IMG/VR virus record: IMGVR_UViG_2744054987_000003 | Location: 32,001-96,000 of that record | Strand: one strand, 5' to 3' | Source: a virus | Taxonomy: Duplodnaviria > Caudoviricetes | Length of the DNA stretch: 64,000 nt | Shown: positions 1-64,000 of the stretch, in pieces | How positions within the stretch are numbered: the first letter of the stretch is position 1 | How the letters are laid out: each line of letters starts with the position of its first letter | Notes under the pieces: generated by a model | Databases searched by the model: none | The model's input: the letters and a program-made list of their open reading frames with translations, nothing else | What the model was told of the DNA's origin: nothing | Program-made: the position numbers and the translations under genes

Positions 1-383
1 TGCTGGAGATAGTTCTCGCCGTCGATGATGTTGCCGAGGTCAGTCAGGTCATAAAAGTTGACGTCCTGATCGGGCATCGCGAAGTCGTAATGCACTGTGC
101 GCCCGGTGATGCCGCCTTCACGCCATTCGATGCGGTAGGTGACCGGCTCAGTCAACCCGGCGAGATGTGAGGGGATCAACTGAAAAGTCACGGTGGTGTC
201 TTGTGCGAGCAGCACTTTCTGAACACCGGCAGGCTGGACGAACGTGGCACCAGCGATGGGGGACGACGGCGATCCGACCGCGATGACGACGACCTCTAAG
301 GTGATCGGGGCCTGGTCAGGAAACGTCACCGAGCGTGCGAACGGGATCGTCAGATTACGCCAGATCACCTGGGGTGCCGTCAC
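1..383 (-). CDS. 5' part of a probable virion protein (runs off the window edge)
   Basis: Hand-read open frame from GTG at 383 (MTAPQVIWRNLTIPFARSV...YRIEWREGG...GENYLQ), no stop before position 1; purine-rich RBS AGAGGGAG and the CCTGAATAAGGGAGGG motif upstream. Virion role is inference. Confidence 0.6.
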   Translation of the reverse strand, partial: MTAPQVIWRNLTIPFARSVTFPDQAPITLEVVVIAVGSPSSPIAGATFVQPAGVQKVLLAQDTTVTFQLIPSHLAGLTEPVTYRIEWREGGITGRTVHYDFAMPDQDVNFYDLTDLGNIIDGENYLQ

Positions 384-405
384 CTGCTGTCTCCCTCTAC
401 GCCTG

Positions 406-421
406 CCCTCCCTTATTCAGG
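406..421 (-). promoter_or_regulatory. CCTGAATAGGTGAGGAGG-family motif, copy 1 (CCTGAATAAGGGAGGG)
   Basis: One of four similar copies, each just upstream of a minus-strand gene. Confidence 0.55.
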
Positions 422-1624
422 TCAGAGCAGGTCGTCAAAGGACTCGACAGCGGCCATCACGGTGCGCGGAGCTGATGGTGTGATGGTGTGAAACGGTGGC
501 CTGCCGGTGCGGGGGGCCACGCGCATCTGGTCGACATCCATCTTCGCGCCGGGCAGCATCGTGATCTCCTGCTCACTGCGCCAGGGACCGCCGGTGTCTT
601 GCCGGTAGGGGTCTTCGCCGACGCCCCTCCACGGCGAACGCAGTACCACAGAGTGCTCATCAGCGCGACGGTTGGTGCCAAACGCTCGCGCTATCGCAGG
701 ATTGGTACTCCAGTGGGTGCCCAAACCCCCTCGACCACGCCGATTGGCGGGATCGTTCGTCAAGTAGTCCAGCACCCCGTTGAGGACTTCGTCATGAGCT
801 ATGTTGTCGGGGTCAGCCTGGGCGCGATCCAAAGCACGCACAGCCCCCACGGGGATCTGGACGCCACGGTAGAGGTTGATGGGGTCGGTATCGAGCAGAT
901 GTTCGGTGCCGGGCAACACAGGCTGTTCCGGCTCGGAATGAGTAAAGCGGGTCTCCGGCCGGGCGATGCTGGGGGACTCGGGGTTGACGTCATGCGGACT
1001 GTAGTAGGCGAAATCGTCTTCATACTGCAATCCGCGTCGCTTCTCCCCGGAGCCGGGCCGATCCCTGACGCGATAGCGAGACGGGTAGCGCTCATCTTCC
1101 TGTGCGGGGTGGTAGCTGGGGTACTGATCATAAGACGTGCTCATGGTGTAGACGAGGTCATCGTCTCGTGGATTGTCGTCAGACAGACCCCAGTCGTAGA
1201 GTTGGTTGACGAAATGATTTTGGGATTCGCGTGAACTACCGGCGTCCTGCGCCCAGCGATCGAGTGTTTCCGGCTCAACGCCGTTGAGCCAGTCGGGGAA
1301 GGCATCATAGGCTTCGGGGTGCATCTCCAGCAGATCGTCGTACCACGACGGCCCCGCCGCGTCCATCCCGCCTGATTCATGAGCGCGCAACCACTGCTGA
1401 CGAAGTTCTTCCCCGGTTGTTGCTGGACTGTCTTGCGGCGGAAGCGTGAACTTGCGCGGCGGCCAGGGCCAGCGTTCGTCGCTGACGTCTTCCAGAGACA
1501 TCTGCCTGGGGGCGATGGAGGCAGCAGTGCGGATCGTCCTGTCGATCTGGGCAGCATCGACCACGACGGGCATGAGACTGGCGATATGCCAGTTCTGTTC
1601 TGCGGCTGTGATGATGCGACGCAC
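422..1624 (-). CDS. Protein with C-terminal R-S-E type (VIP2/Alt-like) ADP-ribosyltransferase domain
   Basis: 400 aa; LYRG...HWSTN...EQEI motifs in the order and spacing of R-S-E ARTs. Confidence 0.7.
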   Translation of the reverse strand: MRRIITAAEQNWHIASLMPVVVDAAQIDRTIRTAASIAPRQMSLEDVSDERWPWPPRKFTLPPQDSPATTGEELRQQWLRAHESGGMDAAGPSWYDDLLEMHPEAYDAFPDWLNGVEPETLDRWAQDAGSSRESQNHFVNQLYDWGLSDDNPRDDDLVYTMSTSYDQYPSYHPAQEDERYPSRYRVRDRPGSGEKRRGLQYEDDFAYYSPHDVNPESPSIARPETRFTHSEPEQPVLPGTEHLLDTDPINLYRGVQIPVGAVRALDRAQADPDNIAHDEVLNGVLDYLTNDPANRRGRGGLGTHWSTNPAIARAFGTNRRADEHSVVLRSPWRGVGEDPYRQDTGGPWRSEQEITMLPGAKMDVDQMRVAPRTGRPPFHTITPSAPRTVMAAVESFDDLL

Positions 1625-1634
1625 GAATGGGTGA

Positions 1635-1652
1635 CCTCCTCACCCATTCAGG
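1635..1652 (-). promoter_or_regulatory. CCTGAATAGGTGAGGAGG-family motif, copy 2
   Basis: CCTGAATGGGTGAGGAGG about 10 nt upstream of the ART start. Confidence 0.6.
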
Positions 1653-1663
1653 CGCTAATAGGT

Positions 1664-1819
1664 CTAGCCGCTGTCTTCGGATATGCCGAGCAGTTCAGCC
1701 AATGCCTGATCTGAGGGGGCATCGTCTGGACAGACGTGTCCCCATGCCAGTCGGTTAGGGGCGTTCGAATACTTTTTCACCAGCGGCTGACGACAGTATC
1801 GGCACTCAGTTGTGTCCAT
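1664..1819 (-). CDS. Small CxxC hypothetical protein (51 aa)
   Basis: Hand-read MDTTECRYCRQPLVKK...SEDSG; fills the gap and overlaps the upstream gene end. Confidence 0.55.
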   Translation of the reverse strand: MDTTECRYCRQPLVKKYSNAPNRLAWGHVCPDDAPSDQALAELLGISEDSG

Positions 1820-2255
1820 CGTTCACCAATGCCACAACCGACTCGCGGTCGGTGATCTCCCCGCGCAGCGCGGCTTCGATCATACGGACCAGTGTCTTGG
1901 TGACGACCTGGTATTGCTGCGATGCGGCATGGAACAAAGTGTCGTACTTGCTCTCGCCGCCGTACGGACCGTAGGGCTGCACCTGGTCGCTGGGGCAGCC
2001 TTCGATGTGAATTTCATCGGAGTTGCGATGCTCATAGCAGCAGAACGTCCAGCCTCCGGCAGTGAAGGTCAGACCCCACTCGCGGCAGTTGTCGAAAACG
2101 CCGAAGTCAATCCTGTCGCCGAATCCCTCAGCCAACGCACCGCCGACCTCTTTGGCGATGATGTATTGACGTATCGGTTCGTCGGGGTACATCTCCTCCC
2201 AGTAAGGAAGATTCTGGTCGACGCGCAACTGCGCGATGGCATCGCTGTAGTTCAT
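1806..2255 (-). CDS. Hypothetical protein (149 aa)
   Basis: ORF track; ATGA overlap with the upstream ORF. Confidence 0.75.
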   Translation of the reverse strand: MNYSDAIAQLRVDQNLPYWEEMYPDEPIRQYIIAKEVGGALAEGFGDRIDFGVFDNCREWGLTFTAGGWTFCCYEHRNSDEIHIEGCPSDQVQPYGPYGGESKYDTLFHAASQQYQVVTKTLVRMIEAALRGEITDRESVVALVNDGHN

Positions 2256-2368
2256 GCTGTCACTTCCTGTTCGGCAAGCCAGCCAGACAATTCGTGACGC
2301 TTAAGAGTGCCATTGGGCATGATGTGCTGGACCTCGATGCCGTCGCGGGTGGCCAGGTCGGAGATCAT
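2252..2368 (-). pseudogene. Displaced original 3' end of the DUF488 gene (38-aa mini-ORF)
   Basis: MISDLATRDGIEVQHIMPNGTLKRHELSGWLAEQEVTA aligns with the DUF488 C-terminus MISDLATRDGVPVYHIWPNGSAKLHELSGWLKQEG. Confidence 0.85.
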
Positions 2369-2943
2369 GCACGCCTCCTGTCCTTGCGACGCATCCGATC
2401 GCGATTGCAAGCGCGACAATCTCTATGACCTGTTTTCCTGATAAAGGTATTGGCCTCATCAAAGAGATGACCGTTTTTGCAGTGCGTCTTAAGCCCATTA
2501 TGTAGCTTGCCTTCAGCCGTCGCTTTTCTACGCCGCTTCTCGTCAAGGCAAGGTTTACATGCCGCCTGTCTCTTCGCTCCAATACGAACGATATTATCCT
2601 CTATCCATAGATGCTTGTTAGCACGACACATACCAGCAAAGTCGTTGCATGATCGTCCCCTGCGGGTGTTCTCTGCCCCTGTCACCTGCTCCAGATGACT
2701 AGGTCGAACACACCCACGATTACGACAGTTGTGATCGGTCTCTAAGTCTCGATCCAGCTCAATACCAAGCAACTCCAGACCCACGCGATGTGCCCAACCA
2801 ACACCCTGACCGTGGCCCCGGTTGTACTTACCGTAGCCGTTGCGCTTGTCGCGGTAGGCAGTCCACTCCCAACACTCATCCGAAACATCCACCTTGGAGA
2901 TAAACCGTTCTGGCCACTCAGCTAGCGCACGGTCATCCAACAC
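2365..2943 (-). mobile_element. Free-standing HNH homing endonuclease
   Basis: CWEW...GYG...AHRV...DHNCRNRGCVRPSHLEQVTGAEN HNH core plus C-terminal Cys/His repeats (THCKNGHLF...RDCRAC); visibly more AT-rich than the flanks. Confidence 0.9.
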
Positions 2944-3442
2944 AACAACCCTCCTGCTTCAACCACCCGGAAAGTTCATGCAATTTGGCGGAGCCATTCG
3001 GCCAAATATGGTAGACAGGAACCCCATCGCGCGTAGCCAGATCAGAGATCATCCTGCGATGGCATCTGAATGGCGCAGGCTCTCCGCACATGATCGCGAC
3101 ATTGTGATGCTTGGACTGTTCGAGGAGCGCCTCGTAGTCGAGTGCAAAGTCCTGGGTGTGGGTGTAAGCCGCGTAGTTGGCGAAGCTCTCCACCTGCCAC
3201 CACTGGTCCTCGGGGATGCGCTCTTTGGGCGGCTTGCGCCGACCGCCGAGATTGGGCCAGTGTGAGTAGGTGACGCCAGCAAGACGAAGCCAGTCCGGCA
3301 TCCGCTCCTGGTTGAACTGAGGACTGCGACGTGAGCCGGGGAAGCTACGGACATCGGCCAGCTCGGCGATGTCGTGTCGCTTCAAGCGTTCGTTGAACTT
3401 CACCCAAGTCTCATAGCCGTGGCCGATGGTGTAGAGAGTCAT
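2933..3442 (-). CDS. DUF488 family protein
   Basis: LYTIGH, LADVRSFPGSRR.PQFN, LGGRR and MCGE...CHRR motifs. Confidence 0.85.
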   Translation of the reverse strand: MTLYTIGHGYETWVKFNERLKRHDIAELADVRSFPGSRRSPQFNQERMPDWLRLAGVTYSHWPNLGGRRKPPKERIPEDQWWQVESFANYAAYTHTQDFALDYEALLEQSKHHNVAIMCGEPAPFRCHRRMISDLATRDGVPVYHIWPNGSAKLHELSGWLKQEGCCVG

Positions 3443-3488
3443 GCGTCTCCTCGGAAGGGGTTTCTCGTCTAACCCATTGTCTCACAAA

Positions 3489-3505
3489 TGTATAGCAACT
3501 GTCTA
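3489..3505 (-). promoter_or_regulatory. TAGACA-N5-TATACA promoter element
   Basis: Intergenic, upstream of DUF488; member of the recurrent TAGACA family. Confidence 0.55.
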
Positions 3506-3513
3506 GTGCAGCG

Positions 3514-3630
3514 CTAGTCCCACGTTGAGGACTCGCATTCCTCGATGCAGTAGATGCACTGGTCGTCGACCATCTCCTCGTCATCGAGCACGTCGTGCAG
3601 CGGACACAGGTGTTCAAAACCGATCTTCAT
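3514..3630 (-). CDS. Small Cys/His zinc-finger-like protein (38 aa, ends TWD)
   Basis: Hand-read MKIGFEHLCPLHDVLDDEEMVDDQCIYCIEECESSTWD. Confidence 0.55.
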   Translation of the reverse strand: MKIGFEHLCPLHDVLDDEEMVDDQCIYCIEECESSTWD

Positions 3631-3633
3631 CGT

Positions 3634-3864
3634 CTAGCCATCCTCTCGGAAGCGACATGATTCACCCTCACTGCGTGCTGCGTGAAATTCAGCGCTCCAC
3701 TTTCGATTCAACTCCTCAAGCTCCACATCAGTGACACCGAGTGCATTTAATGCCTGTGTCGTCTCTTGACGCGCATCGTCTTCTTCTCTTGCACTACAAC
3801 AAAACTCACCAGCCACGGAACTCGACAGATATAGGATATGTAGAACGGCCTCTTCGCGCGTCAT
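3634..3864 (-). CDS. Hypothetical protein (76 aa)
   Basis: ORF track; ATGA overlap. Confidence 0.65.
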   Translation of the reverse strand: MTREEAVLHILYLSSSVAGEFCCSAREEDDARQETTQALNALGVTDVELEELNRKWSAEFHAARSEGESCRFREDG

Positions 3865-4160
3865 GCTGCTACCTCATCCACGCAGTAGCTGTCGATCCAG
3901 CTGGCGTAGCGCTCTTCCAAGCGCTCATGCCATTCACTGGGCCAGGGGTCGTCGTGTATCGCACCCAGCACCGACCCGGCGATGGCCGCAATCGAGTCGG
4001 AGTCGCCGTCGGTAAGCGCGGCACGACGCAGCGCCCGCACGGGATGATCGGGCAGCATGTCCACGCACAACAGCGCGCATGCCAGAGCGTCGGGCGCGTT
4101 CCAGCCGGGAAGCTCGCCAGAGGGATCGTCAGACCATGGGTTGTCCCTGATGCTAGCTAG
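3861..4160 (-). pseudogene. C-terminal fragment of an ADP-ribosylglycohydrolase (ARH/DraG family)
   Basis: GDSDSIAAIAGSVLGA motif; only ~100 codons, no credible start and no N-terminal TDD motif. Confidence 0.75.
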
Positions 4161-4165
4161 CGTAG

Positions 4166-4423
4166 CTAGCCGTTGAGACTGCCGGGCGTGCCCACGGGAA
4201 CTTCCTGACCGAGCCAGTTGCACGGACGCAGGGTGGCGAAGGCGGTGAACGCACACTTGAGTGCAGGATCAGCGGCGGCGCACTGCGGCTGGCCGGGACC
4301 ACCACAGGTCTGCTCCATGCCGGGCACGGCCTGCGCCGGAGCACCGGACACCGCAGCCGTCGCGCTCAGCAGCACCGCAGCGATAGAGATGACATACAAC
4401 GATTTCTTCACAGAGATGTTCAT
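4166..4423 (-). CDS. Small secreted Cys-containing protein (85 aa)
   Basis: Signal-peptide-like N-terminus ending AQA; four Cys; GGAGAG RBS. Confidence 0.7.
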   Translation of the reverse strand: MNISVKKSLYVISIAAVLLSATAAVSGAPAQAVPGMEQTCGGPGQPQCAAADPALKCAFTAFATLRPCNWLGQEVPVGTPGSLNG

Positions 4424-4499
4424 ATTAGTATCTCTCCTGTCATTGAGAAGTTATTAATTACTATTCACTTGTCGTTGTGCTGCAGTCAATACCCCGAAG

Positions 4500-4730
4500 T
4501 CATGATCCGTAAAAAGGAGGCACAATCGCGGGAGGATACGGCTGGCACACCCCGTGCAGCGGGTCGTAGAAGCCACAGTTGTCGTGCGGCCCGTAGCCGG
4601 GATAGCCGGGCTGCGGATTGGCCGGGTAGTAGGGCGCACAGGCCCCGTGCGCCGGGTCATAGACGTTGCCGTCGCCGCAGGTATTGAACGGCGCGTGCTG
4701 GAGCCACAGCGCGGCCAGAATCGTGATCAT
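4500..4730 (-). CDS. Small secreted Pro/Tyr/Cys-rich protein with an internal repeat
   Basis: MITILAALWLQHAP...; YDPxHGxCxPY occurs twice. Confidence 0.6.
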   Translation of the reverse strand: MITILAALWLQHAPFNTCGDGNVYDPAHGACAPYYPANPQPGYPGYGPHDNCGFYDPLHGVCQPYPPAIVPPFYGS

Positions 4731-5014
4731 CGGTCTTCCCTTTCCCACGGTGTGACATAGCGACTGGCGATGATCTCGGCGTCGTCGGCGTCGGTGTCAT
4801 CCAACACAAGTCCGCTGACATCGCCGACGCGCCAGGACAGTTCGGGCCGGAGCTTCAGCGCGTTGATGACCTGGCTGGCGACGTGCTCGGCGTGAGAGCC
4901 TTCGGCAGACAGGCAGTCATCGCCGCACTGACACCACCAGGCCCGCCGGTCATGGTGCACCAACAGGTGCTGCTTGTGCACGCGGGCGATCTTCTTGACG
5001 ACGTCCCGCATCAC
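4727..5014 (-). CDS. Hypothetical protein with a CxC...H metal motif
   Basis: ORF track; overlaps with neighbours. Confidence 0.65.
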   Translation of the reverse strand: MMRDVVKKIARVHKQHLLVHHDRRAWWCQCGDDCLSAEGSHAEHVASQVINALKLRPELSWRVGDVSGLVLDDTDADDAEIIASRYVTPWEREDR

Positions 5015-5235
5015 GGCTTCCCATTCAGCGCAGGCTGGAAGACGACCGCGCCGTCGGGGCCGTAGTTGACGGTGCCGATGGCAGGAGGGTCAAAGGCGTC
5101 GTTGATAAGCTTCAGACCGTCCGCCGGACGCATCCCAGCCTTGCCCAGCGTCTCGCAAAGCTTCTCCCACAAATCGATTGCGGCGGCAACGGCCAGCAGC
5201 TCGTCGCTGGCCAGATCGTGTGGCACAGCGGTCAT
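5011..5235 (-). CDS. Hypothetical protein
   Basis: MTAVPHDL...; ATGA overlap. Confidence 0.6.
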   Translation of the reverse strand: MTAVPHDLASDELLAVAAAIDLWEKLCETLGKAGMRPADGLKLINDAFDPPAIGTVNYGPDGAVVFQPALNGKP

Positions 5236-5471
5236 TCCCACTCCTCGGGGTCGTAGTCGCACCAGTCGCCGCCCTCGTCGAGGTAGCTGATGCCTCCGGC
5301 GTTGGCGTAGTCGGGGATCATGTTGTTGTCGAACTGATACAGCGCCACCTGGTAGATGGTGTCGAGGATGAGCAGACCGACCTTGGGGTCATCGATCTCG
5401 CGCTCGAATGGCTTGCCGGGCACCTGATGGATGTACCAGAGCTTGAACTTGGTGGGCGTGAAGTCAGTCAT
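5232..5471 (-). CDS. P22 gp17-like protein
   Basis: KLWYIHQVPGKPF...YQFDNNMIPDYANAGG...WCDY resembles the gp17 pattern as recalled. Confidence 0.7.
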   Translation of the reverse strand: MTDFTPTKFKLWYIHQVPGKPFEREIDDPKVGLLILDTIYQVALYQFDNNMIPDYANAGGISYLDEGGDWCDYDPEEWE

Positions 5472-5743
5472 CGCAGTACCTCTTTCTCGAAAGTCCTGAA
5501 CGACGCACCGGCCATCAGCGGCTTGCGGTGATCGATAGCACAGCAGTGCGCGTACCGTCGAGCGTCGTCGAGTTGCTCCTCCGACGCACCGGCCCCAACA
5601 GCCTTTGAGCGCAAGACGTCTCTTACCGAGGCAGCGTCCTCCGTTTGCTCGCCGACAAGACCGCCGTACCTGCGAGAGAAATGCCAGTAGACCGCCGCGC
5701 CGTAGAGGTCCAAAGCGCGCTGAAGCTCGACCAGGTCACTCAT
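5468..5743 (-). CDS. Hypothetical protein
   Basis: MSDLVELQ... within the ORF-track frame; GGAGG RBS. Confidence 0.6.
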   Translation of the reverse strand: MSDLVELQRALDLYGAAVYWHFSRRYGGLVGEQTEDAASVRDVLRSKAVGAGASEEQLDDARRYAHCCAIDHRKPLMAGASFRTFEKEVLR

Positions 5744-6082
5744 CAGCCGACCTCCTCTTCGGTGAACCAGGGACACATGTGCCCATGTTTGGTGGCGTAG
5801 TAGCGGTCATGATCGCAGGTGGCGCAGACATCGCTGTTGCTGTGCGAGCACCGGCGCGGGTCGATCCAGAGCCTGTCGCCACCAGAGACCCAGACATAAG
5901 GTGATTCAAGGGTCACGCTGACATCCGCGCCTTGCATCGCAGCAAAGCCCTGTAGGCTTCGTCCTGGTCGCTGCCGACGCCGTAGACCTCGCGACCGTCG
6001 GCGGTGATGGCGGTGGCGGTGTAGATCCACTCGCCGTCGATGACCTCACTGGTGAACTCAACATCCATCATGGCTCCCTCAT

Positions 6083-6331
6083 TCATCGGGTCTTCTCCAG
6101 TTCGTTGATGACGTTCTCCAGCCAGTAACCTTTGCGGATACGCAAGGCCCAGCCAGGCAGGTCGGCGTCGAGGGTCTCGGCGACGGTCAGGGCGCGGGCG
6201 GCGGTGACGTAGCCGATCGCGGGCACGGTGTCGCCCCAGCGCTCCAGGATGGCGTAGGCCACGGCCTTGACCGACGGGCGGACCTTGGCGACGCGGATGT
6301 CTTCTTCACGGGTTCTTCCGATGACGTCCAT
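6083..6331 (-). CDS. Hypothetical protein (MDVIGRTREEDIR...)
   Basis: ATG 7 nt downstream of a TAGACA-N18-TAAAAT promoter (6339-6368). Confidence 0.65.
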   Translation of the reverse strand: MDVIGRTREEDIRVAKVRPSVKAVAYAILERWGDTVPAIGYVTAARALTVAETLDADLPGWALRIRKGYWLENVINELEKTR

Positions 6332-6365
6332 GGCTCCTATTTTACAGCATATGACCAAGGTTTGT

Positions 6366-6911
6366 CTAGTAGTCGCGAGAATCGCCGTACAGGAAGCGCT
6401 GCACATGGGGATTGCGCTGCGCGGTGCATATCGCGCAGCGGCACAACATGCGGTCCTTGCCGGTGTACCGACAGACGACGACCGGCGCTGGGATCTGCGC
6501 ATCGGCGATAACCTGCGCACGAGACAGCTGGATACTCCTATGCAGCATCCCGACAAGGCCGTCATCGGTCTCACGCGCAATGACGACCCCGTTGGGGAGC
6601 GTGACGGCGTTGGTGGGACGCTCCTGCGAATCGGACTTGGCCCAGAACTCCTCGAAGACGTCGATGGCAGGCGGGTAAGAGCCATAGAGGCCCTCGGACT
6701 TGTTCTCCAGCCACAGACGGTGCTGGCGCTCGGCGCGGGCCGCCAGCGCCTGAGTCTCGGACTGCTGGTGTAGCGACGTCACATCCATGAGCTGATCCCA
6801 CACCGATTGGAGCTGCTCTTCGGTGAAGATCTTCGACACGACCGTGCATGAAGTGCCGACAACAAGCATGAGAAACAAGACCACGTATCCAACGACGTCA
6901 GGAGCCATCAC
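6366..6911 (-). CDS. Membrane-anchored hypothetical protein with C-terminal Cys cluster
   Basis: N-terminal hydrophobic helix; CRCAIC motif. Confidence 0.65.
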   Translation of the reverse strand: MMAPDVVGYVVLFLMLVVGTSCTVVSKIFTEEQLQSVWDQLMDVTSLHQQSETQALAARAERQHRLWLENKSEGLYGSYPPAIDVFEEFWAKSDSQERPTNAVTLPNGVVIARETDDGLVGMLHRSIQLSRAQVIADAQIPAPVVVCRYTGKDRMLCRCAICTAQRNPHVQRFLYGDSRDY

Positions 6912-7083
6912 AACGCCTATACTTGCGGCCTAAACCCTCCGGCGTCACCCAGAAACTGCGTTCAGTGGCGAGGTTACGCGCCAGCAGCGAGCGGTTGCTA
7001 CGTCCAGAGCTGTCGCTGTCGGCGTCGATGATGATCTCGGCATCGTCGGTTTTGCGCCGCCAGCGCGTCCCTTCCAGGCCCAT
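6898..7083 (-). CDS. Hypothetical protein (61 aa)
   Basis: ORF track; TGATG coupling. Confidence 0.6.
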   Translation of the reverse strand: MGLEGTRWRRKTDDAEIIIDADSDSSGRSNRSLLARNLATERSFWVTPEGLGRKYRRCDGS

Positions 7084-7364
7084 CAGGTCTCGATACCGTA
7101 GAAGCGCCGAATCCAGCGCGGGCTGAACTCGCCGTACTGCGCGGGATCATCAACGAAGGTCTGCGCACCACCGGGGGAGACCATCACCACCGGGCCGCCG
7201 TAGACGCTGCCGATGAAGCTGACCTTGAGCAGGTCGCTGTCGCTGCCGAAGTCGTTGTCGGCGCTGTCATAGCGGTAGCGCACGTCGACGTCGTAGGCGA
7301 TCTGTCCGGCGATGCCGTTGTGCCGGGTGACCTTGATGATCTGGCGGTCAATGACGGTCGTCAT
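7083..7364 (-). CDS. Hypothetical protein (93 aa)
   Basis: ORF track; AAGGAG RBS. Confidence 0.7.
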   Translation of the reverse strand: MTTVIDRQIIKVTRHNGIAGQIAYDVDVRYRYDSADNDFGSDSDLLKVSFIGSVYGGPVVMVSPGGAQTFVDDPAQYGEFSPRWIRRFYGIET

Positions 7365-7366
7365 GG

Positions 7367-7663
7367 TCAGTGCTCCTTGCTGTTCCAGTGCGTCACTACG
7401 GCCTGCTTCGCGGTGACCAGGGATTGGCGGCCCGACAGAAACGGCACACGCTCGTGGCCGTCATCGGGCTGCGGGGTGCCCTGGGGCAGATACAGGATCA
7501 CCCACTGGCCGCCGAAACGACTGATGATGTAGCGCGCACCGTTGTCGTCGAGCGGCAGCGTCGAGTAGGCCGGATGGTTGCCGGTCCAGATGATCTTGCC
7601 GCCGGTGTTGCGTACGGGCTGAAAGCCCTTGAGGGCTTCGCCGAAGATGGGGTGGATGCTCAT
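7367..7663 (-). CDS. Hypothetical protein, probably leaderless
   Basis: ATG 6 nt downstream of TATACT. Confidence 0.7.
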   Translation of the reverse strand: MSIHPIFGEALKGFQPVRNTGGKIIWTGNHPAYSTLPLDDNGARYIISRFGGQWVILYLPQGTPQPDDGHERVPFLSGRQSLVTAKQAVVTHWNSKEH

Positions 7664-7669
7664 GCCATC

Positions 7670-7699
7670 AGTATACAGCAAGTGTCTAACTATTGTCTA
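7670..7699 (-). promoter_or_regulatory. TAGACA-N5-TAGACA-N7-TATACT SigA-like promoter
   Basis: -35/-10 spacing of 18; same architecture at 49551 and 57754. Confidence 0.75.
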
Positions 7700-7993
7700 G
7701 CCTCTGGGCGTAGTCAGGATGCGCCTGCGCAGGATCGGAAGTCCAACCCCACTGATCGATGCCGACGCCTTTCTCGCGCACCGGCCGATACCAAGTGGTC
7801 CCGCTGTCATCGGTGCGTGCCGGATACTGCTGTGCGACGTTCAGTCCCATTCCGCGTTACCTCGCTCATCGACCCAAATGCAGATTGCGGTGATCCCTCA
7901 ACCACTTCTTGGTGACTTTATCCTCGCGCGGGCCGACGTAGCGCTCTTTGCAGGTGGAGCACTCGAACATCTCGACGGGGCCGAGATGGCGGA

Positions 7994-8116
7994 TCAGTCC
8001 CATGTCGCTGCCTCCACTTCTTCCGCGCACATCTCACAGTCCTCGATGGGTTCGCGATGGCGGCAGAGGCGCGGAGTCTGCACCCACTGCGCTGATTCTC
8101 CGGTCATTCCGGCCAT
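7994..8116 (-). CDS. Small Cys/His zinc-finger-like protein ending TWD
   Basis: ...LCRHREPIEDCEMCAEEVEAATWD resembles 3514-3630; start uncertain. Confidence 0.5.
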   Translation of the reverse strand: MAGMTGESAQWVQTPRLCRHREPIEDCEMCAEEVEAATWD

Positions 8117-8254
8117 GACACCGCTGCCACCATAGGCACCGAGTACCACGGGGACATGGTGGCCGCGCGGCACCGCCTCACAGACAGCAATGGGCACCCC
8201 GCCGATGCTGCCGACCGGCTCGTGGTCGGGCTGGCCGCAGAGCTGACATGGTCA

Positions 8255-8650
8255 TCACTCCACACCAGCCGTCGGAATCAGGCGGTTGGTGTACTGCGGG
8301 CAGTAGACGTGCACCGAGTCGTAGATGAACTGGTTAGCCTGGTGGTTAGGGATCGGCGGAACATCCAAATTGCGCTGTGTGCTGGTCATTCCGTTGTTGA
8401 TCACCAGCCAGATTTCGTACTGCTGAATATCGGAGCGGCCCTCGGCGGCACACACCTGGTGGGCTAGCGCGATATAGCCACGACGCAACTGCGGCGAGTT
8501 CTGATCGTGGATGCCGTGATGGTTGATCTTGTACAGGAACTCATCATCATCGGAGCGGGCACCGACTTCGTAGTGGATCGTCGCGCCGATGACCCACGCT
8601 ATTGCCAAACCGACCGCGATCCACAGAGCCTTTTTCCTGTTGATGCTCAT
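8255..8650 (-). CDS. DUF732 family membrane/secreted protein
   Basis: TM helix, then DDEFL...AHQVC...YCPQY. Confidence 0.75.
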   Translation of the reverse strand: MSINRKKALWIAVGLAIAWVIGATIHYEVGARSDDDEFLYKINHHGIHDQNSPQLRRGYIALAHQVCAAEGRSDIQQYEIWLVINNGMTSTQRNLDVPPIPNHQANQFIYDSVHVYCPQYTNRLIPTAGVE

Positions 8651-8880
8651 GCCGTCTCCTCACCAGATGCGCGCAGCCAGTCCAGCACGATGTCGCATTT
8701 GCCGGTATCGGCCAAAGAGTAGCGCTCGTTGCCGCGTGCGCACCAGAGAATGCCGCCGGGCCTGCTGTATTCGACGGTGACAGTCTGACCGTCGCGGGAG
8801 TAGTCGGTCGTCGTACGACCAGCGTGCGTCTGCCAGCCGTTATCTGCGGCAGCTTGATCGATCTGGTTGCGGGCGCTCAT
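8647..8880 (-). CDS. Hypothetical protein (MSARNQIDQAAADNGW...)
   Basis: ATGA overlaps on both sides. Confidence 0.65.
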   Translation of the reverse strand: MSARNQIDQAAADNGWQTHAGRTTTDYSRDGQTVTVEYSRPGGILWCARGNERYSLADTGKCDIVLDWLRASGEETA

Positions 8881-9155
8881 TTCGCTGTCTCCTCGGCGTT
8901 GCGCCATTCTTCGATGTCGGCTAGGAGCAGAGTCTCCGGCTCGCCGCCTTCCAGCCAGGGGACGCCGGGGTTGATCATCGACCGCCGGGTCAGTTTGCGC
9001 AGCAGCACAGTAGCTGCCCACTCCTCACCGCGTTCACGCAGCAGCTGTCCTGCCCGAAGCATCACGACCGGGTTGACGAAGCGGCTCTCGTCGGCCTGAC
9101 GACGTCCTGCGGCGTGCAGCTCGGCTAGACGCTCAGGGGTCAAGGTGGTTTTCAT
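8877..9155 (-). CDS. Hypothetical protein (92 aa)
   Basis: ORF track; ATGA overlaps. Confidence 0.7.
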   Translation of the reverse strand: MKTTLTPERLAELHAAGRRQADESRFVNPVVMLRAGQLLRERGEEWAATVLLRKLTRRSMINPGVPWLEGGEPETLLLADIEEWRNAEETAK

Positions 9156-9358
9156 GACTGGTCTCCGTAACTCTTGAGCCAGTTCTCCAACGACATCTTG
9201 AACGCGCCACGACTGGTCTCGTCGGTGGCGTAGGTGTAGTAGACCGTGTTCTTGCGTACCGAAGTAACCTTCATCGCGGTGGCGGTGCTGCCGTTGACGG
9301 TGAGATCGAGGAAGTGCCGGTGCACGAACGTAGTTCCTCGACGCGGGTAGGCACTCAT
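9152..9358 (-). CDS. Hypothetical protein
   Basis: MSAYPRRG...; GGAGG RBS and ATGA overlap. Confidence 0.6.
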   Translation of the reverse strand: MSAYPRRGTTFVHRHFLDLTVNGSTATAMKVTSVRKNTVYYTYATDETSRGAFKMSLENWLKSYGDQS

Positions 9359-9494
9359 GCGGTCCTCCGGCGAATCAGTTCCAGCTCGAAGCGCTGCGCC
9401 TTGCGACGGTCGATCTCGCCGACGTTGACGCCTGCGGCGATGGCGACACGATGCCGGTCGAGCCACGTCTGGATGCTGGCGGTGCTCAACTCGC

Positions 9495-9929
9495 TCATCG
9501 CACCTCCTCCAGCTTGTCCGCGACCGTGAAGTCGGCGCTGCCCCAGTGGACCTGACCGCCTTTGCCCTTGCCGCCGACCTTGCGGACCCGGATGCGCAGC
9601 GTGCCCCGGTCGTCGGTGATGACCGAGCCGACCTCGCGCAGGGTGTTCACCGCGTGGCGCTCCCAGTTCGCCGACCGGAAGCTGGACTGACGGCTGTTGT
9701 GGGTGTACACCAGATCGCCGACCTGAACCGAGCCGTTCTCGATCGCCGAGAACTCGCCCCAGTGCAGCGAAGCGAAGCGGTCGTTCTCGCGCAGCTTGGC
9801 GGTGACCTCCGCGTTGAGCTGGTGATCCAGACTCCACAGCTTGCGGTCACGGCTGACGCGAGGGGCTGCACCGCGCACGAAGCGGGGCATAACGAAGATG
9901 TCGGCGGCGGGGATGTCTGCTTTGCTCAT
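9495..9929 (-). CDS. Hypothetical protein, probably leaderless (144 aa)
   Basis: TGGACA-N17-TATACT-N6-ATG upstream (9936-9964). Confidence 0.75.
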   Translation of the reverse strand: MSKADIPAADIFVMPRFVRGAAPRVSRDRKLWSLDHQLNAEVTAKLRENDRFASLHWGEFSAIENGSVQVGDLVYTHNSRQSSFRSANWERHAVNTLREVGSVITDDRGTLRIRVRKVGGKGKGGQVHWGSADFTVADKLEEVR

Positions 9930-10023
9930 GGGGCCAGTATACCAGACTCTCTAGTGGATGTCCAACGTTTGTCTATGACGGGCGCGGGAGCGATGGCCAG
10001 CCAGGCGGCGGCGAGAACGGCGG

Positions 10024-10161
10024 TCAGGGTGCGAGGCATCCGTCCGGGCCTAGATCGGCCAAAGCGCAGTCACCCCAGCGGGCCACGCCGTAGAGCAGTG
10101 CCAGCGCGACGATGACCGCCCCGAAGCCCAGGGCGGCGAAGACCACACGCGACGGCTTCAC
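10024..10161 (-). CDS. Small single-pass membrane protein (45 aa)
   Basis: Hand-read MKPSRVVFAALGFGAVIVALALLYGVARWG... Confidence 0.45.
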   Translation of the reverse strand: MKPSRVVFAALGFGAVIVALALLYGVARWGDCALADLGPDGCLAP

Positions 10162-10378
10162 GGCGGCGACGCTAAGCGCGCGCCGTGCAAGCCCCAGATC
10201 AGCGCATCGCAGCCGTGAAAGCGTCGGAATTTCCTAATGTGGTGTCAAAAGCAATGTGGCCCACGCTGATAAACCCTCCTGGCGGGCGGCCTGCGGTTGT
10301 GCATCCCGCACATGCATAAAACCGGACCTTGTCAGGAAAGTTGACAATGTGGTCGGCCTTCGTTGTCGCGGACGCGAG

Positions 10379-11365
10379 CTATTCCCAGGTGATCTCGACG
10401 TAGCCATCGCCTGGGGTGCCCCCGCTTTGGGTCTGGTTGTTGCCACCGCAGGAGCCACCGGAGCCCGCCCCGTACTGTCCCGCGTCGCCGCCCGGCGCCT
10501 CGCCGTAGAGGGATCCGATGCCCGCGCCGCCACCGCCGCCACCGGGCCTGCCCGAGCCGCCGGAGCGTCCTGTCTGTCCGGTTGCTTCGCTGACGCTGGT
10601 GTTGCTGGTGCCACCCGGGCCGCCATTCGCGCTGAGGGAGTTTCCACCATCACCTCCGGTTGACCCGAAGACGCCCAGCCCGGAAACCCCGACGCCACCG
10701 CCACCACCCGGGCATCCACCTGTGGTGTTGTCGGGCGCATCGCCGCCGCTGCCGCCGCTTGGACTGCCGCCGCTGCCGCCCGCTGTGCCGTTGTGCCCGA
10801 CAACCCCAGTAACACCGGTGGCCGACCATGTGCCCCCGGCACCGCCAGCCACCGTTGATGACGCGTTGCCCCCCTTGCCGCCCTTGCCGCCATTAGCCGT
10901 GAGGACGACACTGCCTGAACTGAATCGACTGAGGCCACCGTCGTTGCCCGGCGAGGAGCCGCCGATCGCGCCGCCCCGGCCCGACGGTGCACCTCCCTGG
11001 CCGACAACCACCGAATACGTCGACCCGAGCAGTGAGACGGGGATGACGATCTCGTCGATGACCGCAGAGCCGCCACCACCGGATCCGCCGCCGCGGTTCG
11101 ACGACCCCGACCCGTATCCAGATCCACCCGAGCCTCCGCCACCGATCAACTTCTTGATGCGGACCTGCGTTGCACCGGCAGGTACCGGGTAGTTGGTGCG
11201 GGTCTGGTTGATCTCGGTGATCGGGGTAAATGACGGCCACACCTTGACGAATTGGCTGCCGTCCCAGATCCAAACACTGTCGGCGGCACTGATCGCTGAC
11301 CCGCTGCCGTAGGAGAAGTCTGGTTCAACGAAGCTGCTGCCGTTCCAGATTCGCGAATACGCCAT
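10379..11365 (-). CDS. Glycine-rich minor tail / fibre-associated protein
   Basis: LIGGGGSGG start of the Gly-rich domain and GDGYVEITW end; last gene of the fibre operon. Confidence 0.8.
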   Translation of the reverse strand: MAYSRIWNGSSFVEPDFSYGSGSAISAADSVWIWDGSQFVKVWPSFTPITEINQTRTNYPVPAGATQVRIKKLIGGGGSGGSGYGSGSSNRGGGSGGGGSAVIDEIVIPVSLLGSTYSVVVGQGGAPSGRGGAIGGSSPGNDGGLSRFSSGSVVLTANGGKGGKGGNASSTVAGGAGGTWSATGVTGVVGHNGTAGGSGGSPSGGSGGDAPDNTTGGCPGGGGGVGVSGLGVFGSTGGDGGNSLSANGGPGGTSNTSVSEATGQTGRSGGSGRPGGGGGGAGIGSLYGEAPGGDAGQYGAGSGGSCGGNNQTQSGGTPGDGYVEITWE

Positions 11366-11751
11366 CAGTCGTCCGTGTAGAAGTAAAAGAAAGCAATGCC
11401 ATCGCCACCGGAACCGCCAACGGGGCTACCTACACCGCCGATGCCACCCCCACTGGCACTAATGGCACCACAAGTTGTCGCTTGCCCCATGCTGCCTTGG
11501 CTAAAATAGGAAGTCCCCATGACCCATCCTTGACCGCTCCCGCCGCCGCCGCAGAGCACGCGGTCTCATTTAGTTGCCCCGTCCGGCCACGACACGCTGT
11601 AGTTGCCTACGGTGTCAACGGTGACTAGTTCTGGTTCAAACGGAACGATCGCGTCACCCCACTCCTGCCCAATCCAGGAACTCGACTCACGCCGCTGCGC
11701 GAATCCCGGCACCCACACTGTGCCGTTGAAAACCATGACGCCTTTGGACAT
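11365..11751 (-). pseudogene. Short glycine-rich minor tail protein with an in-frame TGA at codon 62
   Basis: ...GCA ACT AAA TGA GAC CGC GTG CTC TGC GGC...; both halves are in one frame and end GGDGIAFFYFY. Confidence 0.75.
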
Positions 11752-14700
11752 CAGGTGACCACGTAAAGCACGCCGGTGGTGCCGCTGGCGGGCAGCGATG
11801 ACCCCATCCACAATCCGGTGGCGGTGCCCGAACCCTGCACCGCGCCATCGGCTTTGGTTCCCTGAGCAGCAGTCGCATAGGCAGTGGAGTCGGTGGTTGC
11901 CGCCGTGCCGAGCCCCAGGCTGCTTCGGGCACTGGAAGCGCTCGTGCCTCCGGTGCCTCCCTTGGTGAGAGGCAGTACGCCCGATACCCCCAGTGTCACA
12001 TTGGCGCTTCCGTCGAAGGTGGGGGAGGCTCCCGAACCGAGGTTCACCGACAGAGTTCGCGCAGTCGAAAGCTCGGTGGCCGTAGCGGCATTGCCTGTGG
12101 TGTCCTGGTTGAGCGTCGGAAAATCCGAAGCACTGGCAACGCTGAATCCAGATGTGCCATTGCCTTTGACGATTCCGCTCAGCGACGTGGTTCCCGTGCC
12201 GCCGTGATTGACCGCCAGCGTACCCGAAAGCTGACTCAAAGCGGTGGGGACCGTCGGTTTGTTCAGGATCGCAGCATCCCCAGAACTGGCGTTCCAATCC
12301 GATTGAACGTTAGCCTCCGCGCCGGAGGCGATGCCCGCCAGCTTAGAGTGATCAGCATTGAGTTGGGCTCCGGTCACGGTGGTGTCAAGGTCGGTCAACG
12401 CGGTCGGAACATTCGGTGTGCCCGAAAGATCGCTGTAGGCACCGGATGTGGCCACCGTGGCAAGATCACCCGGCTGCACGGCGCTCGCCGCCAACGATCC
12501 CTGCGCGGCAGTAGCATAAGCGCTGGAGTCGGTCGCAGCAGCGGTACCGAGTGTGGGTTTGTTCAAGATGGCGGCATCACCGGAGCTGGCGTTCCAGTCC
12601 GATTGCACGTTGGCTTCTGCGCCCGAAGCGATCCCGGCGAGCTTGGCATGGTCGGCGTTGAGTTGCGCGCCGGTGACCGTCGTATCCAGGTCGGTGAGAG
12701 CATCAGGGATTGCGGGTGTGCCCGACAGATCCCCGTACGCGCCGGAGGTGGCGACGGTAGCCAGATCAGCGGGCTGCACCGCTGAATCGGCCTTGGTGCC
12801 CTGCGCTGCTGTCGCATACGCTGTCGCGCTTGTTGTTGCCGCACTTCCCAGCCCATCGATGGCGGCGGCGTTGAGAGCCTGCCAGGTCTTGTCGCCGCGC
12901 CAGTACTGCGCGGTGGTGCCCGCGCCGATCTTGGGTTCTTTGGTGGCATCGGCCACGGTGATGTTGGCGGTGCCGTCGAAGTTCACCCCGTTGATGGCGC
13001 GCGCGGTGGTGAGTTTAGCGGCGCTGGCCACGGACTTGGACGCATCGGCAGTGTTGTCGACGTTGCCCAGGCCGACATCGGATTTGGTCAGCACCACGTC
13101 GCCGGTGCGCCCGGCCACCGACGAGACCGCATCCGAGCCGCCGGAGACCTCCCACACCGAACCGCTGTAGGTGACCCAGTCGCCGACTCCGAACTCGATA
13201 TCACCCGAGCCGAGGTCTTGGGTGCCCGCCACCGAGACGCGATAGACATCGCCGATATTGCCGATGCCATCAGCCAGCGTCGGGGTATTCGTCGAGGCGT
13301 TCCAGACGCCCTGGTATTCCATGACGGTGGCGGGCAGCTGTGAGGCGGGCACTTTACCGCCTGAATCCAGCGAGGCATACCCGCCCGCTGCGCCCTTGTT
13401 CGCGGCGTCTTCGGGAGTGTATCCCAGTGCCGCCTGTTTGCCGTCGAGCTGCGTTTGGATCGAGCTGGTGGCATCGAGGTAGCCCAGCTCGGTTTTCGTG
13501 ACCCCAGCGCCGTGCAGGGCGTTGATCTCCGACGCGGTGGCCGTGATCGACTGCTGCCAGGAGTACAGCGCATTCAGCTGAGTGCCGGTGACCGTGGTGT
13601 CAAGATCGGTCAATGCTGTGGGCAGCGCCGGGGTATTGAGCAGATCAGCGTAATCCCCGCTGGTGGCTACCGTTGAAAGATCACCGGGCTGGACCGCGCT
13701 GTCAGCCAGAGCCCCTTGGGCTGCAGTGGCGTACGCGGTGGAATTGGTGGCTGCTGCGGTCCCGAGGGTGGGCGTACCGGACAGATCGCCGTAGGCACCG
13801 CTCGTAGCGACATCGGCGAGGTCAGCCGGTTGGACCGCACTGTCGGCGAGTGCGCCTTGGGTTGCGGTCGCGAACTCCCCGACGTTGTGGGAGGCGGCGC
13901 TGCCCAGCGTCGGTTTGTTGAGGATCGCCGCGTCGCCGGTGGTCGCATCCCAGTCTGCCTGCACATTAGCTTCGGCCCCGGCAGCGATGCCATCGACCTT
14001 GGTCTTGAGCGCGTTGAGCTGCGCCCCGCTGACCGTGGTATCGAGATCGGTCAAGGCGGCGGGGATGTCGGGCACACCGGACAGGTCGCTGTATGCGCCA
14101 GTGGTGGCCACCGTCGCCAGGTCGGCAGCCTGGATGGCGGTGTCGGCCTTGTCGCCCTGAGTCGCGGTGGCGAAATCGGTTGCGGCATGCGACGAAGCGG
14201 TACCCAACGTGGGTTTGTTGAGGATCTGCGCATCCCCTGATGCGGCATTCCAGTCCGGCTGCACGTTGACTTCAGCACCAGAGGCGATACCTGCCAACTT
14301 CGAATGGTCGGCATTGAGCTGGGCACCAGTGACCGTGGTGTCAAGATCGGTGAGAGCGCCAGGAATCGTCGGTGTGCCCGACAAGTCGGTGTACGCACCG
14401 GACGTAGCCACTGTCGCCAAATCGCCTGGCTGGACAGACGAATCGGCCAGTGCCCCCTGTGCGCTAGTCGCGAAATCGGTTGCAGCATGAGTGGCTGCGG
14501 TGCCAAGTGAACTGGCATCAACTTTGGCGTCAAGGGCGGTCTTGAGGTCAGTTTGATTAGCCAGCGTGCCGGTGATATCACCCCACACGGCACCCGTGTC
14601 GGCAGGAGTATCGACAAGATCGTTGTAGGAGCCGGAAGTGGCCACCGCCGCGAGGTCACCTGGTTGCACAGCACTGTCGGCGGTGGCCCCTTGGCTGGCG

Positions 14701-15503
14701 GTGGCGAAGTCGGTGGCGGCATGGCTTGCCGCGCTGCCTAACGCAGGCTTGTTGAGGATCGCAGCATCCCCGCTGGAGGCATCCCAGTCGGGCTGGACGT
14801 TAGCTTCGGCCCCCGACGCTATCCCGGCAAGTTTGGTGTGGTCAGCGTCGAGCTGCGCGCCGGTAACGCTGGTGTCGAGATCAGTCAAGGCGTCGGGAAT
14901 CGCAGGGGTGCCCGACAGGTCGCTGTATGCGCCGGTGGTGGCGACACTCGCCAAGTCCGGCTTGTTGAGGATCTCGCTGACCCCGGAGGTGGCGTTCCAG
15001 TCGGAGTTGACCTGCGCGGCTGGGATGCTCGGGGTGCCGGTCAGGTCATCGTAGGCTCCGGTGGTGGCGACAGTGGCCAGATCAGCTGGCTGAACCGCCG
15101 AGTCCGCTGTCGCACCCTGAGCAGCAGTAGCGAAATCGGTGGCGGCGTGCGTCGAGGCGGTGCCCAAAGAACTGGTGTCGGCCTTGGCATCCAGCGCCGT
15201 CTTGAGATCGGTCTGGTCTGTCAGGGTGCCGGTGATGTCGCCCCAGACCGCAGCGGTGTCTGCAGGCGTATCGACAAGGTCGTTGTAGGAGCCGCTGGTA
15301 GCGACATCGGCCAAATCGCTCGGTTCGACGTAGATCGCATCGAGGGCTTCGCGGGTATCCGAATCAGACTGATTGATCAATCCGACAAGGGTGGGTTCGG
15401 TCAGGCCACCGCCGGTGGCCGCAGTCACCTGGGCGTCGACGTAGCCCTTGGTGGCGGCTTCGCTGTTGGATGTGGGCGCAGGCCCGAGTAGTTCGCGTGC
15501 CAT
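11751..15503 (-). CDS. Repeat-rich tail fibre protein (1250 aa)
   Basis: 10 copies of VAT[ST]GxYxDL, 6 of ALTDLDT, 6 of ILNKP; AATKGYVD, VSSVAGRTGDVVL and LGNVDNTAD fibre motifs. Confidence 0.8.
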   Translation of the reverse strand: MARELLGPAPTSNSEAATKGYVDAQVTAATGGGLTEPTLVGLINQSDSDTREALDAIYVEPSDLADVATSGSYNDLVDTPADTAAVWGDITGTLTDQTDLKTALDAKADTSSLGTASTHAATDFATAAQGATADSAVQPADLATVATTGAYDDLTGTPSIPAAQVNSDWNATSGVSEILNKPDLASVATTGAYSDLSGTPAIPDALTDLDTSVTGAQLDADHTKLAGIASGAEANVQPDWDASSGDAAILNKPALGSAASHAATDFATASQGATADSAVQPGDLAAVATSGSYNDLVDTPADTGAVWGDITGTLANQTDLKTALDAKVDASSLGTAATHAATDFATSAQGALADSSVQPGDLATVATSGAYTDLSGTPTIPGALTDLDTTVTGAQLNADHSKLAGIASGAEVNVQPDWNAASGDAQILNKPTLGTASSHAATDFATATQGDKADTAIQAADLATVATTGAYSDLSGVPDIPAALTDLDTTVSGAQLNALKTKVDGIAAGAEANVQADWDATTGDAAILNKPTLGSAASHNVGEFATATQGALADSAVQPADLADVATSGAYGDLSGTPTLGTAAATNSTAYATAAQGALADSAVQPGDLSTVATSGDYADLLNTPALPTALTDLDTTVTGTQLNALYSWQQSITATASEINALHGAGVTKTELGYLDATSSIQTQLDGKQAALGYTPEDAANKGAAGGYASLDSGGKVPASQLPATVMEYQGVWNASTNTPTLADGIGNIGDVYRVSVAGTQDLGSGDIEFGVGDWVTYSGSVWEVSGGSDAVSSVAGRTGDVVLTKSDVGLGNVDNTADASKSVASAAKLTTARAINGVNFDGTANITVADATKEPKIGAGTTAQYWRGDKTWQALNAAAIDGLGSAATTSATAYATAAQGTKADSAVQPADLATVATSGAYGDLSGTPAIPDALTDLDTTVTGAQLNADHAKLAGIASGAEANVQSDWNASSGDAAILNKPTLGTAAATDSSAYATAAQGSLAASAVQPGDLATVATSGAYSDLSGTPNVPTALTDLDTTVTGAQLNADHSKLAGIASGAEANVQSDWNASSGDAAILNKPTVPTALSQLSGTLAVNHGGTGTTSLSGIVKGNGTSGFSVASASDFPTLNQDTTGNAATATELSTARTLSVNLGSGASPTFDGSANVTLGVSGVLPLTKGGTGGTSASSARSSLGLGTAATTDSTAYATAAQGTKADGAVQGSGTATGLWMGSSLPASGTTGVLYVVT

Positions 15504-15938
15504 CTAAGCCGCCTCGCGATCGCATACGAAGTTGATTTGGGTGGCGTAGCAGGCCATGTCGGCCTGGCAGTTGACGTGCGCGGCGTAGCGCACACTGTGG
15601 CCAGTGACTGCTTCGACGAAGTGGTCATGGCGAAACGGGTTGTAGGTGATGCGTTGCGCCCAGCCGAACTCGGCCCAGTCGCCCAGGACCACGGGCAGCG
15701 GCATGCCGGTGATGAAGGCATGCACATTGCGGGTGCGAGTCTTGCGGGCGCGCTCCTGCCCGCCGGGCTGCACGACGAACTCGGCGTCACGCAACGCGAT
15801 CGAACTTGCGTAGCCGATGGTTTTGCCCTTGTGGGGGCCGTCGCAGGCGCGGACACTCCAGGCATCGCGGTGTAGATTGCGATGCACGCTGACCCTGCCG
15901 CCGGTGTAGGCGCGGTTTTTGTAGGCGGTGAACTGCAT
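15504..15938 (-). CDS. Conserved phage protein (NLH...RNVHA...YNPF family)
   Basis: MQFTAYKN...; motif pattern recalled from a widespread phage family of unknown function. Confidence 0.7.
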   Translation of the reverse strand: MQFTAYKNRAYTGGRVSVHRNLHRDAWSVRACDGPHKGKTIGYASSIALRDAEFVVQPGGQERARKTRTRNVHAFITGMPLPVVLGDWAEFGWAQRITYNPFRHDHFVEAVTGHSVRYAAHVNCQADMACYATQINFVCDREAA

Positions 15939-15948
15939 AACCGCTTCC

Positions 15949-16758
15949 CTACGACACCGCTTGCAGAGACGCCCACAGCGTGCCGACCGCATCGCCGACA
16001 GGCCCGCTGCGCCAGATCGTCGTGAGGCCGGTACGGGTATCGGGTGCGAACGCATGGATGTCGAGACCGGGATACATGTTGTGCTGGATGAACAGCCCGA
16101 GGATATTGGCCCCGTCGTTCCAGTCGGCGTAGCCATCCCCAGCGATGGTGAAGATGTCGGTGGGGTACAGATCGGTGGGGGTCTGCAGAGGATCGAAGCC
16201 ATCGAGTCCGACCCATTGGCCGTAGCCGGTGCTCTCGACGATGCTGCGCACCGCGTCGTGCAGTGCTGAAGGAAAGACCTCGTCGAGCCAGCCGAGTAGC
16301 TCGGGGAAAATTCCGCCGGGTGCGGCGGGATCACCGAACAGCACGAAGTGCAGGGACTGCGAGGGGATTCCGGCGTCGGCCAGGTCACCCATGAGCATCG
16401 AGATGATCGACGCCGACTGGGAGTAGCCGACCACCCACAACACGCCGCTGTCGAGTTCCCCGGCCTGGAACCGGTGAACGATCTCGGTGTAGAGCAGCTG
16501 CTTGCCGGTGGCGATCGAGTCAAGTTGCGTGGTTTCAGGGGTCCAGAACGCTTGATAGTCACCGGCGAATCCGAGCGGGCTGAGATAGCCCGTGACGAAG
16601 GCGTTCATCATCCCGTCGGTAGGCACGGGGAATCCGCTCGGTCCCAGGATCAGGGCGTGGTCGGCGGGGCCGGGGGAATCAGCGACGGCCTTCGGCGCGC
16701 AAGACATAAGCACCAGCGCAACACACAGCGCCATCAGAAGACGTGCGACAGACTGCAT
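15949..16758 (-). CDS. PE-PPE domain serine hydrolase (cutinase-like), exported or lipoprotein
   Basis: Signal peptide with Cys; GYSQSA nucleophile elbow, FGDP, DGYAD and H..Y motifs. Confidence 0.8.
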   Translation of the reverse strand: MQSVARLLMALCVALVLMSCAPKAVADSPGPADHALILGPSGFPVPTDGMMNAFVTGYLSPLGFAGDYQAFWTPETTQLDSIATGKQLLYTEIVHRFQAGELDSGVLWVVGYSQSASIISMLMGDLADAGIPSQSLHFVLFGDPAAPGGIFPELLGWLDEVFPSALHDAVRSIVESTGYGQWVGLDGFDPLQTPTDLYPTDIFTIAGDGYADWNDGANILGLFIQHNMYPGLDIHAFAPDTRTGLTTIWRSGPVGDAVGTLWASLQAVS

Positions 16759-16765
16759 GGGCGGG

Positions 16766-16784
16766 CCTCCTCACCTATTTCAGG
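16766..16784 (-). promoter_or_regulatory. CCTGAATAGGTGAGGAGG-family motif, copy 3
   Basis: CCTGAAATAGGTGAGGAGG 7 nt before the ATG. Confidence 0.65.
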
Positions 16785-16793
16785 TGTGAAGGC

Positions 16794-17066
16794 TTAGCCC
16801 ACGCGCGGATGGTAGTTCTCGTCGACGACCAGCGCCGCATACGGCGCAGACTTGGCGTAGCCCTCAACGTAGACGCCGCCCCTGCTGCGTCCGGTGCGTC
16901 CGTTGAGGATGTCGACCTGACGTTGCGCGGCGCGGGTGGCATTGGACTCGGTCTCGTAGGTGTCGGGGGAGGCTGCTGCGGCCATCCCGTTGCGTGAGAC
17001 CTGCGTCCACGCCCAGTTCTTTCCAGCACGGTGGACGATGATGCGGTGCGGTACTGATGCGCTCAT
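16794..17066 (-). CDS. DUF1508/YegP-like protein
   Basis: WAWTQVSRNG..AASPDTYETESNATRA pattern. Confidence 0.6.
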   Translation of the reverse strand: MSASVPHRIIVHRAGKNWAWTQVSRNGMAAAASPDTYETESNATRAAQRQVDILNGRTGRSRGGVYVEGYAKSAPYAALVVDENYHPRVG

Positions 17067-17073
17067 GGTGATG

Positions 17074-17091
17074 CCTCCTCACCTATTCAGG
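17074..17091 (-). promoter_or_regulatory. CCTGAATAGGTGAGGAGG-family motif, copy 4
   Basis: Consensus copy 7 nt before the ATG at 17066. Confidence 0.65.
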
Positions 17092-17135
17092 TTTTGGAGA
17101 CTGCCAGAGCTTGGCGTACAAGAGTTGTCGTAGTG

Positions 17136-17324
17136 TCAGCATTTAACCTCGCAACAGTCGGGGCAGTCGTCTTGGCAGTCGTGGTCCCACTCTCGGAACA
17201 CACATCCCATACACTTCCGGTCATCGCAGTTCCGGCAGGAACTGTGTTGCCCGGGACAGTGCCAATCTCCGTCTACGTGTTTGGGGTGGATCTCATCTCT
17301 GTCACATAGTCCATGGATGCTCAC
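17136..17324 (-). CDS. Cys-rich small protein (62 aa)
   Basis: 11 Cys; GTGA overlap. Confidence 0.6.
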   Translation of the reverse strand: MSIHGLCDRDEIHPKHVDGDWHCPGQHSSCRNCDDRKCMGCVFREWDHDCQDDCPDCCEVKC

Positions 17325-17701
17325 TGGTCACCCCGCAGCACAGCCTCGATGACCTTAATGTGATCGTCTAACGCGGCGCGGTATTCTCCGTGGATCAGCG
17401 TCAACGTCTGTGCTTTCCATAGCTGCACAACCCGGTCGAGCGCACCCCTCAACCGCTCGACCTCGGCCAGCAGCTCCGGCACCAGCGTGCGGGCAGCAGC
17501 GATGAACCGGGCGTCCCTCCGGTCTATTCCGCTGGACGAGAGGAAAACTGGAGCCGAACCATGCACGTCGGGATAGACGCCGCCTCGGATGCAGCTACTT
17601 CCATCCTCGTAGTCGATTCCGTCGAGTAGCGATGCGCGCCACGGCCCCTCGGTGACTCCTTCCAGTGCCGCGGTGGCGCGGGCGATCACGTCATCGGTCA
17701 T
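17321..17701 (-). CDS. Ead/Ea22-like protein
   Basis: TEGPW...DARFIAAARTLVPELLAEVERLR. Confidence 0.7.
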   Translation of the reverse strand: MTDDVIARATAALEGVTEGPWRASLLDGIDYEDGSSCIRGGVYPDVHGSAPVFLSSSGIDRRDARFIAAARTLVPELLAEVERLRGALDRVVQLWKAQTLTLIHGEYRAALDDHIKVIEAVLRGDQ

Positions 17702-17931
17702 GGCCGTGTCTCCTCAAGCTTTCGAGCGAGCAGGTCAACCAGTCGGATCAACGCGGGTACATCGTCGGCCGCTAGGTCATGCAGTGCGTTCTCATGCGTC
17801 GAGGCACCGCAACGGCATTCGTTCGTCTCGATGCGATGCAGACGCTCTTGAATCTGGTCAATAGTTCGAGGCGCGTAGGGGCTCCCGCCGACGACGCACT
17901 CGGACAGCAGCCTGTCGACATATCGGCTCAT
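17698..17931 (-). CDS. Hypothetical protein (77 aa)
   Basis: ORF track; ATGA overlaps. Confidence 0.6.
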   Translation of the reverse strand: MSRYVDRLLSECVVGGSPYAPRTIDQIQERLHRIETNECRCGASTHENALHDLAADDVPALIRLVDLLARKLEETRP

Positions 17932-18239
17932 CGCTCACCGCCGGGAGACCACAGGACGGTTGCGGGGAGGTCGATCGCGTCAGACCACCGTTGCCCTTCC
18001 CATCCAGGTTGATACCACCGTCGGGCCGTCGCCTTCTCGTAGACATACCGAGAGTCATCGCGCACCACAGAGTCCTCCGGCAGAGCATCTAGCTGCTCCA
18101 CCGTCTCGATCCGCCGCCGGTAGTGCTGCTCGGCGGCAGCAGCGATCAGGGCGGCGACATCCTCCCGTGACGACCCAGAGCCGAGCCGCCATGAGTGGCC
18201 GTGCAGGATTTCGGCGATGCGGGCGGTGAGGTCAGTCAT
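17928..18239 (-). CDS. Hypothetical protein (IETVEQLDALP family)
   Basis: IETVEQLDALPEDSVVRD...LPATVLW pattern common in actinophages. Confidence 0.65.
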   Translation of the reverse strand: MTDLTARIAEILHGHSWRLGSGSSREDVAALIAAAAEQHYRRRIETVEQLDALPEDSVVRDDSRYVYEKATARRWYQPGWEGQRWSDAIDLPATVLWSPGGER

Positions 18240-18354
18240 CAGAGCAGCCACCTAGTAATGAGTTCAATCAGGGCCATGAGCACAACGGCAATCAGTCCAA
18301 TACCTCCCGCGAATGCGAGGGCGAATAGCAAGACCTCCCAGATACTCGGTTCGC

Positions 18355-18711
18355 TCACTTCTCGCTCCGTTCTTCTGGTGTCCAGCCGGAAACCCAGCGG
18401 GATGAGATTCGATGTTCGTGCAGTGGATTGACTCCGCTGAGCCGATTGGCTCTTGCTTCGTCCAACGCCCGGAACTCCCGCACCACGCCCCACGGCGTGT
18501 ATTGCCGTGCGAGTCCTCCGAGGGCGGCGTCAACCATCTCGGCGACGTGCGGCGGATGCTCGTCGTAGGTGCATGGATCATCGCAGCGGCAACGGTCTTC
18601 GTACTTGCGCCACTGGTGCGCCCGCAGCACGCCCGCGATGACGGCAACAGCGGAGCTGGTGCCTATAGGGTTCGATCCTCCGGTCGATCCCGCCTGCTGT
18701 GCGTCACTCAT
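18355..18711 (-). CDS. Hypothetical protein with CxC...H motif
   Basis: CRC...HVAE...RWVSGW; resembles 4727-5014. Confidence 0.6.
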   Translation of the reverse strand: MSDAQQAGSTGGSNPIGTSSAVAVIAGVLRAHQWRKYEDRCRCDDPCTYDEHPPHVAEMVDAALGGLARQYTPWGVVREFRALDEARANRLSGVNPLHEHRISSRWVSGWTPEERSEK

Positions 18712-19051
18712 CGCCCACCGCCTCTGCTGCTTTGGCTGCGGCCAGGAGCGCGGCGGCAAGGCTGCGGGCATCCTCGGCGCAGTTGACCGGGTTGGATGTA
18801 CCCGTGAATGCGATCAGCCCATCCGTCTTGCGGATCGACACCTCGCCGTCGTCTATACGTCTGTCACCCCAATGCTGAGCGACTGGCCATGCGAGCGCGC
18901 TTCCGTCCCAGCGGAGATGCGCCTCCGGCAGCTTCACCACCTCGTAGCCTGCGGCGGTGAGTGCGGCGAGGATGTGAGTCGCCCATGTTGTCGTGGTGCC
19001 GTAGCGGACCTCCAACGCACCCGCGATGACCTCTATCGCCTTGTCACTCAT
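18704..19051 (-). CDS. Hypothetical protein
   Basis: C-terminal ARSLAAALLAAA pattern common in mycobacteriophages. Confidence 0.65.
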   Translation of the reverse strand: MSDKAIEVIAGALEVRYGTTTTWATHILAALTAAGYEVVKLPEAHLRWDGSALAWPVAQHWGDRRIDDGEVSIRKTDGLIAFTGTSNPVNCAEDARSLAAALLAAAKAAEAVGDE

Positions 19052-19236
19052 GCGCCCTCTCCTTCTGAACATGCCGGGCAGGCGTCGATGCGCATCTGGT
19101 TGTGGATGGAATGGCGAGGACGTGTCCAGCCATTGAGTCTGGCCTCAGCACGAGCACGGGTTGCCTTGTCGTAATCGGTCTCGAAGTCCACGCCGCACCG
19201 ATCGCAGCGCACGACATAGCACACCAAGGCCGTCAT
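19048..19236 (-). CDS. Small zinc-finger protein
   Basis: CDRC...GW...CPAC. Confidence 0.65.
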   Translation of the reverse strand: MTALVCYVVRCDRCGVDFETDYDKATRARAEARLNGWTRPRHSIHNQMRIDACPACSEGEGA

Positions 19237-19778
19237 TGTGGCTCCTCTGCGTCCGGTGAATGCTGCGGCACGCCCCATGCCTTAGTGATGTCCTGAGCCA
19301 GCGCTTCATTGCGACCAATCTCAACCTTCACCCCCGTCCCGCCTCGTGCTCCGGCGTAGCCCCGCCAAACCCCGGTCTCGACGATGACCGCGTCGACCAA
19401 CAGTTCGGCGGCACCGAGCAGGTGGGTGATCTTCTCGTCGTTGTGGGCGTAATCGTTGCGCGCGGCGTCAAGTGCTTTGCGCAACGCGCTGCGGGCGAAC
19501 GTCAGGTGTCCACCAGCGTTGTCGAGCTGACTGACGACAAACTCGGCGCGTTCTTTGCTTGGCCCGGCTGGGAGCTGGTCACCTGGGGGATTTGGACGCA
19601 CGGCACCCGACGACGACTCAGTGCCCTCCCCCAGGTCGTTACCGTCGCCACGACCAGCCTTCTCGATGGCGTCGGCCAGGTTCTTGATGGCGTAGCGCAG
19701 GTTCTCCAGGATGTATTCGTGAGAGCCGCCTCCGGCGTGGTCGGCAAGCCGACGGGCCTCGGCGAGGTGATCGGTCAC
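19233..19778 (-). CDS. Hypothetical protein (181 aa)
   Basis: ORF track; overlaps. Confidence 0.65.
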   Translation of the reverse strand: MTDHLAEARRLADHAGGGSHEYILENLRYAIKNLADAIEKAGRGDGNDLGEGTESSSGAVRPNPPGDQLPAGPSKERAEFVVSQLDNAGGHLTFARSALRKALDAARNDYAHNDEKITHLLGAAELLVDAVIVETGVWRGYAGARGGTGVKVEIGRNEALAQDITKAWGVPQHSPDAEEPQ

Positions 19779-20506
19779 CAGGCCGCCACCTTCGCAACGT
19801 CCTCGGTGGCGGCGACGAGCGCATTCACCAGCGCGGGCAGGTCCGACTTGCCGTCGGCGTCAGCGACGGCCCTGGCCGCACGTAGCGCCGCGTACTTGAG
19901 ACGAAACCACTCGTTGCTGTCCACCATGATGGGCAGCGGCTTGGCGCGTTCGGCGGCATCGGCCCTGCGTTCGGAGTCGAGCTGTTCCTGCCAGACGCGA
20001 AGGTGTTCACGCCGCTCAGCGGTCAGCCATAGCGCCAGTGCCGGGTCGGCCAAAAACACCTTGACGCGCTCGGTGAGGGTGCGCCCCCTGCCGTCTTTGG
20101 TGAACAGCTCGCCGTTAGAATCACGGCCAGTGACCAACCACAGCGCGCAGAGTTCTTCCGAGCTGTACTTGCTGGGTCGCGCCAGCGACAGCTCGCGGTC
20201 GAAATCGTAGCGCTGCTCGCCCAGCGGGTGCTGCTTGTTGCCGCGCTCATCGACGTAGGTCACGGTGAGGCCGTGCAGCCGGTCGCCGTAGGTGACGCTC
20301 CAGCTATTGCTGCCCCTGACCTGGAAGTCGAACTCGACACGCCACTGCCCGCCGTCGGGGGCGTCGTGCAGCCACACATACGGATTCTGAACCTCATCAC
20401 CCCGGATGATGCGCTGAAGCGTCGCAGTGGGGTCCAGCCGCCAGCCGTTGTCCTTGGCGACGTGCGCGAGCTGGTCGTACCTAGTCTGTTTGGTCTGAGC
20501 ACTCAT
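19775..20506 (-). CDS. Hypothetical protein, probably leaderless (243 aa)
   Basis: TAGACT-N6-ATG upstream, with TAGACA further upstream. Confidence 0.75.
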   Translation of the reverse strand: MSAQTKQTRYDQLAHVAKDNGWRLDPTATLQRIIRGDEVQNPYVWLHDAPDGGQWRVEFDFQVRGSNSWSVTYGDRLHGLTVTYVDERGNKQHPLGEQRYDFDRELSLARPSKYSSEELCALWLVTGRDSNGELFTKDGRGRTLTERVKVFLADPALALWLTAERREHLRVWQEQLDSERRADAAERAKPLPIMVDSNEWFRLKYAALRAARAVADADGKSDLPALVNALVAATEDVAKVAAW

Positions 20507-20902
20507 GCAGCCAGTCTACCACAGGTCTCTAGATTCAACACAGTGAATGTCTAGTGCCATCCATAGCGCCCATCGACGCTCCAGTCGCGTTGAGAGACCC
20601 GGTACTGCTTGTCGCGAAAGTGAACCGGCTCGCCCACGGCAGGCACCGCGTCAACGGTGCCCGACCAGCTGGGAAACTTCCCTATCTGAGCTGGTTCGTC
20701 AGCGATGAGATAGCAGTGCATCAGGCTGACGTCTTCCCGACTTCGTCGTTGAGTGCTGCCGCCACTGCCGTGAGGTACTGGCGCATCTGCTCTTTGGGGC
20801 TGTCGTTGTTGAACGGCGTGAGGCGGACCTCGCCGGACATCACCACGCCGTCGACAACGACGATCGGTGCCATCCCAATGTAGGCATCGTTTTCATTGAC
20901 CG

Positions 20903-21286
20903 TCATGCGTTGACCTCTTTGATGCCGATGACGCTGGGGAATCCGCCCCACCAGCGGTAGCCGCCGGTGGTGATGTCGTAGGTCTTGCCGACCTCGATGA
21001 CCGACCAGCGGTCGTAGGACTGCCAACCCCCGGCGATGGTGTCATCGACCGCGAACACCCCGCAGCTGGTGGACACCAGCTTCTGGTAACTGGTGTGGGT
21101 GTCACCGTCGGATCCCGAGACGTGCTGGCGCTGTTCTTTGTTGGTGACCGTGCAGTTGCGGTGGGTCTTTTGGTTCATCGTCGAGCAGCCCGCGCTGAGC
21201 ACCACGAAGGCCAGCATGGTCGCCAGCGCCAGCGCGATGAACGCCCGGCGGCAGTACGTATCACTCAACACGGACCCCCTTCGCAT
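20903..21286 (-). CDS. Putative lipoprotein
   Basis: Hydrophobic stretch then LSAGC lipobox; start uncertain. Confidence 0.65.
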   Translation of the reverse strand: MRRGSVLSDTYCRRAFIALALATMLAFVVLSAGCSTMNQKTHRNCTVTNKEQRQHVSGSDGDTHTSYQKLVSTSCGVFAVDDTIAGGWQSYDRWSVIEVGKTYDITTGGYRWWGGFPSVIGIKEVNA

Positions 21287-21692
21287 TTGGTGCAGAGCAC
21301 CTTGCCGAAACCGAAGTGCAGAGCATCCTGGTTGGCCAACATGAGGCGGGTGACGACCAGGCCACAGCCGCAGGTGCCGACGACCTCGCGATCTTCTTGA
21401 CGGCGGCGCTGCTGTTGTTTGGCGATGCCTTTACGATGGGTTTCGCGGCTCATGGCTGGCGGTTCTTCCTGCGGCTGACAAACCAGCGCGGCCAGCGAGA
21501 GAGTTTCACGGGCGGGATCATGCGCGGTGCCTTCCTTGGTAGTCGGCGTCGGGGGTACGAACGATCTGGACTCCCGACAGCGCCAGGCCGTGTCGTCGGC
21601 GCAAGTGAAAAGCACTGTCGTAGCGCAGTCGCATGAGCGTGTTGCCCGCACCGATGATGGCCACGCTCACAACACCCCGAGTCCGGCCAGGA

Positions 21693-22028
21693 TCATGAGC
21701 GCAGGTCTCGCTTCCCAGCCATCCACGGGTGATCGTCGGGCAGGTCGACCGGATGGATGTTGACCTCCTCGACCTGATCGGCATACGCCGGATCTGACAC
21801 CAGATTCATCAGGCGCGGACAGCCGGGGTCGTGCAGGGTTTCGACGGCGTTGACCGGAACGTCAGCGCTCAGACCGAGATGCTCGACGAGTTCTTGCGCG
21901 CAATCCCCGCACAGCTCGGCGTCGTGAAAGTATTTGACCAGCGACGGGTAGGTCTGAATCTTGACGTCGCGGCGCGCACAGTCCGGGCAGATGTTGAGTT
22001 CTTTGATCTCGCCGTAGCTCAGGATCAT
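21693..22028 (-). CDS. Zinc-binding hypothetical protein
   Basis: CPDC...CGDC; ATGA overlap. Confidence 0.6.
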   Translation of the reverse strand: MILSYGEIKELNICPDCARRDVKIQTYPSLVKYFHDAELCGDCAQELVEHLGLSADVPVNAVETLHDPGCPRLMNLVSDPAYADQVEEVNIHPVDLPDDHPWMAGKRDLRS

Positions 22029-22345
22029 TGAGTGCCTTCCCGTGAAGCGGAAACGGAATCGGTGTAGAACCAGGCGACATACAGCTCGCCTTGGCGTACT
22101 GCGGCACGAAAACCTTGATCTCCGCGCAGAGCTGCGGGTGCCAGCCTGGAGCCGTTATTGATGGCTGCGGCCACGGTGCGTTTGGAGTTGACCTTCAGTT
22201 CGTGCGGATACTTGGCCCACCGGCCGGGGGAGGAGCGCAGCGCGTCGGCGAAACGTGCGGTGGTCTTGTTGCCGCCCCGGCCCGCGTTGTTGTGTCGAGT
22301 CGGCTCGGGCAGCTCGTCGACGAACTCGAACTCGGCGCTGTTCAC
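22025..22345 (-). CDS. Hypothetical protein
   Basis: FEFVDELP...LRSSPGRWA...LYVAW. Confidence 0.65.
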   Translation of the reverse strand: MNSAEFEFVDELPEPTRHNNAGRGGNKTTARFADALRSSPGRWAKYPHELKVNSKRTVAAAINNGSRLAPAALRGDQGFRAAVRQGELYVAWFYTDSVSASREGTQ

Positions 22346-22968
22346 TCGTTGTCGTCCTCGCGAACGAAGTCGAGCAGCCGCTGACAGGCGTCCTCGACTT
22401 TCCGGCGTGCCCCGGCCCGCCAGCCCACCAGCATGTCGTCGAGGTCGGTGGCCAGCTGCACCAGACGTGGTGTGGGGGCGACAGCGACCTCGGTCTGCTT
22501 GTCGGAGCATTCGGTGGGACCGAACAGTGAAACGCCGTCGTCGAACGCTTGGGTCTGTGCGGCCAGTTCTGTCAGCCTGGACTTCATCCGCCGCAACGAA
22601 TCCTGGTCACGAGGTTTCAGCGGCAGCGTCTCCACCTTGCCCTGACTCACCGGCTCGGTCAGCTTGTAGCCGACCGGTGTCTTGACCGGCTCATCGTCAG
22701 GGTCTTCGGTCAGGGTCTCCATCTTGACCTCCTCGGAGGTGACATCGGAGTAGTCGGCACCGCTGCGCAGATAGCCGACACGTTCGGCGACGTCGATGTC
22801 AGTACCGAGCTTGGCGGGCGGATGATGCTCCTCGTAGAGCGCAGCGGCGAAGTTGCGCCACAGCTGTTTATGCTCGTCGGTCATGGCTTCCCAGGCCAGT
22901 GCGCCTTGGGGGACGAAGGTCGTGGTGTAGAGCCGGTAGATGCGCTTGGCAGAAACCCGCCTGATCAT
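22342..22968 (-). CDS. Hypothetical protein
   Basis: MIRRVSAKR...; ATGA overlap. Confidence 0.6.
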   Translation of the reverse strand: MIRRVSAKRIYRLYTTTFVPQGALAWEAMTDEHKQLWRNFAAALYEEHHPPAKLGTDIDVAERVGYLRSGADYSDVTSEEVKMETLTEDPDDEPVKTPVGYKLTEPVSQGKVETLPLKPRDQDSLRRMKSRLTELAAQTQAFDDGVSLFGPTECSDKQTEVAVAPTPRLVQLATDLDDMLVGWRAGARRKVEDACQRLLDFVREDDNE

Positions 22969-23741
22969 GCGTGAGTCTTCTTCCTGGGCTTGGGCTGCTT
23001 CTTGAACTTCTCGGTGAGGTTGGGCTTGATGACTTTGATGCCCAGCTGTTCGGGAGATTTCAGTGGATGGCTGCGCCGGTTCCAGTCGGTGCGGGTGCCC
23101 ACCCGCCAAGCGGTGCGTCCCGGCAGTCGGGGATCGTCGTCGGTGCGCTTAGCGATGACCGGTTCGATGTCGGCGTGCTCGATGATGCTCGGCACGCTGT
23201 AGGCGGCTTTGAGTTTGAAGCGATGCATCCAGGCGCTGATGCGTTCATCGACAGGCCGGGTGTCACCACGGAAGGTACGGACCTGCGCCAGCAGACCCAG
23301 ATGCTCGGGGCGCATCGCATACGCGGTCGCTGACAGCAACGGTTTACCGATCAGCCAGCAGGTGTCGGCGGTAGGAAGTGTGGTCAATGCTCGGGCGATC
23401 GAAGGCTGCCAGTGCGGGGGCCGCATCCGCCCGAGGTAAAACGATGCGATGCTGGCGGTCTTCGGCAGGTGTGCCAGCGCATGCCGTGCCTGGTCGATGA
23501 AGTCTTCGGTGGGCACCATGTCGTCTTCGACGATCAGAGCGTAATCGGCTGACGAGTCTTTGAGGTAGTTCCATGCCTGGGCGTGATTGAACTCCGCGCC
23601 TTTGAGATTGTTGTCCCAGCAGACAGCGTCTGCGCGCAGAGCCTCGGCGAGCCTGTTAGCGCGGTCTTTGCGTCGCGGGTGTGCGATCACAGCGACATCC
23701 ACTGTGGGGAGTCGCTTGGTTCCGCTGGTTCCGCGATTCAA
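22965..23741 (-). CDS. Glycosyltransferase (GT-A fold, GT25/GT2-like)
   Basis: AHPRR...NH..AW...LIVEDD...SFYLG...PS..EHAD pattern of mycobacteriophage GTs. Confidence 0.75.
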   Translation of the reverse strand: MNRGTSGTKRLPTVDVAVIAHPRRKDRANRLAEALRADAVCWDNNLKGAEFNHAQAWNYLKDSSADYALIVEDDMVPTEDFIDQARHALAHLPKTASIASFYLGRMRPPHWQPSIARALTTLPTADTCWLIGKPLLSATAYAMRPEHLGLLAQVRTFRGDTRPVDERISAWMHRFKLKAAYSVPSIIEHADIEPVIAKRTDDDPRLPGRTAWRVGTRTDWNRRSHPLKSPEQLGIKVIKPNLTEKFKKQPKPRKKTHA

Positions 23742-23870
23742 AGGTTTGACCTATCCGTTGTATTGCAGAAATGTCAAGTTTGTTGGTCATATGCTAGCAC
23801 GATATTAGAGCTACATGCAATATAAGGAAAGAGGGATGCTGGATGACGGGAATGCAAGTCTAGCGCATGT

Positions 23871-24317
23871 CTAATCGTCAGTGGTGGTTGTCGAAGATGG
23901 AGGTACAAGCATCTCGATGATTTGTGCCAGTGCAATGACTGCCTGGACGGGTTGACCCATGTGCGCCAGATCGCGGGCGTTGGCCAGAACGTAGCCGATG
24001 TGCTCGCGGGCAGCGGGGTCGATCGTCAACACTTCAGCGTTGGCGCGGCGGGTCGTCGACGGCTCGGGTGCGGCATGACGTGGGGCGTGTTCGTTGGGCA
24101 CCAGGTTCTGTGAGTACGCGGCGCGACGTGTCACACAGTTGCGGTGGACGCGGCGAGGCAGCGGGAAGTCGGGGTCGAGCTGCCAGGCATCACCGTCCTG
24201 GATGCCCGTGCTGCATTCGGGGCAGATGTCGTTGATGCTGGGGGCAACGGCATGAACGATGCCTTGATCGAGGTCGCCGACACGGTTCTTGTCGAGCTGC
24301 TTATCTTCGTCACTCAT
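23871..24317 (-). CDS. Hypothetical protein with CxxC...HxxC
   Basis: ORF track. Confidence 0.65.
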   Translation of the reverse strand: MSDEDKQLDKNRVGDLDQGIVHAVAPSINDICPECSTGIQDGDAWQLDPDFPLPRRVHRNCVTRRAAYSQNLVPNEHAPRHAAPEPSTTRRANAEVLTIDPAAREHIGYVLANARDLAHMGQPVQAVIALAQIIEMLVPPSSTTTTDD

Positions 24318-24460
24318 GGGGTGCCCTTCGAGGGGAACGAGAAGAGTTCAATGATCTGGGTGGACTCGCAGCCGCAATGTTTGCAGCCGGAGGTGAGGCC
24401 CTGATGGTGGGAGATGTAGCCGCACTCCAGGCAGCGGACATCGTTGTTGGAGCCGGTCAT

Positions 24461-24844
24461 TCAGTAGCCCCTCGCCTTCTCTTTGAGATCGGAGATGTGA
24501 GCGACCAGGGCACGGATCAGGATCTCCTGCGTCTGGTAGGTGTCTTCGGCGAGCGGGTCGATCTGGTTGATGATCTCGGTGAAACGATCCACGAGCTGCT
24601 GGCGTACCGGGTGGGCGGCGATCACTTCTTCGGCTACCTGATTAGCCACCCGATTGACCGCCATCTCGAACTGCTCTTGCAGCGGGGTCTTCGACGTGCT
24701 GTTGTAGCGGTCCCTGCTTGATGTCATCAGATGCTTAAGCGCACCCTCAATCAGTGTTTCCTTGGTCTGCGCCGACAGCGAATCGAGGATCGCTTTGTTG
24801 AGGATGCTGGACAGTTCGTCGACGGGAATCATCAGTTCGCTCAT
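24461..24844 (-). CDS. Hypothetical protein (127 aa)
   Basis: ORF track; TGATG coupling. Confidence 0.7.
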   Translation of the reverse strand: MSELMIPVDELSSILNKAILDSLSAQTKETLIEGALKHLMTSSRDRYNSTSKTPLQEQFEMAVNRVANQVAEEVIAAHPVRQQLVDRFTEIINQIDPLAEDTYQTQEILIRALVAHISDLKEKARGY

Positions 24845-25422
24845 CAGTTGGTCAGCACTCCTCGGATGTCGGGGGCGATGTACTGGTCAGGCTTCTGGAC
24901 TTTGCCCGCAGCATCCTTGATCGGCAGTCCCTCGCCGATGACTTTGGACAGGTTGGATTTGACGACCTGCGCGGCAGCAGCTTTGGCTTTGTCGGGGCCG
25001 ACGTAGGCCAGCAGGGTTCCCCAAGCGACCACGATGACATCGAGCAGCCCGTCAACGACTTCAATGAGGTCGTTTTCGATCTCGGCCTGCCGGTACTCGA
25101 AGAATTCTTCGTGGAGCAGGTTGCGGCGCAGACGGCGTAGGTCGTTGCTCCAATGTCCGGGGAAGCCGACCTCATCGAGCTGTCGGGCCTTCTCCATGAA
25201 CAGCTGTGTGCCGTCGAGAATGTTGGGCAGTGCATCCTCGCGCCCCTCACGCATGACCAGATCGAGCAGCTCCTGCTGCGCCGCCTCCTTGGCCTGTGCT
25301 TCGGAAGCGAAGCCTGCGAGAGCGACCTGACGCCCCTTCAGTGAGGCAGTGCAGCCGAAGGTATTGCCGTAGGTGGGGTAGGTGATGGAGGTGAAACTGT
25401 CCTGATCACCTGCTGAACACAT
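24844..25422 (-). CDS. MazG-like nucleotide pyrophosphohydrolase with an extra N-terminal domain
   Basis: LLHEEFFE...EVVDGLLDVIVV...SNLSK...GKVQKP..Y.APD. Confidence 0.8.
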   Translation of the reverse strand: MCSAGDQDSFTSITYPTYGNTFGCTASLKGRQVALAGFASEAQAKEAAQQELLDLVMREGREDALPNILDGTQLFMEKARQLDEVGFPGHWSNDLRRLRRNLLHEEFFEYRQAEIENDLIEVVDGLLDVIVVAWGTLLAYVGPDKAKAAAAQVVKSNLSKVIGEGLPIKDAAGKVQKPDQYIAPDIRGVLTN

Positions 25423-25460
25423 GCTGTTCCTGACGCTGTAGGTTTGTTGGACTTACTCTA

Positions 25461-25976
25461 TCACACCGTCGGACGGTTTTTCCACCAAAATCGTCCAATG
25501 ACCTCGCCTTTCCACGTCTCGCAGCCAGGCAACTGTTCGGCCATCTCGTCGAAGTCCCATTGGTACAGATGGGTCTCGTGAATGTTGCCTTCCAGCTCGC
25601 CCTGGGGATAGTCGATGATGGGCACCGACACCATGATTTCGTCGGCCAGTGAGCGTGCGCGGTCCAGGAACAGCGCCGCCTCGAAGCGGGGAAGATGCTC
25701 GATGACGTCTCCGGCCAGCAGCACAAAGCGTTCAGTAGGCAGCTGGTAATCGCGCAGATCGCTGACGTGGACTTCGTCGTACTTACTGTGCAGCTGGTAG
25801 CGCTCGACGTACGGCTCGAAGATATCCACCGCGATCCAGTGCCGAGTGGGCAGATGGTCGCGCGCCAGCATGCTGTAGGTGCCTTCGCCCGCGCCGAGAT
25901 CGACGATGGTGGGCGCGGTGGTCTGCTTGAGGTGCTCCAGCACCCAGTCACGACCTTCAGGATGAGAACCGGGCAT
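25461..25976 (-). CDS. Class I SAM-dependent methyltransferase
   Basis: IVDLGAGEG motif I; GDVIEHL. Confidence 0.85.
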   Translation of the reverse strand: MPGSHPEGRDWVLEHLKQTTAPTIVDLGAGEGTYSMLARDHLPTRHWIAVDIFEPYVERYQLHSKYDEVHVSDLRDYQLPTERFVLLAGDVIEHLPRFEAALFLDRARSLADEIMVSVPIIDYPQGELEGNIHETHLYQWDFDEMAEQLPGCETWKGEVIGRFWWKNRPTV

Positions 25977-26688
25977 CGCCTTGCACCTTCCGTAGGGAAC
26001 ACTCGCATGTAGCTTCGTTGGCGTAGCGCTTCCACAGCTCATGGTTGGCCCGCCACTGCGGGTCCATCATGCGGGTGATCTTGTCAGCGCTGGGGTGCCA
26101 CAAATGGAACGCTGCGCCCTCGATGCGCAACGGGCTGCCGCCGAGGATGGTGGCAGCGTGAGCGAAGGCGTTGTCTTCGCAGCCCCAGCCGATGAACCGT
26201 TCATCGAAACCCCCGACGCGATCCCACAGCTTGCGCGGCACGACCAACATCGAGGACTGCGTCTCGATCTCGGCGGTGCGCACACGCTCAACGTCCGGCC
26301 AGACGCGGTCGCCGTTGGTCTCCACCAGCCGCTTGGTGTAGTGCTCGCTCAGTTCGATAACGCTGGTGAAGGCGAAGGCCAGCCTGCCTGTGCGCCGCGC
26401 CAGGATGACGGCGTCGTCGAGCTGATGCGACGGCACCCACGTGTCCGCGTCGGCGATGACCGCCACGTCCCAGTCGTCGGGCTGCTGAAGGTCTGCTCTG
26501 TGTGCCATCGTGTTGATGGCGCTGCTGCGGCTGAAGACCGTCTCTGGTGGGTTGTCGAGACTGCTGTGTCCTGCGAAAACGGTGTAGTCGTTGCGCAGTT
26601 GCGCCCAGTAGGTGGCTTTGAGGTAGGTCCAAATGTCGTCACGCCAGCCATTGTCGCCACGATAGGGGACCAGAACAGGAATCATCAC
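25957..26688 (-). CDS. Glycosyltransferase (GT2/GT7-C, galactosyltransferase-like)
   Basis: DAD motif; GGFDERFIGWGCED; HLWH. Confidence 0.85.
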   Translation of the reverse strand: MMIPVLVPYRGDNGWRDDIWTYLKATYWAQLRNDYTVFAGHSSLDNPPETVFSRSSAINTMAHRADLQQPDDWDVAVIADADTWVPSHQLDDAVILARRTGRLAFAFTSVIELSEHYTKRLVETNGDRVWPDVERVRTAEIETQSSMLVVPRKLWDRVGGFDERFIGWGCEDNAFAHAATILGGSPLRIEGAAFHLWHPSADKITRMMDPQWRANHELWKRYANEATCECSLRKVQGDARFSS

Positions 26689-27074
26689 AAACGCTTGACG
26701 TTGGCAATGATCTCGCCAGGCACGTTAGCCACCTGGTAGTTCCCGCCGTTCGCAGCCCAGTAAAGAACGCTGCCTTCAGGAGCATTGCCATTAGTGGGAT
26801 TTGCTGTGAAGTATGCAACATTGTCCATGTTGATGTAGAGCAATCCAGGAGGTGCCCCCAACCAGCCTGCCGTGAAGGCCAGCCAATTTCCATCGTTGAT
26901 GAGATTGACAACCTCTGAGGGCACCTCCGTGACGTAGATCAGATCGTCGCCGCCGGTGGTGTTGTTCTGCAAAACGCTACCGCCGCCAGCGGAGGGCGGC
27001 GCAATCTGAAATAGGTTGGCGCTGTTGACATACACAGGCGCTCCAGTCGTCCTGTCAGTCAGAGTAATCCACAT
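26685..27074 (-). CDS. Protein of two tandem FlbD-like small beta domains
   Basis: Two halves with W...YVN/YIN...GSVL...V.(E/N)VP.E; AT-richer codons. Confidence 0.55.
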   Translation of the reverse strand: MWITLTDRTTGAPVYVNSANLFQIAPPSAGGGSVLQNNTTGGDDLIYVTEVPSEVVNLINDGNWLAFTAGWLGAPPGLLYINMDNVAYFTANPTNGNAPEGSVLYWAANGGNYQVANVPGEIIANVKRL

Positions 27075-27075
27075 T

Positions 27076-27792
27076 TCAATACAACCTCTCTGTTGTGTTG
27101 GGAACCAGATGCCCACCAGACGCCATGTACTTGCGCAGCTCGTCTGGCTTGCCTTGCAACGCACGCACCTTGTCGCGTACTTCCGCATTTATGGCAGCGT
27201 AAATCTCACAAGTAGGGTCAACCGTCAGCCCTCGCGGATGCCACAGGTGCATGGCGCTGCCTTGCATGTATTCGATACCTGCGGTGAAGGTCCGCAGCAT
27301 GACGGCCATGACATCGTCTTCGTAGCCCCAGCCCCGCAACTCCGCGAAGCCGCCTACTTGGTCGTATGCCTTACGCGACAGCGCCATCACGCCTGATGCG
27401 TGGTCGTGCATGACGGCCCAGTCCTCTGTCTGCGGCGCAACGAAGAAGTTGCCTTCTTGCATCAGGCGATCACTGGAGAACTGATCGAGGTACATGTAAG
27501 CGCTGTAGGGGAAGACGCAGCCGCCAGTCTCATGCGCTCGGCGCACAGCTGCTTCAAGCATCTGCGGGTCACTGATGTTATCGGCGTCGTGGAACACAGC
27601 GACATCCCACTCACCTGCCGACCGAGCGGCGTTGTTGCGCGCCGCGCCCCGATTGAATGTTCCCGGCTCACTATCGCCTTCATAGATCATCCAGTCACGG
27701 TGGTGGCGGCGCAGCCAGCCTTCGACGAAGCACCACAGCTCGTCTCGCCGTCCGCCGTCACCTCTGCGCGGCACCAGTATGACGACCCTCAT
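27076..27792 (-). CDS. Glycosyltransferase (GT2/GT7-C), paralogue of 25957-26688
   Basis: FNRGAARN, HDAD, GGFAELRGWGYED, HLWH. Confidence 0.85.
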   Translation of the reverse strand: MRVVILVPRRGDGGRRDELWCFVEGWLRRHHRDWMIYEGDSEPGTFNRGAARNNAARSAGEWDVAVFHDADNISDPQMLEAAVRRAHETGGCVFPYSAYMYLDQFSSDRLMQEGNFFVAPQTEDWAVMHDHASGVMALSRKAYDQVGGFAELRGWGYEDDVMAVMLRTFTAGIEYMQGSAMHLWHPRGLTVDPTCEIYAAINAEVRDKVRALQGKPDELRKYMASGGHLVPNTTERLY

Positions 27793-28427
27793 GTCTGCCC
27801 CAGGTCGAAAAGCGCGAGTTCGTGATTGCTTCCGCCGGGGAACTCAGGAACACCCTCAATCCTCCCGGCCAGACTGAAAGGTGCTGCTTCCAGGTTGATG
27901 GGGCGGCAGTAGTATCCCGGCAGGTTCTCGTCACCGCCGTCGAGCGGGCAACTCGCGTCGTTGGGTGCGCCGGGGTAGTGAGTTGCCGCCAGGTAGCGAC
28001 TGCCGCTGGCCTTGAACTTCTCCAACACAAGAGTGATGCACTCGTTCGGGAGATGAATCATGAAGTCGCGGCACAGGATCAGGTCCACCTTCGGCACGGA
28101 ATCGACGGTCAGCAGGTTGACGACAGAAAGGTTGCAGTCGGGGAAGCGTGCGCGGTTGTGGTCGATGATAAAGGGTTCGACATCCCAGCCGGTGTAGTCG
28201 ATACCCGTCAGGTCGACGTGCTGAATCCAGTTGCGGTCTCCGCATGGCGCATCCAGCATCGTCTTGATGCCGTACCGCTCAAAAATAGAGGGCAGCCAGT
28301 CGCGGATGGGCTTGGTCAGCCCTACCTTGGAACCCCACCCGCTGTAGGTCTCGCTGCCATGGACCTCAAAGCGGTCGAGGTATGTCGTCCATGCCGTCGC
28401 CTGCCGTTCGATGAATCCTTTATCCAT
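27789..28427 (-). CDS. Class I SAM-dependent methyltransferase
   Basis: SGWGS, MLDAPCGD.NW, DLILCRD..IHL. Confidence 0.85.
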   Translation of the reverse strand: MDKGFIERQATAWTTYLDRFEVHGSETYSGWGSKVGLTKPIRDWLPSIFERYGIKTMLDAPCGDRNWIQHVDLTGIDYTGWDVEPFIIDHNRARFPDCNLSVVNLLTVDSVPKVDLILCRDFMIHLPNECITLVLEKFKASGSRYLAATHYPGAPNDASCPLDGGDENLPGYYCRPINLEAAPFSLAGRIEGVPEFPGGSNHELALFDLGQT

Positions 28428-29025
28428 TGTCTGTCCTCCAACTGTGGTGCCAGAGGTGGACTCCGAACGCCCACGGGTTCGATCCCCTGATCCGGTCGAG
28501 GTCGGTGATCAACGCTTTGTGGGTGTAATGCACGGGGTAGAACACACCCGGTGGCAGCAGCAGCATGTCGTCGCGGCCCTTGAAGACCTCGGTGGTGACG
28601 CCGACACCGGCCTCCCAGGTGCCCAGCGACTGGCGTGCGACCGCCAGTCCGAGTACCTGAGCCAGTGCGGGGTGTCCCGGCGCGAAGCCCATGACGGCGT
28701 TGGGGATGGCGCGATCGTCCTCCCAGGCGGCGAAGGCCCCGCAGGAGACCAGCGTGTCGAATGACTTCCAGCACAGGTAGTCCGAGTCGATGTAGACGCC
28801 GCCGTTGTGGTAGAGGTATTCAGCGCGTACAAGGTCGGCGAGCTGTGCTCCGGTCTGGCAGTTGTCCCAGTGCGGTGAGGTGATCGGGAAGCCGTCACGG
28901 TCGATGGGATCGCGCAGCGTCACCCACTCCCACTCGGGGTGCAGACCAGTGGCGATGCGCCAGAGTTCTTCGGTCTCCTCGCTGGTGTGCTCGGGCACAG
29001 TGCGGACCAGGGTGCGAGGGATCAT
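28420..29025 (-). CDS. GT32/OCH1-like DXD glycosyltransferase
   Basis: MIPRTL...ADLVRAEYLYHNGGVYIDSD...HLWHHSW. Confidence 0.85.
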   Translation of the reverse strand: MIPRTLVRTVPEHTSEETEELWRIATGLHPEWEWVTLRDPIDRDGFPITSPHWDNCQTGAQLADLVRAEYLYHNGGVYIDSDYLCWKSFDTLVSCGAFAAWEDDRAIPNAVMGFAPGHPALAQVLGLAVARQSLGTWEAGVGVTTEVFKGRDDMLLLPPGVFYPVHYTHKALITDLDRIRGSNPWAFGVHLWHHSWRTDNG

Positions 29026-29384
29026 TGTGCGGTCCCGTAGTTGATGACCGGAATGCCTGCGCGCTTGGCCTCTCTCATGCAATGACGGGTGCCACGACTA
29101 GGCCCTAAAGGGAACGCAAGGCAGACATCAGCGCCCAGCTCAACCATGGCCTTGTTGCGCAAACGACCAGCCGCCCGCCCGTACTTCTCCCACTGCGCCG
29201 GGTATGCCTCAGTGGGCAAGTCCAGCTCCTCACACACACGATCGGCTATGTCGTCCGCACCACGAGCACCGCCATGAATGATTACAACATCGTCGGCGTC
29301 TTGGATGGCCTCGCGAATAGCTTGAAGCACCGCGTCGTAGTCAGGCCAGTCGCGGCTTCCAGTCACCAGGATTCGCTTCGTCAC
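29022..29384 (-). CDS. SLOG family (DUF2493/YspA-like) protein
   Basis: RILVTGSRDW...HGGARGAD...PAQW...AG..RN..M...SRGT. Confidence 0.85.
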   Translation of the reverse strand: MTKRILVTGSRDWPDYDAVLQAIREAIQDADDVVIIHGGARGADDIADRVCEELDLPTEAYPAQWEKYGRAAGRLRNKAMVELGADVCLAFPLGPSRGTRHCMREAKRAGIPVINYGTAQ

Positions 29385-29540
29385 GTTAACGCCCACTTTT
29401 CCGATGCTGATCCACTGCCTCCGCGCAGTGGTTGCAAAACCAGTCGGGGGAGCCGTTGACGACGCGCAGCATGGTGCCCACACGCGGGCAGTCACGCCCG
29501 GCGCAACTAGCTTTGCGCTTCTTGTCGGAGTAGCGGGACA

Positions 29541-29897
29541 CTAGGGAGTGGAGTTGCTGTTCAAGGCGGCCAGCGCTTCGTTGGCCAGCTCGACGATCTT
29601 GGCCTCGAATACTTCTTCGGCGATGCGCCGGACGTCGGCAGACGTCAGCGGCGACATCTGGACGGTGGGGATGGCGGGCGGCACAGCACTCTTGAGGTAC
29701 TTGTCCCAGTCCTCGGCGGGGTCCGACAGATCAACCTCACCCATCGAGCAGTCCAGGCACTCATGTTCCTGCTCGTAGAGCGCCAGCAAGTCCTCGGAAG
29801 TGAGGGATGCAGGCTGCATGTCGCGGTAGGGCGAATACATCCACCCGGTCAGCACGTCGGCACACCGATCCACGAACTGCGATAAACGCGACACCAT
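29541..29897 (-). CDS. Hypothetical protein
   Basis: AGGAGA RBS before the ATG at 29897. Confidence 0.6.
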   Translation of the reverse strand: MVSRLSQFVDRCADVLTGWMYSPYRDMQPASLTSEDLLALYEQEHECLDCSMGEVDLSDPAEDWDKYLKSAVPPAIPTVQMSPLTSADVRRIAEEVFEAKIVELANEALAALNSNSTP

Positions 29898-30084
29898 TCT
29901 CCTATGTGCAGGGTTTTGTGAACTTGCGCCACTGCTCGAAGACGCTGGCGAATCCGAAGGCGGCGGCACGTTGGTGAAGAACCTCATTGATGTAGGGCGG
30001 AAGCGGCGGATTCTCACCGAGAGGTTGGTCTTCATCTGCGAGCGCCATGGCTGCCTCCGCTGTGAGAGTTCCTACTCATTAGGG

Positions 30085-30534
30085 CTAGATGATTAGCTTC
30101 TTTATAGGGTCGTCCCGCTTGGAACCATCCTCGCGGATGAAGCCTCCATCGCCGTTGAGCAGACCCGAGGTGATCTCGTGCTTCTGACGTTCGTGGTCGT
30201 ATTCGGGGAGCTTGTCGGTGCGCGCTACCACAACGACTTTGGGGTTCCAGTAGAGGTTCTTGTCGTCGGGATCATCGCTGACGTTGGGACTGAAATTGTC
30301 CGGGTTGTTCTCGTCCTCCCAGGTCCACAGAACATCCACCACCAAGCCGATCTCGGCGCAGCGCTCGCGTGCCTCCTCGGCGAAGGTGCGTTTGACTGCG
30401 TCCTCCTGGTCGACAGTGAGCACACCCCTGAACGAATGGCGCTGCATGAGCGCGGCGACGATGCCGCGAAGCGCCTTCTTCTCGCTGTCATAAAGCTCGG
30501 CTACCTCGTGCCCGATAGGCGGCGGCGTTCCCAT
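30085..30534 (-). CDS. Hypothetical protein
   Basis: MGTPPPIG...; TAATG coupling. Confidence 0.7.
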   Translation of the reverse strand: MGTPPPIGHEVAELYDSEKKALRGIVAALMQRHSFRGVLTVDQEDAVKRTFAEEARERCAEIGLVVDVLWTWEDENNPDNFSPNVSDDPDDKNLYWNPKVVVVARTDKLPEYDHERQKHEITSGLLNGDGGFIREDGSKRDDPIKKLII

Positions 30535-30700
30535 TATTCTCCATCCTCCAAAAGATGTCGCGGGACAATGGTCATCTCGGCTTGTTCTGCCGCTGTGTAT
30601 TTGTGCATCTCCATGGATGCGCGCTCGTAACGATCTGTCACGCACACGATTTGGGGGAAGCGTCCTGACTCGCGTGTGAACATCAGGACGTAGACATTTC

Positions 30701-30880
30701 TCATGCCTCCGTCAGCTGCTTGAGGCGTTCGACGGCGTGGTCGACCACGCGAAGGGCGTGCGTGCTGTCGAATCCTCCCGAAGTGATGGGAGGCTCCCAA
30801 CACATCGAGCCAGCGCCAACGACCTGTGCCATCAGCGACTCAATGCTTTCCGCGTCATGGAAAAGGTTCTGCTCTGTCAT
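30701..30880 (-). CDS. Hypothetical protein (GAGSMCWE..GGFDS family)
   Basis: ATGA overlaps. Confidence 0.65.
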   Translation of the reverse strand: MTEQNLFHDAESIESLMAQVVGAGSMCWEPPITSGGFDSTHALRVVDHAVERLKQLTEA

Positions 30881-31875
30881 GAGACGAGCAGCTGTTCGCA
30901 CGTCTGGCAACGGCGGATGGTCTCGGCGGTGTCGAAACTCAGCCGACCGCCGAGCTGCTGCAAGGCCAGCTGGGTGCTGTACTTGACGCCCTGGTTGGCG
31001 ACCGTGGTGAAGCACTGGGTGACGTCGTAGACGCTGGCGTTCGACGGCAACTGGTTGATCAGATCCATGATCGTGTTGCGTACCCGCACAGGCAGACCGA
31101 CTTCGCGAGCCAACTGCATAGCGAAGGCCAGCGGCGAGCCGGGCGGAGCGATCTCGGCAGTGGCCGCATAGCTTTCCAGCTGCCTGTCGAGGGTGCCGAG
31201 CACCTGCTCTGCGGCGCACTCCATCTCGTCAAGCACTTCTTCGATCGTGCGGCCCTTGAGCTTGATCTGGCCCTGCTTGAGGTCAGTGGTCATGCCGTTG
31301 GTGCACGCCAGGCGGCACAGATAGGTCGAAACCACCGGTGCCTTGACCTGGTTGGGATAAACCAGGAAGCGCACGCCTCCGGCGGTGATGTCACCGACCT
31401 CAGGCCGTCCAGGGATGCCGTTGGGGTTGGGTACGTCGACCTGGTAGCGGTCGCTGGAGACGTCGAGGTGGAATGTCTTGTCGTCGCGGCGGAAGTCGCG
31501 AACGTCGTCCTCGGGCAAAAACACTCGGGTGACCATGTCGACAACCTCATCGAGCGGCAGCATCAGCAGACCGCGTGGGTAGATGCTGACGAGGTTGTTG
31601 CCGATGCCTTCGACGACGGTCTCGGCCTCCGACCATTTGTCACGCCAGTAGCGCATGGTGGTGGCCCGAAAGTCGACCGGGCAGGACTTGAGGTAGGGGG
31701 TCGGGATCTTGAGATACTTGCCGAACAGCGAGGTGGCCTGCTCGTCGAGCATGAACGGCTGGTCGTTGACGGTGATGGAGCTGGCATCGTCAGCGATGTC
31801 GATCTCGCCGAGCGTGGTAGCGATGCGCAATTCGTTGCGCCCCATCATCGATGCTTCGAGTTCCTTGACCTTCAT
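30877..31875 (-). CDS. DUF932-like protein
   Basis: 332 aa; RLACTNGM and YDVTQ.FT motifs. Confidence 0.7.
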   Translation of the reverse strand: MKVKELEASMMGRNELRIATTLGEIDIADDASSITVNDQPFMLDEQATSLFGKYLKIPTPYLKSCPVDFRATTMRYWRDKWSEAETVVEGIGNNLVSIYPRGLLMLPLDEVVDMVTRVFLPEDDVRDFRRDDKTFHLDVSSDRYQVDVPNPNGIPGRPEVGDITAGGVRFLVYPNQVKAPVVSTYLCRLACTNGMTTDLKQGQIKLKGRTIEEVLDEMECAAEQVLGTLDRQLESYAATAEIAPPGSPLAFAMQLAREVGLPVRVRNTIMDLINQLPSNASVYDVTQCFTTVANQGVKYSTQLALQQLGGRLSFDTAETIRRCQTCEQLLVS

Positions 31876-31921
31876 GCAGCGAGACTCCCTGGTCGGATGC
31901 TAGACAGTTAACGGATGAAAG

Positions 31922-32968
31922 CTATATTAGCACTAGCCATGTGCCCCACGCCACCGTCAGTTTCGACGACGTGCCAACGGACTTGACAGTAGTTGTGTAG
32001 GGGATGGCTATCGTCGTGTCGGTGCAGCGGAGGTTGGGTTGAAACTCCAGCGTGCCCCCGGCGTAGCTGCCGTCGGCGGTCGAGCCGAGCGGCACCGAGT
32101 CGGCCTGCTTCGTCCAGGGAGTCTTGCCCGGCCTGCGTGCCCACACCCGCGCGCTGGCCGCGCCCGTGTCGGCGTCGATCTCCACTGTGGAGATCATCAG
32201 CGAATCACGGTAGGTGGCAGTCGACACCGGGCCGTGGGTGGTGATGTCCAGTGGTGCCATCTCGCCGGGGTCCGCACTCCAGGCCGACTCTCCCACGCCG
32301 TAGCGCCAAGTGGGATCGGTGATCTGGCCAGGCGTGTCTGAGGCTGTGCGGTTGACGCCGATGCGACTCCAGTGCTTCTTGCGAAGGTACAGCTGGTTGG
32401 TATCGGCTCCTGAACCGATGACGACGATGGAGTCGTTGGTGAGATAGACGCCGCGATGAAACGACACGGACTCTCCGGTCGAAGAGGTCACCGGCTGCAT
32501 TGGCTCAGCTTGCGCAGACAGCATCTGAACGCGCTGCGGGTCGTAGCGCAAATGTTGGATCAGTCCGGTATCGCCTGTGGCCGACAGGGCATATAGGTAG
32601 GTGGTATCGCGACTGCATGCCGCGACCAGTGTGCCGCTGGCGTGGGGGATGGCGTACGACTGTCCGATCATGGTGCTGTAGCCTGCGCTGTCGATTTGTG
32701 TCCAGCCGGGCGTGGCGTCTTCGGTGTAGGTGCTGTAGCTGCCGACGTCAGAAGCTGACAGCGTGGCGTCATGCCAACGTCGGGAGAACAGCATCACGAA
32801 CACACCGGGCCGTGTGGGATGGAAGTGCACTGGCTGCGCCGCAGCGAAGTTGTCCAGGTCGTAGATGCTGCCCGCCGACAGATCGTCGGTGGATCTGTTG
32901 GTGGTGATGACCGAAATGCCGTCAGCGTCGAGCGCCTCCGCTGGGCGGGGCGTACGGACGGTGCCCAT
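31922..32968 (-). CDS. Hypothetical beta-rich protein, possibly virion-associated (348 aa)
   Basis: Long ORF, Ser/Thr/Trp-rich. Confidence 0.7.
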   Translation of the reverse strand: MGTVRTPRPAEALDADGISVITTNRSTDDLSAGSIYDLDNFAAAQPVHFHPTRPGVFVMLFSRRWHDATLSASDVGSYSTYTEDATPGWTQIDSAGYSTMIGQSYAIPHASGTLVAACSRDTTYLYALSATGDTGLIQHLRYDPQRVQMLSAQAEPMQPVTSSTGESVSFHRGVYLTNDSIVVIGSGADTNQLYLRKKHWSRIGVNRTASDTPGQITDPTWRYGVGESAWSADPGEMAPLDITTHGPVSTATYRDSLMISTVEIDADTGAASARVWARRPGKTPWTKQADSVPLGSTADGSYAGGTLEFQPNLRCTDTTIAIPYTTTVKSVGTSSKLTVAWGTWLVLI

Positions 32969-33121
32969 CAGAAGCCGTGCTTTTCGAGCAGTGCACGCAG
33001 ATCATGCGCAACAGCTGGCAGATGGTCGGGCTGATCCAACTCTGCGATGTAACCGCGCAGTTCTGACATGAAGTTGTCGCGGTGGTGCAGCTGAAACTTT
33101 GGGGGAGTGAAAGACCCACGC

Positions 33122-33817
33122 TTAGTACTCATCGTCGTCATCGTCCTCGTCGTCGAAGTCCGGCTCGTCGGTGGTGACCTCGCTGACCTCTGCCTCGATG
33201 ACAGTGCCGGGCGCGGCGTCGATGCGTGCGAGCATCGCTGGTATTTGTTCTTGAGGAACGAACTCTTGCACCGCTGCAATGATGCGGTTCTGGCGAGCGA
33301 TCAGCTCAGCGATCTGCTGCGAGCCAGCGTCTTTGCGAGTCATCTCGTGCAGTTGTACTGCCGCTTTGGCCCCGACGTCGAACGGGACGACGGTGTTCTC
33401 GTCGATGAGGTTCGACCAGCCTTTGAGCATCACCACTTCCAGGTAGCTCATGGCATTGACGGCTGCACCGGTGCGCTCGACGACGTCGGGATCGTTGTCG
33501 ATGGCGCGCTGCTGCACGATGCTCTCGTAGATCATGCCTGCCGCGCGAGAGGTATCGAAGTGCTTCTGCTGGTGCAGTCGCAGGTTGTGGTAGGTGATCT
33601 TGTCGTTGCCCTCGCGCTCGACATTGACTGTGCTGTCGAGGATTTCCATGATAGAGGGACGAGTCAATCCCATGCCAAGAAGCTTGTTGACGAACTGGCG
33701 CAGCCCTTCGTCCTTGCACACCTTACAGCGAGGCTCAATGTGCTTGATCTTGGCAAGCTCGGCCCGGACTTCCTTTTGCAGTTCGGGGTCAAGTTCGTCG
33801 CTGGTAATGGTGCTCAG
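33122..33817 (-). CDS. Zn/HTH-like DNA-binding protein with a non-canonical start (CTG 33817 or ATT 33808)
   Basis: Frame open 32 codons beyond the ORF-track GTG and completes EPRCKVC; acidic tail. Confidence 0.6.
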   Translation of the reverse strand: MSTITSDELDPELQKEVRAELAKIKHIEPRCKVCKDEGLRQFVNKLLGMGLTRPSIMEILDSTVNVEREGNDKITYHNLRLHQQKHFDTSRAAGMIYESIVQQRAIDNDPDVVERTGAAVNAMSYLEVVMLKGWSNLIDENTVVPFDVGAKAAVQLHEMTRKDAGSQQIAELIARQNRIIAAVQEFVPQEQIPAMLARIDAAPGTVIEAEVSEVTTDEPDFDDEDDDDDEY

Positions 33818-34060
33818 TCCTCACTGTGGCCGCTGCTGCGTTTGCCTGGTCGGGTGCCCGCCAGGGGATTGTGTACGCGGTTGTAGATCCCGCAAACCAA
33901 TGACGAGTCCGCCACGCCAAGGTGGTTGCCGATCTCGCGTTCCTGACGCAGCTTCATCTGGTCGTTGGACAGCCAGCTACTGCCCGGTGCCCGCCGCCCC
34001 AGCCACTTGGCTGCTTCTTCTTCCAGCTTGTAGTCCAAGCCGCTCTTGAGCGGCATGGGC

Positions 34061-34609
34061 TTATCCTTGGCTGCCACTTCGCACCGCCGGAGTGTCGGAC
34101 ACAGTCTTGGTGGACTCAATCAGCTGATCCGTTTGAGACAGAGCGTCTTTGAGGTCGTCCATCTTGGCAAGCAACTCCTGCCTAGCTGCCTGCGCTGCCT
34201 TGGCAACGTGGCCTTGCAGAATGGGGTGAAGACTCATAAATATCCTCCAGTGGTCGGCTACTGCTGCACGCACGTGGTCGTACGTGTCTACGAGCTTTTG
34301 CAATGCAGCGGCATAGGCGGACTGCAATTCGTCTGGACTAGAGAAGATGTCTTGGCCCCCGGCGGCGAAACCTGACTCTGCGTCATGGCCGTCGATACCC
34401 ATGAGGTCAAAAGCCGCCGTGCTGTGCTCGTCAAGTGTCCCTAACGTGTTGAGGAGATCGTAATAGCCGAACTCCTCGCCGTCGTAGATCAGCACATCGG
34501 AGGCAGTGCCCAACACGATCTGTTCACGCCACTGAGTGATGTGCAGATAGAGCTGACGAAAAATATCGACGCGCGTGGCAGGCGGCTCCGGCAGGGACTT
34601 GGGCGGCAT
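34061..34609 (-). CDS. Hypothetical protein (182 aa)
   Basis: ORF track. Confidence 0.7.
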   Translation of the reverse strand: MPPKSLPEPPATRVDIFRQLYLHITQWREQIVLGTASDVLIYDGEEFGYYDLLNTLGTLDEHSTAAFDLMGIDGHDAESGFAAGGQDIFSSPDELQSAYAAALQKLVDTYDHVRAAVADHWRIFMSLHPILQGHVAKAAQAARQELLAKMDDLKDALSQTDQLIESTKTVSDTPAVRSGSQG

Positions 34610-34611
34610 GG

Positions 34612-35292
34612 CTACTGACTTCTGGTCTGTCGATAGCGGACATTCTCCAACCGCCTGATGAACTGCTGGACCTCCTTGTGGAACGAATCCGCCGCAGAGT
34701 ACAGGCAGTAACGAAAGTAGGCGTGATAACGGTCAATTCGGCTGGCCTGGTTCGACCGGGCAGTGCGGTCACCCTGGGTGCCCTCGATGCTGCTGAACCA
34801 GGCGTCGTCGTGAGTGTCGCGAGAGACGTGGTGTGCGTAGACGGCTTCGCGCATCAGTTCATCGATTCGCGGCGCGATCTCCAACATGAGCCGTTGCAGT
34901 CGCAGGATGGCGGTCTCGATGTCTTGGCCGGTCAGCTGCGAGATGTCTTCGACAGGGTGATCATGCTCATCGAGTTTCCAGACGATTCGTCCGCTTGAGT
35001 CGATCCTGGTTGTGCCGTGCTCGGTGACGTCAGGAACTCTCATGCTGGCGTAGAAGTCATCGATGACGGCGATGACGTCGCCATACAGCTCGAAGAACAC
35101 ACTGTTGGCTGCCGCGCTGACCCGGTCGAGAATCGCCTTGTCCTGCGCGCCCCAGGCGAATCGGATCTTGGTGAAAATACCGATGCGTTCTTGGGCTAGC
35201 ACGTCCTGCGGGAGCTGTTCGTCGATGGGAGCAACGAACTCGTCGCCCATCTCACTGACCACCTTCTCGGCCAGATCGCCCAGCATCGTCAC
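34612..35292 (-). CDS. Hypothetical protein (226 aa)
   Basis: ORF track; GAAAGGA RBS. Confidence 0.75.
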   Translation of the reverse strand: MTMLGDLAEKVVSEMGDEFVAPIDEQLPQDVLAQERIGIFTKIRFAWGAQDKAILDRVSAAANSVFFELYGDVIAVIDDFYASMRVPDVTEHGTTRIDSSGRIVWKLDEHDHPVEDISQLTGQDIETAILRLQRLMLEIAPRIDELMREAVYAHHVSRDTHDDAWFSSIEGTQGDRTARSNQASRIDRYHAYFRYCLYSAADSFHKEVQQFIRRLENVRYRQTRSQ

Positions 35293-35359
35293 TCGGAGAC
35301 TAGTCCTTTCCTAGACACTGATGCAGCACATGCCATAATAACATAAGAGTAATTGGCAT

Positions 35360-35731
35360 TTACGAAGTTTGACGCCACCCTGGATCTTGTGCCGCACGGA
35401 GTATGTTCAGTAAGTCTCCAAGCGTCGTCACGACGTACTGCTGATCGGGCGCACCCTTGCCGTGGCGCTTCTTCACCAGGACTCCCGCCAGCGCACCGGC
35501 GTTGAGCGCCTCACGCTGCGCCTCGCCGAGAGCGCCGGACAGATCAGCGGCCTTGACGTTCTTGCACTCGATGACGACCTCATGGTCGTGGATGTAGAAG
35601 TTGGCAATGTCGCCCTGGTCATGCGCGCCGGTCTTGACCCTGCGATCGATGTAACGACTCCAGTTGTCTTTGAGGTAGTCCGCGATCGAGCGCTCAAACG
35701 TCGCGCCCTTCTTACCGTTGGGGTTAGCCAT
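35360..35731 (-). CDS. Holliday-junction resolvase (PD-(D/E)XK)
   Basis: KGATFER...D.GDI...IECK. Confidence 0.8.
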   Translation of the reverse strand: MANPNGKKGATFERSIADYLKDNWSRYIDRRVKTGAHDQGDIANFYIHDHEVVIECKNVKAADLSGALGEAQREALNAGALAGVLVKKRHGKGAPDQQYVVTTLGDLLNILRAAQDPGWRQTS

Positions 35732-35937
35732 CAGGGGCACTCTCCTGTGTGTATTAGCCAGCACTCGGTACACGGCTTCTCATCAGTGGACGCCAGCTCG
35801 GGGCAGTCGACGTGCACGACCTCATCGTCCTCGTCGTATCGGGCCTGGTCTCCAGGCTGGATGTCGATGCCGCAGTTGGCGCACTCACTGGTGTAGCGTG
35901 CGGCGAACGTCGGGATGTGGCTGAAGCCGATCTTCAT
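35731..35937 (-). CDS. Small zinc-binding protein
   Basis: CANC...HVDC...CTEC..H...C. Confidence 0.7.
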   Translation of the reverse strand: MKIGFSHIPTFAARYTSECANCGIDIQPGDQARYDEDDEVVHVDCPELASTDEKPCTECWLIHTGECP

Positions 35938-36707
35938 GTTTTGTCCTTAAGCCAGCAGGCGTATCGCATTCTGCAACTGCGCATTTCCTTGGAGTTGTAC
36001 GCGCAGCACAGCGGCGGGGGAGTCTCGGTAGCCACGGCTTCGCGTACCTGGTCGAACTTGGCGTAAATCTCCCTCAACAGTTCATCGTTGCGGGGAACCC
36101 GAATCTCACGCAGTCGGTAGGGCCAACCGCTCTCCATCATGATGACGATGCCGTAGGTGAAGTCGGTGTCGTAGCGCTCGCCGAGGTTATCGCAAGCCAG
36201 CGACACCTGCGCTTCCCAGCTGGGCATGTCGGCCAGGGTGGTTTCGTCGAACTTGCGCGAAGTGCGAGTCTTCAATTCCAGCAGGACCGGCCCCTCGGTG
36301 GGGTGGTGCGCCACGGCGTCGGCCCGGCCGCGCACATGGTGCTCGACGTTGATGTATTCGACTTCGGTGTCGTCCTTGGTGAGAAGCTCTGCCATCTCCA
36401 TCTGCGTCTGCACGACCCCATGGACCGCAGTGCCCACCGACAGCGTCATCTCTCGCTGGATGCTGAACGGCTCCTCCTCGACGAGGTGGCGCGTCTTGGG
36501 GTTGAACAGATAGTAGAGCTGGCGTGCTGTCATCAAAGGATGCGTGCTGGGGTGGAAGTATCCATCGCCCTTGCCGTAGTACTCACCGCTGTCAATCGTG
36601 ATCTGATAGCTCTTGGGCCATCTGTCTGCGCGCATCTGGTTTTCGAGGATGGGCAGGATGAGTTCTTTTGACTCAAGGCTTTTGAGGATGTTGTCCCACG
36701 CAGGCAC
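35934..36707 (-). CDS. Cas4-like PD-(D/E)XK exonuclease
   Basis: FHPS, GTAVH, GRADA, ELKT and C-terminal Cys cluster. Confidence 0.8.
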   Translation of the reverse strand: MPAWDNILKSLESKELILPILENQMRADRWPKSYQITIDSGEYYGKGDGYFHPSTHPLMTARQLYYLFNPKTRHLVEEEPFSIQREMTLSVGTAVHGVVQTQMEMAELLTKDDTEVEYINVEHHVRGRADAVAHHPTEGPVLLELKTRTSRKFDETTLADMPSWEAQVSLACDNLGERYDTDFTYGIVIMMESGWPYRLREIRVPRNDELLREIYAKFDQVREAVATETPPPLCCAYNSKEMRSCRMRYACWLKDKT

Positions 36708-36940
36708 TACTTGGACCTCGCTTCCGTGGCCTCTGCCATGGTGTCGTAGTACTCAAGGTGGTACCCCGGATGAACAGTCAGCGAGATATTTCCGGCGACC
36801 CCCAGGCGTGCTACCAAATCGCCGTCGTCGGTGAAGATGTCCACCTCGTGCGCCATCATTTTGCCTGACTTACGAAAGCTGTCCGGCAGGTCAACGAGCG
36901 TGGTGAACTCGTGCCCCGGAAACAGCGTGTCATCGCGCAT
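36707..36940 (-). CDS. Hypothetical protein (77 aa)
   Basis: ORF track; coupled. Confidence 0.65.
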   Translation of the reverse strand: MRDDTLFPGHEFTTLVDLPDSFRKSGKMMAHEVDIFTDDGDLVARLGVAGNISLTVHPGYHLEYYDTMAEATEARSK

Positions 36941-37329
36941 CAGACATTGCCTCTCGCCATTTCTACCAACTCCACAAAATCATCGAGACCGACCACCACA
37001 ACGTCGGTGGGCTTAGCCTCGCCTCGCGGCCACATGCGGATGGGCATGATGAAACGCTTACCTGCCTCAGCGGCTTTGGCCTGCCACTGATTCCAGAACT
37101 TTCGTCCGATGCTGTAGCTGATCTTCTCGGTGAGCTTGGCGTCGAGCAGCAAGGCGAACGAGCTGTCCTGGGGATGACTGTTGTCCACGGCATCGCCGGG
37201 GGCCTGCCACCGCGCGCCGGAGGCCGGAGTGGAGTCCAGGCCAAGACGTTCTTGGAGGTCGCGCTCCCACTGCTCCCACGTGGGTATCCTGATCGTCACT
37301 CCTGAACCCCCAGGGGGCCGGGCTGCCAT
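36940..37329 (-). CDS. PD-(D/E)XK nuclease, resolvase-like
   Basis: WE...PASGA...GD...DAK; start uncertain. Confidence 0.65.
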   Translation of the reverse strand: MAARPPGGSGVTIRIPTWEQWERDLQERLGLDSTPASGARWQAPGDAVDNSHPQDSSFALLLDAKLTEKISYSIGRKFWNQWQAKAAEAGKRFIMPIRMWPRGEAKPTDVVVVGLDDFVELVEMARGNV

Positions 37330-37494
37330 TCCTTGATCTCAGCAAGTGACTCCGAAGCCAGGTCAAGGTGCCGCAATGCGGCGTTAGCCGAGCGTGGCAG
37401 ATCCAAGTTGCGTGCTAGTCGCTGAAGTCGTGGTCGCAAACGGACCAGCTCACGCACCAGCTCAGCTGCCTCGGCATCGCGGTTGTACGGGAGC

Positions 37495-37788
37495 CTAGTC
37501 ATTCGGCACCTTTCCGCTGCCTTTGCAATGCGAACAGTCACGGGTGTTGTTGAGGAGGTCTTCGATGCGGGCCAGAGGAGGACGACGCGGATCGTATGGG
37601 GGAGCCACGACGATGCCTGACCAGTGAAGGTCTCCTTTGCGCAGGCTGACCCACCAGGCCATAGCCAGGGGATCGTAGCCCTGGTTCGCGAGTTCTGTCG
37701 GCGACAGTTTTTCGGCCCACTCGATCTCATTGAATCGGACGCCGGTCCAGTAGACGATCTCTTTGTACTGGGTGGGGACGCTACTCAT
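37495..37788 (-). CDS. Hypothetical protein with C-terminal CxxCxGxG
   Basis: MSSVPTQY...CSHCKGSG. Confidence 0.6.
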   Translation of the reverse strand: MSSVPTQYKEIVYWTGVRFNEIEWAEKLSPTELANQGYDPLAMAWWVSLRKGDLHWSGIVVAPPYDPRRPPLARIEDLLNNTRDCSHCKGSGKVPND

Positions 37789-38899
37789 CGGCAGCCTCTT
37801 TGAAGACGTTGCCGTAGCCAGCCGAAGGCTCGTCGGGGATGTCGGTGTCAGGATCGCTGATGGGCGCGACCTGATCGGCAACGTCGCCCAGTCGGGCCAT
37901 GACTTCACTGCGCAGCGTGGCGAACAGACTGTCGTCGTCGCGGATCGTGTCTTGCAATCGATCTTTCGACTGGATCTTGCCGTCCGGCAGCGCCGGATGG
38001 AAATACCAGGCTCCCTTGCGTTCAATGACGTTGGTCAGCAGCGACAGACGCACGATCTCATCCATGGTGTCAATGCCGAAGGCGTACCTGTCAGTCGGGA
38101 TATTGAAGAACCACCAGCTGGCAGTGCGTCCAGGCGGCGCGCAGCCGTTTTTGATGACCTTGCCTTTGATTTCCTGACCGACCTGAACATCCTCGCCGTT
38201 GATCTTGTCGTGGACTTTGCCCTGGCCTCGCTTGAGCACGACCGACTGCGTGACAGCATGCTTCCAGGCCATGCCGCCAGGCCGGATGGTGCGATGCAGT
38301 CCAGCCATATCCTCACGGACCTGATTGACGCCAATTGTCAAGCAATTGAAGACATTACTGTGGCTCGCAGCCAGACGTGCAAAGCGCCCCACTCCAATGG
38401 CATTGCCGCCCATGACGCCGATCTCAGCTGACTTGTTGACTGCCTGCATACTTGGCGCACCACCGATGGAATCAAGCACCGCGATGCACACCGTGCCCGT
38501 GGAAACCGCCGAAACATACATGTCCGAGGCGGACTCGATGTGCAGCGGCTGCATCAAAACGATGCGATCCATCAACTCCTCACCGATCATCTGCGCGGCC
38601 CACGTCATGTCGATCTTGTGCTCCAAGTCGAGGTAGACCGCGCATCGATCAGGCTGCGCCAGTAGGAAGGTGCGCACCGTAAGCATGGCAAGGGTGCTCT
38701 TGCCGACGTGTTCTCCTCCGGCAATCTCCACCACGCGATTGGTCGGCCAGCCGCCGTTGCCTAGTGCGAAGTCCAGCGCCAGCGAGCCGGATGACTCAAA
38801 GCTACGAGAGTCTTGAAGGTCTGATGCCATGCCGATCTTGGCATCATCGCCGAACTGCTTCTTGAGTCCAGCCAGCAGCTTATCTGCGGTAGCAGTCAT
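37781..38899 (-). CDS. recA: RecA-like recombinase
   Basis: SGSLALDFALG, GGEHVGKST Walker A, VLDS, NQVRE, PGG.A.KH, KN..APP, GAWY. Confidence 0.93.
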   Translation of the reverse strand: MTATADKLLAGLKKQFGDDAKIGMASDLQDSRSFESSGSLALDFALGNGGWPTNRVVEIAGGEHVGKSTLAMLTVRTFLLAQPDRCAVYLDLEHKIDMTWAAQMIGEELMDRIVLMQPLHIESASDMYVSAVSTGTVCIAVLDSIGGAPSMQAVNKSAEIGVMGGNAIGVGRFARLAASHSNVFNCLTIGVNQVREDMAGLHRTIRPGGMAWKHAVTQSVVLKRGQGKVHDKINGEDVQVGQEIKGKVIKNGCAPPGRTASWWFFNIPTDRYAFGIDTMDEIVRLSLLTNVIERKGAWYFHPALPDGKIQSKDRLQDTIRDDDSLFATLRSEVMARLGDVADQVAPISDPDTDIPDEPSAGYGNVFKEAADE

Positions 38900-38917
38900 T
38901 GCATGTTCTCCCGTACG

Positions 38918-41900
38918 TCAGCTAGCCTGCGCAAACAGTAAATCGAGCCGCTCCAACGATGCCAGATGCACACCGCGTGAGTCGCGGATGCAGGTACAGG
39001 CCACTGGAACGCCTTCCTTGACAAGAGATTTAACTCCCACCCATGTATCGTTAAATATTGTGACGTCGAAATCTGCACCGTTGTAGGTGATTCCGATGAA
39101 CGCCATCTCTTGACCTTTACTGCGCCCGTTTTTGACGATGTGGCGTTTCACCTTGCTGACCTGTCCGCCGACGATCACGATGTCTCCGGTGGTGTAGCTG
39201 TCGATGTCGGAGGGGTCTTTGATGGCCACGGCTTCAATAGCAGGTATGTACGGCTCCATGGGGTCGACCAGGATGAAGTTCCCGGCCAGCTCCTGCTCGA
39301 TGCCGAACACCACGTCGGGATTGGAGAAATCAGGAACTCCGAACTCGGCATCAAACCACTTCCTGCCTTTCTGCTCAAGGCGTTTGGCGTAGAGCATGGC
39401 GATGTGATCTGCACGTTGCTGGTCGTCCATCTTGGCGCGCTTGCCTTCGGCAACGTCCATCCACAGTCGGTAATCGTTGTGCTGCTGCATCAACCGGCTA
39501 CGACAGCCTGGCACCCAGTCGCCGTCGCGGGCGGGATCGTATTCAATCGAGTCGAACGCACCGATGCTGATGAGGTTGCGCACCACTGTCTTGTTGACCG
39601 CCCATCCCGTGGCGCGGTTCAGGTAGTCGGTGAAGTCGGTGTAGGGGCGCGTCTTGAGGATCGCCTTGACCGCAGCGTTGCCGACACTGCGGATCGAGTC
39701 AATGCCGTACCGGATGGCGTCACCATCGATAGTGAACTTCTGGCCGCTCTTGTTGATGTCAGGCGGCAACACCTTGATGCCACGGCGGCGGGCTTCGCGG
39801 ATATAGCGGGTGAGTTGCTTGGCGTCGGTAGCCATGAGCGCGACCAGATATTCCTGCGGGTAGTAGTGCTTGACCCATACCTCCCAAGTGGATAACACTG
39901 CATATCCAACAGCGTGACTTTTATTGAATGCGTACCTTCCGCTGGCATTAATTGATGCCCAAATTTTAGTGATTACCTTGCTGGCCTTTTTGTCGTCGCC
40001 ACCAAGCGGGTCCATGAACGCCGGATTGTTCAGACATCCCTGCCGAAACTTGTCGGCGGTGCCGTCGATCTGCTCCTGGAGCTTCTTGCCCAGCGCCTTA
40101 CGGAGATCGTCGGCCTCGGCCCCGGTGAACCCGGCGAGCGACTGCGCGGCAAACATCAGCTGTTCCTGGTAAACGAGGACGCCGTAGGTCTCGTCGGTGA
40201 TTGGCTCCATCAGTGGGTGGTCATAGATCACCGGTGTTTGTCCGGCGCGACGCAGCAGGTATTCGTCCATGAGTCCTGCGTCCTTGACGCCGGGCCGGAT
40301 GATCGAGATGAGCGCGGCGACGTCGACTTCGTTGCGGGGCTTGAGGACTTCGGCGGTCTTGGAGGCCAGTGGGGATTCGACTTGGAAGATGCCGGTGGTC
40401 TGTCCACGGTCGATCTGATCCCAAATAGCAGGGTCGGACATCTGCTCGTCACCGAAGGTCGAGAAGTCCAGCATGACGCCGTGCCGTTCGTGAATGAGCC
40501 GCCGGGCATGATCGAGAGTGTCGAGATGCCGGATACCCAAGAGGTCGAACTTGCAGCCGCCGAGCGCTTCGATGTCCCACATGTCGAACTGGGTGGTGGT
40601 GACCTCATTGCGGCGGCGCATCGGCACCAGACCTTGCAACGGGGTGCCGTTGATGAGGATGCCGGAGGGATGCACGCCGGATTGACGTGCCAGTCCGATC
40701 ATCTCACCGAGTTTCTCGAACAGCGGCGGGTAGCGCTTGGCCCACGGAGCCAGGTCGCCGCCCTTCTCGGACAACACTTCATCCCAGCTCATGTCATCGA
40801 CGTCGTCGTCATCGCCGACAACCTCACCAGCTGCCTCACGTTCGGCAGCCACCAACGCAGCAGCCTGCTCGACGATCTTGCTCATCGCTTCGATGTCAGC
40901 ATGCGGAATATCCTGGCCGGTGCCGGACCACTCTTTGTACTTGCGCGCTAGGTCTTTGAGCATCCCCTTGGGGCCGTTGCGGCTGACGGTTCCCAGCGTG
41001 CAGACATGATCTGCTCCCCAACGCGCCTCCAGATAACCCTTGAGATCCGGGCGAAGTGACTGCGGGAAGTCGACATCGATGTCGGGCATAGACTTTCGTG
41101 CCGGGTTCATAAACCGCTCGAAGATCAGCCCGTAGCGGATGGGGTCGACGGTGGTGATGCCCAGCAGATAGGAGATCAGGCATCCGCCCGCGCTGCCACG
41201 GCTGGGGCCGGTGATCATGGGGTGCGATGGAGCACCGGGGTCCACGTAGTGCTTCCAGCTGCCGTCATGTGCTGCTCGGACGTAGTCCTGCACCACCAGA
41301 AAGTAACCCGCGTAGGAACGCTCCACGATGAGTTGCGCTTCGGTCTCCATACGCTGGTAGTAGGCTTCAGCATCCAGTCCGGCGTCGATCACCTTGGATT
41401 TGAAGCCGGACTCGATGAGCGAGATGAATGCGGCGATGTCGTCGTGGTCTGAACCGGAGTAGGTGGGCAGTTCCAGGGAGGGCTTGACTTCGGCGGTGCA
41501 CGACATGGCGATGTCGTGGGAGTTCTTGATCGCTTCCGCGACAACGTCGTCGGCAACGCCGTGACGGCGCATCCAGTAGTACAGCTCGTCATCACCCATG
41601 AGGTGGTCGGCCTTCTGGCCGTAGTCCTGCTGATCGTTGTTCTTCTTAGTGCCGAGCTGCCACATCAGCTCCTTGTTGACCCAGTCCTCCGGGCGTGCGT
41701 GATGGGAATCGTTGACGACGACCAGCGGAACTCCCAGCTCATTGGCGATGCGTACTTTGGCCTGGTTGATGTCGGTCATCAGCGCGTTGAGTCGGCGTTG
41801 CTCAGTGGTTTGCGCGTCGATGTACTGCCAGGTATGCAACTCCACATAGAAGTTGTCGCCGAAGATGTCGAGCAACGTGGCAACGAACCGACGTGCAGCC

Positions 41901-42364
41901 TCGTCATCGCCCGCCTCGACGGCGCGCCCCAGGCCGGTCATCATGCACCCATCGCTGGCGAAAACCCCCTCGGAGTGCTCGCGCATCAACGCGGGGTCGA
42001 GCATGGGTCGGTGGTAGAAGTGCTTGGCGTCGTAAGCAATCGACGACATGGCCCACAAATTCTCCAGGCCGCGCTGGTCCTTGGCGAGCAGACAAATGTG
42101 GGACAGGTCTTTGGGGTACTTCTTCGCCGCGCGGGCCGCAGCAATGTCGTGATGCCAGTAGCTTTCTATACCTAGCACCGACTTCACGCCGTGCTCGTTG
42201 CACGCCTTCTGGAAGGCCAGGTGTTGGTTGCATTCGCCGTGGTCTGTGATGGCCGCAGCGTCCTGTCCCAGTTCTTTGGCGCGTGTGGCGATCTCGTCGA
42301 CTTTAGCGTAGCCGTCGAGGTGGCTGCCTTCGCTGTGCTGGTGAAGATTACATTGCCTACTCAC
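38918..42364 (-). CDS. dnaE: DNA polymerase III alpha subunit
   Basis: PHP domain HQHSEGSHLDG/TDHG; RGSAGG, PDIDVDF, KFDLLG, YAFNKSHA; C-terminal OB fold. Confidence 0.97.
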   Translation of the reverse strand: MSRQCNLHQHSEGSHLDGYAKVDEIATRAKELGQDAAAITDHGECNQHLAFQKACNEHGVKSVLGIESYWHHDIAAARAAKKYPKDLSHICLLAKDQRGLENLWAMSSIAYDAKHFYHRPMLDPALMREHSEGVFASDGCMMTGLGRAVEAGDDEAARRFVATLLDIFGDNFYVELHTWQYIDAQTTEQRRLNALMTDINQAKVRIANELGVPLVVVNDSHHARPEDWVNKELMWQLGTKKNNDQQDYGQKADHLMGDDELYYWMRRHGVADDVVAEAIKNSHDIAMSCTAEVKPSLELPTYSGSDHDDIAAFISLIESGFKSKVIDAGLDAEAYYQRMETEAQLIVERSYAGYFLVVQDYVRAAHDGSWKHYVDPGAPSHPMITGPSRGSAGGCLISYLLGITTVDPIRYGLIFERFMNPARKSMPDIDVDFPQSLRPDLKGYLEARWGADHVCTLGTVSRNGPKGMLKDLARKYKEWSGTGQDIPHADIEAMSKIVEQAAALVAAEREAAGEVVGDDDDVDDMSWDEVLSEKGGDLAPWAKRYPPLFEKLGEMIGLARQSGVHPSGILINGTPLQGLVPMRRRNEVTTTQFDMWDIEALGGCKFDLLGIRHLDTLDHARRLIHERHGVMLDFSTFGDEQMSDPAIWDQIDRGQTTGIFQVESPLASKTAEVLKPRNEVDVAALISIIRPGVKDAGLMDEYLLRRAGQTPVIYDHPLMEPITDETYGVLVYQEQLMFAAQSLAGFTGAEADDLRKALGKKLQEQIDGTADKFRQGCLNNPAFMDPLGGDDKKASKVITKIWASINASGRYAFNKSHAVGYAVLSTWEVWVKHYYPQEYLVALMATDAKQLTRYIREARRRGIKVLPPDINKSGQKFTIDGDAIRYGIDSIRSVGNAAVKAILKTRPYTDFTDYLNRATGWAVNKTVVRNLISIGAFDSIEYDPARDGDWVPGCRSRLMQQHNDYRLWMDVAEGKRAKMDDQQRADHIAMLYAKRLEQKGRKWFDAEFGVPDFSNPDVVFGIEQELAGNFILVDPMEPYIPAIEAVAIKDPSDIDSYTTGDIVIVGGQVSKVKRHIVKNGRSKGQEMAFIGITYNGADFDVTIFNDTWVGVKSLVKEGVPVACTCIRDSRGVHLASLERLDLLFAQAS

Positions 42365-42365
42365 G

Positions 42366-43541
42366 CTAGCGAACTGCTTCCGGTTTCAGCGAGCCGTGCT
42401 CAGAGATGTGTTTGATGATTCGTCGCCAGGCATAATCCTGCCCTCGCGCAGTCAGCTTGCCCGTTGCGTAAGCATGACCGTTCTCAGAGACGCCCTTGGG
42501 GGTTCGTGCGAGACCACGTTTCTCTGCCTGCGCGGTGGCGTGGCCAGAATCAGACCGTGCACCGCGAACGAACAGGCCGATGCGTCCAAGAAAGTCATAG
42601 ACATCCTCGTGGAGGATGCTGATGCCCTGCTCCCTGCCCCACGCCTGGACCTCCCGTGCGAACTGCTGGCGATGGATCAAAGAGTCCGAATCAGCGTGCG
42701 CTCTTGCCTTAGCCACCAGCGGTGCATCGTGCTCAATGGTTTCGGTGAGGCAGAGATTGATCGCCTCAGCGGCCTCGATCTGCTTGTCCTTCTCGGCCAA
42801 CATCTCTGCGGCATCCTGCAAAGCAAGAGCGAAGCGCTCCTCGCGAGTCTGCGGCGCAACGGCGGCAACTTCTGCTTGACGAGTGCGAACCGCAAAGTAA
42901 GTCTTTCCCGCTGCAACCTCAGGCTTCTTGCCGTCGCACGACATAACCACCATGTAGCAGGCGTACCGAGTCAGATGGACGTCAAGCACATGACGCTTGG
43001 CTCCCTTGCCTGCGCCGATCTCCTTACTGCTCTCGGTAAATTGATCCTGAGCTGCGACGATCTCGGCAGCACGCATCGCCTCAAAGATGCACCGACTGAA
43101 ATTCTGCCACTTGTCGTAGCCCAGCGGCCCCATCAGATCACGCGCCGACCAGTACTCCGTGCCGTCTTCGCGCAGTCTGCGGATGCTGTCAAAAGGAGAA
43201 CCCGCATTCGCCGTCAGTGCAAGCTCTCGTGCGACGCCCTCACATGCCGCACACCATTCGCGTGGCGACAGAGCGGAGGTCTCTCCATGACACTGCTGAC
43301 AGACAAACTCAGGCACTGCTGCCCCCTCTTGGTGAGCACGGTTCATCCGCTTGAGTCGTGCAAGTTCGTTCTTGCGAGAACGCCAGTCCGAAGGCGAAAA
43401 CGAAATGGTGCTGTGGTCGCCGGTCTCAGGATTGTGCAGTCTGATGTGTCCGTTGGCGCAGTGAGAGTCGAATTGGAATCCCAGCTTCTCGGCCTCTTGC
43501 AGGAACTCACGCAGCGGCCCTTTAATGCGTTTGGTCGTCAT
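42366..43541 (-). CDS. HicA-like + zinc finger + BRO-N/DinD + KilAC antirepressor-type protein
   Basis: GHIRL...SPSDWR N-terminus; YWSARDLM..LGY.KWQNF; YFAVRTRQAE; TGKLTARGQ. Confidence 0.75.
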   Translation of the reverse strand: MTTKRIKGPLREFLQEAEKLGFQFDSHCANGHIRLHNPETGDHSTISFSPSDWRSRKNELARLKRMNRAHQEGAAVPEFVCQQCHGETSALSPREWCAACEGVARELALTANAGSPFDSIRRLREDGTEYWSARDLMGPLGYDKWQNFSRCIFEAMRAAEIVAAQDQFTESSKEIGAGKGAKRHVLDVHLTRYACYMVVMSCDGKKPEVAAGKTYFAVRTRQAEVAAVAPQTREERFALALQDAAEMLAEKDKQIEAAEAINLCLTETIEHDAPLVAKARAHADSDSLIHRQQFAREVQAWGREQGISILHEDVYDFLGRIGLFVRGARSDSGHATAQAEKRGLARTPKGVSENGHAYATGKLTARGQDYAWRRIIKHISEHGSLKPEAVR

Positions 43542-44020
43542 TGTGTGATCGCTTTCGGGAAGTAGTCCGGCAGCATGGGCGGGACGGTGTTGTTTTCGTA
43601 GGCTTCAGCGATGCGGGGCACAACGGTGTCCCCGACTGTCTGGCCGTTGGGTAGCACGATGTGGCTCAAGAACTCGCTGTCGAACTGCGAGATACCGGAT
43701 TCGACGGCTTCGAGCTTAGCCTTGATGACCAGCGCCAGTGCGCGCCAACGCTGCCGCACCGCCTTCTCGTAGGCGTCTTCTTGTTGCGCTGCGGTGCGCC
43801 GGGTGCCGCGTGCGGGTGTGTGGGTGAACTCCCGTGCATTGCGGTCGGGCATAGAGACCACGAACCGGACCTGCCTGCTTCGCATCTGAAAGTTGACGAT
43901 GGCCTGGTTCGTGGTCTCTCCCCAGATAAGCTGGTCGGCTCCCCAACGCTGAAGTATGCGTCGGATCTCTGCCATCGACTTATCCGTGCTGACCGTTGTG
44001 TCGGCAGCGTAGGTTGCCAC
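43538..44020 (-). CDS. Conserved phage hypothetical protein (160 aa)
   Basis: RQRWRALALVIKAKLEAVESGI pattern. Confidence 0.75.
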   Translation of the reverse strand: MATYAADTTVSTDKSMAEIRRILQRWGADQLIWGETTNQAIVNFQMRSRQVRFVVSMPDRNAREFTHTPARGTRRTAAQQEDAYEKAVRQRWRALALVIKAKLEAVESGISQFDSEFLSHIVLPNGQTVGDTVVPRIAEAYENNTVPPMLPDYFPKAITQ

Positions 44021-44028
44021 GGCGGCTG

Positions 44029-44982
44029 TTAAGCCTTCTGCGCCTGCGGGGCGTGCGGCATCAACTTCGCACGGAGACTGGCGAAGTCAGTGCCGGTCGG
44101 CGGTGCGACCTGCGGAGCAGCCTGAGCCTCGTCGGGAGTCGAAGTGTCACTGAAGGCGGGTGCCGACGGGGACGACTGAGCGAAAGCCGGAGCATCAGCG
44201 GGGTTGCCGTTGACCGGCGGCTCGTCGGCCTTGGGGAGCAACCAGAACTTGGCACGCTCCTCGCTGGAATGATAGTCGGCCCACTCGTGAAGTGTCTGCG
44301 GGCAGAACAGGAACCGCTCGGGATCGTCGTCGTTCCATTCCCGACCGTAGCCGTAGAACTCCTGAACGACCTTGAGGTCGCGCAGCTCGTCGACGGGGTC
44401 GACCGGCACGATGCGGTACTCGGTGTGCTTGTCGGCCCCGACGCGCTCGATCGAGTAGTCGCGATCGCAGATGGTGCCGTAGAGACCGTGGTATCCGATC
44501 AGGCTGTTCCAGAAGTTCTTGAGTCCCTGGGTGATCAGCCCAAAATTGCGGGACTTGAAAGATTCGCCTTTGAAGTCGATGTCCTCGATCAGGTCCACGA
44601 CGTCGAATCCGCCACCCTGACGGGGAACCAGTTGCCGCTCGACGGCGACGACAACGCCCTTCTTGACGGGCTTGTGTTCGGAGGGCTGCTTGGTGCGGTA
44701 GTCCATGCGCCAGCCCAGGCCGCCGCCGACCTCCGGCGAGGGGGTGGCGTACTTGGTGACGAAGTCGCCCTTGTCGGGGTCGATGATGAACGACTTGGTC
44801 TTGCCGTCGTTGGTGACGATGAACTCGTGGAAGTCCGCGATGATCGGGTCATCGGTCAGGAACCGGACGATCTTGCGGTCCTTGTCTTTCCAGCTGAGGT
44901 AACCCAGAGAGCCGCCGGAGAAGTCGCCGCGATTCTTGGCGTCGTCGATCGTCTGCTTGAGGTGCGCGAATCCGCTTTGCAT
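44029..44982 (-). CDS. Probable gp32-like single-stranded DNA-binding protein
   Basis: KIVRFL, DRDYSIER.G...TEY pattern; position between primase and DnaE. Confidence 0.65.
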   Translation of the reverse strand: MQSGFAHLKQTIDDAKNRGDFSGGSLGYLSWKDKDRKIVRFLTDDPIIADFHEFIVTNDGKTKSFIIDPDKGDFVTKYATPSPEVGGGLGWRMDYRTKQPSEHKPVKKGVVVAVERQLVPRQGGGFDVVDLIEDIDFKGESFKSRNFGLITQGLKNFWNSLIGYHGLYGTICDRDYSIERVGADKHTEYRIVPVDPVDELRDLKVVQEFYGYGREWNDDDPERFLFCPQTLHEWADYHSSEERAKFWLLPKADEPPVNGNPADAPAFAQSSPSAPAFSDTSTPDEAQAAPQVAPPTGTDFASLRAKLMPHAPQAQKA

Positions 44983-45106
44983 GTCACGTCTTTCGTCAGA
45001 GAGTTTCTAATTACGTTAGCCCGATTCTCGTGTGTGGCTACCTCTGAGGCTACCCGCGACGCCAGCAATACGCAAGCAAGTGACTAAACGAATAGAAGAT
45101 GTCTAA

Positions 45107-45391
45107 TCAAAGGGGGAGACGTTCGGGGGGCACGCCGCCAGCAGTGAGCCGGGCACGGACCTGCTGCACGCGGGCGCGGTGTTCGCGTTCGCGATCTTCG
45201 CGAGCGGCACGATGCTCGGACATTGCTGCGGCCATCGCATCGCCGACACGATCGACGCAGATCAGCTGTGAATGTCCCTGGGGAAACCGGTCGCACGGCG
45301 GGTGATGCACCAACCGGTCACCGTTGTCGAGCACAGTCTCGGTGATCTCTGTGGCAGCCTTCTTGCGTCGGCTGCCGCGCTTGGTTGCCAT
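45107..45391 (-). CDS. Hypothetical protein (94 aa)
   Basis: AGGAGG RBS; TAATG coupling. Confidence 0.65.
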   Translation of the reverse strand: MATKRGSRRKKAATEITETVLDNGDRLVHHPPCDRFPQGHSQLICVDRVGDAMAAAMSEHRAAREDREREHRARVQQVRARLTAGGVPPERLPL

Positions 45392-46452
45392 TATCGCCTC
45401 CTACCTTTTGGGGGCAACACCAGCGATGCGGGCCATGCCTGGGCGAGTTTGGCCAGCACTTCGTCTTGCGTGATGCAATCGCCAAGGTCGTGATTCTCAT
45501 CAGGAGGGACCACTCGGACATCGACGTGGCGACGATAGAGCGCCTCGGTGATCTTGCGAGAGCCAGCGTATCCAGCCGGGTCGGCGTCGAACCAGACGTA
45601 GACCGAATCGAAGTTCGCGAGCAGGTCGATCTGGCGTTTAGACACCTTGGCACCGAAGGTGGCCACCACATTGGTGAACCCCATCGACACGGCCTTGGCC
45701 ACCGACATCGGCGACTCGACGACGACCGCGTGGCGCTGCTGGCGCACAGCGTCATAGTGATACAGCGTCACCGATTTGGGCAGGCCGGGAGAGTTGCGGT
45801 ACTTGGGCCAGTCGGGCACGGTGCCGGGCCAGCCGTGTCTGGCGGGGATGGTGCGTTTCTGCCAGCCCAGCAGCTGACCGTCGGCGTAGTGGGGGAATAC
45901 GACGCGGTTCTCTGCGGGGTCGTAGCCGATCTGAAGTTCGTTGATGGCCTCCAGACTGATGCCGCGTTCTTCGTAGAGGTAGGGGTGAGCTACAGCCCAC
46001 GGCTTGAGCACGCGGGGATGGTAGGTGGGAGGGTCGAAAACCTCCCCGGTGTCACTGCTGAACAGAGTCTCCAGCTCGGACAGGAAAGCAGTCTTCTCGA
46101 CGGTCGTGCCGACGAGAAAGTTGCTGATGACGGGCAGAGCTTCGGCGACGTCCTCTTTGTGCTCCAGCAAGGCGATGAGGTGCATGAGATCCCCGGCCCA
46201 GCCCATGGCGTAGCAGCAGTAGAGCTTCTTTTCGACGTTGAGGCACGCGCTAGGCGAAGCATCTCCATTGGTGTGGTGTGGATGCACCCGGTCGATGAGG
46301 CAGGAGTGCACGATCTCGGTAGTGCCCTCCGAACCGGCGATCTCGCTGCGATTCTCGGCGTCGTAATAGTCCAGCACCGCACGCGGGTCCAGGCGTCGGC
46401 GGTACTCACGGTAGAGCTGCTGGTTGGCTAGCTCCGCTAACCCGACCTTCAT
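45391..46452 (-). CDS. DNA primase (Zn-binding + TOPRIM)
   Basis: HSC...H..GD..PS, PKYRNS, VVES, FDAD.AG. Confidence 0.9.
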   Translation of the reverse strand: MKVGLAELANQQLYREYRRRLDPRAVLDYYDAENRSEIAGSEGTTEIVHSCLIDRVHPHHTNGDASPSACLNVEKKLYCCYAMGWAGDLMHLIALLEHKEDVAEALPVISNFLVGTTVEKTAFLSELETLFSSDTGEVFDPPTYHPRVLKPWAVAHPYLYEERGISLEAINELQIGYDPAENRVVFPHYADGQLLGWQKRTIPARHGWPGTVPDWPKYRNSPGLPKSVTLYHYDAVRQQRHAVVVESPMSVAKAVSMGFTNVVATFGAKVSKRQIDLLANFDSVYVWFDADPAGYAGSRKITEALYRRHVDVRVVPPDENHDLGDCITQDEVLAKLAQAWPASLVLPPKGRRR

Positions 46453-47693
46453 CGCAATTCTTCGAGCACGCTGATCTCGGTTCGTTCGCTGAGTTGCCAG
46501 TTGAGCAGCCAGTTTTTGATGTCGGAGCGTCGGGAACCGAGCATCCGCAGCTTCATGGCGTTGTTCTGGCGCTCCTGGCCGGTGCGCGAAAGACCCAACG
46601 CCAGATCAACCTCGCGCTCGGTCTCAGCGGCGTCGGCGAAGTGATGCAGTTCGATATCGCCGCTGGCCTTGGAGTCCTTGTCAGGGCGGCGCAGCTGCAC
46701 AGCCAGCAGGCACGGCAGCTCCTGGCGTGGACGTGACAGCTCGATCGACAGCTGCTTGAGCACAGTACCGCGATGATCCTTGAGGTCACGTGTGCGTCTG
46801 CCTGCCTCCATGTGGGAGAGCTGGTCGATGATGACCAGGTCGGCCCCGGCCTGACGGGCGCGGGCCAGCATGGAGGCCACGGTGCGGTCGCCCTCCTCGG
46901 GACTTTCGACCAGGATGCCGCCCATCTCAGCAAGACTGTCTTGTGCTTGCGTCAGCCGCTGCATCTGCTCGTGGTTGAGGTCGCCGTGCGACAGACTGCT
47001 GTAGCTGACGCCGGAGAACATGGCATCGATACGGTCTTCGATTTCGGCGATGCTCATCTCCAGGGTGAAGAAGATCGGGGTGTACCCAGCCTTGCGCAGC
47101 GACACCGCAGCATTGACCAAGAACCAGGTCTTGCCGGTCTTGGCGAAGGCTCCGAGGGCCACCAGTTCGCCCGGCATGATGCCGCCGATGTGTGCGTCTA
47201 GCTCAGGTATACCCAGCGTCAATCCGATGCCGCCGGGGCGCTGGTTGCGTTCAACGTAACGCTGGCGGCGTTCCTGCGGGTCGGTCATGTCTGAGCGCAG
47301 CAGTCGCGGGGAGACACGCTCGACGGCCTGGTAGGCGCTGGCATGCAGTTTGCGCAGCGCGGCGATGGGGTCTTCGTGCAGTGAGGCAGCGGCCTCGCGC
47401 AGCATCTCCTGTGCGTCGTTGACGGCGCAGCTGCGTTGCAGTGACTCGGCTAGCCACAGCGGCGACTCCTCAACGTCAGGCAGTAGCGCGAAGCCTGGGA
47501 ACTCCTGCTCGATGACGAACGGGGTGGGAGCCATCTTCATCTGGCTGTCGAGCCAGTACTCGATGGTGAAGGCGTAGGCCGCTCTGGTGATCGGCTCCTC
47601 GAACGCCTCCGGGCGCAATCCGCTGTCATAAACGCGGGCGATCTCTGCCGGGTCGGTCAGGCATGACAGCAGACGACGTTCAATGTCAGACAT
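46449..47693 (-). CDS. dnaB: DnaB-like replicative helicase
   Basis: AKTGKT Walker A, TLEMS, IIDQL, QLRR. Confidence 0.9.
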   Translation of the reverse strand: MSDIERRLLSCLTDPAEIARVYDSGLRPEAFEEPITRAAYAFTIEYWLDSQMKMAPTPFVIEQEFPGFALLPDVEESPLWLAESLQRSCAVNDAQEMLREAAASLHEDPIAALRKLHASAYQAVERVSPRLLRSDMTDPQERRQRYVERNQRPGGIGLTLGIPELDAHIGGIMPGELVALGAFAKTGKTWFLVNAAVSLRKAGYTPIFFTLEMSIAEIEDRIDAMFSGVSYSSLSHGDLNHEQMQRLTQAQDSLAEMGGILVESPEEGDRTVASMLARARQAGADLVIIDQLSHMEAGRRTRDLKDHRGTVLKQLSIELSRPRQELPCLLAVQLRRPDKDSKASGDIELHHFADAAETEREVDLALGLSRTGQERQNNAMKLRMLGSRRSDIKNWLLNWQLSERTEISVLEELR

Positions 47694-48473
47694 CTAGATT
47701 ATCGGCCTTATCTCGCCGCGCTCGATCTCATCGACGGTGCGCCGACGCGCTTTGGGTCGGTAGTCCTCACCAGTGAACTCGAATACCAGCGACTGCTCAG
47801 ATAATTGTGACAACACCTGTGCTCCGTATCCGGTGCTCAGTTCACCCAGTGTGCAGTTGGTGGTCAAGATGGTGGGTCTGCCCTCGGCCACCCGAGTACG
47901 CAGGATCATGTCGAAGGTCGACTGCGGCAGGTTGGTGCTGGTGCGCAGCTCCCGGCCAAGATCGTCGAGCAGCAGCACCTTGCTGTACATGAATTTGTCG
48001 GCGAACCACTCTTTGCGTTCACTGCTGCGCCAAGATGCGGTGAACGCCTCAACGGCATTGGCGAAGGTGGTGGCAAAACAGGTGTAGCCGCGCTTGATCA
48101 ACTCCTTGAGAATCAAGTTGGCGACGAGAGTCTTGCCCAAACCGATGCCGCCGTGGAGCAGCAGTCCGACGCCTCGCGCGATGTAGTCGTCGTGACGTTC
48201 CAAGTATTTCAGCACGTGAGGCAGCAGTGCGGGGTCGCCTTCGTAGTCGGCCCAGTCCAGACGTTGATACGTCACACCGATGCCGGAAGCGGCATAATGC
48301 AAAGCCAGCTGAAGCTGGCGCTGACAGTTGCAGTCGCACTCGTTTCCTTGCCAGCGGTAGGTCTTGGCTCCCCGGCAGGTCGGGCAGACGCCAAGCATCA
48401 GCTCGGGATGGCTTCGATCGATGCGTTCGGCCTCATCGTCATCCAGAAAGGCCGTCTCGATGTTGAAGGTCAC
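47694..48473 (-). CDS. DnaC/IstB-like helicase loader
   Basis: N-terminal Cys cluster, GIGLGKT, LLLDDLG, TILTTN, GEDYR. Confidence 0.9.
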   Translation of the reverse strand: MTFNIETAFLDDDEAERIDRSHPELMLGVCPTCRGAKTYRWQGNECDCNCQRQLQLALHYAASGIGVTYQRLDWADYEGDPALLPHVLKYLERHDDYIARGVGLLLHGGIGLGKTLVANLILKELIKRGYTCFATTFANAVEAFTASWRSSERKEWFADKFMYSKVLLLDDLGRELRTSTNLPQSTFDMILRTRVAEGRPTILTTNCTLGELSTGYGAQVLSQLSEQSLVFEFTGEDYRPKARRRTVDEIERGEIRPII

Positions 48474-49216
48474 ACATCTTCCTTGGTCAGAACGATAACG
48501 GCGTTCTCTAGACAGTCCCTGTTGTCGGCGAGTCCCTGAATGTGCGTGGGTTTGCCGGTGACGTTGTGCCGCAACGCGGTGTAGGCGTGGTGGTAGTGAC
48601 CGTGGTAGAGCAGATCGGGAACAACCGCATCGCAGATGCCGCCCAGCACCATGCGGTGACGTTCTGATGCGTGAATGGCTTCTATGGGGAACAGGCCCGG
48701 TTTCAGGCCGGGGATCTCCACCGCGTCAGGGCAGTCGTGGCTCAGCACGACATCGACGTCGCCAGAACGACAGCAATGACGAACATCGACACTAGACAGC
48801 TCCTCCTCGACGAACCAGTCGAGCATTGGAGTCCGCGACTTCTTGTCAACGCTGACGCCGCCGCCGACACCCATCCAGGTCTTGTTCCACCACTGCCAGC
48901 GATGGCCGCGAGGGACGTGCTGGACGTGCTTGCCCCACCTGTCGCCCGGCACCAAGGCGCTGAACTCCTCGTGGTTGCCGTCGATCCAGTAGAAGCGAAT
49001 GTCGTTACCGTCGACCAGTCGGTCAACGTCGTCCATGAATGTGCCGTCGTCGCCGGTCGGCCAGAAGCCGAAGTCTCCGAGCTGGAAGATGACGTCGACT
49101 CCCTCTGCCACGGCCTTGGCGACCACGCGCTTCAGAAAGCGGTAGTCGCGGTGTGTATCGCCGACAAGCATGAGTTTCTGCGGGTCCGGCCCCATGTCGA
49201 CACGGCATTCAGGCAT
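48470..49216 (-). CDS. Calcineurin-like metallophosphoesterase
   Basis: GDTH, GDFG, GNHE, SHD, GHYH. Confidence 0.9.
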   Translation of the reverse strand: MPECRVDMGPDPQKLMLVGDTHRDYRFLKRVVAKAVAEGVDVIFQLGDFGFWPTGDDGTFMDDVDRLVDGNDIRFYWIDGNHEEFSALVPGDRWGKHVQHVPRGHRWQWWNKTWMGVGGGVSVDKKSRTPMLDWFVEEELSSVDVRHCCRSGDVDVVLSHDCPDAVEIPGLKPGLFPIEAIHASERHRMVLGGICDAVVPDLLYHGHYHHAYTALRHNVTGKPTHIQGLADNRDCLENAVIVLTKEDV

Positions 49217-49250
49217 GGCGTTAGAGACGTCCTTTGTCGTGGAGGGCTAG

Positions 49251-49544
49251 GCACTTTCAACAACTCAAGAAAACACCCAGCCAGTCTTCGGATTCCCCTA
49301 CTCTCCCCGGATCGTGGCCACTCCCCGGTTCCCCTCAAGTACTAAGTCCAACTGTTCTCCTGCTTCACTCGCGGCGGATTTCGCCCTCCACAGCCCTTCG
49401 TTCAGGGATCGCCTGATCTTCGTGCGGCTCGTCGTCCGCTGTCCCGATCAGGTCGTGGTCGTTAACCGTCAGGGGCTGCTTCGCTGGGGTACTTGCACGG
49501 TACCTCGCAGGTCTGGATGCTTTCTTGAGTTGTCAAAGTGCGTT
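49251..49544 (-). ncRNA. Candidate ~295-nt structured non-coding RNA
   Basis: Promoter directly upstream; ~29-bp terminal stem with G-U-compatible mismatches; four further nested stems; no credible ORF. Confidence 0.65.
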
Positions 49545-49550
49545 GACTCC

Positions 49551-49579
49551 AGTATAGCAGAGTGTCTAATGTCTGTCTA
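49551..49579 (-). promoter_or_regulatory. TAGACA-N5-TAGACA-N6-TATACT promoter
   Basis: 17-bp spacing; same architecture as 7670 and 57754. Confidence 0.75.
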
Positions 49580-49826
49580 GTGTCTGCAACTCCTTGATGC
49601 GGTGCAGACCCCATTTGCCGTTCTCCCACTTGACCCAGCAGTACCCCTCGATGACTGCTGGGCCTTCGACTACACCACGCAGGCTGCCTTCCTGTGTGTG
49701 GATGACCGTCGCGCCGTCGATGTCGGTGGTGCCCTCACCCATCGTGGGCTTGCCGTTGATCAACAGCGCCATCCACTGGCCGGTGAAGGCATCGGCGTCA
49801 ACGCAGTCAGGGTGTGTCTTGGCCAT
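49566..49826 (-). CDS. Hypothetical protein (86 aa)
   Basis: ORF track; TGATG coupling. Confidence 0.65.
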   Translation of the reverse strand: MAKTHPDCVDADAFTGQWMALLINGKPTMGEGTTDIDGATVIHTQEGSLRGVVEGPAVIEGYCWVKWENGKWGLHRIKELQTLDRH

Positions 49827-50218
49827 CAGATGTCCGAGAGCTGCCCGAAGTCGAATTGCGCCTTGGCATCAGCGCAGTGGCGCTGCTGTTCGTCGTAGAG
49901 ATGCTGTTGTAGCTCACGATCCAGGATGTCGGTAAACCATTTGCGGCCCTTGGAAAAAGACATGTGGCCGATCACCTCGTTGCGGTACTGACCCTGGTGC
50001 CACACGCAGGCCCATTTAACGATCTGTCCGGCGCGACCACCGTAGGTGCGCTTGAGTCCAGCCATCACAGCACGCTCGGGGTAGCCGTCAACGGCCAGGT
50101 CGATACCTCGCAGCTGCTTGATCGCGAGCTTGAGGTAGGTCACCAGTTCAGTGTCGCTCATCGCGGTAACCGGCTTGCCGAGAGCAGCCTCGGCGGGATC
50201 GAGTTCAGCGAAGGCCAC
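49826..50218 (-). CDS. Hypothetical protein (130 aa)
   Basis: ORF track; AGGAG RBS. Confidence 0.7.
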   Translation of the reverse strand: MAFAELDPAEAALGKPVTAMSDTELVTYLKLAIKQLRGIDLAVDGYPERAVMAGLKRTYGGRAGQIVKWACVWHQGQYRNEVIGHMSFSKGRKWFTDILDRELQQHLYDEQQRHCADAKAQFDFGQLSDI

Positions 50219-50233
50219 TCGATACGACTCCTG

Positions 50234-50770
50234 TCAGCGAATGGACGTGGTCTTGCGCTCCGCGTCCTTGATCTTGGTGACGATCTCGTCGAGTTCCTGG
50301 TCATCGATCAGGCCGCGACGGTAGATCGAGGCAGCCATGCCCTTCATGTGGCTGAGCGTGTACCTGCTCTTGCGCACACCCATCTTGATGGGTTCGATCC
50401 TCTCGCCCTTCTCGTCAACGAAAATCCCGTTGGACTGCGCCCAGTAGACCCACTGCGGGCTCCGGTCGAAGAACTCGGCTGTTTCCCGAGCGCTGAAGCC
50501 CCGCTCGAACCTCACCGGCTTGCTGGCCGTCGGCTTCTTCTGGCGCGCGGGCTTAGGCTGCGGTTCAGGCTCGGGCTTGGGTTCAGGGTCAGGCTCCAGA
50601 ACTGTGGCCTCATCGAAGTCCAGCGCAACCGAGGCTCCCGCTGGGGGAGCCTCGGGCGCTTCGGGGTCTTCCTGCGACACAGCGGACGACTCGACGGCAT
50701 CGACGGCATCGACGTTGGTGTCGCTGAACAGTGGTGACTCGAACAGCAACCGTTCTGCATCTGTCGTCAT
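50234..50770 (-). CDS. MerR/excisionase-like HTH DNA-binding protein
   Basis: FSARETAEFFDRSPQWVYW...SRYTL after an acidic Pro-rich linker. Confidence 0.7.
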   Translation of the reverse strand: MTTDAERLLFESPLFSDTNVDAVDAVESSAVSQEDPEAPEAPPAGASVALDFDEATVLEPDPEPKPEPEPQPKPARQKKPTASKPVRFERGFSARETAEFFDRSPQWVYWAQSNGIFVDEKGERIEPIKMGVRKSRYTLSHMKGMAASIYRRGLIDDQELDEIVTKIKDAERKTTSIR

Positions 50771-50843
50771 CGTGTTCGTCCTCCTAGTACGCTATCGTCT
50801 ACGATTAACGATAGCACACGTCCAATGATTCGCAGATCGACCC

Positions 50844-51545
50844 TCACAGGTCACGGACGACGAATCGCGGCGTCTTGGCCTTGCCAGGCACCAGGCAGGT
50901 CCGCAGCGCTTCAAGCACCGCGTGGTCGTTCTGCGCCAGGTCGAGAACCTTTTCGACCGACAGCTGGTATTCGATGCGCTCAGGGATGATCTCGGCGGGG
51001 ATGATCACCTCGTCGCAGGCTTCCAGCCAGCGGTCACCCAACAGGGCCTGCAGGCGCTGCTCGTCGACCTGCGGCACGCCGGTGCCCGCGCCCTCGCGGC
51101 AGAACTTCTTGCCGAGCGCCTTGACCTCCAGCGCGCCGTTCTGGCCGGGGACGTCGGCGACCTCGTCAAGGTGAGCGAACACCTCGTCGCGGATCATGTC
51201 GCGGCGAACCTTGATGAACTCATCGACCTCACGCTCGTCGAGGAACTCGCTCATCAGCTCCTCGGCCTGCTGGTCGTTGAGCGCCGCGCTCTCACGCAGC
51301 TCGCCGGAGCCGATGTTGGTGCTCATCTTGTCGATGATGTTGTTCATCTTGTCGCGCAGCGCCAGCAGCTGATCGAGGTCGAAGTCTTCGATGGCCTGCC
51401 TCTGCGCCTCCATGCGGGTGGCGACAGTGGAGCGCGTCGACTTCTCGGTCTTGTTCGGCACCGTAGCCAGCAGCGCCTCGAACACGGCGATCTCGTTGCC
51501 GGAAGCGGCGCTCGCGGCCAGGGCGGGAAAGTCGATGACGGTCAT
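50844..51545 (-). CDS. Hypothetical helical protein (233 aa)
   Basis: Strong GC3 bias, GAGGAG RBS, own TAGACA promoter at 51573-51608. Confidence 0.8.
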   Translation of the reverse strand: MTVIDFPALAASAASGNEIAVFEALLATVPNKTEKSTRSTVATRMEAQRQAIEDFDLDQLLALRDKMNNIIDKMSTNIGSGELRESAALNDQQAEELMSEFLDEREVDEFIKVRRDMIRDEVFAHLDEVADVPGQNGALEVKALGKKFCREGAGTGVPQVDEQRLQALLGDRWLEACDEVIIPAEIIPERIEYQLSVEKVLDLAQNDHAVLEALRTCLVPGKAKTPRFVVRDL

Positions 51546-51780
51546 TGCGTTCTCCTCACGTCGGATGTTTCTAGTCTAGCAGATGTCTAGAACAACAGCA
51601 AGTGTCTAAACGCAGCCGCCGTATCCGCCGCCGTAGCAAGCCGTGGGTGCCGCGCGGGTCGAAGTCGGCGTCGATCTTGCCGCAGCCCTGGCAGCAACCG
51701 CAGTCGGTGCACCAGCGCAGTTATTGCAGACACCGAGTTCGTCGCGCACCGCATCGAAGATGGGGTTCAGTCGCATGAAG

Positions 51781-52041
51781 CTAACGCCCACGACGGGCCT
51801 CGATCAGTCGCTGCTGCGCGGTAGCGATGATGTCGTCGAGCGTGGGGCCGAGCACCGAATGCTGAATGAACTGGGTGGCCAGCTTGACCTGATCTTCGCT
51901 GGGAATGCCCTTCCATTTGGTGCTGAAGCTGGCAGCGGGTTTGATGAAATCGCTGAAGCCGTTGGCGGTTGTGGTCACCGACAGCGTGGCCCCGAAATGC
52001 AGGGTCAGCTGCGTCTCGACGATCTCTGGTTCACTGCTCAT
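51781..52041 (-). CDS. Hypothetical protein
   Basis: GAGGA RBS; MSSEPEIV... Confidence 0.7.
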   Translation of the reverse strand: MSSEPEIVETQLTLHFGATLSVTTTANGFSDFIKPAASFSTKWKGIPSEDQVKLATQFIQHSVLGPTLDDIIATAQQRLIEARRGR

Positions 52042-52177
52042 CGGATGGTCCTCTCGGTGGGTTGGGACGAGGCGCAGCAACGATCTCGCCGGAGAAAAGA
52101 AGGTAAAATTCGGGTCATGGACCGTGCTTGGCGGGTGATGGAATTGAAACCGCTTTGACGCCTCGCCCCAGGCTCTT

Positions 52178-52498
52178 TCAGATGCTCAAGGTCGCAAACG
52201 GGTCACGACAGAACGCATCACGCATCGCACGCAGGAAGCGCGGCGCGAAATCGATGCGACTCCAAGCATCATCTCGGGACTCGAACTTGTTGCGCAGGAA
52301 CTCCTCATCGTCCTCCAGCTGGCGCAGTGCCGAAGCCAGCCGGGGCAGCATCTCGATGCCGGTCTTGCTCTTCCAACTTTCGACCTTGCCCAGTCCCAGA
52401 TGCTCGAACAGCGCGTTGAACCCGTAAGGCAAGCTGGTGAATGCGTGGTTGAGCGATTCCCCGCAGGTGTGACAGTGCACGCCGACGTCGTAGCTCAC
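52178..52498 (-). CDS. Hypothetical protein (106 aa, CxxC)
   Basis: ORF track; GTGA overlap. Confidence 0.7.
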   Translation of the reverse strand: MSYDVGVHCHTCGESLNHAFTSLPYGFNALFEHLGLGKVESWKSKTGIEMLPRLASALRQLEDDEEFLRNKFESRDDAWSRIDFAPRFLRAMRDAFCRDPFATLSI

Positions 52499-52683
52499 GA
52501 GACCGCCTCCAGCAGTGCCGGATAGGTGGCCTTGCTGTGGACGTCCGCGCCGTAGCGCACATAGGCGTAGCTGTCGCTGACCGAGGTGATCACACCCTCC
52601 TCGCCCGGTGAGTCTGACGCGAGGTGCGGGGCACGATAGACCACCTTGTGACCGACTTGTTCACGGGCTTCATCGATGGTCAT
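52495..52683 (-). CDS. Small SH3-like hypothetical protein
   Basis: VVYR...EEGVITSV....YVRY. Confidence 0.65.
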   Translation of the reverse strand: MTIDEAREQVGHKVVYRAPHLASDSPGEEGVITSVSDSYAYVRYGADVHSKATYPALLEAVS

Positions 52684-53084
52684 GCCTGGACCTCACTGAC
52701 ATCGGTGTTCTCCTCATCGGTCGCATCAGCGGCTTGTGTTTGCAAGGCTTCGATCTTGGCGCGCAACGAATCCTGGGCCAGACGCATCTCGATGTGGGTC
52801 ATGGTGGATGCCAGCTCGTCGGCATACTTCCAGTAGGCCAGGAACAGGATCAGCATGTCGCCGATCATCGTGGCAGGAACCTTGCCCAGCCTGCTCTCTG
52901 TGGCAGCCAGTGCGATGCTGACGGCGGTGGCGGGCATCCCGCGCGGGTCGTCGGAGTCCAAACGGCGTTCTGCCTCGGAGGCCCACTGCTCCAGGTATTC
53001 CAGGAACTTCTTGCCGACCTCGCCTTCGTCTAGCAGCTCAGCACGCTGCTGCTGCCACAGTGCTTCGTCGCTGACCAGCATCAC
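52680..53084 (-). CDS. Hypothetical protein
   Basis: MLVSDEALW...; GTGA overlap. Confidence 0.65.
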   Translation of the reverse strand: MMLVSDEALWQQQRAELLDEGEVGKKFLEYLEQWASEAERRLDSDDPRGMPATAVSIALAATESRLGKVPATMIGDMLILFLAYWKYADELASTMTHIEMRLAQDSLRAKIEALQTQAADATDEENTDVSEVQA

Positions 53085-53341
53085 GCCACCGCGCCGTCGA
53101 GCGGGCGGAACCCGGCGAGGTCGATGCCCAACTCCTCGGCCAGGCGGGCGAAGATCGGGGTCTCGTCGTGGTGGATCTGGCGCAGCCGCTCGACCAATGC
53201 GCCGGGCGGACGTTCGGACTTGTACTGCGTGTGGCGTGGCTTGCGACTCGGGGCGGCGACCGCAACAGGTCCGGTGACGATGAGAAAGTTGATGGCAAAG
53301 AACGCAAGGCATCCCACCATCAAGACCAATGCGTCGTTCAT
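53081..53341 (-). CDS. Small membrane protein
   Basis: N-terminal TM helix. Confidence 0.6.
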   Translation of the reverse strand: MNDALVLMVGCLAFFAINFLIVTGPVAVAAPSRKPRHTQYKSERPPGALVERLRQIHHDETPIFARLAEELGIDLAGFRPLDGAVA

Positions 53342-53700
53342 GCTGAATCCTTAGTGTTGTAGGGCTCTCTGAGTTGTCGGCCACGGACGCTGACGCTGAT
53401 GCCCCAACGCCAGATGACGATGTAGAAACTGTGGTCGTCATAGAGCGGCTGCGACGTCGAGTGGCCCTCGAACCAGCCGTCGAACTGTCCGGTGAGATCG
53501 CCGAAGCTCATGTCGATACAGAACTGCGGTCCCTGGTGACTACCAGACTCGGATTCGCAGCAGCTCGCGAGATCGCCGTAGGTCACGCGCCAGCGTTTGG
53601 TCATCGTGTCGCGGTAGCGGTTGTACCAGGGCAGCTTGCCGTCCCACCAGTCGTCGTCGCGCAACGGCATGGTCGATAACCATTGACTGACCGGCTTCAC
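53338..53700 (-). CDS. Trp-rich hypothetical protein (120 aa)
   Basis: ORF track; overlaps. Confidence 0.65.
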   Translation of the reverse strand: MKPVSQWLSTMPLRDDDWWDGKLPWYNRYRDTMTKRWRVTYGDLASCCESESGSHQGPQFCIDMSFGDLTGQFDGWFEGHSTSQPLYDDHSFYIVIWRWGISVSVRGRQLREPYNTKDSA

Positions 53701-53848
53701 CGGCTGGCCCGACTTCCCAACGCCATGAGCGCAGCGCCGACGATCAGCGCAGTAAAGATGTGCGCCAGGTAGGCCACGGGATTGTTGCTCAGCCCGGCGG
53801 CGATGCCGAAGCCGATTCCGGCTGAAACAGCGACGAATCCGGCGGTGG

Positions 53849-54235
53849 TCATACGATCACTCCTGTTCCCTTGGCGCGCTTTCCGGGTGGCGGCTGACTT
53901 GACTGCTTGCTTTCGGGATGGAGGAGCACGCCGTACTGAGGGCAGTAGGCGCTGATGGCAGCGGTGATGATGACCGTTGACGCCTGCGCGTCGAGGGTCG
54001 AATGCACCATGCGCTGGACGATCTCGGCGATGGCGAAGCCCGAGTCGATGTTGCGGCACAGCTGGTGTCCCAACGTGATCGCGTATTCGCGGCTGCGGTA
54101 TCCGATCTTGTTGGAATCCAACGTCTGAAGGTAGGTCGTGTCGGCGCTGTTGTCTGCGTGCGCGTCAGCGGTCGGTGCGACCAGTGGCGACAGGAGCACT
54201 GCTCCGATCAATGCGAAGCCCGGAAGTCTAGTCAT
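53849..54235 (-). CDS. DUF732 family secreted protein
   Basis: Signal peptide AHAD; DTTYL...GHQLC...AAISAYCPQY. Confidence 0.8.
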   Translation of the reverse strand: MTRLPGFALIGAVLLSPLVAPTADAHADNSADTTYLQTLDSNKIGYRSREYAITLGHQLCRNIDSGFAIAEIVQRMVHSTLDAQASTVIITAAISAYCPQYGVLLHPESKQSSQPPPGKRAKGTGVIV

Positions 54236-54436
54236 CGTCCAGTGGATTCCCTTCAGTAGGGCAGGTGTCTCCAACGAGTGTATAGCACTTGACTAGAGGG
54301 CGCAAGTCTTGTCCTGGGTGATCCTTGGTCGACCGTCTTCCTGATTTTGGGCAGAGTTCTCGCAAGGATTAGGCAATAAGTCCAGGTCAATTCATGTTCA
54401 GTTGTTGTCTATCCAGACACCACACTCAGTACCTGG

Positions 54437-54582
54437 CCCGCCGAAGGCGGGATGAAAGTACACCGAAGTGAGGTGTACTTTCCGGCCGAAGGCCGGTGCC
54501 CCCCAAACCCCCCACGACCGAAAATTTCGGCCGCCGAGGCGGGCGGCAAACCCCTCTAGCCCCTTGTCTTCGAGAGACAAGG
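54437..54582. other. Cluster of six short hairpins, two with GAA triloops
   Basis: CCCGCC-GAA-GGCGGG, GAAAGTACACC-N7-GGTGTACTTTC, CCGGCC-GAA-GGCCGG, CCGAAA-A-TTTCGG, CCGCC-GA-GGCGG, CCTTGTCT-N5-AGACAAGG. Confidence 0.85.
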
Positions 54583-54734
54583 AGCTTTCCCGTTGCCACC
54601 CAGGTCGTAGTACTCCGAACAAGGATGGTCGCTGCCCGCGACAGCGAGAGTTACGCGGGGATGTGTCCTTTCGTTGGGAAGCGAGGGGTGGAGCAGGACT
54701 CAGCTTGTTTACGGCATCTGCGGCATGTCTACGG

Positions 54735-54774
54735 CGTCATTACGTCATTGCGTCATTACGTCATTGCGTCATTA
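54735..54774. repeat. Tandem 8-bp repeat CGTCATT(A/G) x5
   Basis: Read directly; the final base alternates A, G, A, G, A. Confidence 0.95.
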
Positions 54775-54871
54775 CGTTTTGCCCGAAGGCCATCTCTGTG
54801 CCTGGCACACCTATACACCAGGAGTTACTTTGGGTACTGCCTCGACAGCTGATGCACTGGAGGCTTCGGAC

Positions 54872-54901
54872 TTGACATCATCAGTGGATGTTCAGTACCG
54901 T
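54872..54901 (+). promoter_or_regulatory. SigA-like promoter TTGACA-N18-TACCGT
   Basis: Consensus -35 and TANNNT -10. Confidence 0.55.
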
Positions 54902-54923
54902 TACGACCAGCGTGCTAGCTTGT

Positions 54924-54960
54924 CGAAGGCCCCTGTAGGAGAAATCCTCGGGGGCCTTCG
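54924..54960 (+). terminator. GC-rich stem-loop, possible terminator or attenuator
   Basis: CGAAGGCCCC...AGGA-GAAA-TCCT...GGGGCCTTCG followed by TCATTT. Confidence 0.55.
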
Positions 54961-55026
54961 TCATTTCTAGCACTCCTCGCGCCGGAACGCAACGCTTGCC
55001 AAGTGTGAGGCATTTGCGTGTAGACT

Positions 55027-56892
55027 ATGTCTAACATGCGACTAGTTGATGACCTCGAAGAAGCTCTCACTGACTACCGGCCCGACGTTCTGTCCCGCTG
55101 TGTTGTCGTGGAGGCATCACCGGAATGGCCAGGCCAGCTGGTGTTCCAGCCATTCGTTGGCGAACAGGACTTCCTGGCGCGCTACAGCGACTGGATCAGC
55201 AGGCACCTCACCCTCAACGAGTTGTACAACCTCACAGCGTTCATCGAACTGCTGGAGGCCGACAGCCACACCGTGTTCTGTGCGCCGAGTGCACAACCAA
55301 TCCTTGATGACTACGCCCGGCTGAGTGAGCCGCTGACGATCGAAGGCTATAGTCTGCGTCCCTTCCAGACCTTCGGCCTCAATCAGGCGTTGGAGCGGGC
55401 GCTGAGCGGCAAAACAACCGGCGACAGGATGTTCTTCTGGAACTGGTCAGCCGGAGCTGGAAAGAGCCATGTCAGCGGAGCCGGTGCCAAAGCGCTGTTT
55501 GACCGCAACGCCATCGACTTGGTCATTGCCTGCACGCTGTCGAAACTCAAAATCAACTTGAGTAGGACGTACTGCGACGACGCCAAACTTAAGTCCGTGG
55601 TCAACGACCATGTGCGTCCAAACATTCGGCGTGAGGGCTATCTCAACCCAGACACGCAGGTGTTCGTGATGAACTATGAGAAGCTGTGGGTTGATGAGGA
55701 TGCACTGCGTGAGGTGACTGCGAATAAGCGAGTGCTGTTCATCGCAGATGAGGCGCATCGTTTGATCTCCGATGGTGCACACAACAAGGCGCGCAAAGCT
55801 CTTGACCGTCTCACCAAAGACTGCCACGCCATCGTCTGGCCGATGAGCGCCACCGTAGTCGACGGTAACCCATTGCGGTTCCGTGACGTGTTTTCGCTCG
55901 ACGGCAGGCCCGCCAAGAACCCGTTGGGCACCAAGAAAGACTTCACCGCACGCTACGCACACGAGGTGCGCGAGATCCCCGTCAAGACACGCAGCGGTGG
56001 ACGGTATACCTTCACCGCCTACGACTGGAACCTGGCCGCACTCCAGGACATCCGGCATCGTGTTGCTGACCGCACGATGACCGCGCGCAAGACCGACCCT
56101 GGCATTCGTGAGCAGTTCAAGGGCATTGAGTGCATTCCAGTCATGGTGCAGCCCACCGCGCAGCAGCAGAAACTGTTCGACGTCATCACCGATCTTGCCA
56201 AGGAGGCCCAGCAGCGCGAGGAGGCGCTGACGCAGCACTACCTGGCATTGCGGATCGCGGCTACCAACCCCGGCGCGTTGTGGTTCGGTACCGGCCAGCT
56301 CGTCATCGACATCTCAGAGCGCGTGCCGGATCTGCTCGACGCCAAGCACTCGGCCAAGATCGAGGTGCTCAACGGGATGTTGGAGTCCATTCGCGAAGCG
56401 CAGGACAAGGCCGTGCTGTTCTGTCACTGGACGAATCTCGGGCTGCTGCCGCTCGTCAAGCACATCGAAGTGCCTCACGTGCTGCACTACGGCACCGGTC
56501 AGACCACGTCGGAATCACAGGCCGCGCAGGACCGGTTCAAAAGCGATCCCGACATCACGCTGTTCGCCAGCTCTGATGCGGGCACCTACGGACTGAATCT
56601 TCAGTGCGCGCGTTACGTCATCAGCGCCGACCCCACCTACTCCTACGACGCGCTGGCGCAACGCAACGCCCGCATCGATCGCGTCGACAGTCACCTCGAC
56701 GGCTTGACAGCCTACGTGCTCATCACCGAGGGCAGCGTCGAGGAGCGTGTATGGCAGGTCTGCAACGAACGCCGGATGCTTGCCGCTGCGGTCCAGGGCA
56801 CTTCCGAAGAACTCACCTACGGTGACGGCGAAGTGTCCAAGTCAGAGATGAACGACCTGAGTTGGTTGGTGTTCGGAGACAAGGAGAAGTAG
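55027..56892 (+). CDS. SNF2-like superfamily 2 helicase
   Basis: AGAGKS, DEAH, SAT, GLNLQ and QRNARIDR motifs. Confidence 0.9.
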   Translation: MSNMRLVDDLEEALTDYRPDVLSRCVVVEASPEWPGQLVFQPFVGEQDFLARYSDWISRHLTLNELYNLTAFIELLEADSHTVFCAPSAQPILDDYARLSEPLTIEGYSLRPFQTFGLNQALERALSGKTTGDRMFFWNWSAGAGKSHVSGAGAKALFDRNAIDLVIACTLSKLKINLSRTYCDDAKLKSVVNDHVRPNIRREGYLNPDTQVFVMNYEKLWVDEDALREVTANKRVLFIADEAHRLISDGAHNKARKALDRLTKDCHAIVWPMSATVVDGNPLRFRDVFSLDGRPAKNPLGTKKDFTARYAHEVREIPVKTRSGGRYTFTAYDWNLAALQDIRHRVADRTMTARKTDPGIREQFKGIECIPVMVQPTAQQQKLFDVITDLAKEAQQREEALTQHYLALRIAATNPGALWFGTGQLVIDISERVPDLLDAKHSAKIEVLNGMLESIREAQDKAVLFCHWTNLGLLPLVKHIEVPHVLHYGTGQTTSESQAAQDRFKSDPDITLFASSDAGTYGLNLQCARYVISADPTYSYDALAQRNARIDRVDSHLDGLTAYVLITEGSVEERVWQVCNERRMLAAAVQGTSEELTYGDGEVSKSEMNDLSWLVFGDKEK

Positions 56893-57138
56893 ATGCTCGA
56901 CGACGAATGGATTTGGCCATTGCTGGCAGCGGTCGGCTCGCTGCTTCTCGTTGCGCTGATCTGCCTTCCGGTGCGTCAGGTCTACCATCACTACGAGGTC
57001 AAGCAGTGCCACCAGTTCTCGGAGCAGGCTGGCTACACAACGAAGTTCGTGGACTACAACTTCCTCAGCTGGGACTGCCTGGCACAGACTAAGACCGGTA
57101 AGTGGGTCGGCTACGAAAAGCTGCGCGACGTTGACTAG
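56893..57138 (+). CDS. Small membrane protein (81 aa)
   Basis: TM helix; AAGGAG RBS. Confidence 0.7.
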   Translation: MLDDEWIWPLLAAVGSLLLVALICLPVRQVYHHYEVKQCHQFSEQAGYTTKFVDYNFLSWDCLAQTKTGKWVGYEKLRDVD

Positions 57139-57479
57139 CTTTCACGCCGAGCGATCTGCTGGTCGTAGATGTCGACGATTTCACGCAGCTGAGCAACAGG
57201 GTCGTCTGTATCGAGGATCTCCTGGTATGCCTGGCGGCTCTTCTTGGCGTGCTGAAGCCAGCCTCTCTCTACCCACTTCAGTGCAGCATCAGGCGTAAGC
57301 GACATACCGGCTCCCACCACAGCACCGTCTTCGCCGCGCTCGGGCCAGAACAACTGCGGCGCACCTTGTTCGTCAAGAAACATGATCCAGCGCCGACCGT
57401 CGTCGGTCTCACCCTCGATGAGTCCAGCTGATCCGGTCTCGGCAGGGTTCTTGTAACGCTCAATGCTGATTCGCTTCAT
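57135..57479 (-). CDS. Hypothetical protein
   Basis: GAAAGG RBS; MKRISIERY...; GGGACA-N17-TATACT upstream. Confidence 0.65.
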   Translation of the reverse strand: MKRISIERYKNPAETGSAGLIEGETDDGRRWIMFLDEQGAPQLFWPERGEDGAVVGAGMSLTPDAALKWVERGWLQHAKKSRQAYQEILDTDDPVAQLREIVDIYDQQIARRES

Positions 57480-57543
57480 GGGAATGCCTTTCGGTGAGGG
57501 GATAAATCCGCGCCCCACCTGGGCACTCATCAAGTATAGCAGC

Positions 57544-57747
57544 TCAGGCAGACAGTGTCCCATCACCGGCAGTCGCACGCTCGATGGTCTGCCACGAGTA
57601 CTCCTCGTGCCACCCGTAGAAGGGATGCTCACGGTCAGAGATGGTCGCTGTAGCGAAGTCGTTTCGAGAGCCACTGATTTGCACCCGAAAACCGTTGACG
57701 AGCAGTCCACGGGAGTTCGCCTCTTGCATGATTGCGCCTTTGTTCAT
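57544..57747 (-). CDS. Hypothetical protein, probably leaderless (67 aa)
   Basis: ATG 6 nt after TATAGT. Confidence 0.65.
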   Translation of the reverse strand: MNKGAIMQEANSRGLLVNGFRVQISGSRNDFATATISDREHPFYGWHEEYSWQTIERATAGDGTLSA

Positions 57748-57753
57748 ACCTAA

Positions 57754-57783
57754 ACTATATCATGAGTGTCTAGGTAATGTCTA
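57754..57783 (-). promoter_or_regulatory. TAGACA-N5-TAGACA-N7-TATAGT promoter
   Basis: Third copy of the double-TAGACA architecture. Confidence 0.75.
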
Positions 57784-57784
57784 A

Positions 57785-57858
57785 TGGCTGGGGTGTCAGG
57801 ACTCGAACCTGAATCGCCCGGACCAAAACCGGGAATCATACCTTTAGACCACGCCCCA
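57785..57858 (-). tRNA. tRNA-Gln (UUG), CCA encoded
   Basis: Anticodon arm CCCGG-TT-TTG-GT-CCGGG; GGTTCGAGTCC; ends GCCA. Confidence 0.93.
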
Positions 57859-57863
57859 GGGAG

Positions 57864-57934
57864 CTGGGATGCAAGGACTCGAACCTCGATTACCGGAACC
57901 AGACTCCGGTGTCTTGCCTTTAGACGACATCCCA
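57864..57934 (-). tRNA. tRNA-Gln (CUG)
   Basis: CCGGA-GT-CTG-GT-TCCGG; GGTTCGAGTCC. Confidence 0.92.
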
Positions 57935-57938
57935 TCGG

Positions 57939-58020
57939 TGCCAGCAGCAGGAGTCGAACCTGCACAGCCGAAGCCACGGAGTTACAGTCCGCTTCCCTCG
58001 CCACATGGGGGTGTGCTGGC
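57939..58020 (-). tRNA. tRNA-Tyr (GUA), long variable arm
   Basis: GCGGA-CT-GTA-AC-TCCGT; GGCTTCGGCT variable arm; GGTTCGACTCC. Confidence 0.88.
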
Positions 58021-58024
58021 TTCG

Positions 58025-58099
58025 TCGGGGTGACAGGATTTGAACCTGCGGCCTTCCGCTCCCAAAGCGGATGCTCTTGCCAAGCTGAGCTACACCCCG
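58025..58099 (-). tRNA. tRNA-Pro (UGG)
   Basis: CGGGGTGTAGCTCAG...TCCGC-TT-TGG-GA-GCGGA...GGTTCAAATCC. Confidence 0.95.
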
Positions 58100-58184
58100 T
58101 AGGTACGGGGCATCGCCCCGAGGTCAGCGATAACGCTGTCGGGGTGGTTGCGGTCGAAACTCAGCGGCCATGACGAAAACAGTA

Positions 58185-61100
58185 TCAGCGCAAGTACATC
58201 GGCGTCAACGTCATGCCGTAGGCGTACGCCTTGGGTGACAGGATGCTGGTGGTGACAGCAACTTCGTTGGTCGGTGTGGTGGCCGTAACCTGCGCGCTGC
58301 CGTGAGCGTAACGCAGCGCGGTAACGTCCAGTGACGCTTGGCTGCCCAGCTGTACGGCGTAGCGGATCAGTGCCAGTTCGCAGTAGCAGTCGTTGATGTA
58401 GATTTCATCGGCGTCATCGCCGGAGACGGTGACCTCCAGAAAGTATTCCTGGTCGTCGCTGTCGGGCACGACAACGAACTGGCCTTGGTGTGTGTACCAG
58501 TAACCTGAGGCAGGCTTGGTAATGATCTCCTGGGAGATGTAGGCCCCGTCAGAGATTCGCTTGATGCGCAACGTGATCTGGTTGTTGGACTGCGTTGGCT
58601 TATAGAACACGACGCAGGGACGAACCATGGCGTTGGCGATGAAGTTCGTCCACTGCGCGATGATCAGACCGGCTTCTCCGGCCCCGGCGGCGCGAGTGAA
58701 GTGCACGCTGCGCAAACCGTTGTAGACCATGTTGGGGTCGATGGTCATCGCAACCAGCGACACATCCGCGCCCCATTTGGTGGTGGAGTCGCTCCAGGTG
58801 GCGAAAGTGTCGCCCCACATGCCTGTCGGCACATTGTCGGAGGTGGTGGTGACGTAGTACGCCAGCTGCAGGGGATCGATGTTGGTGTCGAGCGGATCGG
58901 CTTGCGCCCACATGGAATCCGAGCGCACCAGACCGGAGTCATTGAAGGTGCAATTGACTTTGGCGAAGGTGCTGCGGGTGGTGAAGCTGTTAGCCAGGAC
59001 GGCTTGGGTTTCCACCTTCGGTCCCACAGTTACGCTGTCGAACCAAGGCTGCCCGGCAGTCATCGATTCATCGATAAACGGTCGGATGTGCACTTTGTTG
59101 ACGCCTGTGGGCACGGTCCAGGTGTAGTCCAGGTGTACCCAGCTCGTTGTGGTGGCGGCGTAGTTTGCGGGATCGATGCCAGCGAACACGATGGACGAAT
59201 CCACTTCGGTGTCATCGAGATAGCTGGCACCGCCGATGCCGAAGGCGGGAGTGCCGTCGGTCCCGACAAGGTCTTTCCACCACACCCAGCAGCCGAACCG
59301 GATCTCGTCGCCGGGTGTGACGTCGATGTAGCTCGACAGCGCATCCATGGAAGTGCCGTCGGCGACTGCGGTCAGTGCCCCGAGCTTCCATCGACCGACA
59401 GAACCGTCGCGACTCCACTTGTCAGCAGGATTCAGGGTCCAGTTGTCGAGGTTGTGATCGAAGCCGGGGTTGATGATCGAATACGTTCTGCCTGTCGTGG
59501 TGACCGGGCCGGTGTCGAGTTGCGCTGCTTGACCGTCGCTGTTCGACCAGTGACTGGAACCGATCTGGTAGACGTTGAAATCGAAGCTGGCAGGGTCTTG
59601 CCCGCTGATGTAGGTGGTTGATAGCGCCATGACCTCGCGGACTCCGGCGAAATACGCCAGAGCGGCGTCGCGAGTCACGGTCTTGATGTCGTAGCGATGC
59701 ACCGACGTGGTGACGAATCGTGTGCGCGTGACAGTGCTCGGCGCACGCCCGAAGACGGTATCGGTCAGTGCGGTCAGACCATTCATCACCGCAGCAGGCA
59801 TGGCGAAGGTGCCGCCGGGGAACTTCCACCAGTCGCTGCCCTGTACGGGAGCCGCCCCGGTGGGATTTCGTGCCCAGCTGACCAGTGGGGTGAAAGCGTC
59901 GTTGATGGCTTCAGCGATGCCGTTGCTGATGGTGGTGATGTTTTCGATCGTGTCGTTGATCAACGTGGTGATTGCGTTGCCCGCCAGCACCTGCGAGTTA
60001 GGGGTGGCGCGTTTGTAGACGTAGGGATTGGCTGATTCTGTGCGAGGGGTGTTCGTGACCACAGTCGAGGACGTCGCGGTGCTGGGCAGCTCGGAGCTGA
60101 TCGTCGACGCGCCGGTGATGACGGTGACCGGTGAGACAGTGGTGCCGTAGATTCTGTCCACCGCAGCGCTAACCGAAGCCGGGTTAAGCCAGTTCACGCT
60201 GCCGATGCCGTTGGCTCCTTGGAACAACTCGGTGCCCAGTTCCATCAGTCCGCCGTTAAGCAGTCCTGGATGCTGTGTGGTGGCGGTCTGCTGAACTGAG
60301 ATCGGGAAGGTCTGATAGACGGTTTTGATACCCGAGTCATAGACGGGGTACGGCTCTTGTGTGAGGTTGGTGAACTCCAGCTTGAGGTACTTGGCTGAAA
60401 TCTTCTGGGGAAAGTAGAGTTTGCCCGGCCCGGTCAGGAAGTTCTTCCACACCGGGGTCCAGGTCTTGTTGGAGAAGAAGCTCTCGTCAGTACCGCCCGA
60501 ACCGTGCGTTTGCAGTGTCCAGTTGGCTGCATAGACCGCGTTGTCGAGCGTGGTGGAAGGTAGCTTGCCGTTCTCGTGGGCTAGCAGCTTGTCGGGAGAG
60601 ACGTAGACGTTGGGGTTGGCCAGAAACGCTGAAGCGTGGCCGGTGTAGTCCTCCAACTTGACGATGTGACTGGTAAATCGGCCGCGAAAATTCGTGAAGC
60701 CGTCCTCGCCGTCTACCGTCACCTGCGCGGGGAGGTCTGGGTTCTCGTCAAGCAGGTGCGCGATGACGGTGCCGTTTTGCAGGCAGACCTTGATGTAAAC
60801 GCTTTGCGACTCGTAGGTCCATCCCACAGCGATGCGCAGCGGATGACCGGGCACCAACGCTGGCGACAGTGTCGCCGAGTAGGTTTTAGTGTCGGTGCCG
60901 TCGGTGAATGCCAGAGCAATAGCCCCGGCCACCACGTCGTAGTAGATCGTGGGCCACCACTGCGTGCCGCTGTTGTTGCTCGGTGTCACCGTGAACAGGT
61001 TTGGGTTGTTGGCCAGGTGGTCGTTGACCGGATCGAAGTCAGGTATCCATTCGATGCCGATCCACATGTCTTGGTTAACCAGCGGCCCAATCGACATCGG

Positions 61101-62021
61101 GAACAGGTAACTGCTGGTGCCAGTTGGCGCTAGCGAGGTGTCCCAGCGGCCTGTGTCGACCTTCCAGCTGGTGTTTTCGTCGGTGTCGGGCGGCAGCGTG
61201 ACGGGGTTGAGCTGACGAGTGCCGACGGTGTCGTCGATGCTGTAGTAGATGTTCAGGATCTGGTTGTTGTACAGCGGCTGCATGTCGAGAGCGTCGACGT
61301 ATTGTGGCGAATTGTCGTCGCCCCGAAGATCCAAAAACAGATTAACCACGGCGTTGGGGTCGGGCTGTGGTGCCGACTTCCAGTAGCTGGTGTAGTTGTT
61401 GTCAATGGCGCGTGGTGCGTCCCAGTCTTTGATGTATTTGCTGATGACGTTGCCGATGGCATCTTGTTCGCTGCTGATGGGTAGGCGTCCGGCGTTGCGG
61501 TCGTAGATGTTGCGACGTAACAGCGCATTACGGATACCGATGACGTAGGACGTGTCACCGAGTACCGAGCTGGGCATCCGGGTGGCACGGATTTGCAGCG
61601 CCTTGGCGACGATGGGATAGATGTCGCCCTGCCACTTGTACCAGCTGTCGGGAACGCCAGTGGGGGTGAGAATCAGCGACAGAGGGATGCGGTTATTGTC
61701 GAAGACTTGTGCCCAGTTGTTGAGTCGATCTTGGTACCAGACCTCGACGCGCACCGAGACACGCTTGATCTCCATGCTGAAAGCGCTGATGGCCGAAGGT
61801 GATTTGAAGTTGATCTGGATGACTTCGGTAGTGTCGTCGGTGCTGGCGCGCGGCTGCGAGAACCATTCACGTACGCTGGGTGCGCCGATGCTCGGTGTGT
61901 TCGGGGATGTCTGCTGCTGCTTGAGGGCACCGTCCACCAGCTTCTTGAGGCCCAGCGGCCAGGTGAAGTTCCAGTAGAGGCCGTCGAGCGCACTGGGATC
62001 AGTGGCGGCGGGTTGTGTCAC
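58185..62021 (-). CDS. Large baseplate/minor tail protein (1278 aa) with carbohydrate-binding-like domains
   Basis: Directly downstream of baseplate genes; NPGFD...W...FDSV CBM-like segment. Confidence 0.7.
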   Translation of the reverse strand: MTQPAATDPSALDGLYWNFTWPLGLKKLVDGALKQQQTSPNTPSIGAPSVREWFSQPRASTDDTTEVIQINFKSPSAISAFSMEIKRVSVRVEVWYQDRLNNWAQVFDNNRIPLSLILTPTGVPDSWYKWQGDIYPIVAKALQIRATRMPSSVLGDTSYVIGIRNALLRRNIYDRNAGRLPISSEQDAIGNVISKYIKDWDAPRAIDNNYTSYWKSAPQPDPNAVVNLFLDLRGDDNSPQYVDALDMQPLYNNQILNIYYSIDDTVGTRQLNPVTLPPDTDENTSWKVDTGRWDTSLAPTGTSSYLFPMSIGPLVNQDMWIGIEWIPDFDPVNDHLANNPNLFTVTPSNNSGTQWWPTIYYDVVAGAIALAFTDGTDTKTYSATLSPALVPGHPLRIAVGWTYESQSVYIKVCLQNGTVIAHLLDENPDLPAQVTVDGEDGFTNFRGRFTSHIVKLEDYTGHASAFLANPNVYVSPDKLLAHENGKLPSTTLDNAVYAANWTLQTHGSGGTDESFFSNKTWTPVWKNFLTGPGKLYFPQKISAKYLKLEFTNLTQEPYPVYDSGIKTVYQTFPISVQQTATTQHPGLLNGGLMELGTELFQGANGIGSVNWLNPASVSAAVDRIYGTTVSPVTVITGASTISSELPSTATSSTVVTNTPRTESANPYVYKRATPNSQVLAGNAITTLINDTIENITTISNGIAEAINDAFTPLVSWARNPTGAAPVQGSDWWKFPGGTFAMPAAVMNGLTALTDTVFGRAPSTVTRTRFVTTSVHRYDIKTVTRDAALAYFAGVREVMALSTTYISGQDPASFDFNVYQIGSSHWSNSDGQAAQLDTGPVTTTGRTYSIINPGFDHNLDNWTLNPADKWSRDGSVGRWKLGALTAVADGTSMDALSSYIDVTPGDEIRFGCWVWWKDLVGTDGTPAFGIGGASYLDDTEVDSSIVFAGIDPANYAATTTSWVHLDYTWTVPTGVNKVHIRPFIDESMTAGQPWFDSVTVGPKVETQAVLANSFTTRSTFAKVNCTFNDSGLVRSDSMWAQADPLDTNIDPLQLAYYVTTTSDNVPTGMWGDTFATWSDSTTKWGADVSLVAMTIDPNMVYNGLRSVHFTRAAGAGEAGLIIAQWTNFIANAMVRPCVVFYKPTQSNNQITLRIKRISDGAYISQEIITKPASGYWYTHQGQFVVVPDSDDQEYFLEVTVSGDDADEIYINDCYCELALIRYAVQLGSQASLDVTALRYAHGSAQVTATTPTNEVAVTTSILSPKAYAYGMTLTPMYLR

Positions 62022-63367
62022 GATGTGCTCCGAACGAAAACAGCCGGATCGCGTTGAGTCTGCGAAGTGGACACGATGCGGTTCTGCGTCATCGAGGCGC
62101 TCACTGTCGAGTCACGTGCCGGTGCGGTGTAGGCAATAGCATACTGCGGCAGGTAGACGGTCTTGCTCTGTGAATCTCCGACGATCGGCAGCCGGTAACG
62201 CGAGCCGGTGGCGATGCCGCCCATGGCGGTAACCTGTGCGCCGTAGGTGTCGATGTAGTCTGCTTGCGAGGAGTAAGGGAAGACATAGTCGGTGCCGTCA
62301 GGGTTGATTGCGGGCGCACTGGCGGGGTGTTGACCGTACTTGCCGCCGGGGTAGTTGTCGGGGGAATCAGCTTTGCTATAGGGCATCCAGTCGGTGTACT
62401 GGGTGTTGGATTCGTACTGCACGAAGTTCGTCTCGGGCAGCACGCTGCCGTCGTCGCGCAGCGTGCCGTAGATGACTGAGTCGATGGAGCTACTGGTGCC
62501 GCCGTCCATGAGGTAGAAGTCCGAGGATTCCTGCGTCATGTTGAAGGCTGCGTAAGGCGCTTTGGTCGGCGTGCCGTCGTTGAACATCCACTGCTCCGAA
62601 GACGACAAATTGACTGGCAGCAGTTCTGGCGAAGGCAGTTTGTCTAGGACTGGGGTGGAGATGACAGTCTGTTCCACCTGGTAGTAGGTGGAGTCCGATC
62701 CAGCCGCAGCGATCGGCACCGGGGTAGCTACTGAAAGTCCGTCAGTGTCGATGGTGACGATGGTGTCGACAGAGATGACCCGCATAAGCATGTCGCGGAT
62801 CAGTCGTAGTTCTGCTGGCGCAAGCGAATCCTTGAGTGGCTGAACAACAATTTCGTTGCGGGACGACTCGCGGCCCAGGAACGCTGTCAACCCCCACGAG
62901 TCGAGGTAGCGCCATACCTCGTAGATGTTGGCCTCTACGGACAGTGCGGCGTTCACGCAGGCGCTGACACCCAGAGGGGTGCTGCCAAGACTGCACGCCT
63001 TGAAGAAGCCTGTGATGCGGGCGCGAAATGCTGCGTCCTTGACTCGGACCTCGTCCCACTGGTCGCTGGTGAGCATGTCCGAGGACGGGTTGTAGTTGTA
63101 ACTCTCCGAAGGTGAGCGAGCCAGGAAGCTGAGTTTGCCGAAGATGTAGTCCAGTTCGTTGAAGTACATCGTGTCGATGGCAGCGTTGAGTCGTGCCAGC
63201 AGTGACTGGTTGACCAGTGCTCCTGCACCGGAGCTTCCGCACAATGAGTCAACGAGCTTGTAGAGGATCGTCGAAGTGTCACCACGGTAGATGTTTCGAT
63301 CAAAATGTGCCATGCGCAGTTCGGTGGAACGTGGCGCGATGAGCGGAAATGCTTGAGAGACAGCCAC
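62018..63367 (-). CDS. Probable baseplate wedge protein (449 aa)
   Basis: LDYIFG...DAAFRARI...GSTPLGV pattern; follows the J-like gene. Confidence 0.65.
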   Translation of the reverse strand: MAVSQAFPLIAPRSTELRMAHFDRNIYRGDTSTILYKLVDSLCGSSGAGALVNQSLLARLNAAIDTMYFNELDYIFGKLSFLARSPSESYNYNPSSDMLTSDQWDEVRVKDAAFRARITGFFKACSLGSTPLGVSACVNAALSVEANIYEVWRYLDSWGLTAFLGRESSRNEIVVQPLKDSLAPAELRLIRDMLMRVISVDTIVTIDTDGLSVATPVPIAAAGSDSTYYQVEQTVISTPVLDKLPSPELLPVNLSSSEQWMFNDGTPTKAPYAAFNMTQESSDFYLMDGGTSSSIDSVIYGTLRDDGSVLPETNFVQYESNTQYTDWMPYSKADSPDNYPGGKYGQHPASAPAINPDGTDYVFPYSSQADYIDTYGAQVTAMGGIATGSRYRLPIVGDSQSKTVYLPQYAIAYTAPARDSTVSASMTQNRIVSTSQTQRDPAVFVRSTS

Positions 63368-63368
63368 C

Positions 63369-64000
63369 CTAAGGAGCCGCCTTCCGAATGATGACAGTCT
63401 TGACGAAGACCGGCAATGTGTTGTCTAGGAACTTGAAGTCGTCGGTCTTGCTGTCGTGCGGTGTCGGATCTGAGGAGCTGTTGCGCAGCTGCACACCGTA
63501 GTCGGTCGCGTTGTCCGATGAGGTCGTCAGCTCTACGCTGGCGACGCCGAGCACCTGCTGCACAGCACCGGTCAACGACGAAACTTTGAACTGTGCACCG
63601 TATCCCAGACTGGAGAAGTACACCTTGAGCGCGCTATCGATCGCGGTGTTGACGGTGGCGATCGAGTACGAGGTCTCGTATTCGACGTTCAGGCATGGGG
63701 TGACGTACTGGAAGTTCGCCTGATGCACCATGACATCAGTGGCGACCTGCTTGGAGCTGCTCATAATGTGAGCCAGCAGTTCCGGCGTCTGGTTGTAGAT
63801 GTAGGTCAGCGTCAATGCCTGGCCTGTACTCGGGCCGTCGTCGGTCCATTCGATGCCTGAGACTTCCAGGGAGCTGCCCCCGTTGGTGGTGATGTCTTTG
63901 AGCAGATGATAGTGCTGGCCGCGCGTGTAGATGGTCTCGCCCACCGCAATGGTGGATGGGAAGCTGACGATGGGGACTGAACCCAGGCGCATGAAGCGGT
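63369..64000 (-). CDS. 3' end of a baseplate J-like protein
   Basis: YFSSLGYG...VSSL...VQQVLGVASVEL pattern; runs off the window edge. Confidence 0.7.
   Translation of the reverse strand, partial: RFMRLGSVPIVSFPSTIAVGETIYTRGQHYHLLKDITTNGGSSLEVSGIEWTDDGPSTGQALTLTYIYNQTPELLAHIMSSSKQVATDVMVHQANFQYVTPCLNVEYETSYSIATVNTAIDSALKVYFSSLGYGAQFKVSSLTGAVQQVLGVASVELTTSSDNATDYGVQLRNSSSDPTPHDSKTDDFKFLDNTLPVFVKTVIIRKAAP

Follow-up and report, generated by a model that had tools for sequence, protein, structure and literature searches.

How can an endonuclease gene lie at the end of another gene when that gene's end is found on both sides of it? The question is raised by a locus in a window of 64,000 nucleotides, the whole stretch of Caudoviricetes virus DNA that was analysed. 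The gene order, all on the minus strand, is a DUF488 gene (2933-3442, 169 amino acids), an HNH endonuclease gene (2365-2943, 192 amino acids, GTG start), an intact ORF of 38 codons (2252-2368) that repeats the end of DUF488 starting from the Met of MISDL, and the next gene (1806-2255, 149 amino acids), which belongs to the phage family phrog_11149 (E 2.6e-37) and has AGGAAG 7 nt upstream of its ATG. The HNH ORF is flanked by two copies of the DUF488 3' end. The first, called the in-gene tail below (2933-3052, 39 codons and stop), completes the gene in frame with the core of codons 1-130 (3053-3442), and the second, called the stranded tail, is the 38-codon ORF. The sequence supports the reading that a cassette of substitute tail and HNH gene interrupts DUF488 at codon 130/131 and has displaced the native end.

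All junctions in this order are overlaps. The last 11 bases of DUF488 overlap the GTG start of HNH, HNH ends and the stranded tail begins in a shared ATGA (2365-2368), and a second ATGA (2252-2255) holds both the stop of the stranded tail and the start of the next gene. Two Shine-Dalgarno-like motifs on the minus strand may serve these starts: GGAGGG inside the in-gene tail (2949-2954), with GGAGG 6 nt before the HNH start, and AGGAGG in the last HNH codons (2374-2379), 5 nt ahead of the start codon of that tail's stranded counterpart. A first-pass annotation made from the letters alone had described an HNH cassette beside a duplicated DUF488 end, with the two ATGA overlaps; both overlaps are present, and the duplication is confirmed by the ORF anatomy and by a search of the genome with the DUF488 protein, which recovers the second copy at E 5.6e-12. 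The C-terminus quoted there was too short, in that the duplicated end is real but the protein runs four residues further and ends in ...KQEGCCVG. A weak tblastn similarity between the 5' ends of HNH and the next gene is off frame and was judged to be chance. The promoter and terminator scan gave 4 promoter-like sites, where 1.2 would be expected by chance-level counts; these are not used as evidence.

Both proteins could be assigned to families. DUF488 matches PF04343 (E 1.7e-24, 87.2 bits against a cut-off of 22.2) and has the invariant residues G7, H8, D30, R32, C119, E121, R126-R129 and H145. The completed protein was modelled as a single domain (pLDDT 90.3) in which the in-gene tail is structured (pLDDT 90-96); a fold search with this model gave no match at E <= 0.001. 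The HNH protein matches phrog_826 'HNH endonuclease' at E 5.2e-41 and, by the narrow margin of 25.8 bits against a curated cut-off of 24.8, PF13392 (HNH_3; E 8.4e-6). It carries two Cys/His zinc-finger-like repeats, and its residues H52, D70, H71, C73, C78, H83 and N92 do not vary among 15 aligned relatives. The conserved His, Asp, Asn and Cys residues of the HNH nuclease core presumably have catalytic roles. No solved structure was matched by sequence for either protein. The nearest HNH relative is 54% identical, so that the same enzyme was not traced to any other insertion site. An intron-encoded endonuclease is ruled out, as Rfam gives no match within 1500-4500 at E up to 1, and so is an intein or in-frame fusion, as the HNH gene is read in another frame and has a start and a stop of its own.

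The two DUF488 ends are similar in protein and diverged in DNA. Over 31 comparable codons they share 24/31 residues and 59/93 bases (63% DNA identity), and 15 of the 22 degenerate codons that specify the same residue are spelled differently. The comparison with the family points to the stranded tail as the native one. Among 119 DUF488 homologs, 95 are nearer to the stranded tail and 9 to the in-gene tail, with 15 ties. The in-gene DUF488 has F for the near-invariant W125 (W in 119/119 homologs), and its tail has W for M (M in 106/119) and A for L (L in 92/119), while the stranded tail keeps all family-consensus residues. The start Met of the stranded ORF is itself the conserved Met codon of the family (M in 71/119). 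Compared with the tail of a chromosomal Mycobacterium DUF488, the stranded tail is identical at 69/93 bases and the in-gene tail at 55/93. This family-level evidence is in the direction expected if the displaced tail is native and the in-gene tail foreign. The native state would have to be read from the family in this way because the nearest other DUF488, in a search of 5.8 billion proteins, is only 64% identical.

The codon composition separates the tails in the same manner. The GC3 is 0.525 (21/40) for the in-gene tail and about 0.51-0.52 (97/189) for HNH, compared with 0.769 for the DUF488 core, 0.692 for the stranded tail and 0.760 for the next gene. Against the resident core and next gene together (214/280), the difference is significant for the in-gene tail (Fisher p 0.003) and for HNH (p 2e-8); the stranded tail differs from HNH only at p 0.05 and from the in-gene tail at p 0.17, the tails being as short as 40 and 39 codons. 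The best GC3 change point within DUF488 is at about codon 119 (permutation p 0.02), and the last approximately 10 codons of the core may therefore already be imported. The GC3 of the neighbouring genes spans 0.44-0.82, so that composition by itself is soft evidence. The first-pass annotation had noticed HNH-like codons in the in-gene tail and GC-rich codons in the stranded one, which the values bear out, and had interpreted the in-gene tail as recoded and putatively resistant to cleavage. Its interpretation holds on sequence grounds as far as the displacement of the native DUF488 end at codon 130/131 by a substitute tail and HNH. 'Recoded' is a fair description, but import from a lower-GC relative would give the same look without any selection for recoding.

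The sole close relative at the site is a metagenome contig, L084 (97% identical overall), and it carries the same cassette of substitute tail and HNH. There are no differences in HNH and DUF488, and none from 2307 to at least 4199 (about 1.9 kb). The first differences are found at 2306, 2274, 2208 and 2191 and they are dense below 2140, so the identity breaks down over 2140-2306. Two of them are in the stranded tail, one synonymous and one non-synonymous, and the next gene differs at 67/429 bases (15.6%). The same variants are seen in a sequencing run, X1. With differences that set in inside the stranded tail and a next gene this divergent, the comparison places the HNH gene at a recombination boundary between phages. 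The boundary could be ordinary phage mosaicism, because other divergent blocks between the window and L084 (4800-5000 and 6400-6800) are found with no nuclease noted there.

The locus is probably best explained by homing without an intron: a free-standing HNH gene of homing type that moves together with approximately the final 39 DUF488 codons in a foreign version. The cassette would have originated in a related phage of lower GC, where the HNH gene stood directly after DUF488. A break in the resident DUF488 would have been repaired from this donor, with one crossover inside DUF488 at about codon 119 and the second junction made at the ATGA that contains the conserved Met codon. The imported tail would then have completed DUF488, and the native tail would have been pushed downstream, adjoining the next gene as before. 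Subsequent spread would follow if HNH breaks HNH-free DUF488 alleles and the repair copies the cassette, with homology arms supplied by the DUF488 core on one side and by the stranded tail and next gene on the other. The 63% DNA identity of the tails is proposed to be so low that they do not recombine with each other and delete HNH. The cleavage, the target site and the direction of transfer in this sequence of events are putative.

Duplicated gene ends are found beside related HNH genes at 9 of 106 loci, compared with 1/97 and 2/101 in shifted controls. Counted in distinct families, the enrichment is modest, with 4 at the HNH loci and 1 and 2 in the controls. The three other families of related loci (L034, L057 and L105) are the mirror image of this one, with a duplicated 5' end and the gene piece on the 3' side of HNH. 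HNH-free relatives exist for the L057 family, whose stranded copy occupies the native place and has native-like codons. A possible second case of the 3' type is P0219, an ORF of 39 amino acids on a contig of 1,660 bases that consists of nothing but a DUF488 tail beginning at the same Met.

It has been assumed so far that the stranded ORF is a remnant. Alternatively, in line with the coupling peptide proposed by the first-pass annotation, it may be translated from its AGGAGG and ATG as a coupling ORF that passes ribosomes on to the next gene, restoring a coupling broken by the insertion. The ORF has ATGA overlaps at both ends and an AGGAGG at a distance of 5 nt, and it is intact with all consensus residues kept. 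Overlapping ORFs are likewise chained at the L034 (TTGA, ATGA, GTGA) and L057 (TAATG, ATGA) cassettes, and for T4 endonuclease genes a coupling through overlaps is put forward in the portion of PMC2988022 drawn on here. This role is nevertheless rather unlikely. The downstream ATGA is no more than the original junction between DUF488 and the next gene, the ATG is the conserved family Met and not a new start, and an AGGAAG already precedes the next gene. An intact ORF is to be expected if the insertion is recent, and there is no sign of constraint in it, because the two differences from L084 are divided between one synonymous and one non-synonymous. RNA structure at the junctions, including hairpins of the T4 type that mask ribosome sites, is not significant (z 0.38, -1.12 and -0.42), and genes often overlap in phage genomes, which are compact.

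The identity of only 59/93 bases means that the tails are old homologs, as the ends of paralogs would be, and they share the rare S133, K153, E156, L157 and G159 against family majorities. Both points would fit tandem DUF488 paralogs around HNH, of which the second lost its first 130 codons by deletion while nothing was imported into the first. Such a history is quite improbable. The codon composition of the first gene shifts at about codon 119 to match HNH, and it is the end of the first gene that departs from the near-invariant residues, not the stranded tail. The deletion must also have ended exactly at the HNH stop, and a second DUF488 copy within 2.5 kb is found at 0 of 80 cellular loci. 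The reverse polarity, in which the in-gene tail is native and HNH arrived with a downstream tail fragment from the DUF488 of a previous host, has a likeness in the L034, L057 and L105 cassettes with their 3'-side gene pieces, but is highly improbable here. In GC3 the downstream tail resembles the resident genes and not HNH; it meets the next gene in the customary ATGA and is the better match to the family consensus. It also belongs with the diverged backbone because the L084 differences begin within it, the in-gene tail being in the identical block with HNH.

An HNH-free allele of this DUF488 was searched for and none was found in the phage, viral contig, protein and sequencing run collections, a result that weighs against the homing explanation. 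DNA matches in the phage collection are limited to the next gene, and at the protein level DUF488 matches 8 records there at 28-29%. The viral contigs gave no match to DUF488, the next gene or a 24-base stretch of the stranded tail. Nor was a donor lineage of the substitute tail found: a search with the C-terminal region gave two candidates, the best foreign one at 67%, and 67% was also the best match in an exhaustive HMMER search. None of the 80 cellular DUF488 loci carries HNH or a second tail or copy within 2.5 kb. The locus occurs in 9 sequencing runs from 6 studies, with no RNA run listed among them. No joint skipping HNH was seen in the covered parts of the contigs of four runs; for runs X2, X3 and X5 these are contigs of only 151-230 bases over 2713-3142. 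With L084 and run X1, the one close relative at the site has the cassette.

To our knowledge, homing endonuclease genes have been thought to persist in genes only through removal by an intron or intein or through reassembly of split pieces. A spare gene end would be a third solution for endonuclease genes inside genes. Like intron and intein endonucleases, the HNH gene is rendered harmless to its host gene, but harmlessness comes from the spare gene end and there is no splicing. The precedent in fungal mitochondria named by the first-pass annotation is real. Mobile-ORF hybrids are reported, in the portion of PMC3630166 drawn on here, for atp6 of Allomyces macrogynus, for atp6, atp9, cox2 and nad3 of Glomus sp., for atp9 of Rhizopus and for cox2 of Mortierella. 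In these an endonuclease ORF is inserted with a foreign in-frame C-terminus and pushes the native one downstream; in DNA the inserted end has become much less similar to relatives (64-81% identity, compared with 63% between the ends here) with the protein kept. The fungal enzymes are LAGLIDADG or GIY-YIG (PMC6279837, in the portion drawn on here), whereas the present one is an HNH (PF13392) in a prophage of an actinobacterium rather than an organelle. It is a separate overlapping cistron and not an in-frame fusion, with overlapping start and stop codons at all junctions. In the fungi the polarity is proved by an insert-free close relative, according to the same portion of PMC3630166, and here none was found.

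The free-standing seg and mob genes of T4-like phages, homing endonuclease genes that spread without introns and with co-conversion, are similar in that an ORF lies between or within genes and the flanking DNA is co-inherited; segF overlaps its upstream gene by 11 nt, as does HNH here. The portion of PMC2988022 at hand reports insertions between genes or gene splitting for these, and describes no cassette with a substitute end. In Aeh1 nrdA/mobE, T4 gene 39/60 and phage 25 gene 43 an endonuclease gene is within a coding region and the host function is presumably retained, through two polypeptides that reassemble (same source and portion). Here, unlike in such genes in pieces, the duplicate end makes DUF488 whole and the leftover piece is redundant. 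The full-text literature gave no description of a phage or bacterial endonuclease cassette carrying a gene end, the scope being full texts outside subscription journals and supplements; the available parts of a Xanthomonas phage paper (PMC2248197) and a Skunavirus HNH paper (PMC12724721) describe none. The substitute-gene-end cassette is known from fungal mitochondria and apparently not yet described for phages.

A more general reading, tentative and rather doubtful as a whole, is that phage HNH genes commonly live in genes without splicing by means of a diverged spare gene end, 3' here and 5' at L034, L057 and L105. The displaced native piece would be kept as a short ORF in a chain of start and stop overlaps, so that translation crosses the insertion. 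The spare end would keep the gene whole, remove the site that the element itself cuts, and differ so much from the native end that recombination between the two would not excise the element. Such a cassette would do the work of an intron or intein with DNA duplication as its only means. If general, it would explain some of the short orphan ORFs and gene fragments beside phage HNH genes, the start of the duplication would be a simple signature for endonuclease target sites, and gene ends beside such elements may be foreign and mislead phylogenies.

Nucleases at exchange boundaries are also reported for ICP1 in the portion of PMC10448857 drawn on here, where no gene-end duplication is described and mentions of duplication concern the endonucleases' own domains. 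The HNH gene lies 59 nt from the breakdown of identity with L084, and this comparison adds a case of an endonuclease gene at a phage recombination boundary.

All genes between positions 422 and 6911 of the window are on the minus strand, the neighbouring genes have phage-family matches and the parent record (147.5 kb, of which the window covers 32001-96000) is of the provirus class. The DUF488 gene (2933-3442, minus strand; PF04343, E 1.7e-24) encodes 169 amino acids. It overlaps the HNH endonuclease gene (2365-2943, minus strand; 192 amino acids), which has a GTG start 11 bases ahead of the DUF488 stop and matches PF13392 (25.8 bits, cut-off 24.8) and phrog_826 (E 5e-41). One ATGA is common to the HNH stop and the ATG of a 38-codon ORF (2252-2368, minus strand), and another to the stop of this ORF and the start of the next gene (1806-2255, minus strand; phrog_11149). 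The 38-codon ORF, here called the stranded tail, repeats the end of DUF488 from the conserved Met of MISDL onwards, and was recovered at E 5.6e-12 when the genome was searched with the DUF488 protein. The ORF, overlap and genome search data thus bear out the duplicated DUF488 end around HNH with two ATGA overlaps that was described in the first-pass annotation. The DUF488 end quoted there is present, but the protein is four residues longer (CCVG), overlapping the HNH start. The two ends are identical in 24 residues and 59 of 93 bases across the 31 codons that can be compared, and 15 of the 22 degenerate codons for the same residue are spelled differently. Comparison of the upstream sequences gave no similarity 5' of the Met.

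The locus is divided by codon composition, with the DUF488 core (3053-3442) and the next gene on one side and the in-gene tail (2933-3052) and HNH on the other. GC3 is 0.77 (100/130) in the core and 0.76 (114/150) in the next gene, compared with 0.525 (21/40) in the in-gene tail and 0.51 (97/189) in HNH; the resident genes differ from the in-gene tail with p 0.003 and from HNH with p 2e-8. The stranded tail has a GC3 of 0.69 (27/39), which differs from HNH with p 0.05 and from the in-gene tail with p 0.17, both tails being short. A two-segment fit placed a GC3 change point in DUF488 at about codon 119 (flat over 111-132; permutation p 0.02), and the imported tract may therefore start about ten codons ahead of the duplication.

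The stranded tail is also nearer to the family. Among 119 DUF488 homologs out of a search of 5.8 billion proteins, 95 were closer to the stranded tail and nine to the in-gene tail, with 15 ties. The in-gene part has F instead of a W found in 119/119 homologs, W instead of M (106/119) and A instead of L (92/119); the stranded tail has the consensus M and L at the latter two positions. Against the DUF488 tail of a Mycobacterium chromosome (L182), the stranded tail matches in 69/93 bases and the in-gene tail in 55/93. The rare residues S133, K153, E156, L157 and G159 are common to both tails, so a related phage-type DUF488 in a genome of lower GC is the probable source of the imported tail. No donor was found in protein searches with the C-terminal region, the best match being 67%. 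The proposal that a cassette replaced the DUF488 end gains partial support from the HNH-like GC3 of the in-gene tail and the family likeness of the stranded one.

The invariant residues of the HNH family are all intact, and the enzyme has two Cys/His zinc-finger-like repeats that would be suited to site recognition. No intron RNA was found around HNH and its reading frame differs from that of DUF488; HNH is thus free-standing. The nearest relative is 54% identical. Another relative, P0123 (333 amino acids), aligns as a tandem of two complete units, each with HNH plus zinc finger.

The HNH protein is also encoded on L084, a metagenome contig of 7,461 bases that has the same cassette and is 97.2% identical to the window across 6,268 bases. 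The differences are strongly mosaic. Positions 2307 through at least 4199, a stretch that spans HNH, DUF488 in both its parts and two genes upstream, have none. Inside the stranded tail, 2306 (synonymous) is the first to differ and 2274 (an Ala to Val change) the next; 2208 and 2191 and a dense series below 2140 follow. In the next gene 67 of 429 bases differ, affecting 32 codons synonymously and 23 non-synonymously, and beyond 1827 the two sequences cease to align. Contigs of the soil run X1 have the same variants as L084. The breakdown of identity beside HNH indicates a recent exchange that ended, on one side, at 59-225 bases from the HNH stop. The identity block of HNH includes the in-gene tail, and the diverged backbone starts with the stranded tail; such a boundary would fit co-conversion around a homing endonuclease gene. 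In ICP1 phages nuclease genes likewise mark exchange boundaries, according to the available text of PMC10448857. Additional divergent blocks with sharp bounds were seen between the window and L084, within otherwise near-identical sequence, at 4800-5000, 6400-6800 and 8000-8094, a mosaic exchange between two close phages; ORF 6366-6911 is 13% different. No nuclease was noted at 4800-5000 or 6400-6800, and the boundary beside HNH may therefore be ordinary phage mosaicism.

Under co-conversion, HNH would break HNH-free DUF488 alleles near codon 130/131, and repair would copy the substitute tail and HNH, with the DUF488 core as one homology arm and the stranded tail and next gene as the other. Both new junctions would lose the target, and the tails, with 63% DNA identity, would be too dissimilar to recombine with each other. 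The founding event is best explained by repair from a donor with HNH behind a complete DUF488, the downstream join being made at the ATGA microhomology. That the stranded ORF acts as a coupling peptide, a reading taken from the anatomy, is unlikely. An AGGAGG is found 5 nt ahead of its ATG and there is an ATGA overlap at each end, but that ATG encodes the conserved Met, the overlap with the next gene would be ancestral and an AGGAAG of its own precedes the next gene. The tail shows no sign of constraint in its two differences from L084, and no significant RNA structure was found at the junctions.

The AlphaFold model of the hybrid DUF488 (pLDDT 90.3) has the tail as a helix, two strands and a helix (pLDDT 90-96), with H145, invariant in the family, within it. 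Truncation at codon 130 would probably leave DUF488 defective, and the spare end would thus have a purpose.

No HNH-free allele of this DUF488 was found in the search of 5.8 billion proteins (nearest DUF488 64% identical) or among phage records and viral contigs, no contig in four sequencing runs joined across HNH, and neither HNH nor a further tail was present at any of 80 cellular DUF488 loci. The called gene P0219 (39 amino acids), from a metagenome contig of 1,660 bases, is a DUF488 tail alone and, like the stranded tail, begins with the conserved Met; it may be another stranded tail, or a gene truncated where the contig ends. Identical or near-identical short contigs from three studies (landfill, anaerobic digester and one unlabelled run) cover 2713-3142, the HNH start and substitute tail, a match limited to this stretch that does not imply the whole phage.

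The closest known system is found in fungal mitochondria, the mobile-ORF gene hybrid. In the available text of PMC3630166, an inserted endonuclease ORF brings the gene a foreign in-frame C-terminus and displaces the native one, the inserted ends being 64-81% and the native ends 91-98% identical to relatives in DNA; C-terminal duplications of cob and atp6 beside endonuclease ORFs are described in that of PMC6279837. T4-type free-standing endonucleases also overlap the upstream gene and show co-conversion, but unlike the cassette they lie between genes or divide a gene into pieces (PMC2988022, available text, in which the stem 'duplicat' is absent). In the main text of freely accessible articles, no description of a gene-end-carrying cassette in a phage or bacterium was found. 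Interpretation of the locus as a fungal-type arrangement is supported in part; it differs from the fungal hybrids in the prophage host, the HNH enzyme and mirror-image 5'-end versions at related HNH genes.

These versions were found by comparing 800 bases on each side of HNH relatives in viral and metagenome contigs. Duplications adjoined HNH in 9/106 loci, against 1/97 and 2/101 with the frame shifted 1,400 bases, denominators that include some redundant contigs. The nine loci are four distinct families (the window type with L084; L034, whose contig is also L162; L105; and L057-L061), by which the enrichment is modest. In L034, L057 and L105 the order is a short duplicate of the downstream gene's 5' end, HNH and then the full gene. 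At the L034 locus (2891-3785) the duplication covers 33 codons, with 68/99 bases and 28/33 residues identical, 21/28 same-residue codons respelled and three junction overlaps (TTGA, ATGA and GTGA). It covers 21 codons at the L105 locus (5838-6757; 33/63 bases, 13/21 residues, 10/13 respelled) and, at the L057 locus (2933-3955; also L058-L061), 14 codons (30/42 bases, 13/14 residues, 9/12 respelled), with TAATG and ATGA at the L057 junctions. Relatives of the L057 target gene (62-70% identical) were found at 11 loci. Four of these (L170, L171, L177 and L178) are HNH-free, the target gene directly following an AAA_24 gene; the other seven have gaps of 183-477 bases without a match to the L057 HNH. 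The stranded L057 copy has the native position and native-like codons while the copy after HNH is respelled. These loci allow an analogous cassette, though not that of the window, to be compared with an empty site.

Upstream of DUF488, an ADP-ribosylglycohydrolase ORF (3861-4256, minus strand) covers only profile positions 194-279 of 287 and therefore looks like a C-terminal remnant; the contigs of run X1 diverge from the window within it, at 4150. GC falls to 0.50-0.52 in 4300-4500, and the product of a small ORF (4166-4423) has a start resembling a signal peptide. On the plus strand, a run of ORFs at 11802-15488 has common repeated segments with 36-78% protein identity, which suggests paralogous or repeated domains. 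At G000:C1:100747-101580 of the genome sequence, outside the window, ORF units of about 147 bases stand in tandem, with 53-84% protein identity.

What the first reader, a model, noticed from the sequence alone, without database searches (positions are those of the whole stretch)
49251..49579. Promoter-driven ~295-nt rod-like RNA with a four-GGGG tract, at the head of the replication operon
Seen: the gap between 49216 and 49566 has no credible ORF. A TAGACA-N5-TAGACA-N6-TATACT promoter (49551-49579, minus) predicts a start near 49544, three bases before a ~29-bp terminal stem (49513-49541 pairing with 49251-49280). Two stem mismatches become G-U pairs only on the minus-strand RNA. Four more stems nest inside it: 49489-95/49336-42, 49473-78/49391-96, 49446-52/49412-18, 49436-39/49424-27. 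The 3' side carries GGGG-N4-GGGG-N14-GGGG-N6-GGGG (49295-49334). Established: mycobacterial Ms1/MTS2823 RNA is about 300 nt and binds RNA polymerase; 6S RNAs are end-paired rods. Inference: a phage ncRNA (RNAP decoy, protein sponge or replication RNA) or a structured leader controlling the loader-DnaB-primase operon. I see no sequence match to any family I can recall.
Basis: partly seen in the sequence, partly recalled or inferred. Interest (0 to 1): 0.85.

Follow-up and report, generated by a model that had tools for sequence, protein, structure and literature searches.

The report
Widespread undescribed structured phage RNA
The gene-free gap holds a real, about 290-base folded non-coding RNA that belongs to a large and apparently undescribed family carried by unrelated phages, and whose job is still unknown.

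Summary
The promoter, the ~28-bp terminal stem and the lack of a gene are all there. The RNA is not a simple rod. Comparison with 71 distinct relatives (242-423 nt) gives a Y shape: closing stem P1, arm A and arm B.

- Arm A has P2-P6, a kink-turn-like motif and a nearly invariant 20 + 15-nt internal loop.
- Arm B has P7-P9, and its tip carries an 8-nt self-complementary sequence.
- Covariation is strong: arm A pairs in 88-89% of cells against 60-62% in shuffles; arm B in 95% against 66%.
- The tip palindrome is kept in 36 of 36 aligned sequences although its letters change, so RNA-RNA pairing is likely.

Relatives occur in about 200 Cluster C mycobacteriophages, at least 36 IMG/VR contigs and at least 69 metagenome contigs. 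Among cellular genomes I found one MAG contig only. Each of five whole phage genomes has one copy. Flanking genes are not conserved, and two carriers share only an HNH endonuclease.

Rfam 15 has no match. Function is unknown. My best guess is a stable, self-pairing, trans-acting RNA.

The parts
49551..49579 (-). Sigma-70/SigA-type promoter TAGACA-17-TATACT with an extended -10 TG. Predicted transcription start is near 49544.
   Evidence: 10 of 12 consensus matches; 1 site found against 0.3 expected in shuffles.
49252..49540 (-). Core of the structured RNA (289 nt), from the first to the last base of closing stem P1.
   Evidence: The skeleton of consensus helices scores -77.9 kcal/mol; the MFE constrained to it is -106.8 against -112.5 for the free MFE.
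49513..49540 (-). P1, 5' arm.
   Evidence: A terminal helix at this place was found in 90 of 122 evaluable loci; its sequence differs almost completely between lineages.
49252..49280 (-). P1, 3' arm (G49258 bulged).
49353..49515 (-). Arm A: P2 (49511-07/49363-59), P3 (49502-496/49373-66, A49369 bulged), P4, kink-turn, P5, large internal loop, P6.
   Evidence: Covariance model R1 hit, 127.2 bits, E 3e-30. Covariation.
49473..49488 (-). Kink-turn-like motif, bulged strand: P4 CCC (49488-86), 3-nt bulge AGC (49485-83), G-A (49482-81), then P5 5' strand (49479-73).
   Evidence: The GA is invariant in 28 of 28 aligned sequences. The flanking helices P4 and P5 covary.
49384..49396 (-). Kink-turn-like motif, unbulged strand: P5 3' strand (49396-90), G, G-A (49388-87), P4 GGG (49386-84).
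   Evidence: GA in 24 of 28 aligned sequences.
49453..49472 (-). J5/6: nearly invariant 20-nt strand of the large internal loop (CUGACGGUUAACGACCACGA).
   Evidence: Members found through the other strand's pattern differ from it at 2 positions at most.
49412..49452 (-). P6: hairpin of variable length and sequence. Base pairs 49452-47 with 49417-12.
   Evidence: The distance across it takes 37 distinct values in 71 members, with no multiple-of-3 bias.
49397..49411 (-). J6/5: nearly invariant 15-nt strand of the large internal loop (CGAUCCCUGAACGAA).
49278..49358 (-). Arm B: P7 (49354-50/49286-82), an AGUA/GAA-type internal loop, P8, a purine-rich 8x8 internal loop, P9.
   Evidence: Covariance model R2 hit at the same place in the own genome, 79.7 bits. 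Alignment A5. Covariation.
49307..49328 (-). P9 hairpin: stem CCGG/CCGG (49328-25 with 49310-07), loop GGA-GUGGCCAC-GAU.
   Evidence: The stem pairs in 99.3% of cells, and all 4 pairs show changes on both sides.
49314..49321 (-). Self-complementary 8-mer GUGGCCAC at the tip of P9, the proposed RNA-RNA pairing site.
   Evidence: 144 of 144 cells complementary in 36 sequences, and 3 of 4 position pairs change on both sides. Predicted loop-loop duplex -17.3 kcal/mol.
48470..49216 (-). Downstream gene. Its start codon lies 36 nt after P1, and no terminator lies between. Weak metallophosphoesterase match. It is followed by genes for an IstB/DnaC-like ATPase, a DnaB-like helicase and a Toprim primase.
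49566..49826 (-). Upstream ORF (86 aa, no Pfam family). Its stop codon lies inside the promoter.

Best explanation
**What is shown**

The gap encodes, on the minus strand, a member of a large family of phage non-coding RNAs that I could not find described. The RNA is Y-shaped.

- A long closing stem (P1, about 27 bp) opens into two arms.
- Arm A is an irregular hairpin (P2-P6) with a kink-turn-like bend and a nearly invariant 20 + 15-nt internal loop.
- Arm B (P7-P9) carries purine-rich internal loops and ends in a hairpin whose tip is always self-complementary.
- The RNA gene is single-copy.
- It moves among, or persists in, otherwise unrelated phages.
- It is independent of its neighbouring genes.

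**What is inferred (how it probably works)**

1. In this phage the RNA is transcribed from its own SigA-type promoter as the first part of a longer transcript.
2. The long P1 duplex either serves as a processing stalk for a double-strand RNase (host RNase III) or simply seals both ends. Either way it yields a stable stand-alone RNA.
3. Two molecules pair through the tip palindrome to form a symmetric dimer.
4. The invariant internal loop is the working surface. It binds something common to very different hosts, either a conserved host macromolecule or a small ligand, and so acts in trans.
For: **Structure**
- P1 exists with almost wholly different sequences in different lineages: 90 of 122 evaluable loci, 71 distinct RNAs, median arm 27 nt.
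- Arm A, 28 sequences: 88.1% of cells paired against 62.3% in shuffles; covariation score 0.659 against 0.192 (0 of 500 shuffles as high); slid controls 0.06-0.10; 22 of 28 pairs change on both sides.
- Arm A, 66 distinct model-aligned sequences: 89.0% against 60.1%; score 0.567 against 0.146.
- Arm B, 36 sequences: 95.1% against 66.3%; score 0.632 against 0.164.
- G-U pairs outnumber A-C mismatches 207 to 96 in the helices, which points to RNA on this strand.

**Non-coding**
- No sense frame is open across the element in any of 71 members.
- Distances between conserved anchors fall 26/24/21 over the three residues modulo 3.

**Self-pairing tip**
- All four palindrome position pairs are complementary in 36 of 36 sequences, including the two central, adjacent bases, which cannot pair within one molecule. 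Variants include GUGGCCAC, GUGCGCAC, GCUGCAGC, GGUGCAUC, GUCCGGAC and GCGGCCGC.
- In the two contigs with two tandem copies, both copies carry the same palindrome, and it differs between the contigs.

**Independence from neighbours**
- No neighbouring protein cluster is shared by more than 4 of 71 loci.
- Contexts include portal/capsid, terminase, UvrD and replication genes.
- The own genome (G000) and G002 share one ORF pair only, an HNH endonuclease, yet both carry the RNA at 126-127 bits.

**Phage-specific**
- The 21-mer gave 29 IMG/VR contigs and at least 120 metagenome contigs, but 1 contig in the genomes of 185,579 species.
- R1 hit 1 of 151 genomes of the one phylum sampled, and that one was the MAG itself.

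**Promoter and known families**
- Promoter.
- No Rfam family.
Against: - There are no expression data for this phage.
- No terminator follows P1. The next gene's ribosome-binding site comes within tens of bases in many members, so a cis-acting leader fits too.
- A full sigma-70-like promoter directly upstream was found in only 8 of 70 members. A bare TANNNT was found in 16 of 71, against 5 of 70 and 6 of 69 at control positions. "Own promoter" is therefore not a family rule.
- 32 of 122 evaluable loci did not reach my P1 score.
- Members were collected through exact matches to the internal-loop strands, which inflates their apparent invariance. This is only partly offset and by the BLAST-found Cluster C copies.
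- The shuffle controls ignore relatedness between sequences, and alignment A6 is fitted to the model.
- Dimer formation, RNase III processing and the binding role of the loop are all inference.
- IMG/VR labels the own record a provirus, which sits uneasily with "not in cellular genomes".
Confidence: 0.78

Rival explanations
1. Cis-acting 5' leader. The folded RNA stays attached to the message and controls whatever operon follows it. It could stabilise the mRNA, make RNA polymerase resistant to termination (as put RNA does), or act as a ligand-sensing riboswitch whose pocket is the invariant internal loop.
For: - The RNA is promoter-proximal here, with no terminator after P1.
- In many members a ribosome-binding site and start codon follow P1 within about 10-45 nt on the same strand.
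- A kink-turn next to an invariant internal loop is typical of riboswitch aptamers. This rests on established knowledge and was not tested here.
Against: - Downstream genes are unrelated across the family, unlike those of known riboswitches.
- There is one copy per genome although phages have many operons.
- A conserved self-complementary tip and a roughly 27-bp closing stem have no obvious role in a leader.
- In L025 the element is followed by a tmRNA gene and a marginal tRNA match (28.4 bits against a 29-bit cut-off), not by a protein gene.
- P1 does not overlap the ribosome-binding site.
Confidence: 0.14
2. RNA polymerase decoy of the 6S or Ms1 kind.
For: - The size is similar to Ms1 (recalled, not tested).
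- The two ends are paired.
- It is a phage RNA made from a strong promoter.
Against: - The consensus fold is a three-way junction with two arms, not a rod with a central open-promoter-like bubble.
- cmscan against Rfam found no match to any family.
- Nothing here tests binding to RNA polymerase.
Confidence: 0.04
3. DNA-level element: a MITE or other mobile inverted-repeat element, or a replication origin or primer RNA for the adjacent replication genes.
For: - The element has long terminal inverted repeats.
- It lies 1.6 kb upstream of dnaB in this phage.
- It is shared by unrelated phages.
- RNA-based replication origins are known in Cluster A mycobacteriophages (PMC7157519, passages read).
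Against: - There is a single copy in each of five whole genomes.
- There is no target-site duplication.
- The terminal repeat is conserved as a pairing, not as a sequence, and it contains G-U pairs.
- The internal helices covary, which a DNA repeat would not require.
- In Cluster C phages the RNA lies about 87-102 kb from dnaB.
- BLAST gave no similarity to Cluster A phages.
Confidence: 0.03
4. A small protein-coding gene, as annotated across this region in many Cluster C1 records.
For: - Hypothetical-protein CDS features are annotated over the region in many C1 records, for example Trinitium genes 61 and 62.
- Long stop-free stretches are common in this GC-rich DNA: the median is 0.89 of the element length in some frame.
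Against: - No sense frame is open across the element in any of 71 members. The antisense frames are open in 11 and 15 of 71.
- Insertions and deletions are not multiples of three.
- The frame through the most conserved block stops after 9 to 83 codons, with unrelated endings.
- The annotations differ between near-identical C1 phages: none, one or two CDS.
Confidence: 0.01

Closest known systems
ROOL and GOLLD (large ornate RNAs, often found in phages and prophages)
   Same: Both are large, elaborately folded non-coding RNAs of unknown function carried by phages. Both are sometimes found beside tRNA or tmRNA genes; here that holds in a minority of loci. ROOL and GOLLD form RNA-only homo-oligomers (abstract of PMC12286853 seen in the listing). 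The conserved self-complementary tip here points to self-association as well.
   Different: There is no sequence or structure match (Rfam). This RNA is smaller, at 242-423 nt. It was found almost only in viral and metagenomic contigs, not in bacterial genomes. Self-association is inferred, not shown.
HIV-1 dimerisation initiation site and phi29 pRNA (loop-loop RNA pairing)
   Same: A hairpin tip whose complementarity is kept while its letters change, which implies pairing between molecules. pRNA is also a phage-encoded RNA. These comparisons are recalled, not tested.
   Different: The RNA has no relation in sequence or context to either. pRNA loops are complementary between two different loops, whereas here one loop is a palindrome. 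Some members lie beside portal or terminase genes, but most do not.
6S RNA and mycobacterial Ms1
   Same: Paired 5' and 3' ends, and a size like that of Ms1 (recalled).
   Different: This RNA is a branched Y shape, not a rod with a central bubble. It has no Rfam match. It occurs in phages only.
Bacterial and phage Y RNAs (YrlA)
   Same: A long stem formed by both ends. Cluster C phages encode Ro60.
   Different: YrlA RNAs lie next to the Ro60 gene (PMC4201824, passages read), whereas in Trinitium this RNA is about 107 kb from it. Two of five carrier genomes have no TROVE protein. The stem sequence is not conserved. I saw no tRNA-like domain, and ARAGORN and Rfam gave nothing.
Kink-turn-containing riboswitch aptamers (SAM-I, lysine, c-di-GMP-II, T-box stem I)
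   Same: A C-stem, a 3-nt bulge and tandem G-A/A-G pairs next to a highly conserved internal loop flanked by covarying helices. The comparison itself is recalled.
   Different: There is no match to any of these families (Rfam). No conserved downstream gene class exists. No expression platform is evident.
rRNA precursor processing stalks and phage T7 RNase III sites
   Same: A duplex of about 27 bp formed by sequences flanking a stable RNA inside a longer transcript, conserved in length but not in sequence. The analogy is recalled.
   Different: Cleavage was not tested. The five carrier genomes encode no RNase III of their own.

Membership tests
Any Rfam 15 family | Score at or near the family's gathering threshold in cmscan | tested here: not met
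   The window region, the Cluster C1 copy, the whole window and 7 further member loci gave no hit on the element. The best chance hits had E >= 2.
6S RNA | Unbranched rod with a large central bubble that mimics an open promoter | tested here: not met
   The consensus has a three-way junction above P1 and two separately covarying arms.
6S RNA / Ms1 | Binds RNA polymerase holoenzyme or core | not testable with these tools
   This needs a pull-down experiment.
YrlA / Y RNA | Encoded next to a Ro60 (TROVE) gene, with a conserved Ro-binding stem and a tRNA-like domain | tested here: not met
   TROVE is present in 3 of 5 carrier genomes and lies about 107 kb away in Trinitium. The P1 sequence is not conserved. 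ARAGORN and Rfam gave no tRNA-like call.
tmRNA | tRNA-like acceptor/T-arm domain plus a tag reading frame ending in a degradation signal | tested here: not met
   ARAGORN and Rfam call nothing at the element. The frame that starts A-N-D-H-D in the conserved block ends after 9-83 codons with unrelated endings.
Retron msr/msd RNA | Terminal inverted repeats plus an adjacent reverse transcriptase | tested here: not met
   The terminal repeats are present, but RVT_1 was found in 0 of 5 carrier genomes.
MITE / mobile inverted-repeat element | Several dispersed copies with target-site duplications and conserved terminal repeat sequence | tested here: not met
   One copy in each of 5 genomes. No duplication at the flanks. 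The terminal repeat covaries instead of being conserved.
Riboswitch / cis-regulatory leader | Consistent association with one functional class of downstream genes, and an expression platform | tested here: not met
   Downstream and upstream proteins are unrelated across 71 loci, and contexts are diverse. P1 does not overlap the ribosome-binding site, and no terminator follows. Ligand binding was not tested.
Kink-turn (structural motif, not a family) | Canonical stem, 3-nt bulge, tandem sheared G-A/A-G pairs, non-canonical stem | tested here: met
   The sequence pattern is met. GA on the bulged strand is present in 28 of 28 sequences and GA on the other strand in 24 of 28. The flanking helices P4 and P5 covary. 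The kinked geometry itself was not tested.
ROOL / GOLLD type self-assembling ornate RNAs | RNA-only homo-oligomer formed through intermolecular contacts | tested here: inconclusive
   A self-complementary tip is conserved in 36 of 36 sequences with changing letters, and it changes in concert in tandem copies. No physical test was possible. There is no homology to ROOL or GOLLD.

The most novel reading that the evidence does not exclude
This is a new class of phage RNA that works as a symmetric RNA-only dimer. In phages with two tandem versions it may also form a heterodimer.

Its nearly invariant internal loop would be a pocket for a target common to very different bacteria, such as a core host machine or a metabolite. 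That would let unrelated virulent phages carry the same RNA as a portable host-takeover or counter-defence module that needs no phage protein.

The rare second version keeps the same scaffold and tip but has a different internal loop. That would mean the scaffold can be re-targeted.
Probability: 0.4. Interest if true: 0.9.

Novelty: categorically new. Interest (0 to 1): 0.82.

Why it matters
If this holds, it adds a widespread and complex RNA class to the short list of large structured bacterial or phage RNAs of unknown function. It also comes with a ready laboratory system, because about 200 sequenced Cluster C mycobacteriophages that grow on M. smegmatis carry it.

- **Why it is unusual.** An RNA is conserved far better than any protein between phages that share nothing else. 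Its sequence signature points to RNA-RNA pairing, and its internal loop is almost frozen. Together these suggest a protein-independent function aimed at something universal in the host.
- **Annotation.** The region is annotated as one or two hypothetical proteins in many Cluster C1 records, and that is probably wrong.
- **Structural biology.** The RNA has a size and apparent rigidity that suit cryo-EM.

Tried and rejected
**Ideas tested and dropped**
- G-quadruplex: the window's four GGGG runs are not conserved (1 of 71 members).
- MITE: single copy and no target duplication.
- tmRNA: the conserved block reads A-N-D-H-D, but there is no tRNA-like domain and no consistent tag.
- Y RNA: see the membership test.
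- Retron: no reverse transcriptase.
- Phage-encoded partner proteins: L7Ae in 0 of 5 genomes and RNase III in 0 of 5. No neighbouring protein family is conserved. G000 and G002 share only an HNH endonuclease.
- Cluster A RNA-based origin (PMC7157519, passages read): BLAST gave no similarity. It was not tested with the covariance model.
- Resemblance of arm B to the 23S sarcin-ricin region: this reduces to a common AGUA/GAA internal-loop motif. It is present in either orientation and is not conserved in sequence.
- The statistic "longest palindrome anywhere in arm B" does not discriminate. Shuffles reach 8 nt or more in about 39% of cases, so I used the position-specific test instead.
- P6 tip as an internal control: a palindromic centre occurs in only some compact members.

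**Expression**
- The look-up of sequencing runs with the Cluster C1 copy (L004) listed 3 runs from 2 studies. Two are only guessed to be RNA.
- When laid, their contigs cover 379-639, 366-641 and 327-496. All of these lie inside the element at 311-716.
- The flanks up to position 2334 were uncovered.
- These runs were chosen through this stretch and are contigs. I therefore treat this as no more than a hint, and the uncovered flanks as no evidence.

**Literature**
- Five searches found no description of this RNA. I saw listings and abstracts only, apart from passages of PMC7157519, PMC10690425 and PMC4201824.
- The catalogue of PMC10690425 lists unnamed candidates of 29-151 nt from IMG/VR. Its supplements were closed, so a fragment of this RNA may be among them.
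- Four weak non-mycobacterial rows (Oenococcus 2, Gordonia 1, Pseudomonas 1) were not examined, except that the Pseudomonas row is a 24-nt match inside a portal gene.
Full report
**What is in the window.** On the minus strand, an 86-codon ORF ends at 49566 and the next gene starts at 49216. Between them lie three features.

- A near-consensus promoter, TAGACA-17-TATACT with a TG before the -10, at 49579-49551. It is the only such site in 1.4 kb, against 0.3 expected.
- A 28-pair stem between 49540-49513 and 49280-49252, with one bulge and three G-U pairs.
- No terminator-like site on this strand.

The minus strand folds to -122.2 kcal/mol (z -4.08) and the plus strand to -112.3 (z -2.84). The downstream genes encode a weak metallophosphoesterase match, an IstB/DnaC-like ATPase, a DnaB-like helicase and a Toprim primase.

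**Relatives.**

- *BLAST against isolated phages.* The search matched 203 records, 202 of them Mycobacterium phages and 1 a Mycolicibacterium phage. The matches came in conserved blocks separated by insertions. They are Cluster C1 (Bixzunavirus) phages, which are 98.5-100% identical to each other in this region, plus one C2 phage (Myrnavirus) at 67.5%.
- *Flanking DNA.* The window's flanks have almost no nucleotide match to any phage record.
- *First alignments.* Three-way alignments already showed compensatory changes in the terminal stem and length-variable inner parts.
That contig is 126 kb, belongs to a MAG and is identical at this locus to a viral contig.
- *Members with a variant block.* A search with the other conserved block returned mostly chance hits, but it found 7 further members whose 21-mer differs at one or two positions.

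**Family size and borders.** Of 122 places with enough flanking sequence, 90 have a strong terminal helix at the expected position. These give 71 distinct RNAs of 242-423 nt. The window's RNA is identical to one metagenome contig (L219). The helix arms have a median of 27 nt, with 1742 Watson-Crick pairs, 114 G-U pairs and 66 A-C mismatches. Their sequences are unrelated between lineages.

**Consensus structure.** I derived the structure by eye from the aligned sequences and then tested it. P1 opens into a three-way junction.

*Arm A* (window 49515-49353), from base to tip:

1. P2 (CCUGC/GCAGG).
2. P3, with a conserved bulged A.
3. P4.
4. A kink-turn pattern: CCC, a 3-nt bulge and G-A on one strand; G-A and GGG on the other.
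5. P5.
6. A large internal loop with strands of 20 nt (49472-49453) and 15 nt (49411-49397).
7. The variable hairpin P6.

*Arm B* (49358-49278), from base to tip:

1. P7.
2. An AGUA/GAA-type loop.
3. P8.
4. An 8x8 purine-rich loop.
5. P9, whose loop reads GGA-GUGGCCAC-GAU.

*Tests of the helices.*

| Alignment | Sequences | Cells paired | Shuffled | Covariation score | Shuffled score |
|---|---|---|---|---|---|
| A4, arm A (MAFFT) | 28 | 88.1% | 62.3% | 0.659 | 0.192 |
| A6, arm A (model-aligned) | 66 distinct | 89.0% | 60.1% | 0.567 | 0.146 |
| A5, arm B | 36 | 95.1% | 66.3% | 0.632 | 0.164 |

- For A4, 0 of 500 shuffles reached the observed score, slid controls gave 0.06-0.10, and 22 of 28 pairs change on both sides.
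- A6 is fitted to the model and therefore leans towards the structure.
- The kink-turn G-A is present in 28 of 28 sequences on the bulged strand and in 24 of 28 on the other strand.
- Forced into the consensus helices, the window RNA folds to -106.8 kcal/mol, against -112.5 unconstrained.

**Non-coding.** No sense frame is open across the element in any of 71 members. Antisense frames are open in 11 and 15 of 71. Distances between conserved anchors fall 26/24/21 over the three residues modulo 3. The CDS features drawn over this region differ between near-identical Cluster C1 records, which show none, one or two of them.

**The self-complementary tip.** In the 36 sequences of A5, the eight loop positions form four complementary pairs in all 144 cells. 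The pair types are U-A/G-U/C-G/G-C, then G-C/U-A/C-G, then G-C/C-G. The two central bases are neighbours and the next pair would enclose two bases, so these cannot pair within one molecule.

Members with a longer P9 end in a UGCA-type tetraloop, which is again self-complementary. The G-U variants argue for RNA pairing rather than a DNA palindrome.

Two related contigs carry a second, divergent tandem copy. It has the same scaffold but a different internal loop. Both copies in one contig have GCGGCCGC, and both in the other have GUGCGCAC. I read this as pairing between RNA molecules. The predicted loop-loop duplex for the window is -17.3 kcal/mol. This remains inference.

**Genomic behaviour.**

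- *Copy number.* Models of arm A (R1) and arm B (R2) each find exactly one adjacent hit in the own genome and in four other whole phage genomes.
- *Reach in metagenomes.* R1 finds the arm in 69 of 100 metagenome loci.
- *Cellular genomes.* R1 hit 1 of 151 genomes sampled from the MAG's phylum, and that was the MAG itself.
- *Neighbours.* Neighbouring proteins are not conserved. The largest cluster spans 4 of 71 loci, all close relatives.
- *Contexts.* These include portal-RNA-capsid, terminase-RNA and RNA-UvrD.
- *Relation to Cluster C.* The window phage's DnaB is 44-45% identical to that of Cluster C-type phages, where it lies about 87-102 kb from the RNA.
- *Unrelated carriers.* The own genome and G002 share one ORF pair at E below 1e-5, an HNH endonuclease, yet both carry the RNA.
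- *Candidate partner genes.* TROVE is present in 3 of 5 carrier genomes. L7Ae, RNase III and reverse transcriptase are each present in 0 of 5.

**Transcription.** A full promoter directly upstream of P1 is seen in 8 of 70 members, among them the window and the C1 and C2 types. A bare -10 is enriched about three-fold over control positions. Many members are followed closely by a ribosome-binding site. In one lineage a tmRNA gene follows (46.7 bits against a 47-bit cut-off), with a marginal tRNA match in L025.

The pattern fits a stable RNA cut out of a longer transcript, with the roughly 27-bp P1 as a likely double-strand RNase site or end seal. It does not exclude a leader. Public-run contigs that match the C1 copy lie wholly inside the element. 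Because the runs were selected through this stretch, that is only a hint.

**Comparison with known families.** Rfam 15 gives nothing for eight versions of the RNA or for the whole window. The tests for 6S/Ms1, Y RNA, tmRNA, retron RNA, MITE and riboswitch fail on defining features, as set out in the membership table.

The nearest analogues in kind are the ornate phage-associated RNAs ROOL and GOLLD, which self-assemble (abstract of PMC12286853). Five literature searches found no description of this RNA. An unnamed fragment may sit in the supplementary catalogue of PMC10690425, which I could not open.

**Verdict.** I am about 95% confident that it is a genuine structured RNA family, and about 80% confident that it is undescribed. 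I put RNA-RNA pairing through the tip at about 65% and trans action as a stand-alone RNA at about 60%. Its molecular target is unknown.

Noticed in passing
L181 5204-5415(-) and L199 2151-2363(-): A second, divergent tandem copy sits beside the main copy. It keeps the scaffold and the same tip palindrome as its neighbour, but its large internal loop has different sequences. An exact-pattern scan for its loop found nothing in IMG/VR.
   Followed up: partly
L001 3062-3681 (Trinitium genes 61, 62) and equivalent places in other Cluster C1 records: Hypothetical-protein CDS features are annotated across the RNA, inconsistently between near-identical phages (none, one or two). They are probably mis-annotations. 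The true start of the downstream gene is likely the ATG after the RBS at about L001 3452.
   Followed up: partly
L025 281-609(-), L143 270-595(-), L162 1049-1394(-), L013 10221-10616(-): Phage tmRNA genes lie 0.4-1 kb downstream of the RNA on the same strand. ARAGORN called all four; Rfam was run only on L025 and gave tmRNA at 46.7 bits against a cut-off of 47. The ARAGORN tags of L025, L143 and L162 end in ...PAFAPSFA.
   Followed up: no
L005 about 3210-3300, L014, L017, L018 (C2-type members): An extra hairpin is inserted after P2. Its loop AGUCAUGA contains another palindrome (UCAUGA), so it may be a second self-pairing site in this lineage.
   Followed up: no
window 49459-49467 (minus strand), within J5/6: The invariant block contains GG-[C/U]UAACGA-CC. 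The seven middle bases have the pattern of an anticodon loop (pyrimidine, U, three bases, purine, A). The block's commonest variable position (C or U) falls on the pyrimidine. Only two flanking pairs could form, so this may be coincidence.
   Followed up: no
window 2365-2943(-) and L261 16856-17560(+): An HNH_3 endonuclease is the only protein shared (33% identity over 135 aa) between the window's phage and the otherwise unrelated RNA-carrying phage G002.
   Followed up: partly
window 57785-58099(-): A cluster of four tRNA genes (Gln-UUG, Gln-CUG, Tyr, Pro) lies 8 kb upstream of the RNA. The closest relative of the window RNA (L204) has a tRNA array about 0.8 kb downstream of its copy.
   Followed up: no
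P6 tips of compact members (e.g. L020, L145, L173, L181, L199, L233): The tip of P6 is CUAG, also self-complementary, in a subset of members. The window's P6 tip is not, and the feature is not general.
   Followed up: partly
whole record G000: IMG/VR classes the 147.5-kb record as a provirus (96% complete). Even so, the RNA family is otherwise missing from the cellular genomes I searched. I did not inspect the ends of the record for host DNA.
   Followed up: no

Follow-up and report, generated by a model that had tools for sequence, protein, structure and literature searches.

A Conserved Hairpin Block in the Largest Gene-Free Gap of a Cluster C-Like Phage Genome: A Possible Early Control or Noncoding RNA Module

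Introduction

What does a phage keep in a stretch of roughly 800 bp that separates two divergent genes and holds no convincing gene of its own? This question is raised by a locus in a 64,000-nucleotide stretch of DNA (the window), which comprises bases 32001–96000 of a 147.5-kb (147,517-bp) virus record that is 96% complete. Its phage, designated WIN, comes from soil and is a myovirus-like relative of the cluster C mycobacteriophages (Bixzunavirus). Records and contigs of relatives are labeled L0xx, and X1–X4 denote contigs of public sequencing runs. An initial annotation of this DNA proposed a replication origin with iterons and a priming site, and named a packaging site or a noncoding RNA (ncRNA) as alternatives.

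The element is carried by over 200 sequenced mycobacteriophages of cluster C and by uncultivated relatives, and part of it has diverged less than the genes on either side. As an origin, it would be the first mapped for this large myovirus group and would aid engineering. As an early ncRNA beside an antidefense gene, it would give the takeover or counter-defense program an RNA component. Existing phages of M. smegmatis allow a direct test of either reading. The element lies outside Rfam and is unannotated in the C1 records examined, and the region is not described in the literature found on cluster C/Bxz1 transcription, RNA-seq, origins, and intergenic elements (full text, supplements aside). 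The available part of PMC3029335 contains nothing on the region in question.

Results and Discussion

The Gap Lies at a Divergent Strand Switch and Is Noncoding

The gap and its AT-rich part are defined as follows; here and below, strand is given where a feature was assigned to one.

54235–55035: whole noncoding gap, between the DUF732 gene (ATG at 54234) and the SNF2-type helicase gene (likely ATG at 55036)
54338–54417: AT-rich segment, 42.5% GC compared with about 61% for the genome

Nearly all genes of WIN are on the − strand. The gene to the right of the gap (55027–56892, + strand) encodes, as judged from its sequence, a SNF2-family ATPase. This protein is 57% identical to the "DNA helicase" found in about 200 mycobacteriophages of cluster C1 (Bixzunavirus) and shares 44–67% identity with helicases on uncultivated viral and metagenome contigs. 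Its likely start is ATG 55036; strain X2 has a GTG at 55027. Together with an 81-codon membrane-protein ORF, the helicase forms a cassette (55027–57138), and no other + strand coding island in the window has support: the helicase matches a PHROG family, and none of the 10 other + strand ORF candidates does. The gap is thus the only divergent strand switch in the window, as initially proposed. A − strand gene (57135–57710) converges on the cassette with no terminator in between. Farther right are four tRNAs (57785–58099) and tail genes; these were the only tRNAs found by ARAGORN, with none in the gap.

Leftward, the first gene encodes a DUF732 secreted protein (− strand, more likely start ATG 54234) and is followed by small membrane proteins and a protein with a Tad4 (Thoeris inhibitor) domain (window 52680–53441). 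Genes for a DnaC-like loader, a DnaB-like helicase, primase, SSB, and Pol III alpha lie 6–15 kb leftward of the gap.

By a crude GC3-based gene call, the gap (54275–55026, 752 bp) is the largest of the 147,517-bp genome, and it measures about 790–800 bp if the left gene starts at ATG 54234. This agrees with the roughly 750 bp without a convincing gene originally noted. The long ORFs within the gap (54468–54875, 54496–54852, and 54674–54970) have flat GC3, and the 99.5%-identical variant L020 carries 3-nt and 8-nt indels inside them. These ORFs were judged to be noncoding because of the flat GC3 and the frames broken by the indels. The AT-rich segment ranks about 15th among the distinct AT-rich 80-bp windows of the genome and is not the genome minimum.

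That the gap encodes one or more small proteins, with the 46-codon ORF 54830–54970 as an example, is extremely improbable. This ORF is the only one in the gap with a ribosome binding site (AGGAG, 5 nt before a TTG start). However, its GC3 is 0.53 compared with about 0.8 in real genes, tblastn found no homologue in any relative, and a 1-nt insertion shifts its frame in strain X2. On these grounds it was rejected as a gene. The gap is noncoding, and translation of the region, which the initial annotation had named as an argument against an origin, was not indicated by composition, by homologues, or by frame maintenance in close strains.

Homology searches recovered little. The gap had no blastn match in 50,697 phage records, and blastn and nhmmer searches against the relatives recovered just the 15-mer CCCCCCAAACCCCCC and a terminator fragment. 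Rfam searches of the gap, six relatives, and L023 at E ≤ 10 gave nothing relevant; the best E-value was 0.3, far below the gathering score and outside the element, and the relatives matched only tRNA and tmRNA elsewhere.

The Hairpins Are Conserved by Compensatory Changes

The central part of the gap contains the following features.

about 54374–54665: hairpin block, the conserved core, with homologues at the same place in uncultivated relatives
54437–54451: hairpin A, CCCGCC GAA GGCGGG
54454–54482: hairpin 2, an 11-bp perfect stem with a 7-nt loop
54482–54496: hairpin B, CCGGCC GAA GGCCGG
54499–54513, + strand: C-tract CCCCCCAAACCCCCC, a single-copy 15-mer on the helicase-sense strand
54515–54547: two overlapping GC-rich hairpins (54515–54533 and 54530–54547) around GAAAATTTCGGCCG
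54558–54586: hairpin 6, AGCCCCTTGTCT TCGAG AGACAAGGAGCT
54600–54658: conserved tail of the block, consisting of CCAGGTCGT, hairpin 7, and then AGAGTTACGCGG; aligns with L023 and L030
54629–54647: hairpin 7, TCGCTG CCCGCGA CAGCGA

The six closely packed hairpins first reported at 54437–54582, with two C-GAA-G triloops flanking an 11-bp stem, are all present, and a seventh lies at 54629–54647. The genome has 264 perfect hairpins (stem of at least 6, loop of 3–7), and the best 150-bp window genome-wide is the hairpin block with five; the runner-up has three. GAA or TTC loops occur in four of the 55 triloop hairpins in the genome. Both GAA hairpins are in the block, and both TTC hairpins are inside coding regions. 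Folding of 54420–54975 gave z = −5.3 for the + strand and −6.7 for the − strand, with none of 100 shuffles as good. When the minimum free energy was regressed on GC over 977 non-overlapping 150-nt windows (+ strand only), the windows at 54437 and 54887 ranked 9th and 2nd, respectively. The hairpin cluster is therefore unusual, though not the single most stable stretch of the genome.

A covariance model built from the WIN hairpins alone was searched against the relatives. It matched L023 over its full length (E = 0.0025) and L030 and L022 in pieces (E = 0.038 and E = 0.04, respectively), with weaker matches in other relatives. These loci share with WIN an order of parts that begins with hairpin A, hairpin B, GAAAATTTC(C)GGCCG, and a TCT followed by hairpin 6. 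It ends with CCAGGTCGT, hairpin 7 followed by AGAGTTAC.CGG, the repeat zone, and TAGACT 9 nt before the helicase ATG. The hairpin A homologue reads CCGTGCCC GAA GGGCACGG in L023 and CCGCCGC TTC GCGGCGG in L030. The hairpin B homologues of these two phages read CCGGCCC GAA GGGCCGG and CCGGGGGCC TAC GGCCCCCGG, respectively. Hairpin 2 is missing from L023; its 3′ arm contains a GAGGTG that L023 also has, and the motif GAAAATTTCGGCCG is common to WIN and L030.

Hairpin 6 is the most widely conserved piece and was found in 10 phages. Its base RGCC(C/T)C...GRGGCT is kept, with compensatory apical changes that give at least four different apical stems among these phages. RNAalifold on a MAFFT alignment of hairpin 6 showed double changes in five of eight pairs. 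Compensatory changes preserve the base pairs of hairpins A, B, 6, and 7, as in structured ncRNAs. Since the stems change yet stay complementary, selection acts on intrastrand pairing.

The triloops themselves are not fixed: they are GAA in WIN and L023, and TTC and TAC in L030. What matters here can thus not be how unusually stable C-GAA-G is, and the argument built on this stability by the initial annotation fails. The analogy that it drew with the G4 complementary-strand origin and the N4 virion-RNAP promoters has a basis in the closely packed short hairpins with 3-nt loops. However, WIN is a relative of dsDNA myoviruses, and its loops vary in sequence between relatives. With 1481 codons as the longest open frame of the genome, there is no giant virion RNA polymerase, and the N4 comparison fails. 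A search for PF00940 gave no match, but neither did its positive control, which makes the search uninformative.

Among close strains, variation spares the same core. The close-strain contigs, which include run X2 with more than one strain, have one difference in 54362–54524 and one in 54555–54659, compared with 13 in 54274–54337 and 11 in 54806–55026; the contigs of runs X2–X4 cover the gap only in part.

The Core Is Nearly Invariant in Cluster C1

The equivalent gap in cluster C1 is 432 bp long and lies between the Tad4-like gp181 and gp180, with 202 matching records. No feature is annotated in it among the matches listed (12 of the 202 records). Three equal 432-bp segments (the gap, gp181, and a helicase segment) were compared across the 202 records, and 191, 132, and 200 records, respectively, had at least 99% identity. 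Between Caravan and the divergent Tonenili, the helicase segment is 88.9%, gp181 91.9%, and the gap 95.6% identical. A 324-column core of the gap has one substitution between these two phages, whereas the flanking genes diverge by 8–11%. This 324-nt core spans the TATAG promoter zone and the hairpin with the C-tract, up to a small downstream promoter. Relative to the leaderless-type TATAGG-N7-ATG start of gp181, the hairpin and the C-tract are positioned at about −35 to −60. Such near-invariance may reflect either very strong constraint or recent exchange, and the latter could account for it in place of selection. The conserved core and variable flanks of the WIN lineage repeat the C1 pattern more weakly.

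The C-Tract Is a Single-Copy, Strand-Specific Landmark

The 15-mer CCCCCCAAACCCCCC is identical, at the same locus and on the same strand, in WIN, cluster C1 (Caravan and the C1-like contig L007/L036), Tonenili, and L044. L044 keeps it though its helicase is only 44% identical; overall, the tract is identical across phages whose helicases are just 44–58% identical. L040 has the 13-mer core at the corresponding locus. The 15-mer is single-copy in the WIN genome, and the 13-mer core is single-copy in four of the five other whole genomes searched; a whole-genome search of the fifth, L004, did not find it. By arithmetic from base composition, the core is expected by chance about 0.02 times per genome. 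The tract was not found in L023 and L030 and is therefore no universal part of the hairpin block. Its length is polymorphic, being C9 in L020, three C longer. The first leftward gene is about 66 nt away from the tract in C1, compared with 169 nt in L044 and 265 nt in WIN. A C-rich tract that is strand-specific, single-copy, and identical between phages is a pattern typical of an sRNA seed.

The Repeat Zone Is Constant in Presence and Variable in Sequence

54703–54777: repeat zone, in which 5.4 tandem CGTCATT(A/G) units come after degenerate TACGGCAT-like copies

The five tandem CGTCATT(A/G) repeats of the initial annotation and the degenerate copies upstream of them were recovered. TRF reported 54735–54777 either with a period of 8 and 5.4 copies or with a period of 16 and 2.8 copies (100% match), and three degenerate copies (TACGGCAT, TGCGGCAT, and TACGGCGT) lie directly upstream of the array at 54703–54738. 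CGTCATT occurs 19 times in the genome, six times in the gap and 13 times elsewhere, and about 13.5 occurrences are expected genome-wide. The count outside the gap is close to expectation, so the motif is local and not dispersed.

This zone is the least conserved part of the gap and is hypervariable among strains and relatives. L020 and the main contig of run X1 have one 8-bp unit fewer, and in a close strain in run X3, 54660–54770 is replaced by 71 other letters. At the same spot, a 14-bp repeat is present in three copies in L003, and L023 carries repeats of 11 and 13 bp. The zone is a GT-rich microsatellite in L030 and a T/G-rich simple repeat, of period 4 or 7, in L025. The L023 repeat was not found in the viral or genome contigs searched. 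The presence of a repeat zone is thus constant across relatives and its sequence is not. This agrees poorly with iterons that a conserved initiator would recognize, and better with slippage-prone DNA or with a zone of operators or spacer. Conservation in relatives, which had been suggested as a check, thus holds for the hairpin block, with its homologues and covarying stems, and fails for the 8-bp repeats, which differ in every relative.

Promoter- and Terminator-Like Sites Flank the Hairpin Block

Three sites with transcription signals were picked out, and all promoter calls are consensus matches only.

54279–54300, − strand: candidate proximal promoter of the leftward operon, TAGTCAAgTGcTATACA, by consensus resemblance only
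54872–54970, + strand: small promoter-plus-terminator unit, by consensus matches only
54996–55038, + strand: predicted helicase promoter of the leaderless type, TTGCCA, 19-nt spacer, TAGACT (55021–55026), 9 nt, ATG 55036

A promoter and terminator tool run on 53500–55500 returned no promoters and one weak terminator-like site, no more than in shuffled sequences. In the leftward candidate, TGcTATACA (54279–54287) resembles other − strand promoter-type sites of the form TAGACA-N5-TAGACAC-N4-6-TATAnT. The stretch directly upstream of it (54296–54337) is hypervariable in a close strain.

The small unit combines TTGACA (54872–54877), an 18-nt spacer, TACCGT (54896–54901), a long hairpin (54921–54963), and the tail GTCATTTCT. 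Comparable units are present in L002, L003, L004, and L044. A + strand hairpin with a U-rich tail lies 55–80 nt before the helicase start in WIN, L003, L004, L038, and L044. Cluster C1 has one as well, about 450 nt ahead of the start, with gene 180 in between. A SigA-like promoter match lies 60–90 nt upstream of the U-tailed hairpin in five of 11 regions. These hairpins with upstream promoter matches make rightward transcription inside the gap plausible. A pattern scan of viral contigs for the terminator motif matched mostly unrelated phages, which indicates a generic terminator. At the right end of the gap, TAGACT stands 6–9 nt before the helicase start in seven phages, and TAGTAT or TATAAT does so in two more. 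This arrangement suggests that the helicase mRNA is leaderless and begins at ATG 55036 in WIN.

No convincing promoter driving the hairpin block itself was found on either strand, though SigA-like matches were easily seen for other units. By eye, weak + strand candidates are present at the left edge of the block in WIN, C1, and L044. Folding of the hairpin region gave no consistent strand preference: the − and + strands reached −107.5 and −93.5 kcal/mol in WIN and −109.6 and −118.3 kcal/mol in L030, respectively, and were about equal in L023. Taken by itself, hairpin 6 has its more stable fold on the − strand in seven of 10 phages, four of which belong to one lineage. The main stems are perfect Watson–Crick inverted repeats with few G–U pairs, and most are perfect on both strands. 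Such symmetry is expected of a DNA-level palindrome and is compatible with RNA. The hairpins of the block have no U-tails on the − strand.

An Early Control or Noncoding RNA Module Is Tentatively Preferred

The gap is noncoding, its hairpins are real and conserved with compensatory changes, and the element is single-copy with a fixed place relative to the early operon. The relatives L002, L004, L006, L008, and L009, in which the left flank was gene-called, all have the homologous element immediately upstream of a conserved first leftward gene (120–140 aa). In L006 and L008, this gene has tblastn homology to the Tad4 domain of WIN (52680–53441). L008 has two other − strand genes between the element and the helicase, which indicates that the element travels with the early operon and not with the helicase.

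Our leading interpretation, held with less than even confidence, is that the gap is a transcribed early control or ncRNA module. It would head the early leftward operon, which runs from the Tad4-like antidefense gene to the DnaC-like, DnaB-like, primase, SSB, and Pol III alpha genes. The hairpin block (about 54374–54665) would be transcribed into a structured ncRNA or leader from the zone of back-to-back promoters that adjoins the early operon; transcription, strand, ends, and RNA role are all inferred. The strong + strand terminator (54921–54968) would keep transcription out of the helicase gene, just before the leaderless promoter of the latter. In this reading, the 8-bp array would separate the conserved core from the small promoter–terminator unit as a fast-evolving repeat zone of operators or spacer.

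We ranked this module first because it lies upstream of the early operon, is flanked by promoter- and terminator-like sites, and has a precedent in cluster A. The RNA reading tentatively gains from the covarying stems, the strand-specific single-copy C-tract, the near-invariant C1 core, and the absence of a coding signal. Against it stand the lack of a promoter for the block, the inconsistent strand bias, and the lack of an Rfam match. The small promoter–terminator unit alone could also account for the terminator. The ncRNA alternative named in the initial annotation stays viable.

In cluster A mycobacteriophages (L5, D29, and StarStuff), one report describes an RNA of about 500 nt that is abundant and stable, lacks a conserved ORF, and is made from the early promoter Pleft ahead of the first early genes (PMC5712189). 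The two regions are alike in that several hundred bases with no conserved ORF head the early lytic genes of an actinobacteriophage and have no assigned function. They differ in that blastn against the 50,697 phage records found no sequence similarity between the Pleft RNA and the gap, the phage family is another (a cluster C-like myovirus here), and transcription is shown in cluster A and inferred in WIN.

The 6C sRNA of Actinobacteria (Rfam RF01066) has C-rich loops. WIN resembles it in the C-rich single-stranded motifs between strong hairpins and in the actinobacterial setting, but it has another architecture and no Rfam match even at E ≤ 10. It is a doubtful idea that the element represents a new early-ncRNA family shared by Bixzunavirus-like actinophages, located in a counter-defense island at the head of the early operon and acting on a host defense or on translation through the invariant C-rich single-stranded tract. 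Such an RNA would be about 190 nt long if it ended at hairpin 6 and about 560 nt long if it ended at the terminator. As parts of such an island, the gene for the Tad4-like Thoeris inhibitor lies beside the element, and a CRISPR-like array abuts it in one relative.

Competing Explanations

A replication origin is possible but somewhat doubtful. The conserved palindromic block would extrude hairpins beside the AT-rich flank and the repeat zone, and the flanking promoters may activate it. The element is single-copy, lies 6–15 kb from the replication genes, adjoins both the AT-rich segment and, in WIN, L003, and L023, direct repeats, and is conserved in relatives with a nearly invariant C1 core. 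The stems pair perfectly on either strand, neither of which is consistently favored, and no promoter was found for the block itself. Iteron-type origins are known from lambda ori, the octamer repeats of P4 ori, and iteron plasmids. WIN shares with them clustered short direct repeats by an AT-rich stretch, near replication genes and in single copy, with an array of 5.4 × 8 bp plus three degenerate copies. However, the WIN repeats have an 8-bp period, vary in copy number even between near-identical strains, differ in each relative, and are GT- or T-rich simple repeats in L030 and L025, a poor fit to the iteron reading. The repeats are not inside an initiator gene, and Pfam and PHROG scans of the neighboring genes recognized no initiator. 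The adjoining helicase is of the SNF2 type, not a known origin binder, and the AT-rich segment is just about 15th in its genome. With a DnaA-box consensus and at most one mismatch, three matches were found in the window, fewer than in shuffles, and none in the gap. Cumulative GC skew, suggested earlier as a check, rises monotonically across the genome with no turn at the locus; this is weak evidence, since nearly all genes are on one strand and the skew follows transcription. The element also tracks the start of the early operon, as in L008.

Priming could also involve the C-tract. R-loop or G-tract primed origins include mitochondrial CSB II, ColE1, and T4 oriF. An R-loop may likewise prime replication at the tract, which reads GGGGGGTTTGGGGGG on the − strand, and the C-tract block may be a transcription-primed, CSB-II-like origin. 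The likeness lies in a conserved, length-polymorphic G-run block (G6T3G6, − strand) that stands between promoters and next to hairpins. The WIN tract differs in having only two G-runs and in being missing from L023, L030, and the L004 genome. Transcription-activated origins exist, and the RNA-module and origin readings are not mutually exclusive. Of the candidate origin first proposed, a single-copy, conserved, noncoding cis element near replication genes stands, and the loop, the iterons, N4, and the skew do not support it as an origin in the way proposed. These results strip away only the specific support offered for an origin and do not refute it.

Two other explanations operate at the level of DNA. 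A purely DNA-level control region or insulator is unlikely. The repeats would be operators, the G/C tract an upstream promoter element, and the hairpins a bidirectional wall shielding the early operon and the late or helicase side from each other's stray transcription. The position of the C1 hairpin and C-tract relative to the gp181 start is in keeping with this, as is the gene at 57135–57710, which converges on the helicase cassette without a terminator and leaves antisense transcription a possible path into the gap. A similar 8-mer array also abuts a ribosome binding site and ATG in an unrelated contig of run X1. However, the distance from the C-tract to the first gene varies (about 66, 169, and 265 nt), the hairpins lack U-tails on the − strand, the terminator scan was at the level of shuffles, and CGTCATT is not enriched elsewhere in the genome. 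Even less probable, to the point of being very unlikely, is a pac site for headful packaging, at which the small terminase would bind the octamer array. The P1 pac site uses clustered hexamers, and the element here is single-copy and strand-specific with short tandem repeats. However, no terminase gene was found nearby in the window, and the repeats are hypervariable.

Helicase Start and Long Homologs

The SNF2-type helicase on the + strand, to the right of the gene-free gap (54235-55035), probably starts at ATG 55036 rather than at 55027, because homology begins at residue 6-7, a -10-like TAGACT in front of the gene has its last base at 55026, and a close strain carries GTG at window position 55027. 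Two relatives, L030 and L009, encode a longer version of this protein (~975 aa vs ~620 aa).

L030:1540-4464, long helicase ORF
L009:2486-5416, long helicase ORF

In both, homology to the window's protein starts only 133-147 residues further in. This observation suggests a putative inserted element, such as an intein.

Leftward Operon and a Promoter-like Motif

The operon on the other side of the gap contains a gene for a Tad4-domain protein, and a promoter-like motif, TAGACA-N5-TAGACAC-N4-6-TATA(C/G)T, is dispersed upstream of - strand genes, with more sites to the left of the window.

52680-53441, - strand, protein of 253 aa, Tad4 (type I Thoeris inhibitor) domain at the C-terminus
57772, 51608, 49568 and 7688, - strand, promoter-like motif

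The doubled TAGACA box of this motif may also serve as an operator. In L006 and L008, the leftward operon opens with a homologue of the Tad4 protein (tblastn). Based on N-termini compared by eye, its homologue is likewise the first leftward gene in L004, L005, L009, and cluster C1 (gp181). Three additional genes, DUF732 among them, precede the Tad4-domain gene in the window.

CRISPR-like Array in a Relative

L023, whose helicase is 64% identical to that of the window, carries a CRISPR-like array directly adjoining hairpin A (54437-54451 in the window) of the conserved hairpin block.

L023:1-260, CRISPR-like array, at least four identical 36-nt repeats, unique 36-40-nt spacers, period 73-76, array truncated at the contig end

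The repeat had no CRISPR-DR match in Rfam and no exact match in viral and genome contigs. Its reverse strand has GT at the start and ATTGCAGC at the end, which hints that the array would be transcribed leftward.

Composition, Folding, and Provirus Label

Just left of the window, at G000:C1:28987-31837, there is a cluster of several 150-nt windows that rank among the most stable in the phage genome (G000), with z as low as -3.4 relative to the GC trend. At the 80-bp scale, AT content in the genome peaks outside the gap, at two sites in the window that are alternative candidate places for an unwinding element.

4386-4465, 31% GC
23745-23824, 36% GC

In L030, two tracts flank the conserved block.

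L030:920-965 and 1310-1400, alternating GC/GCGC-rich tract and long GT-rich microsatellite

The G000 record carries a "provirus" label in the collection, which is at odds with its cluster C relatives, which lack an integrase according to PMC3029335.
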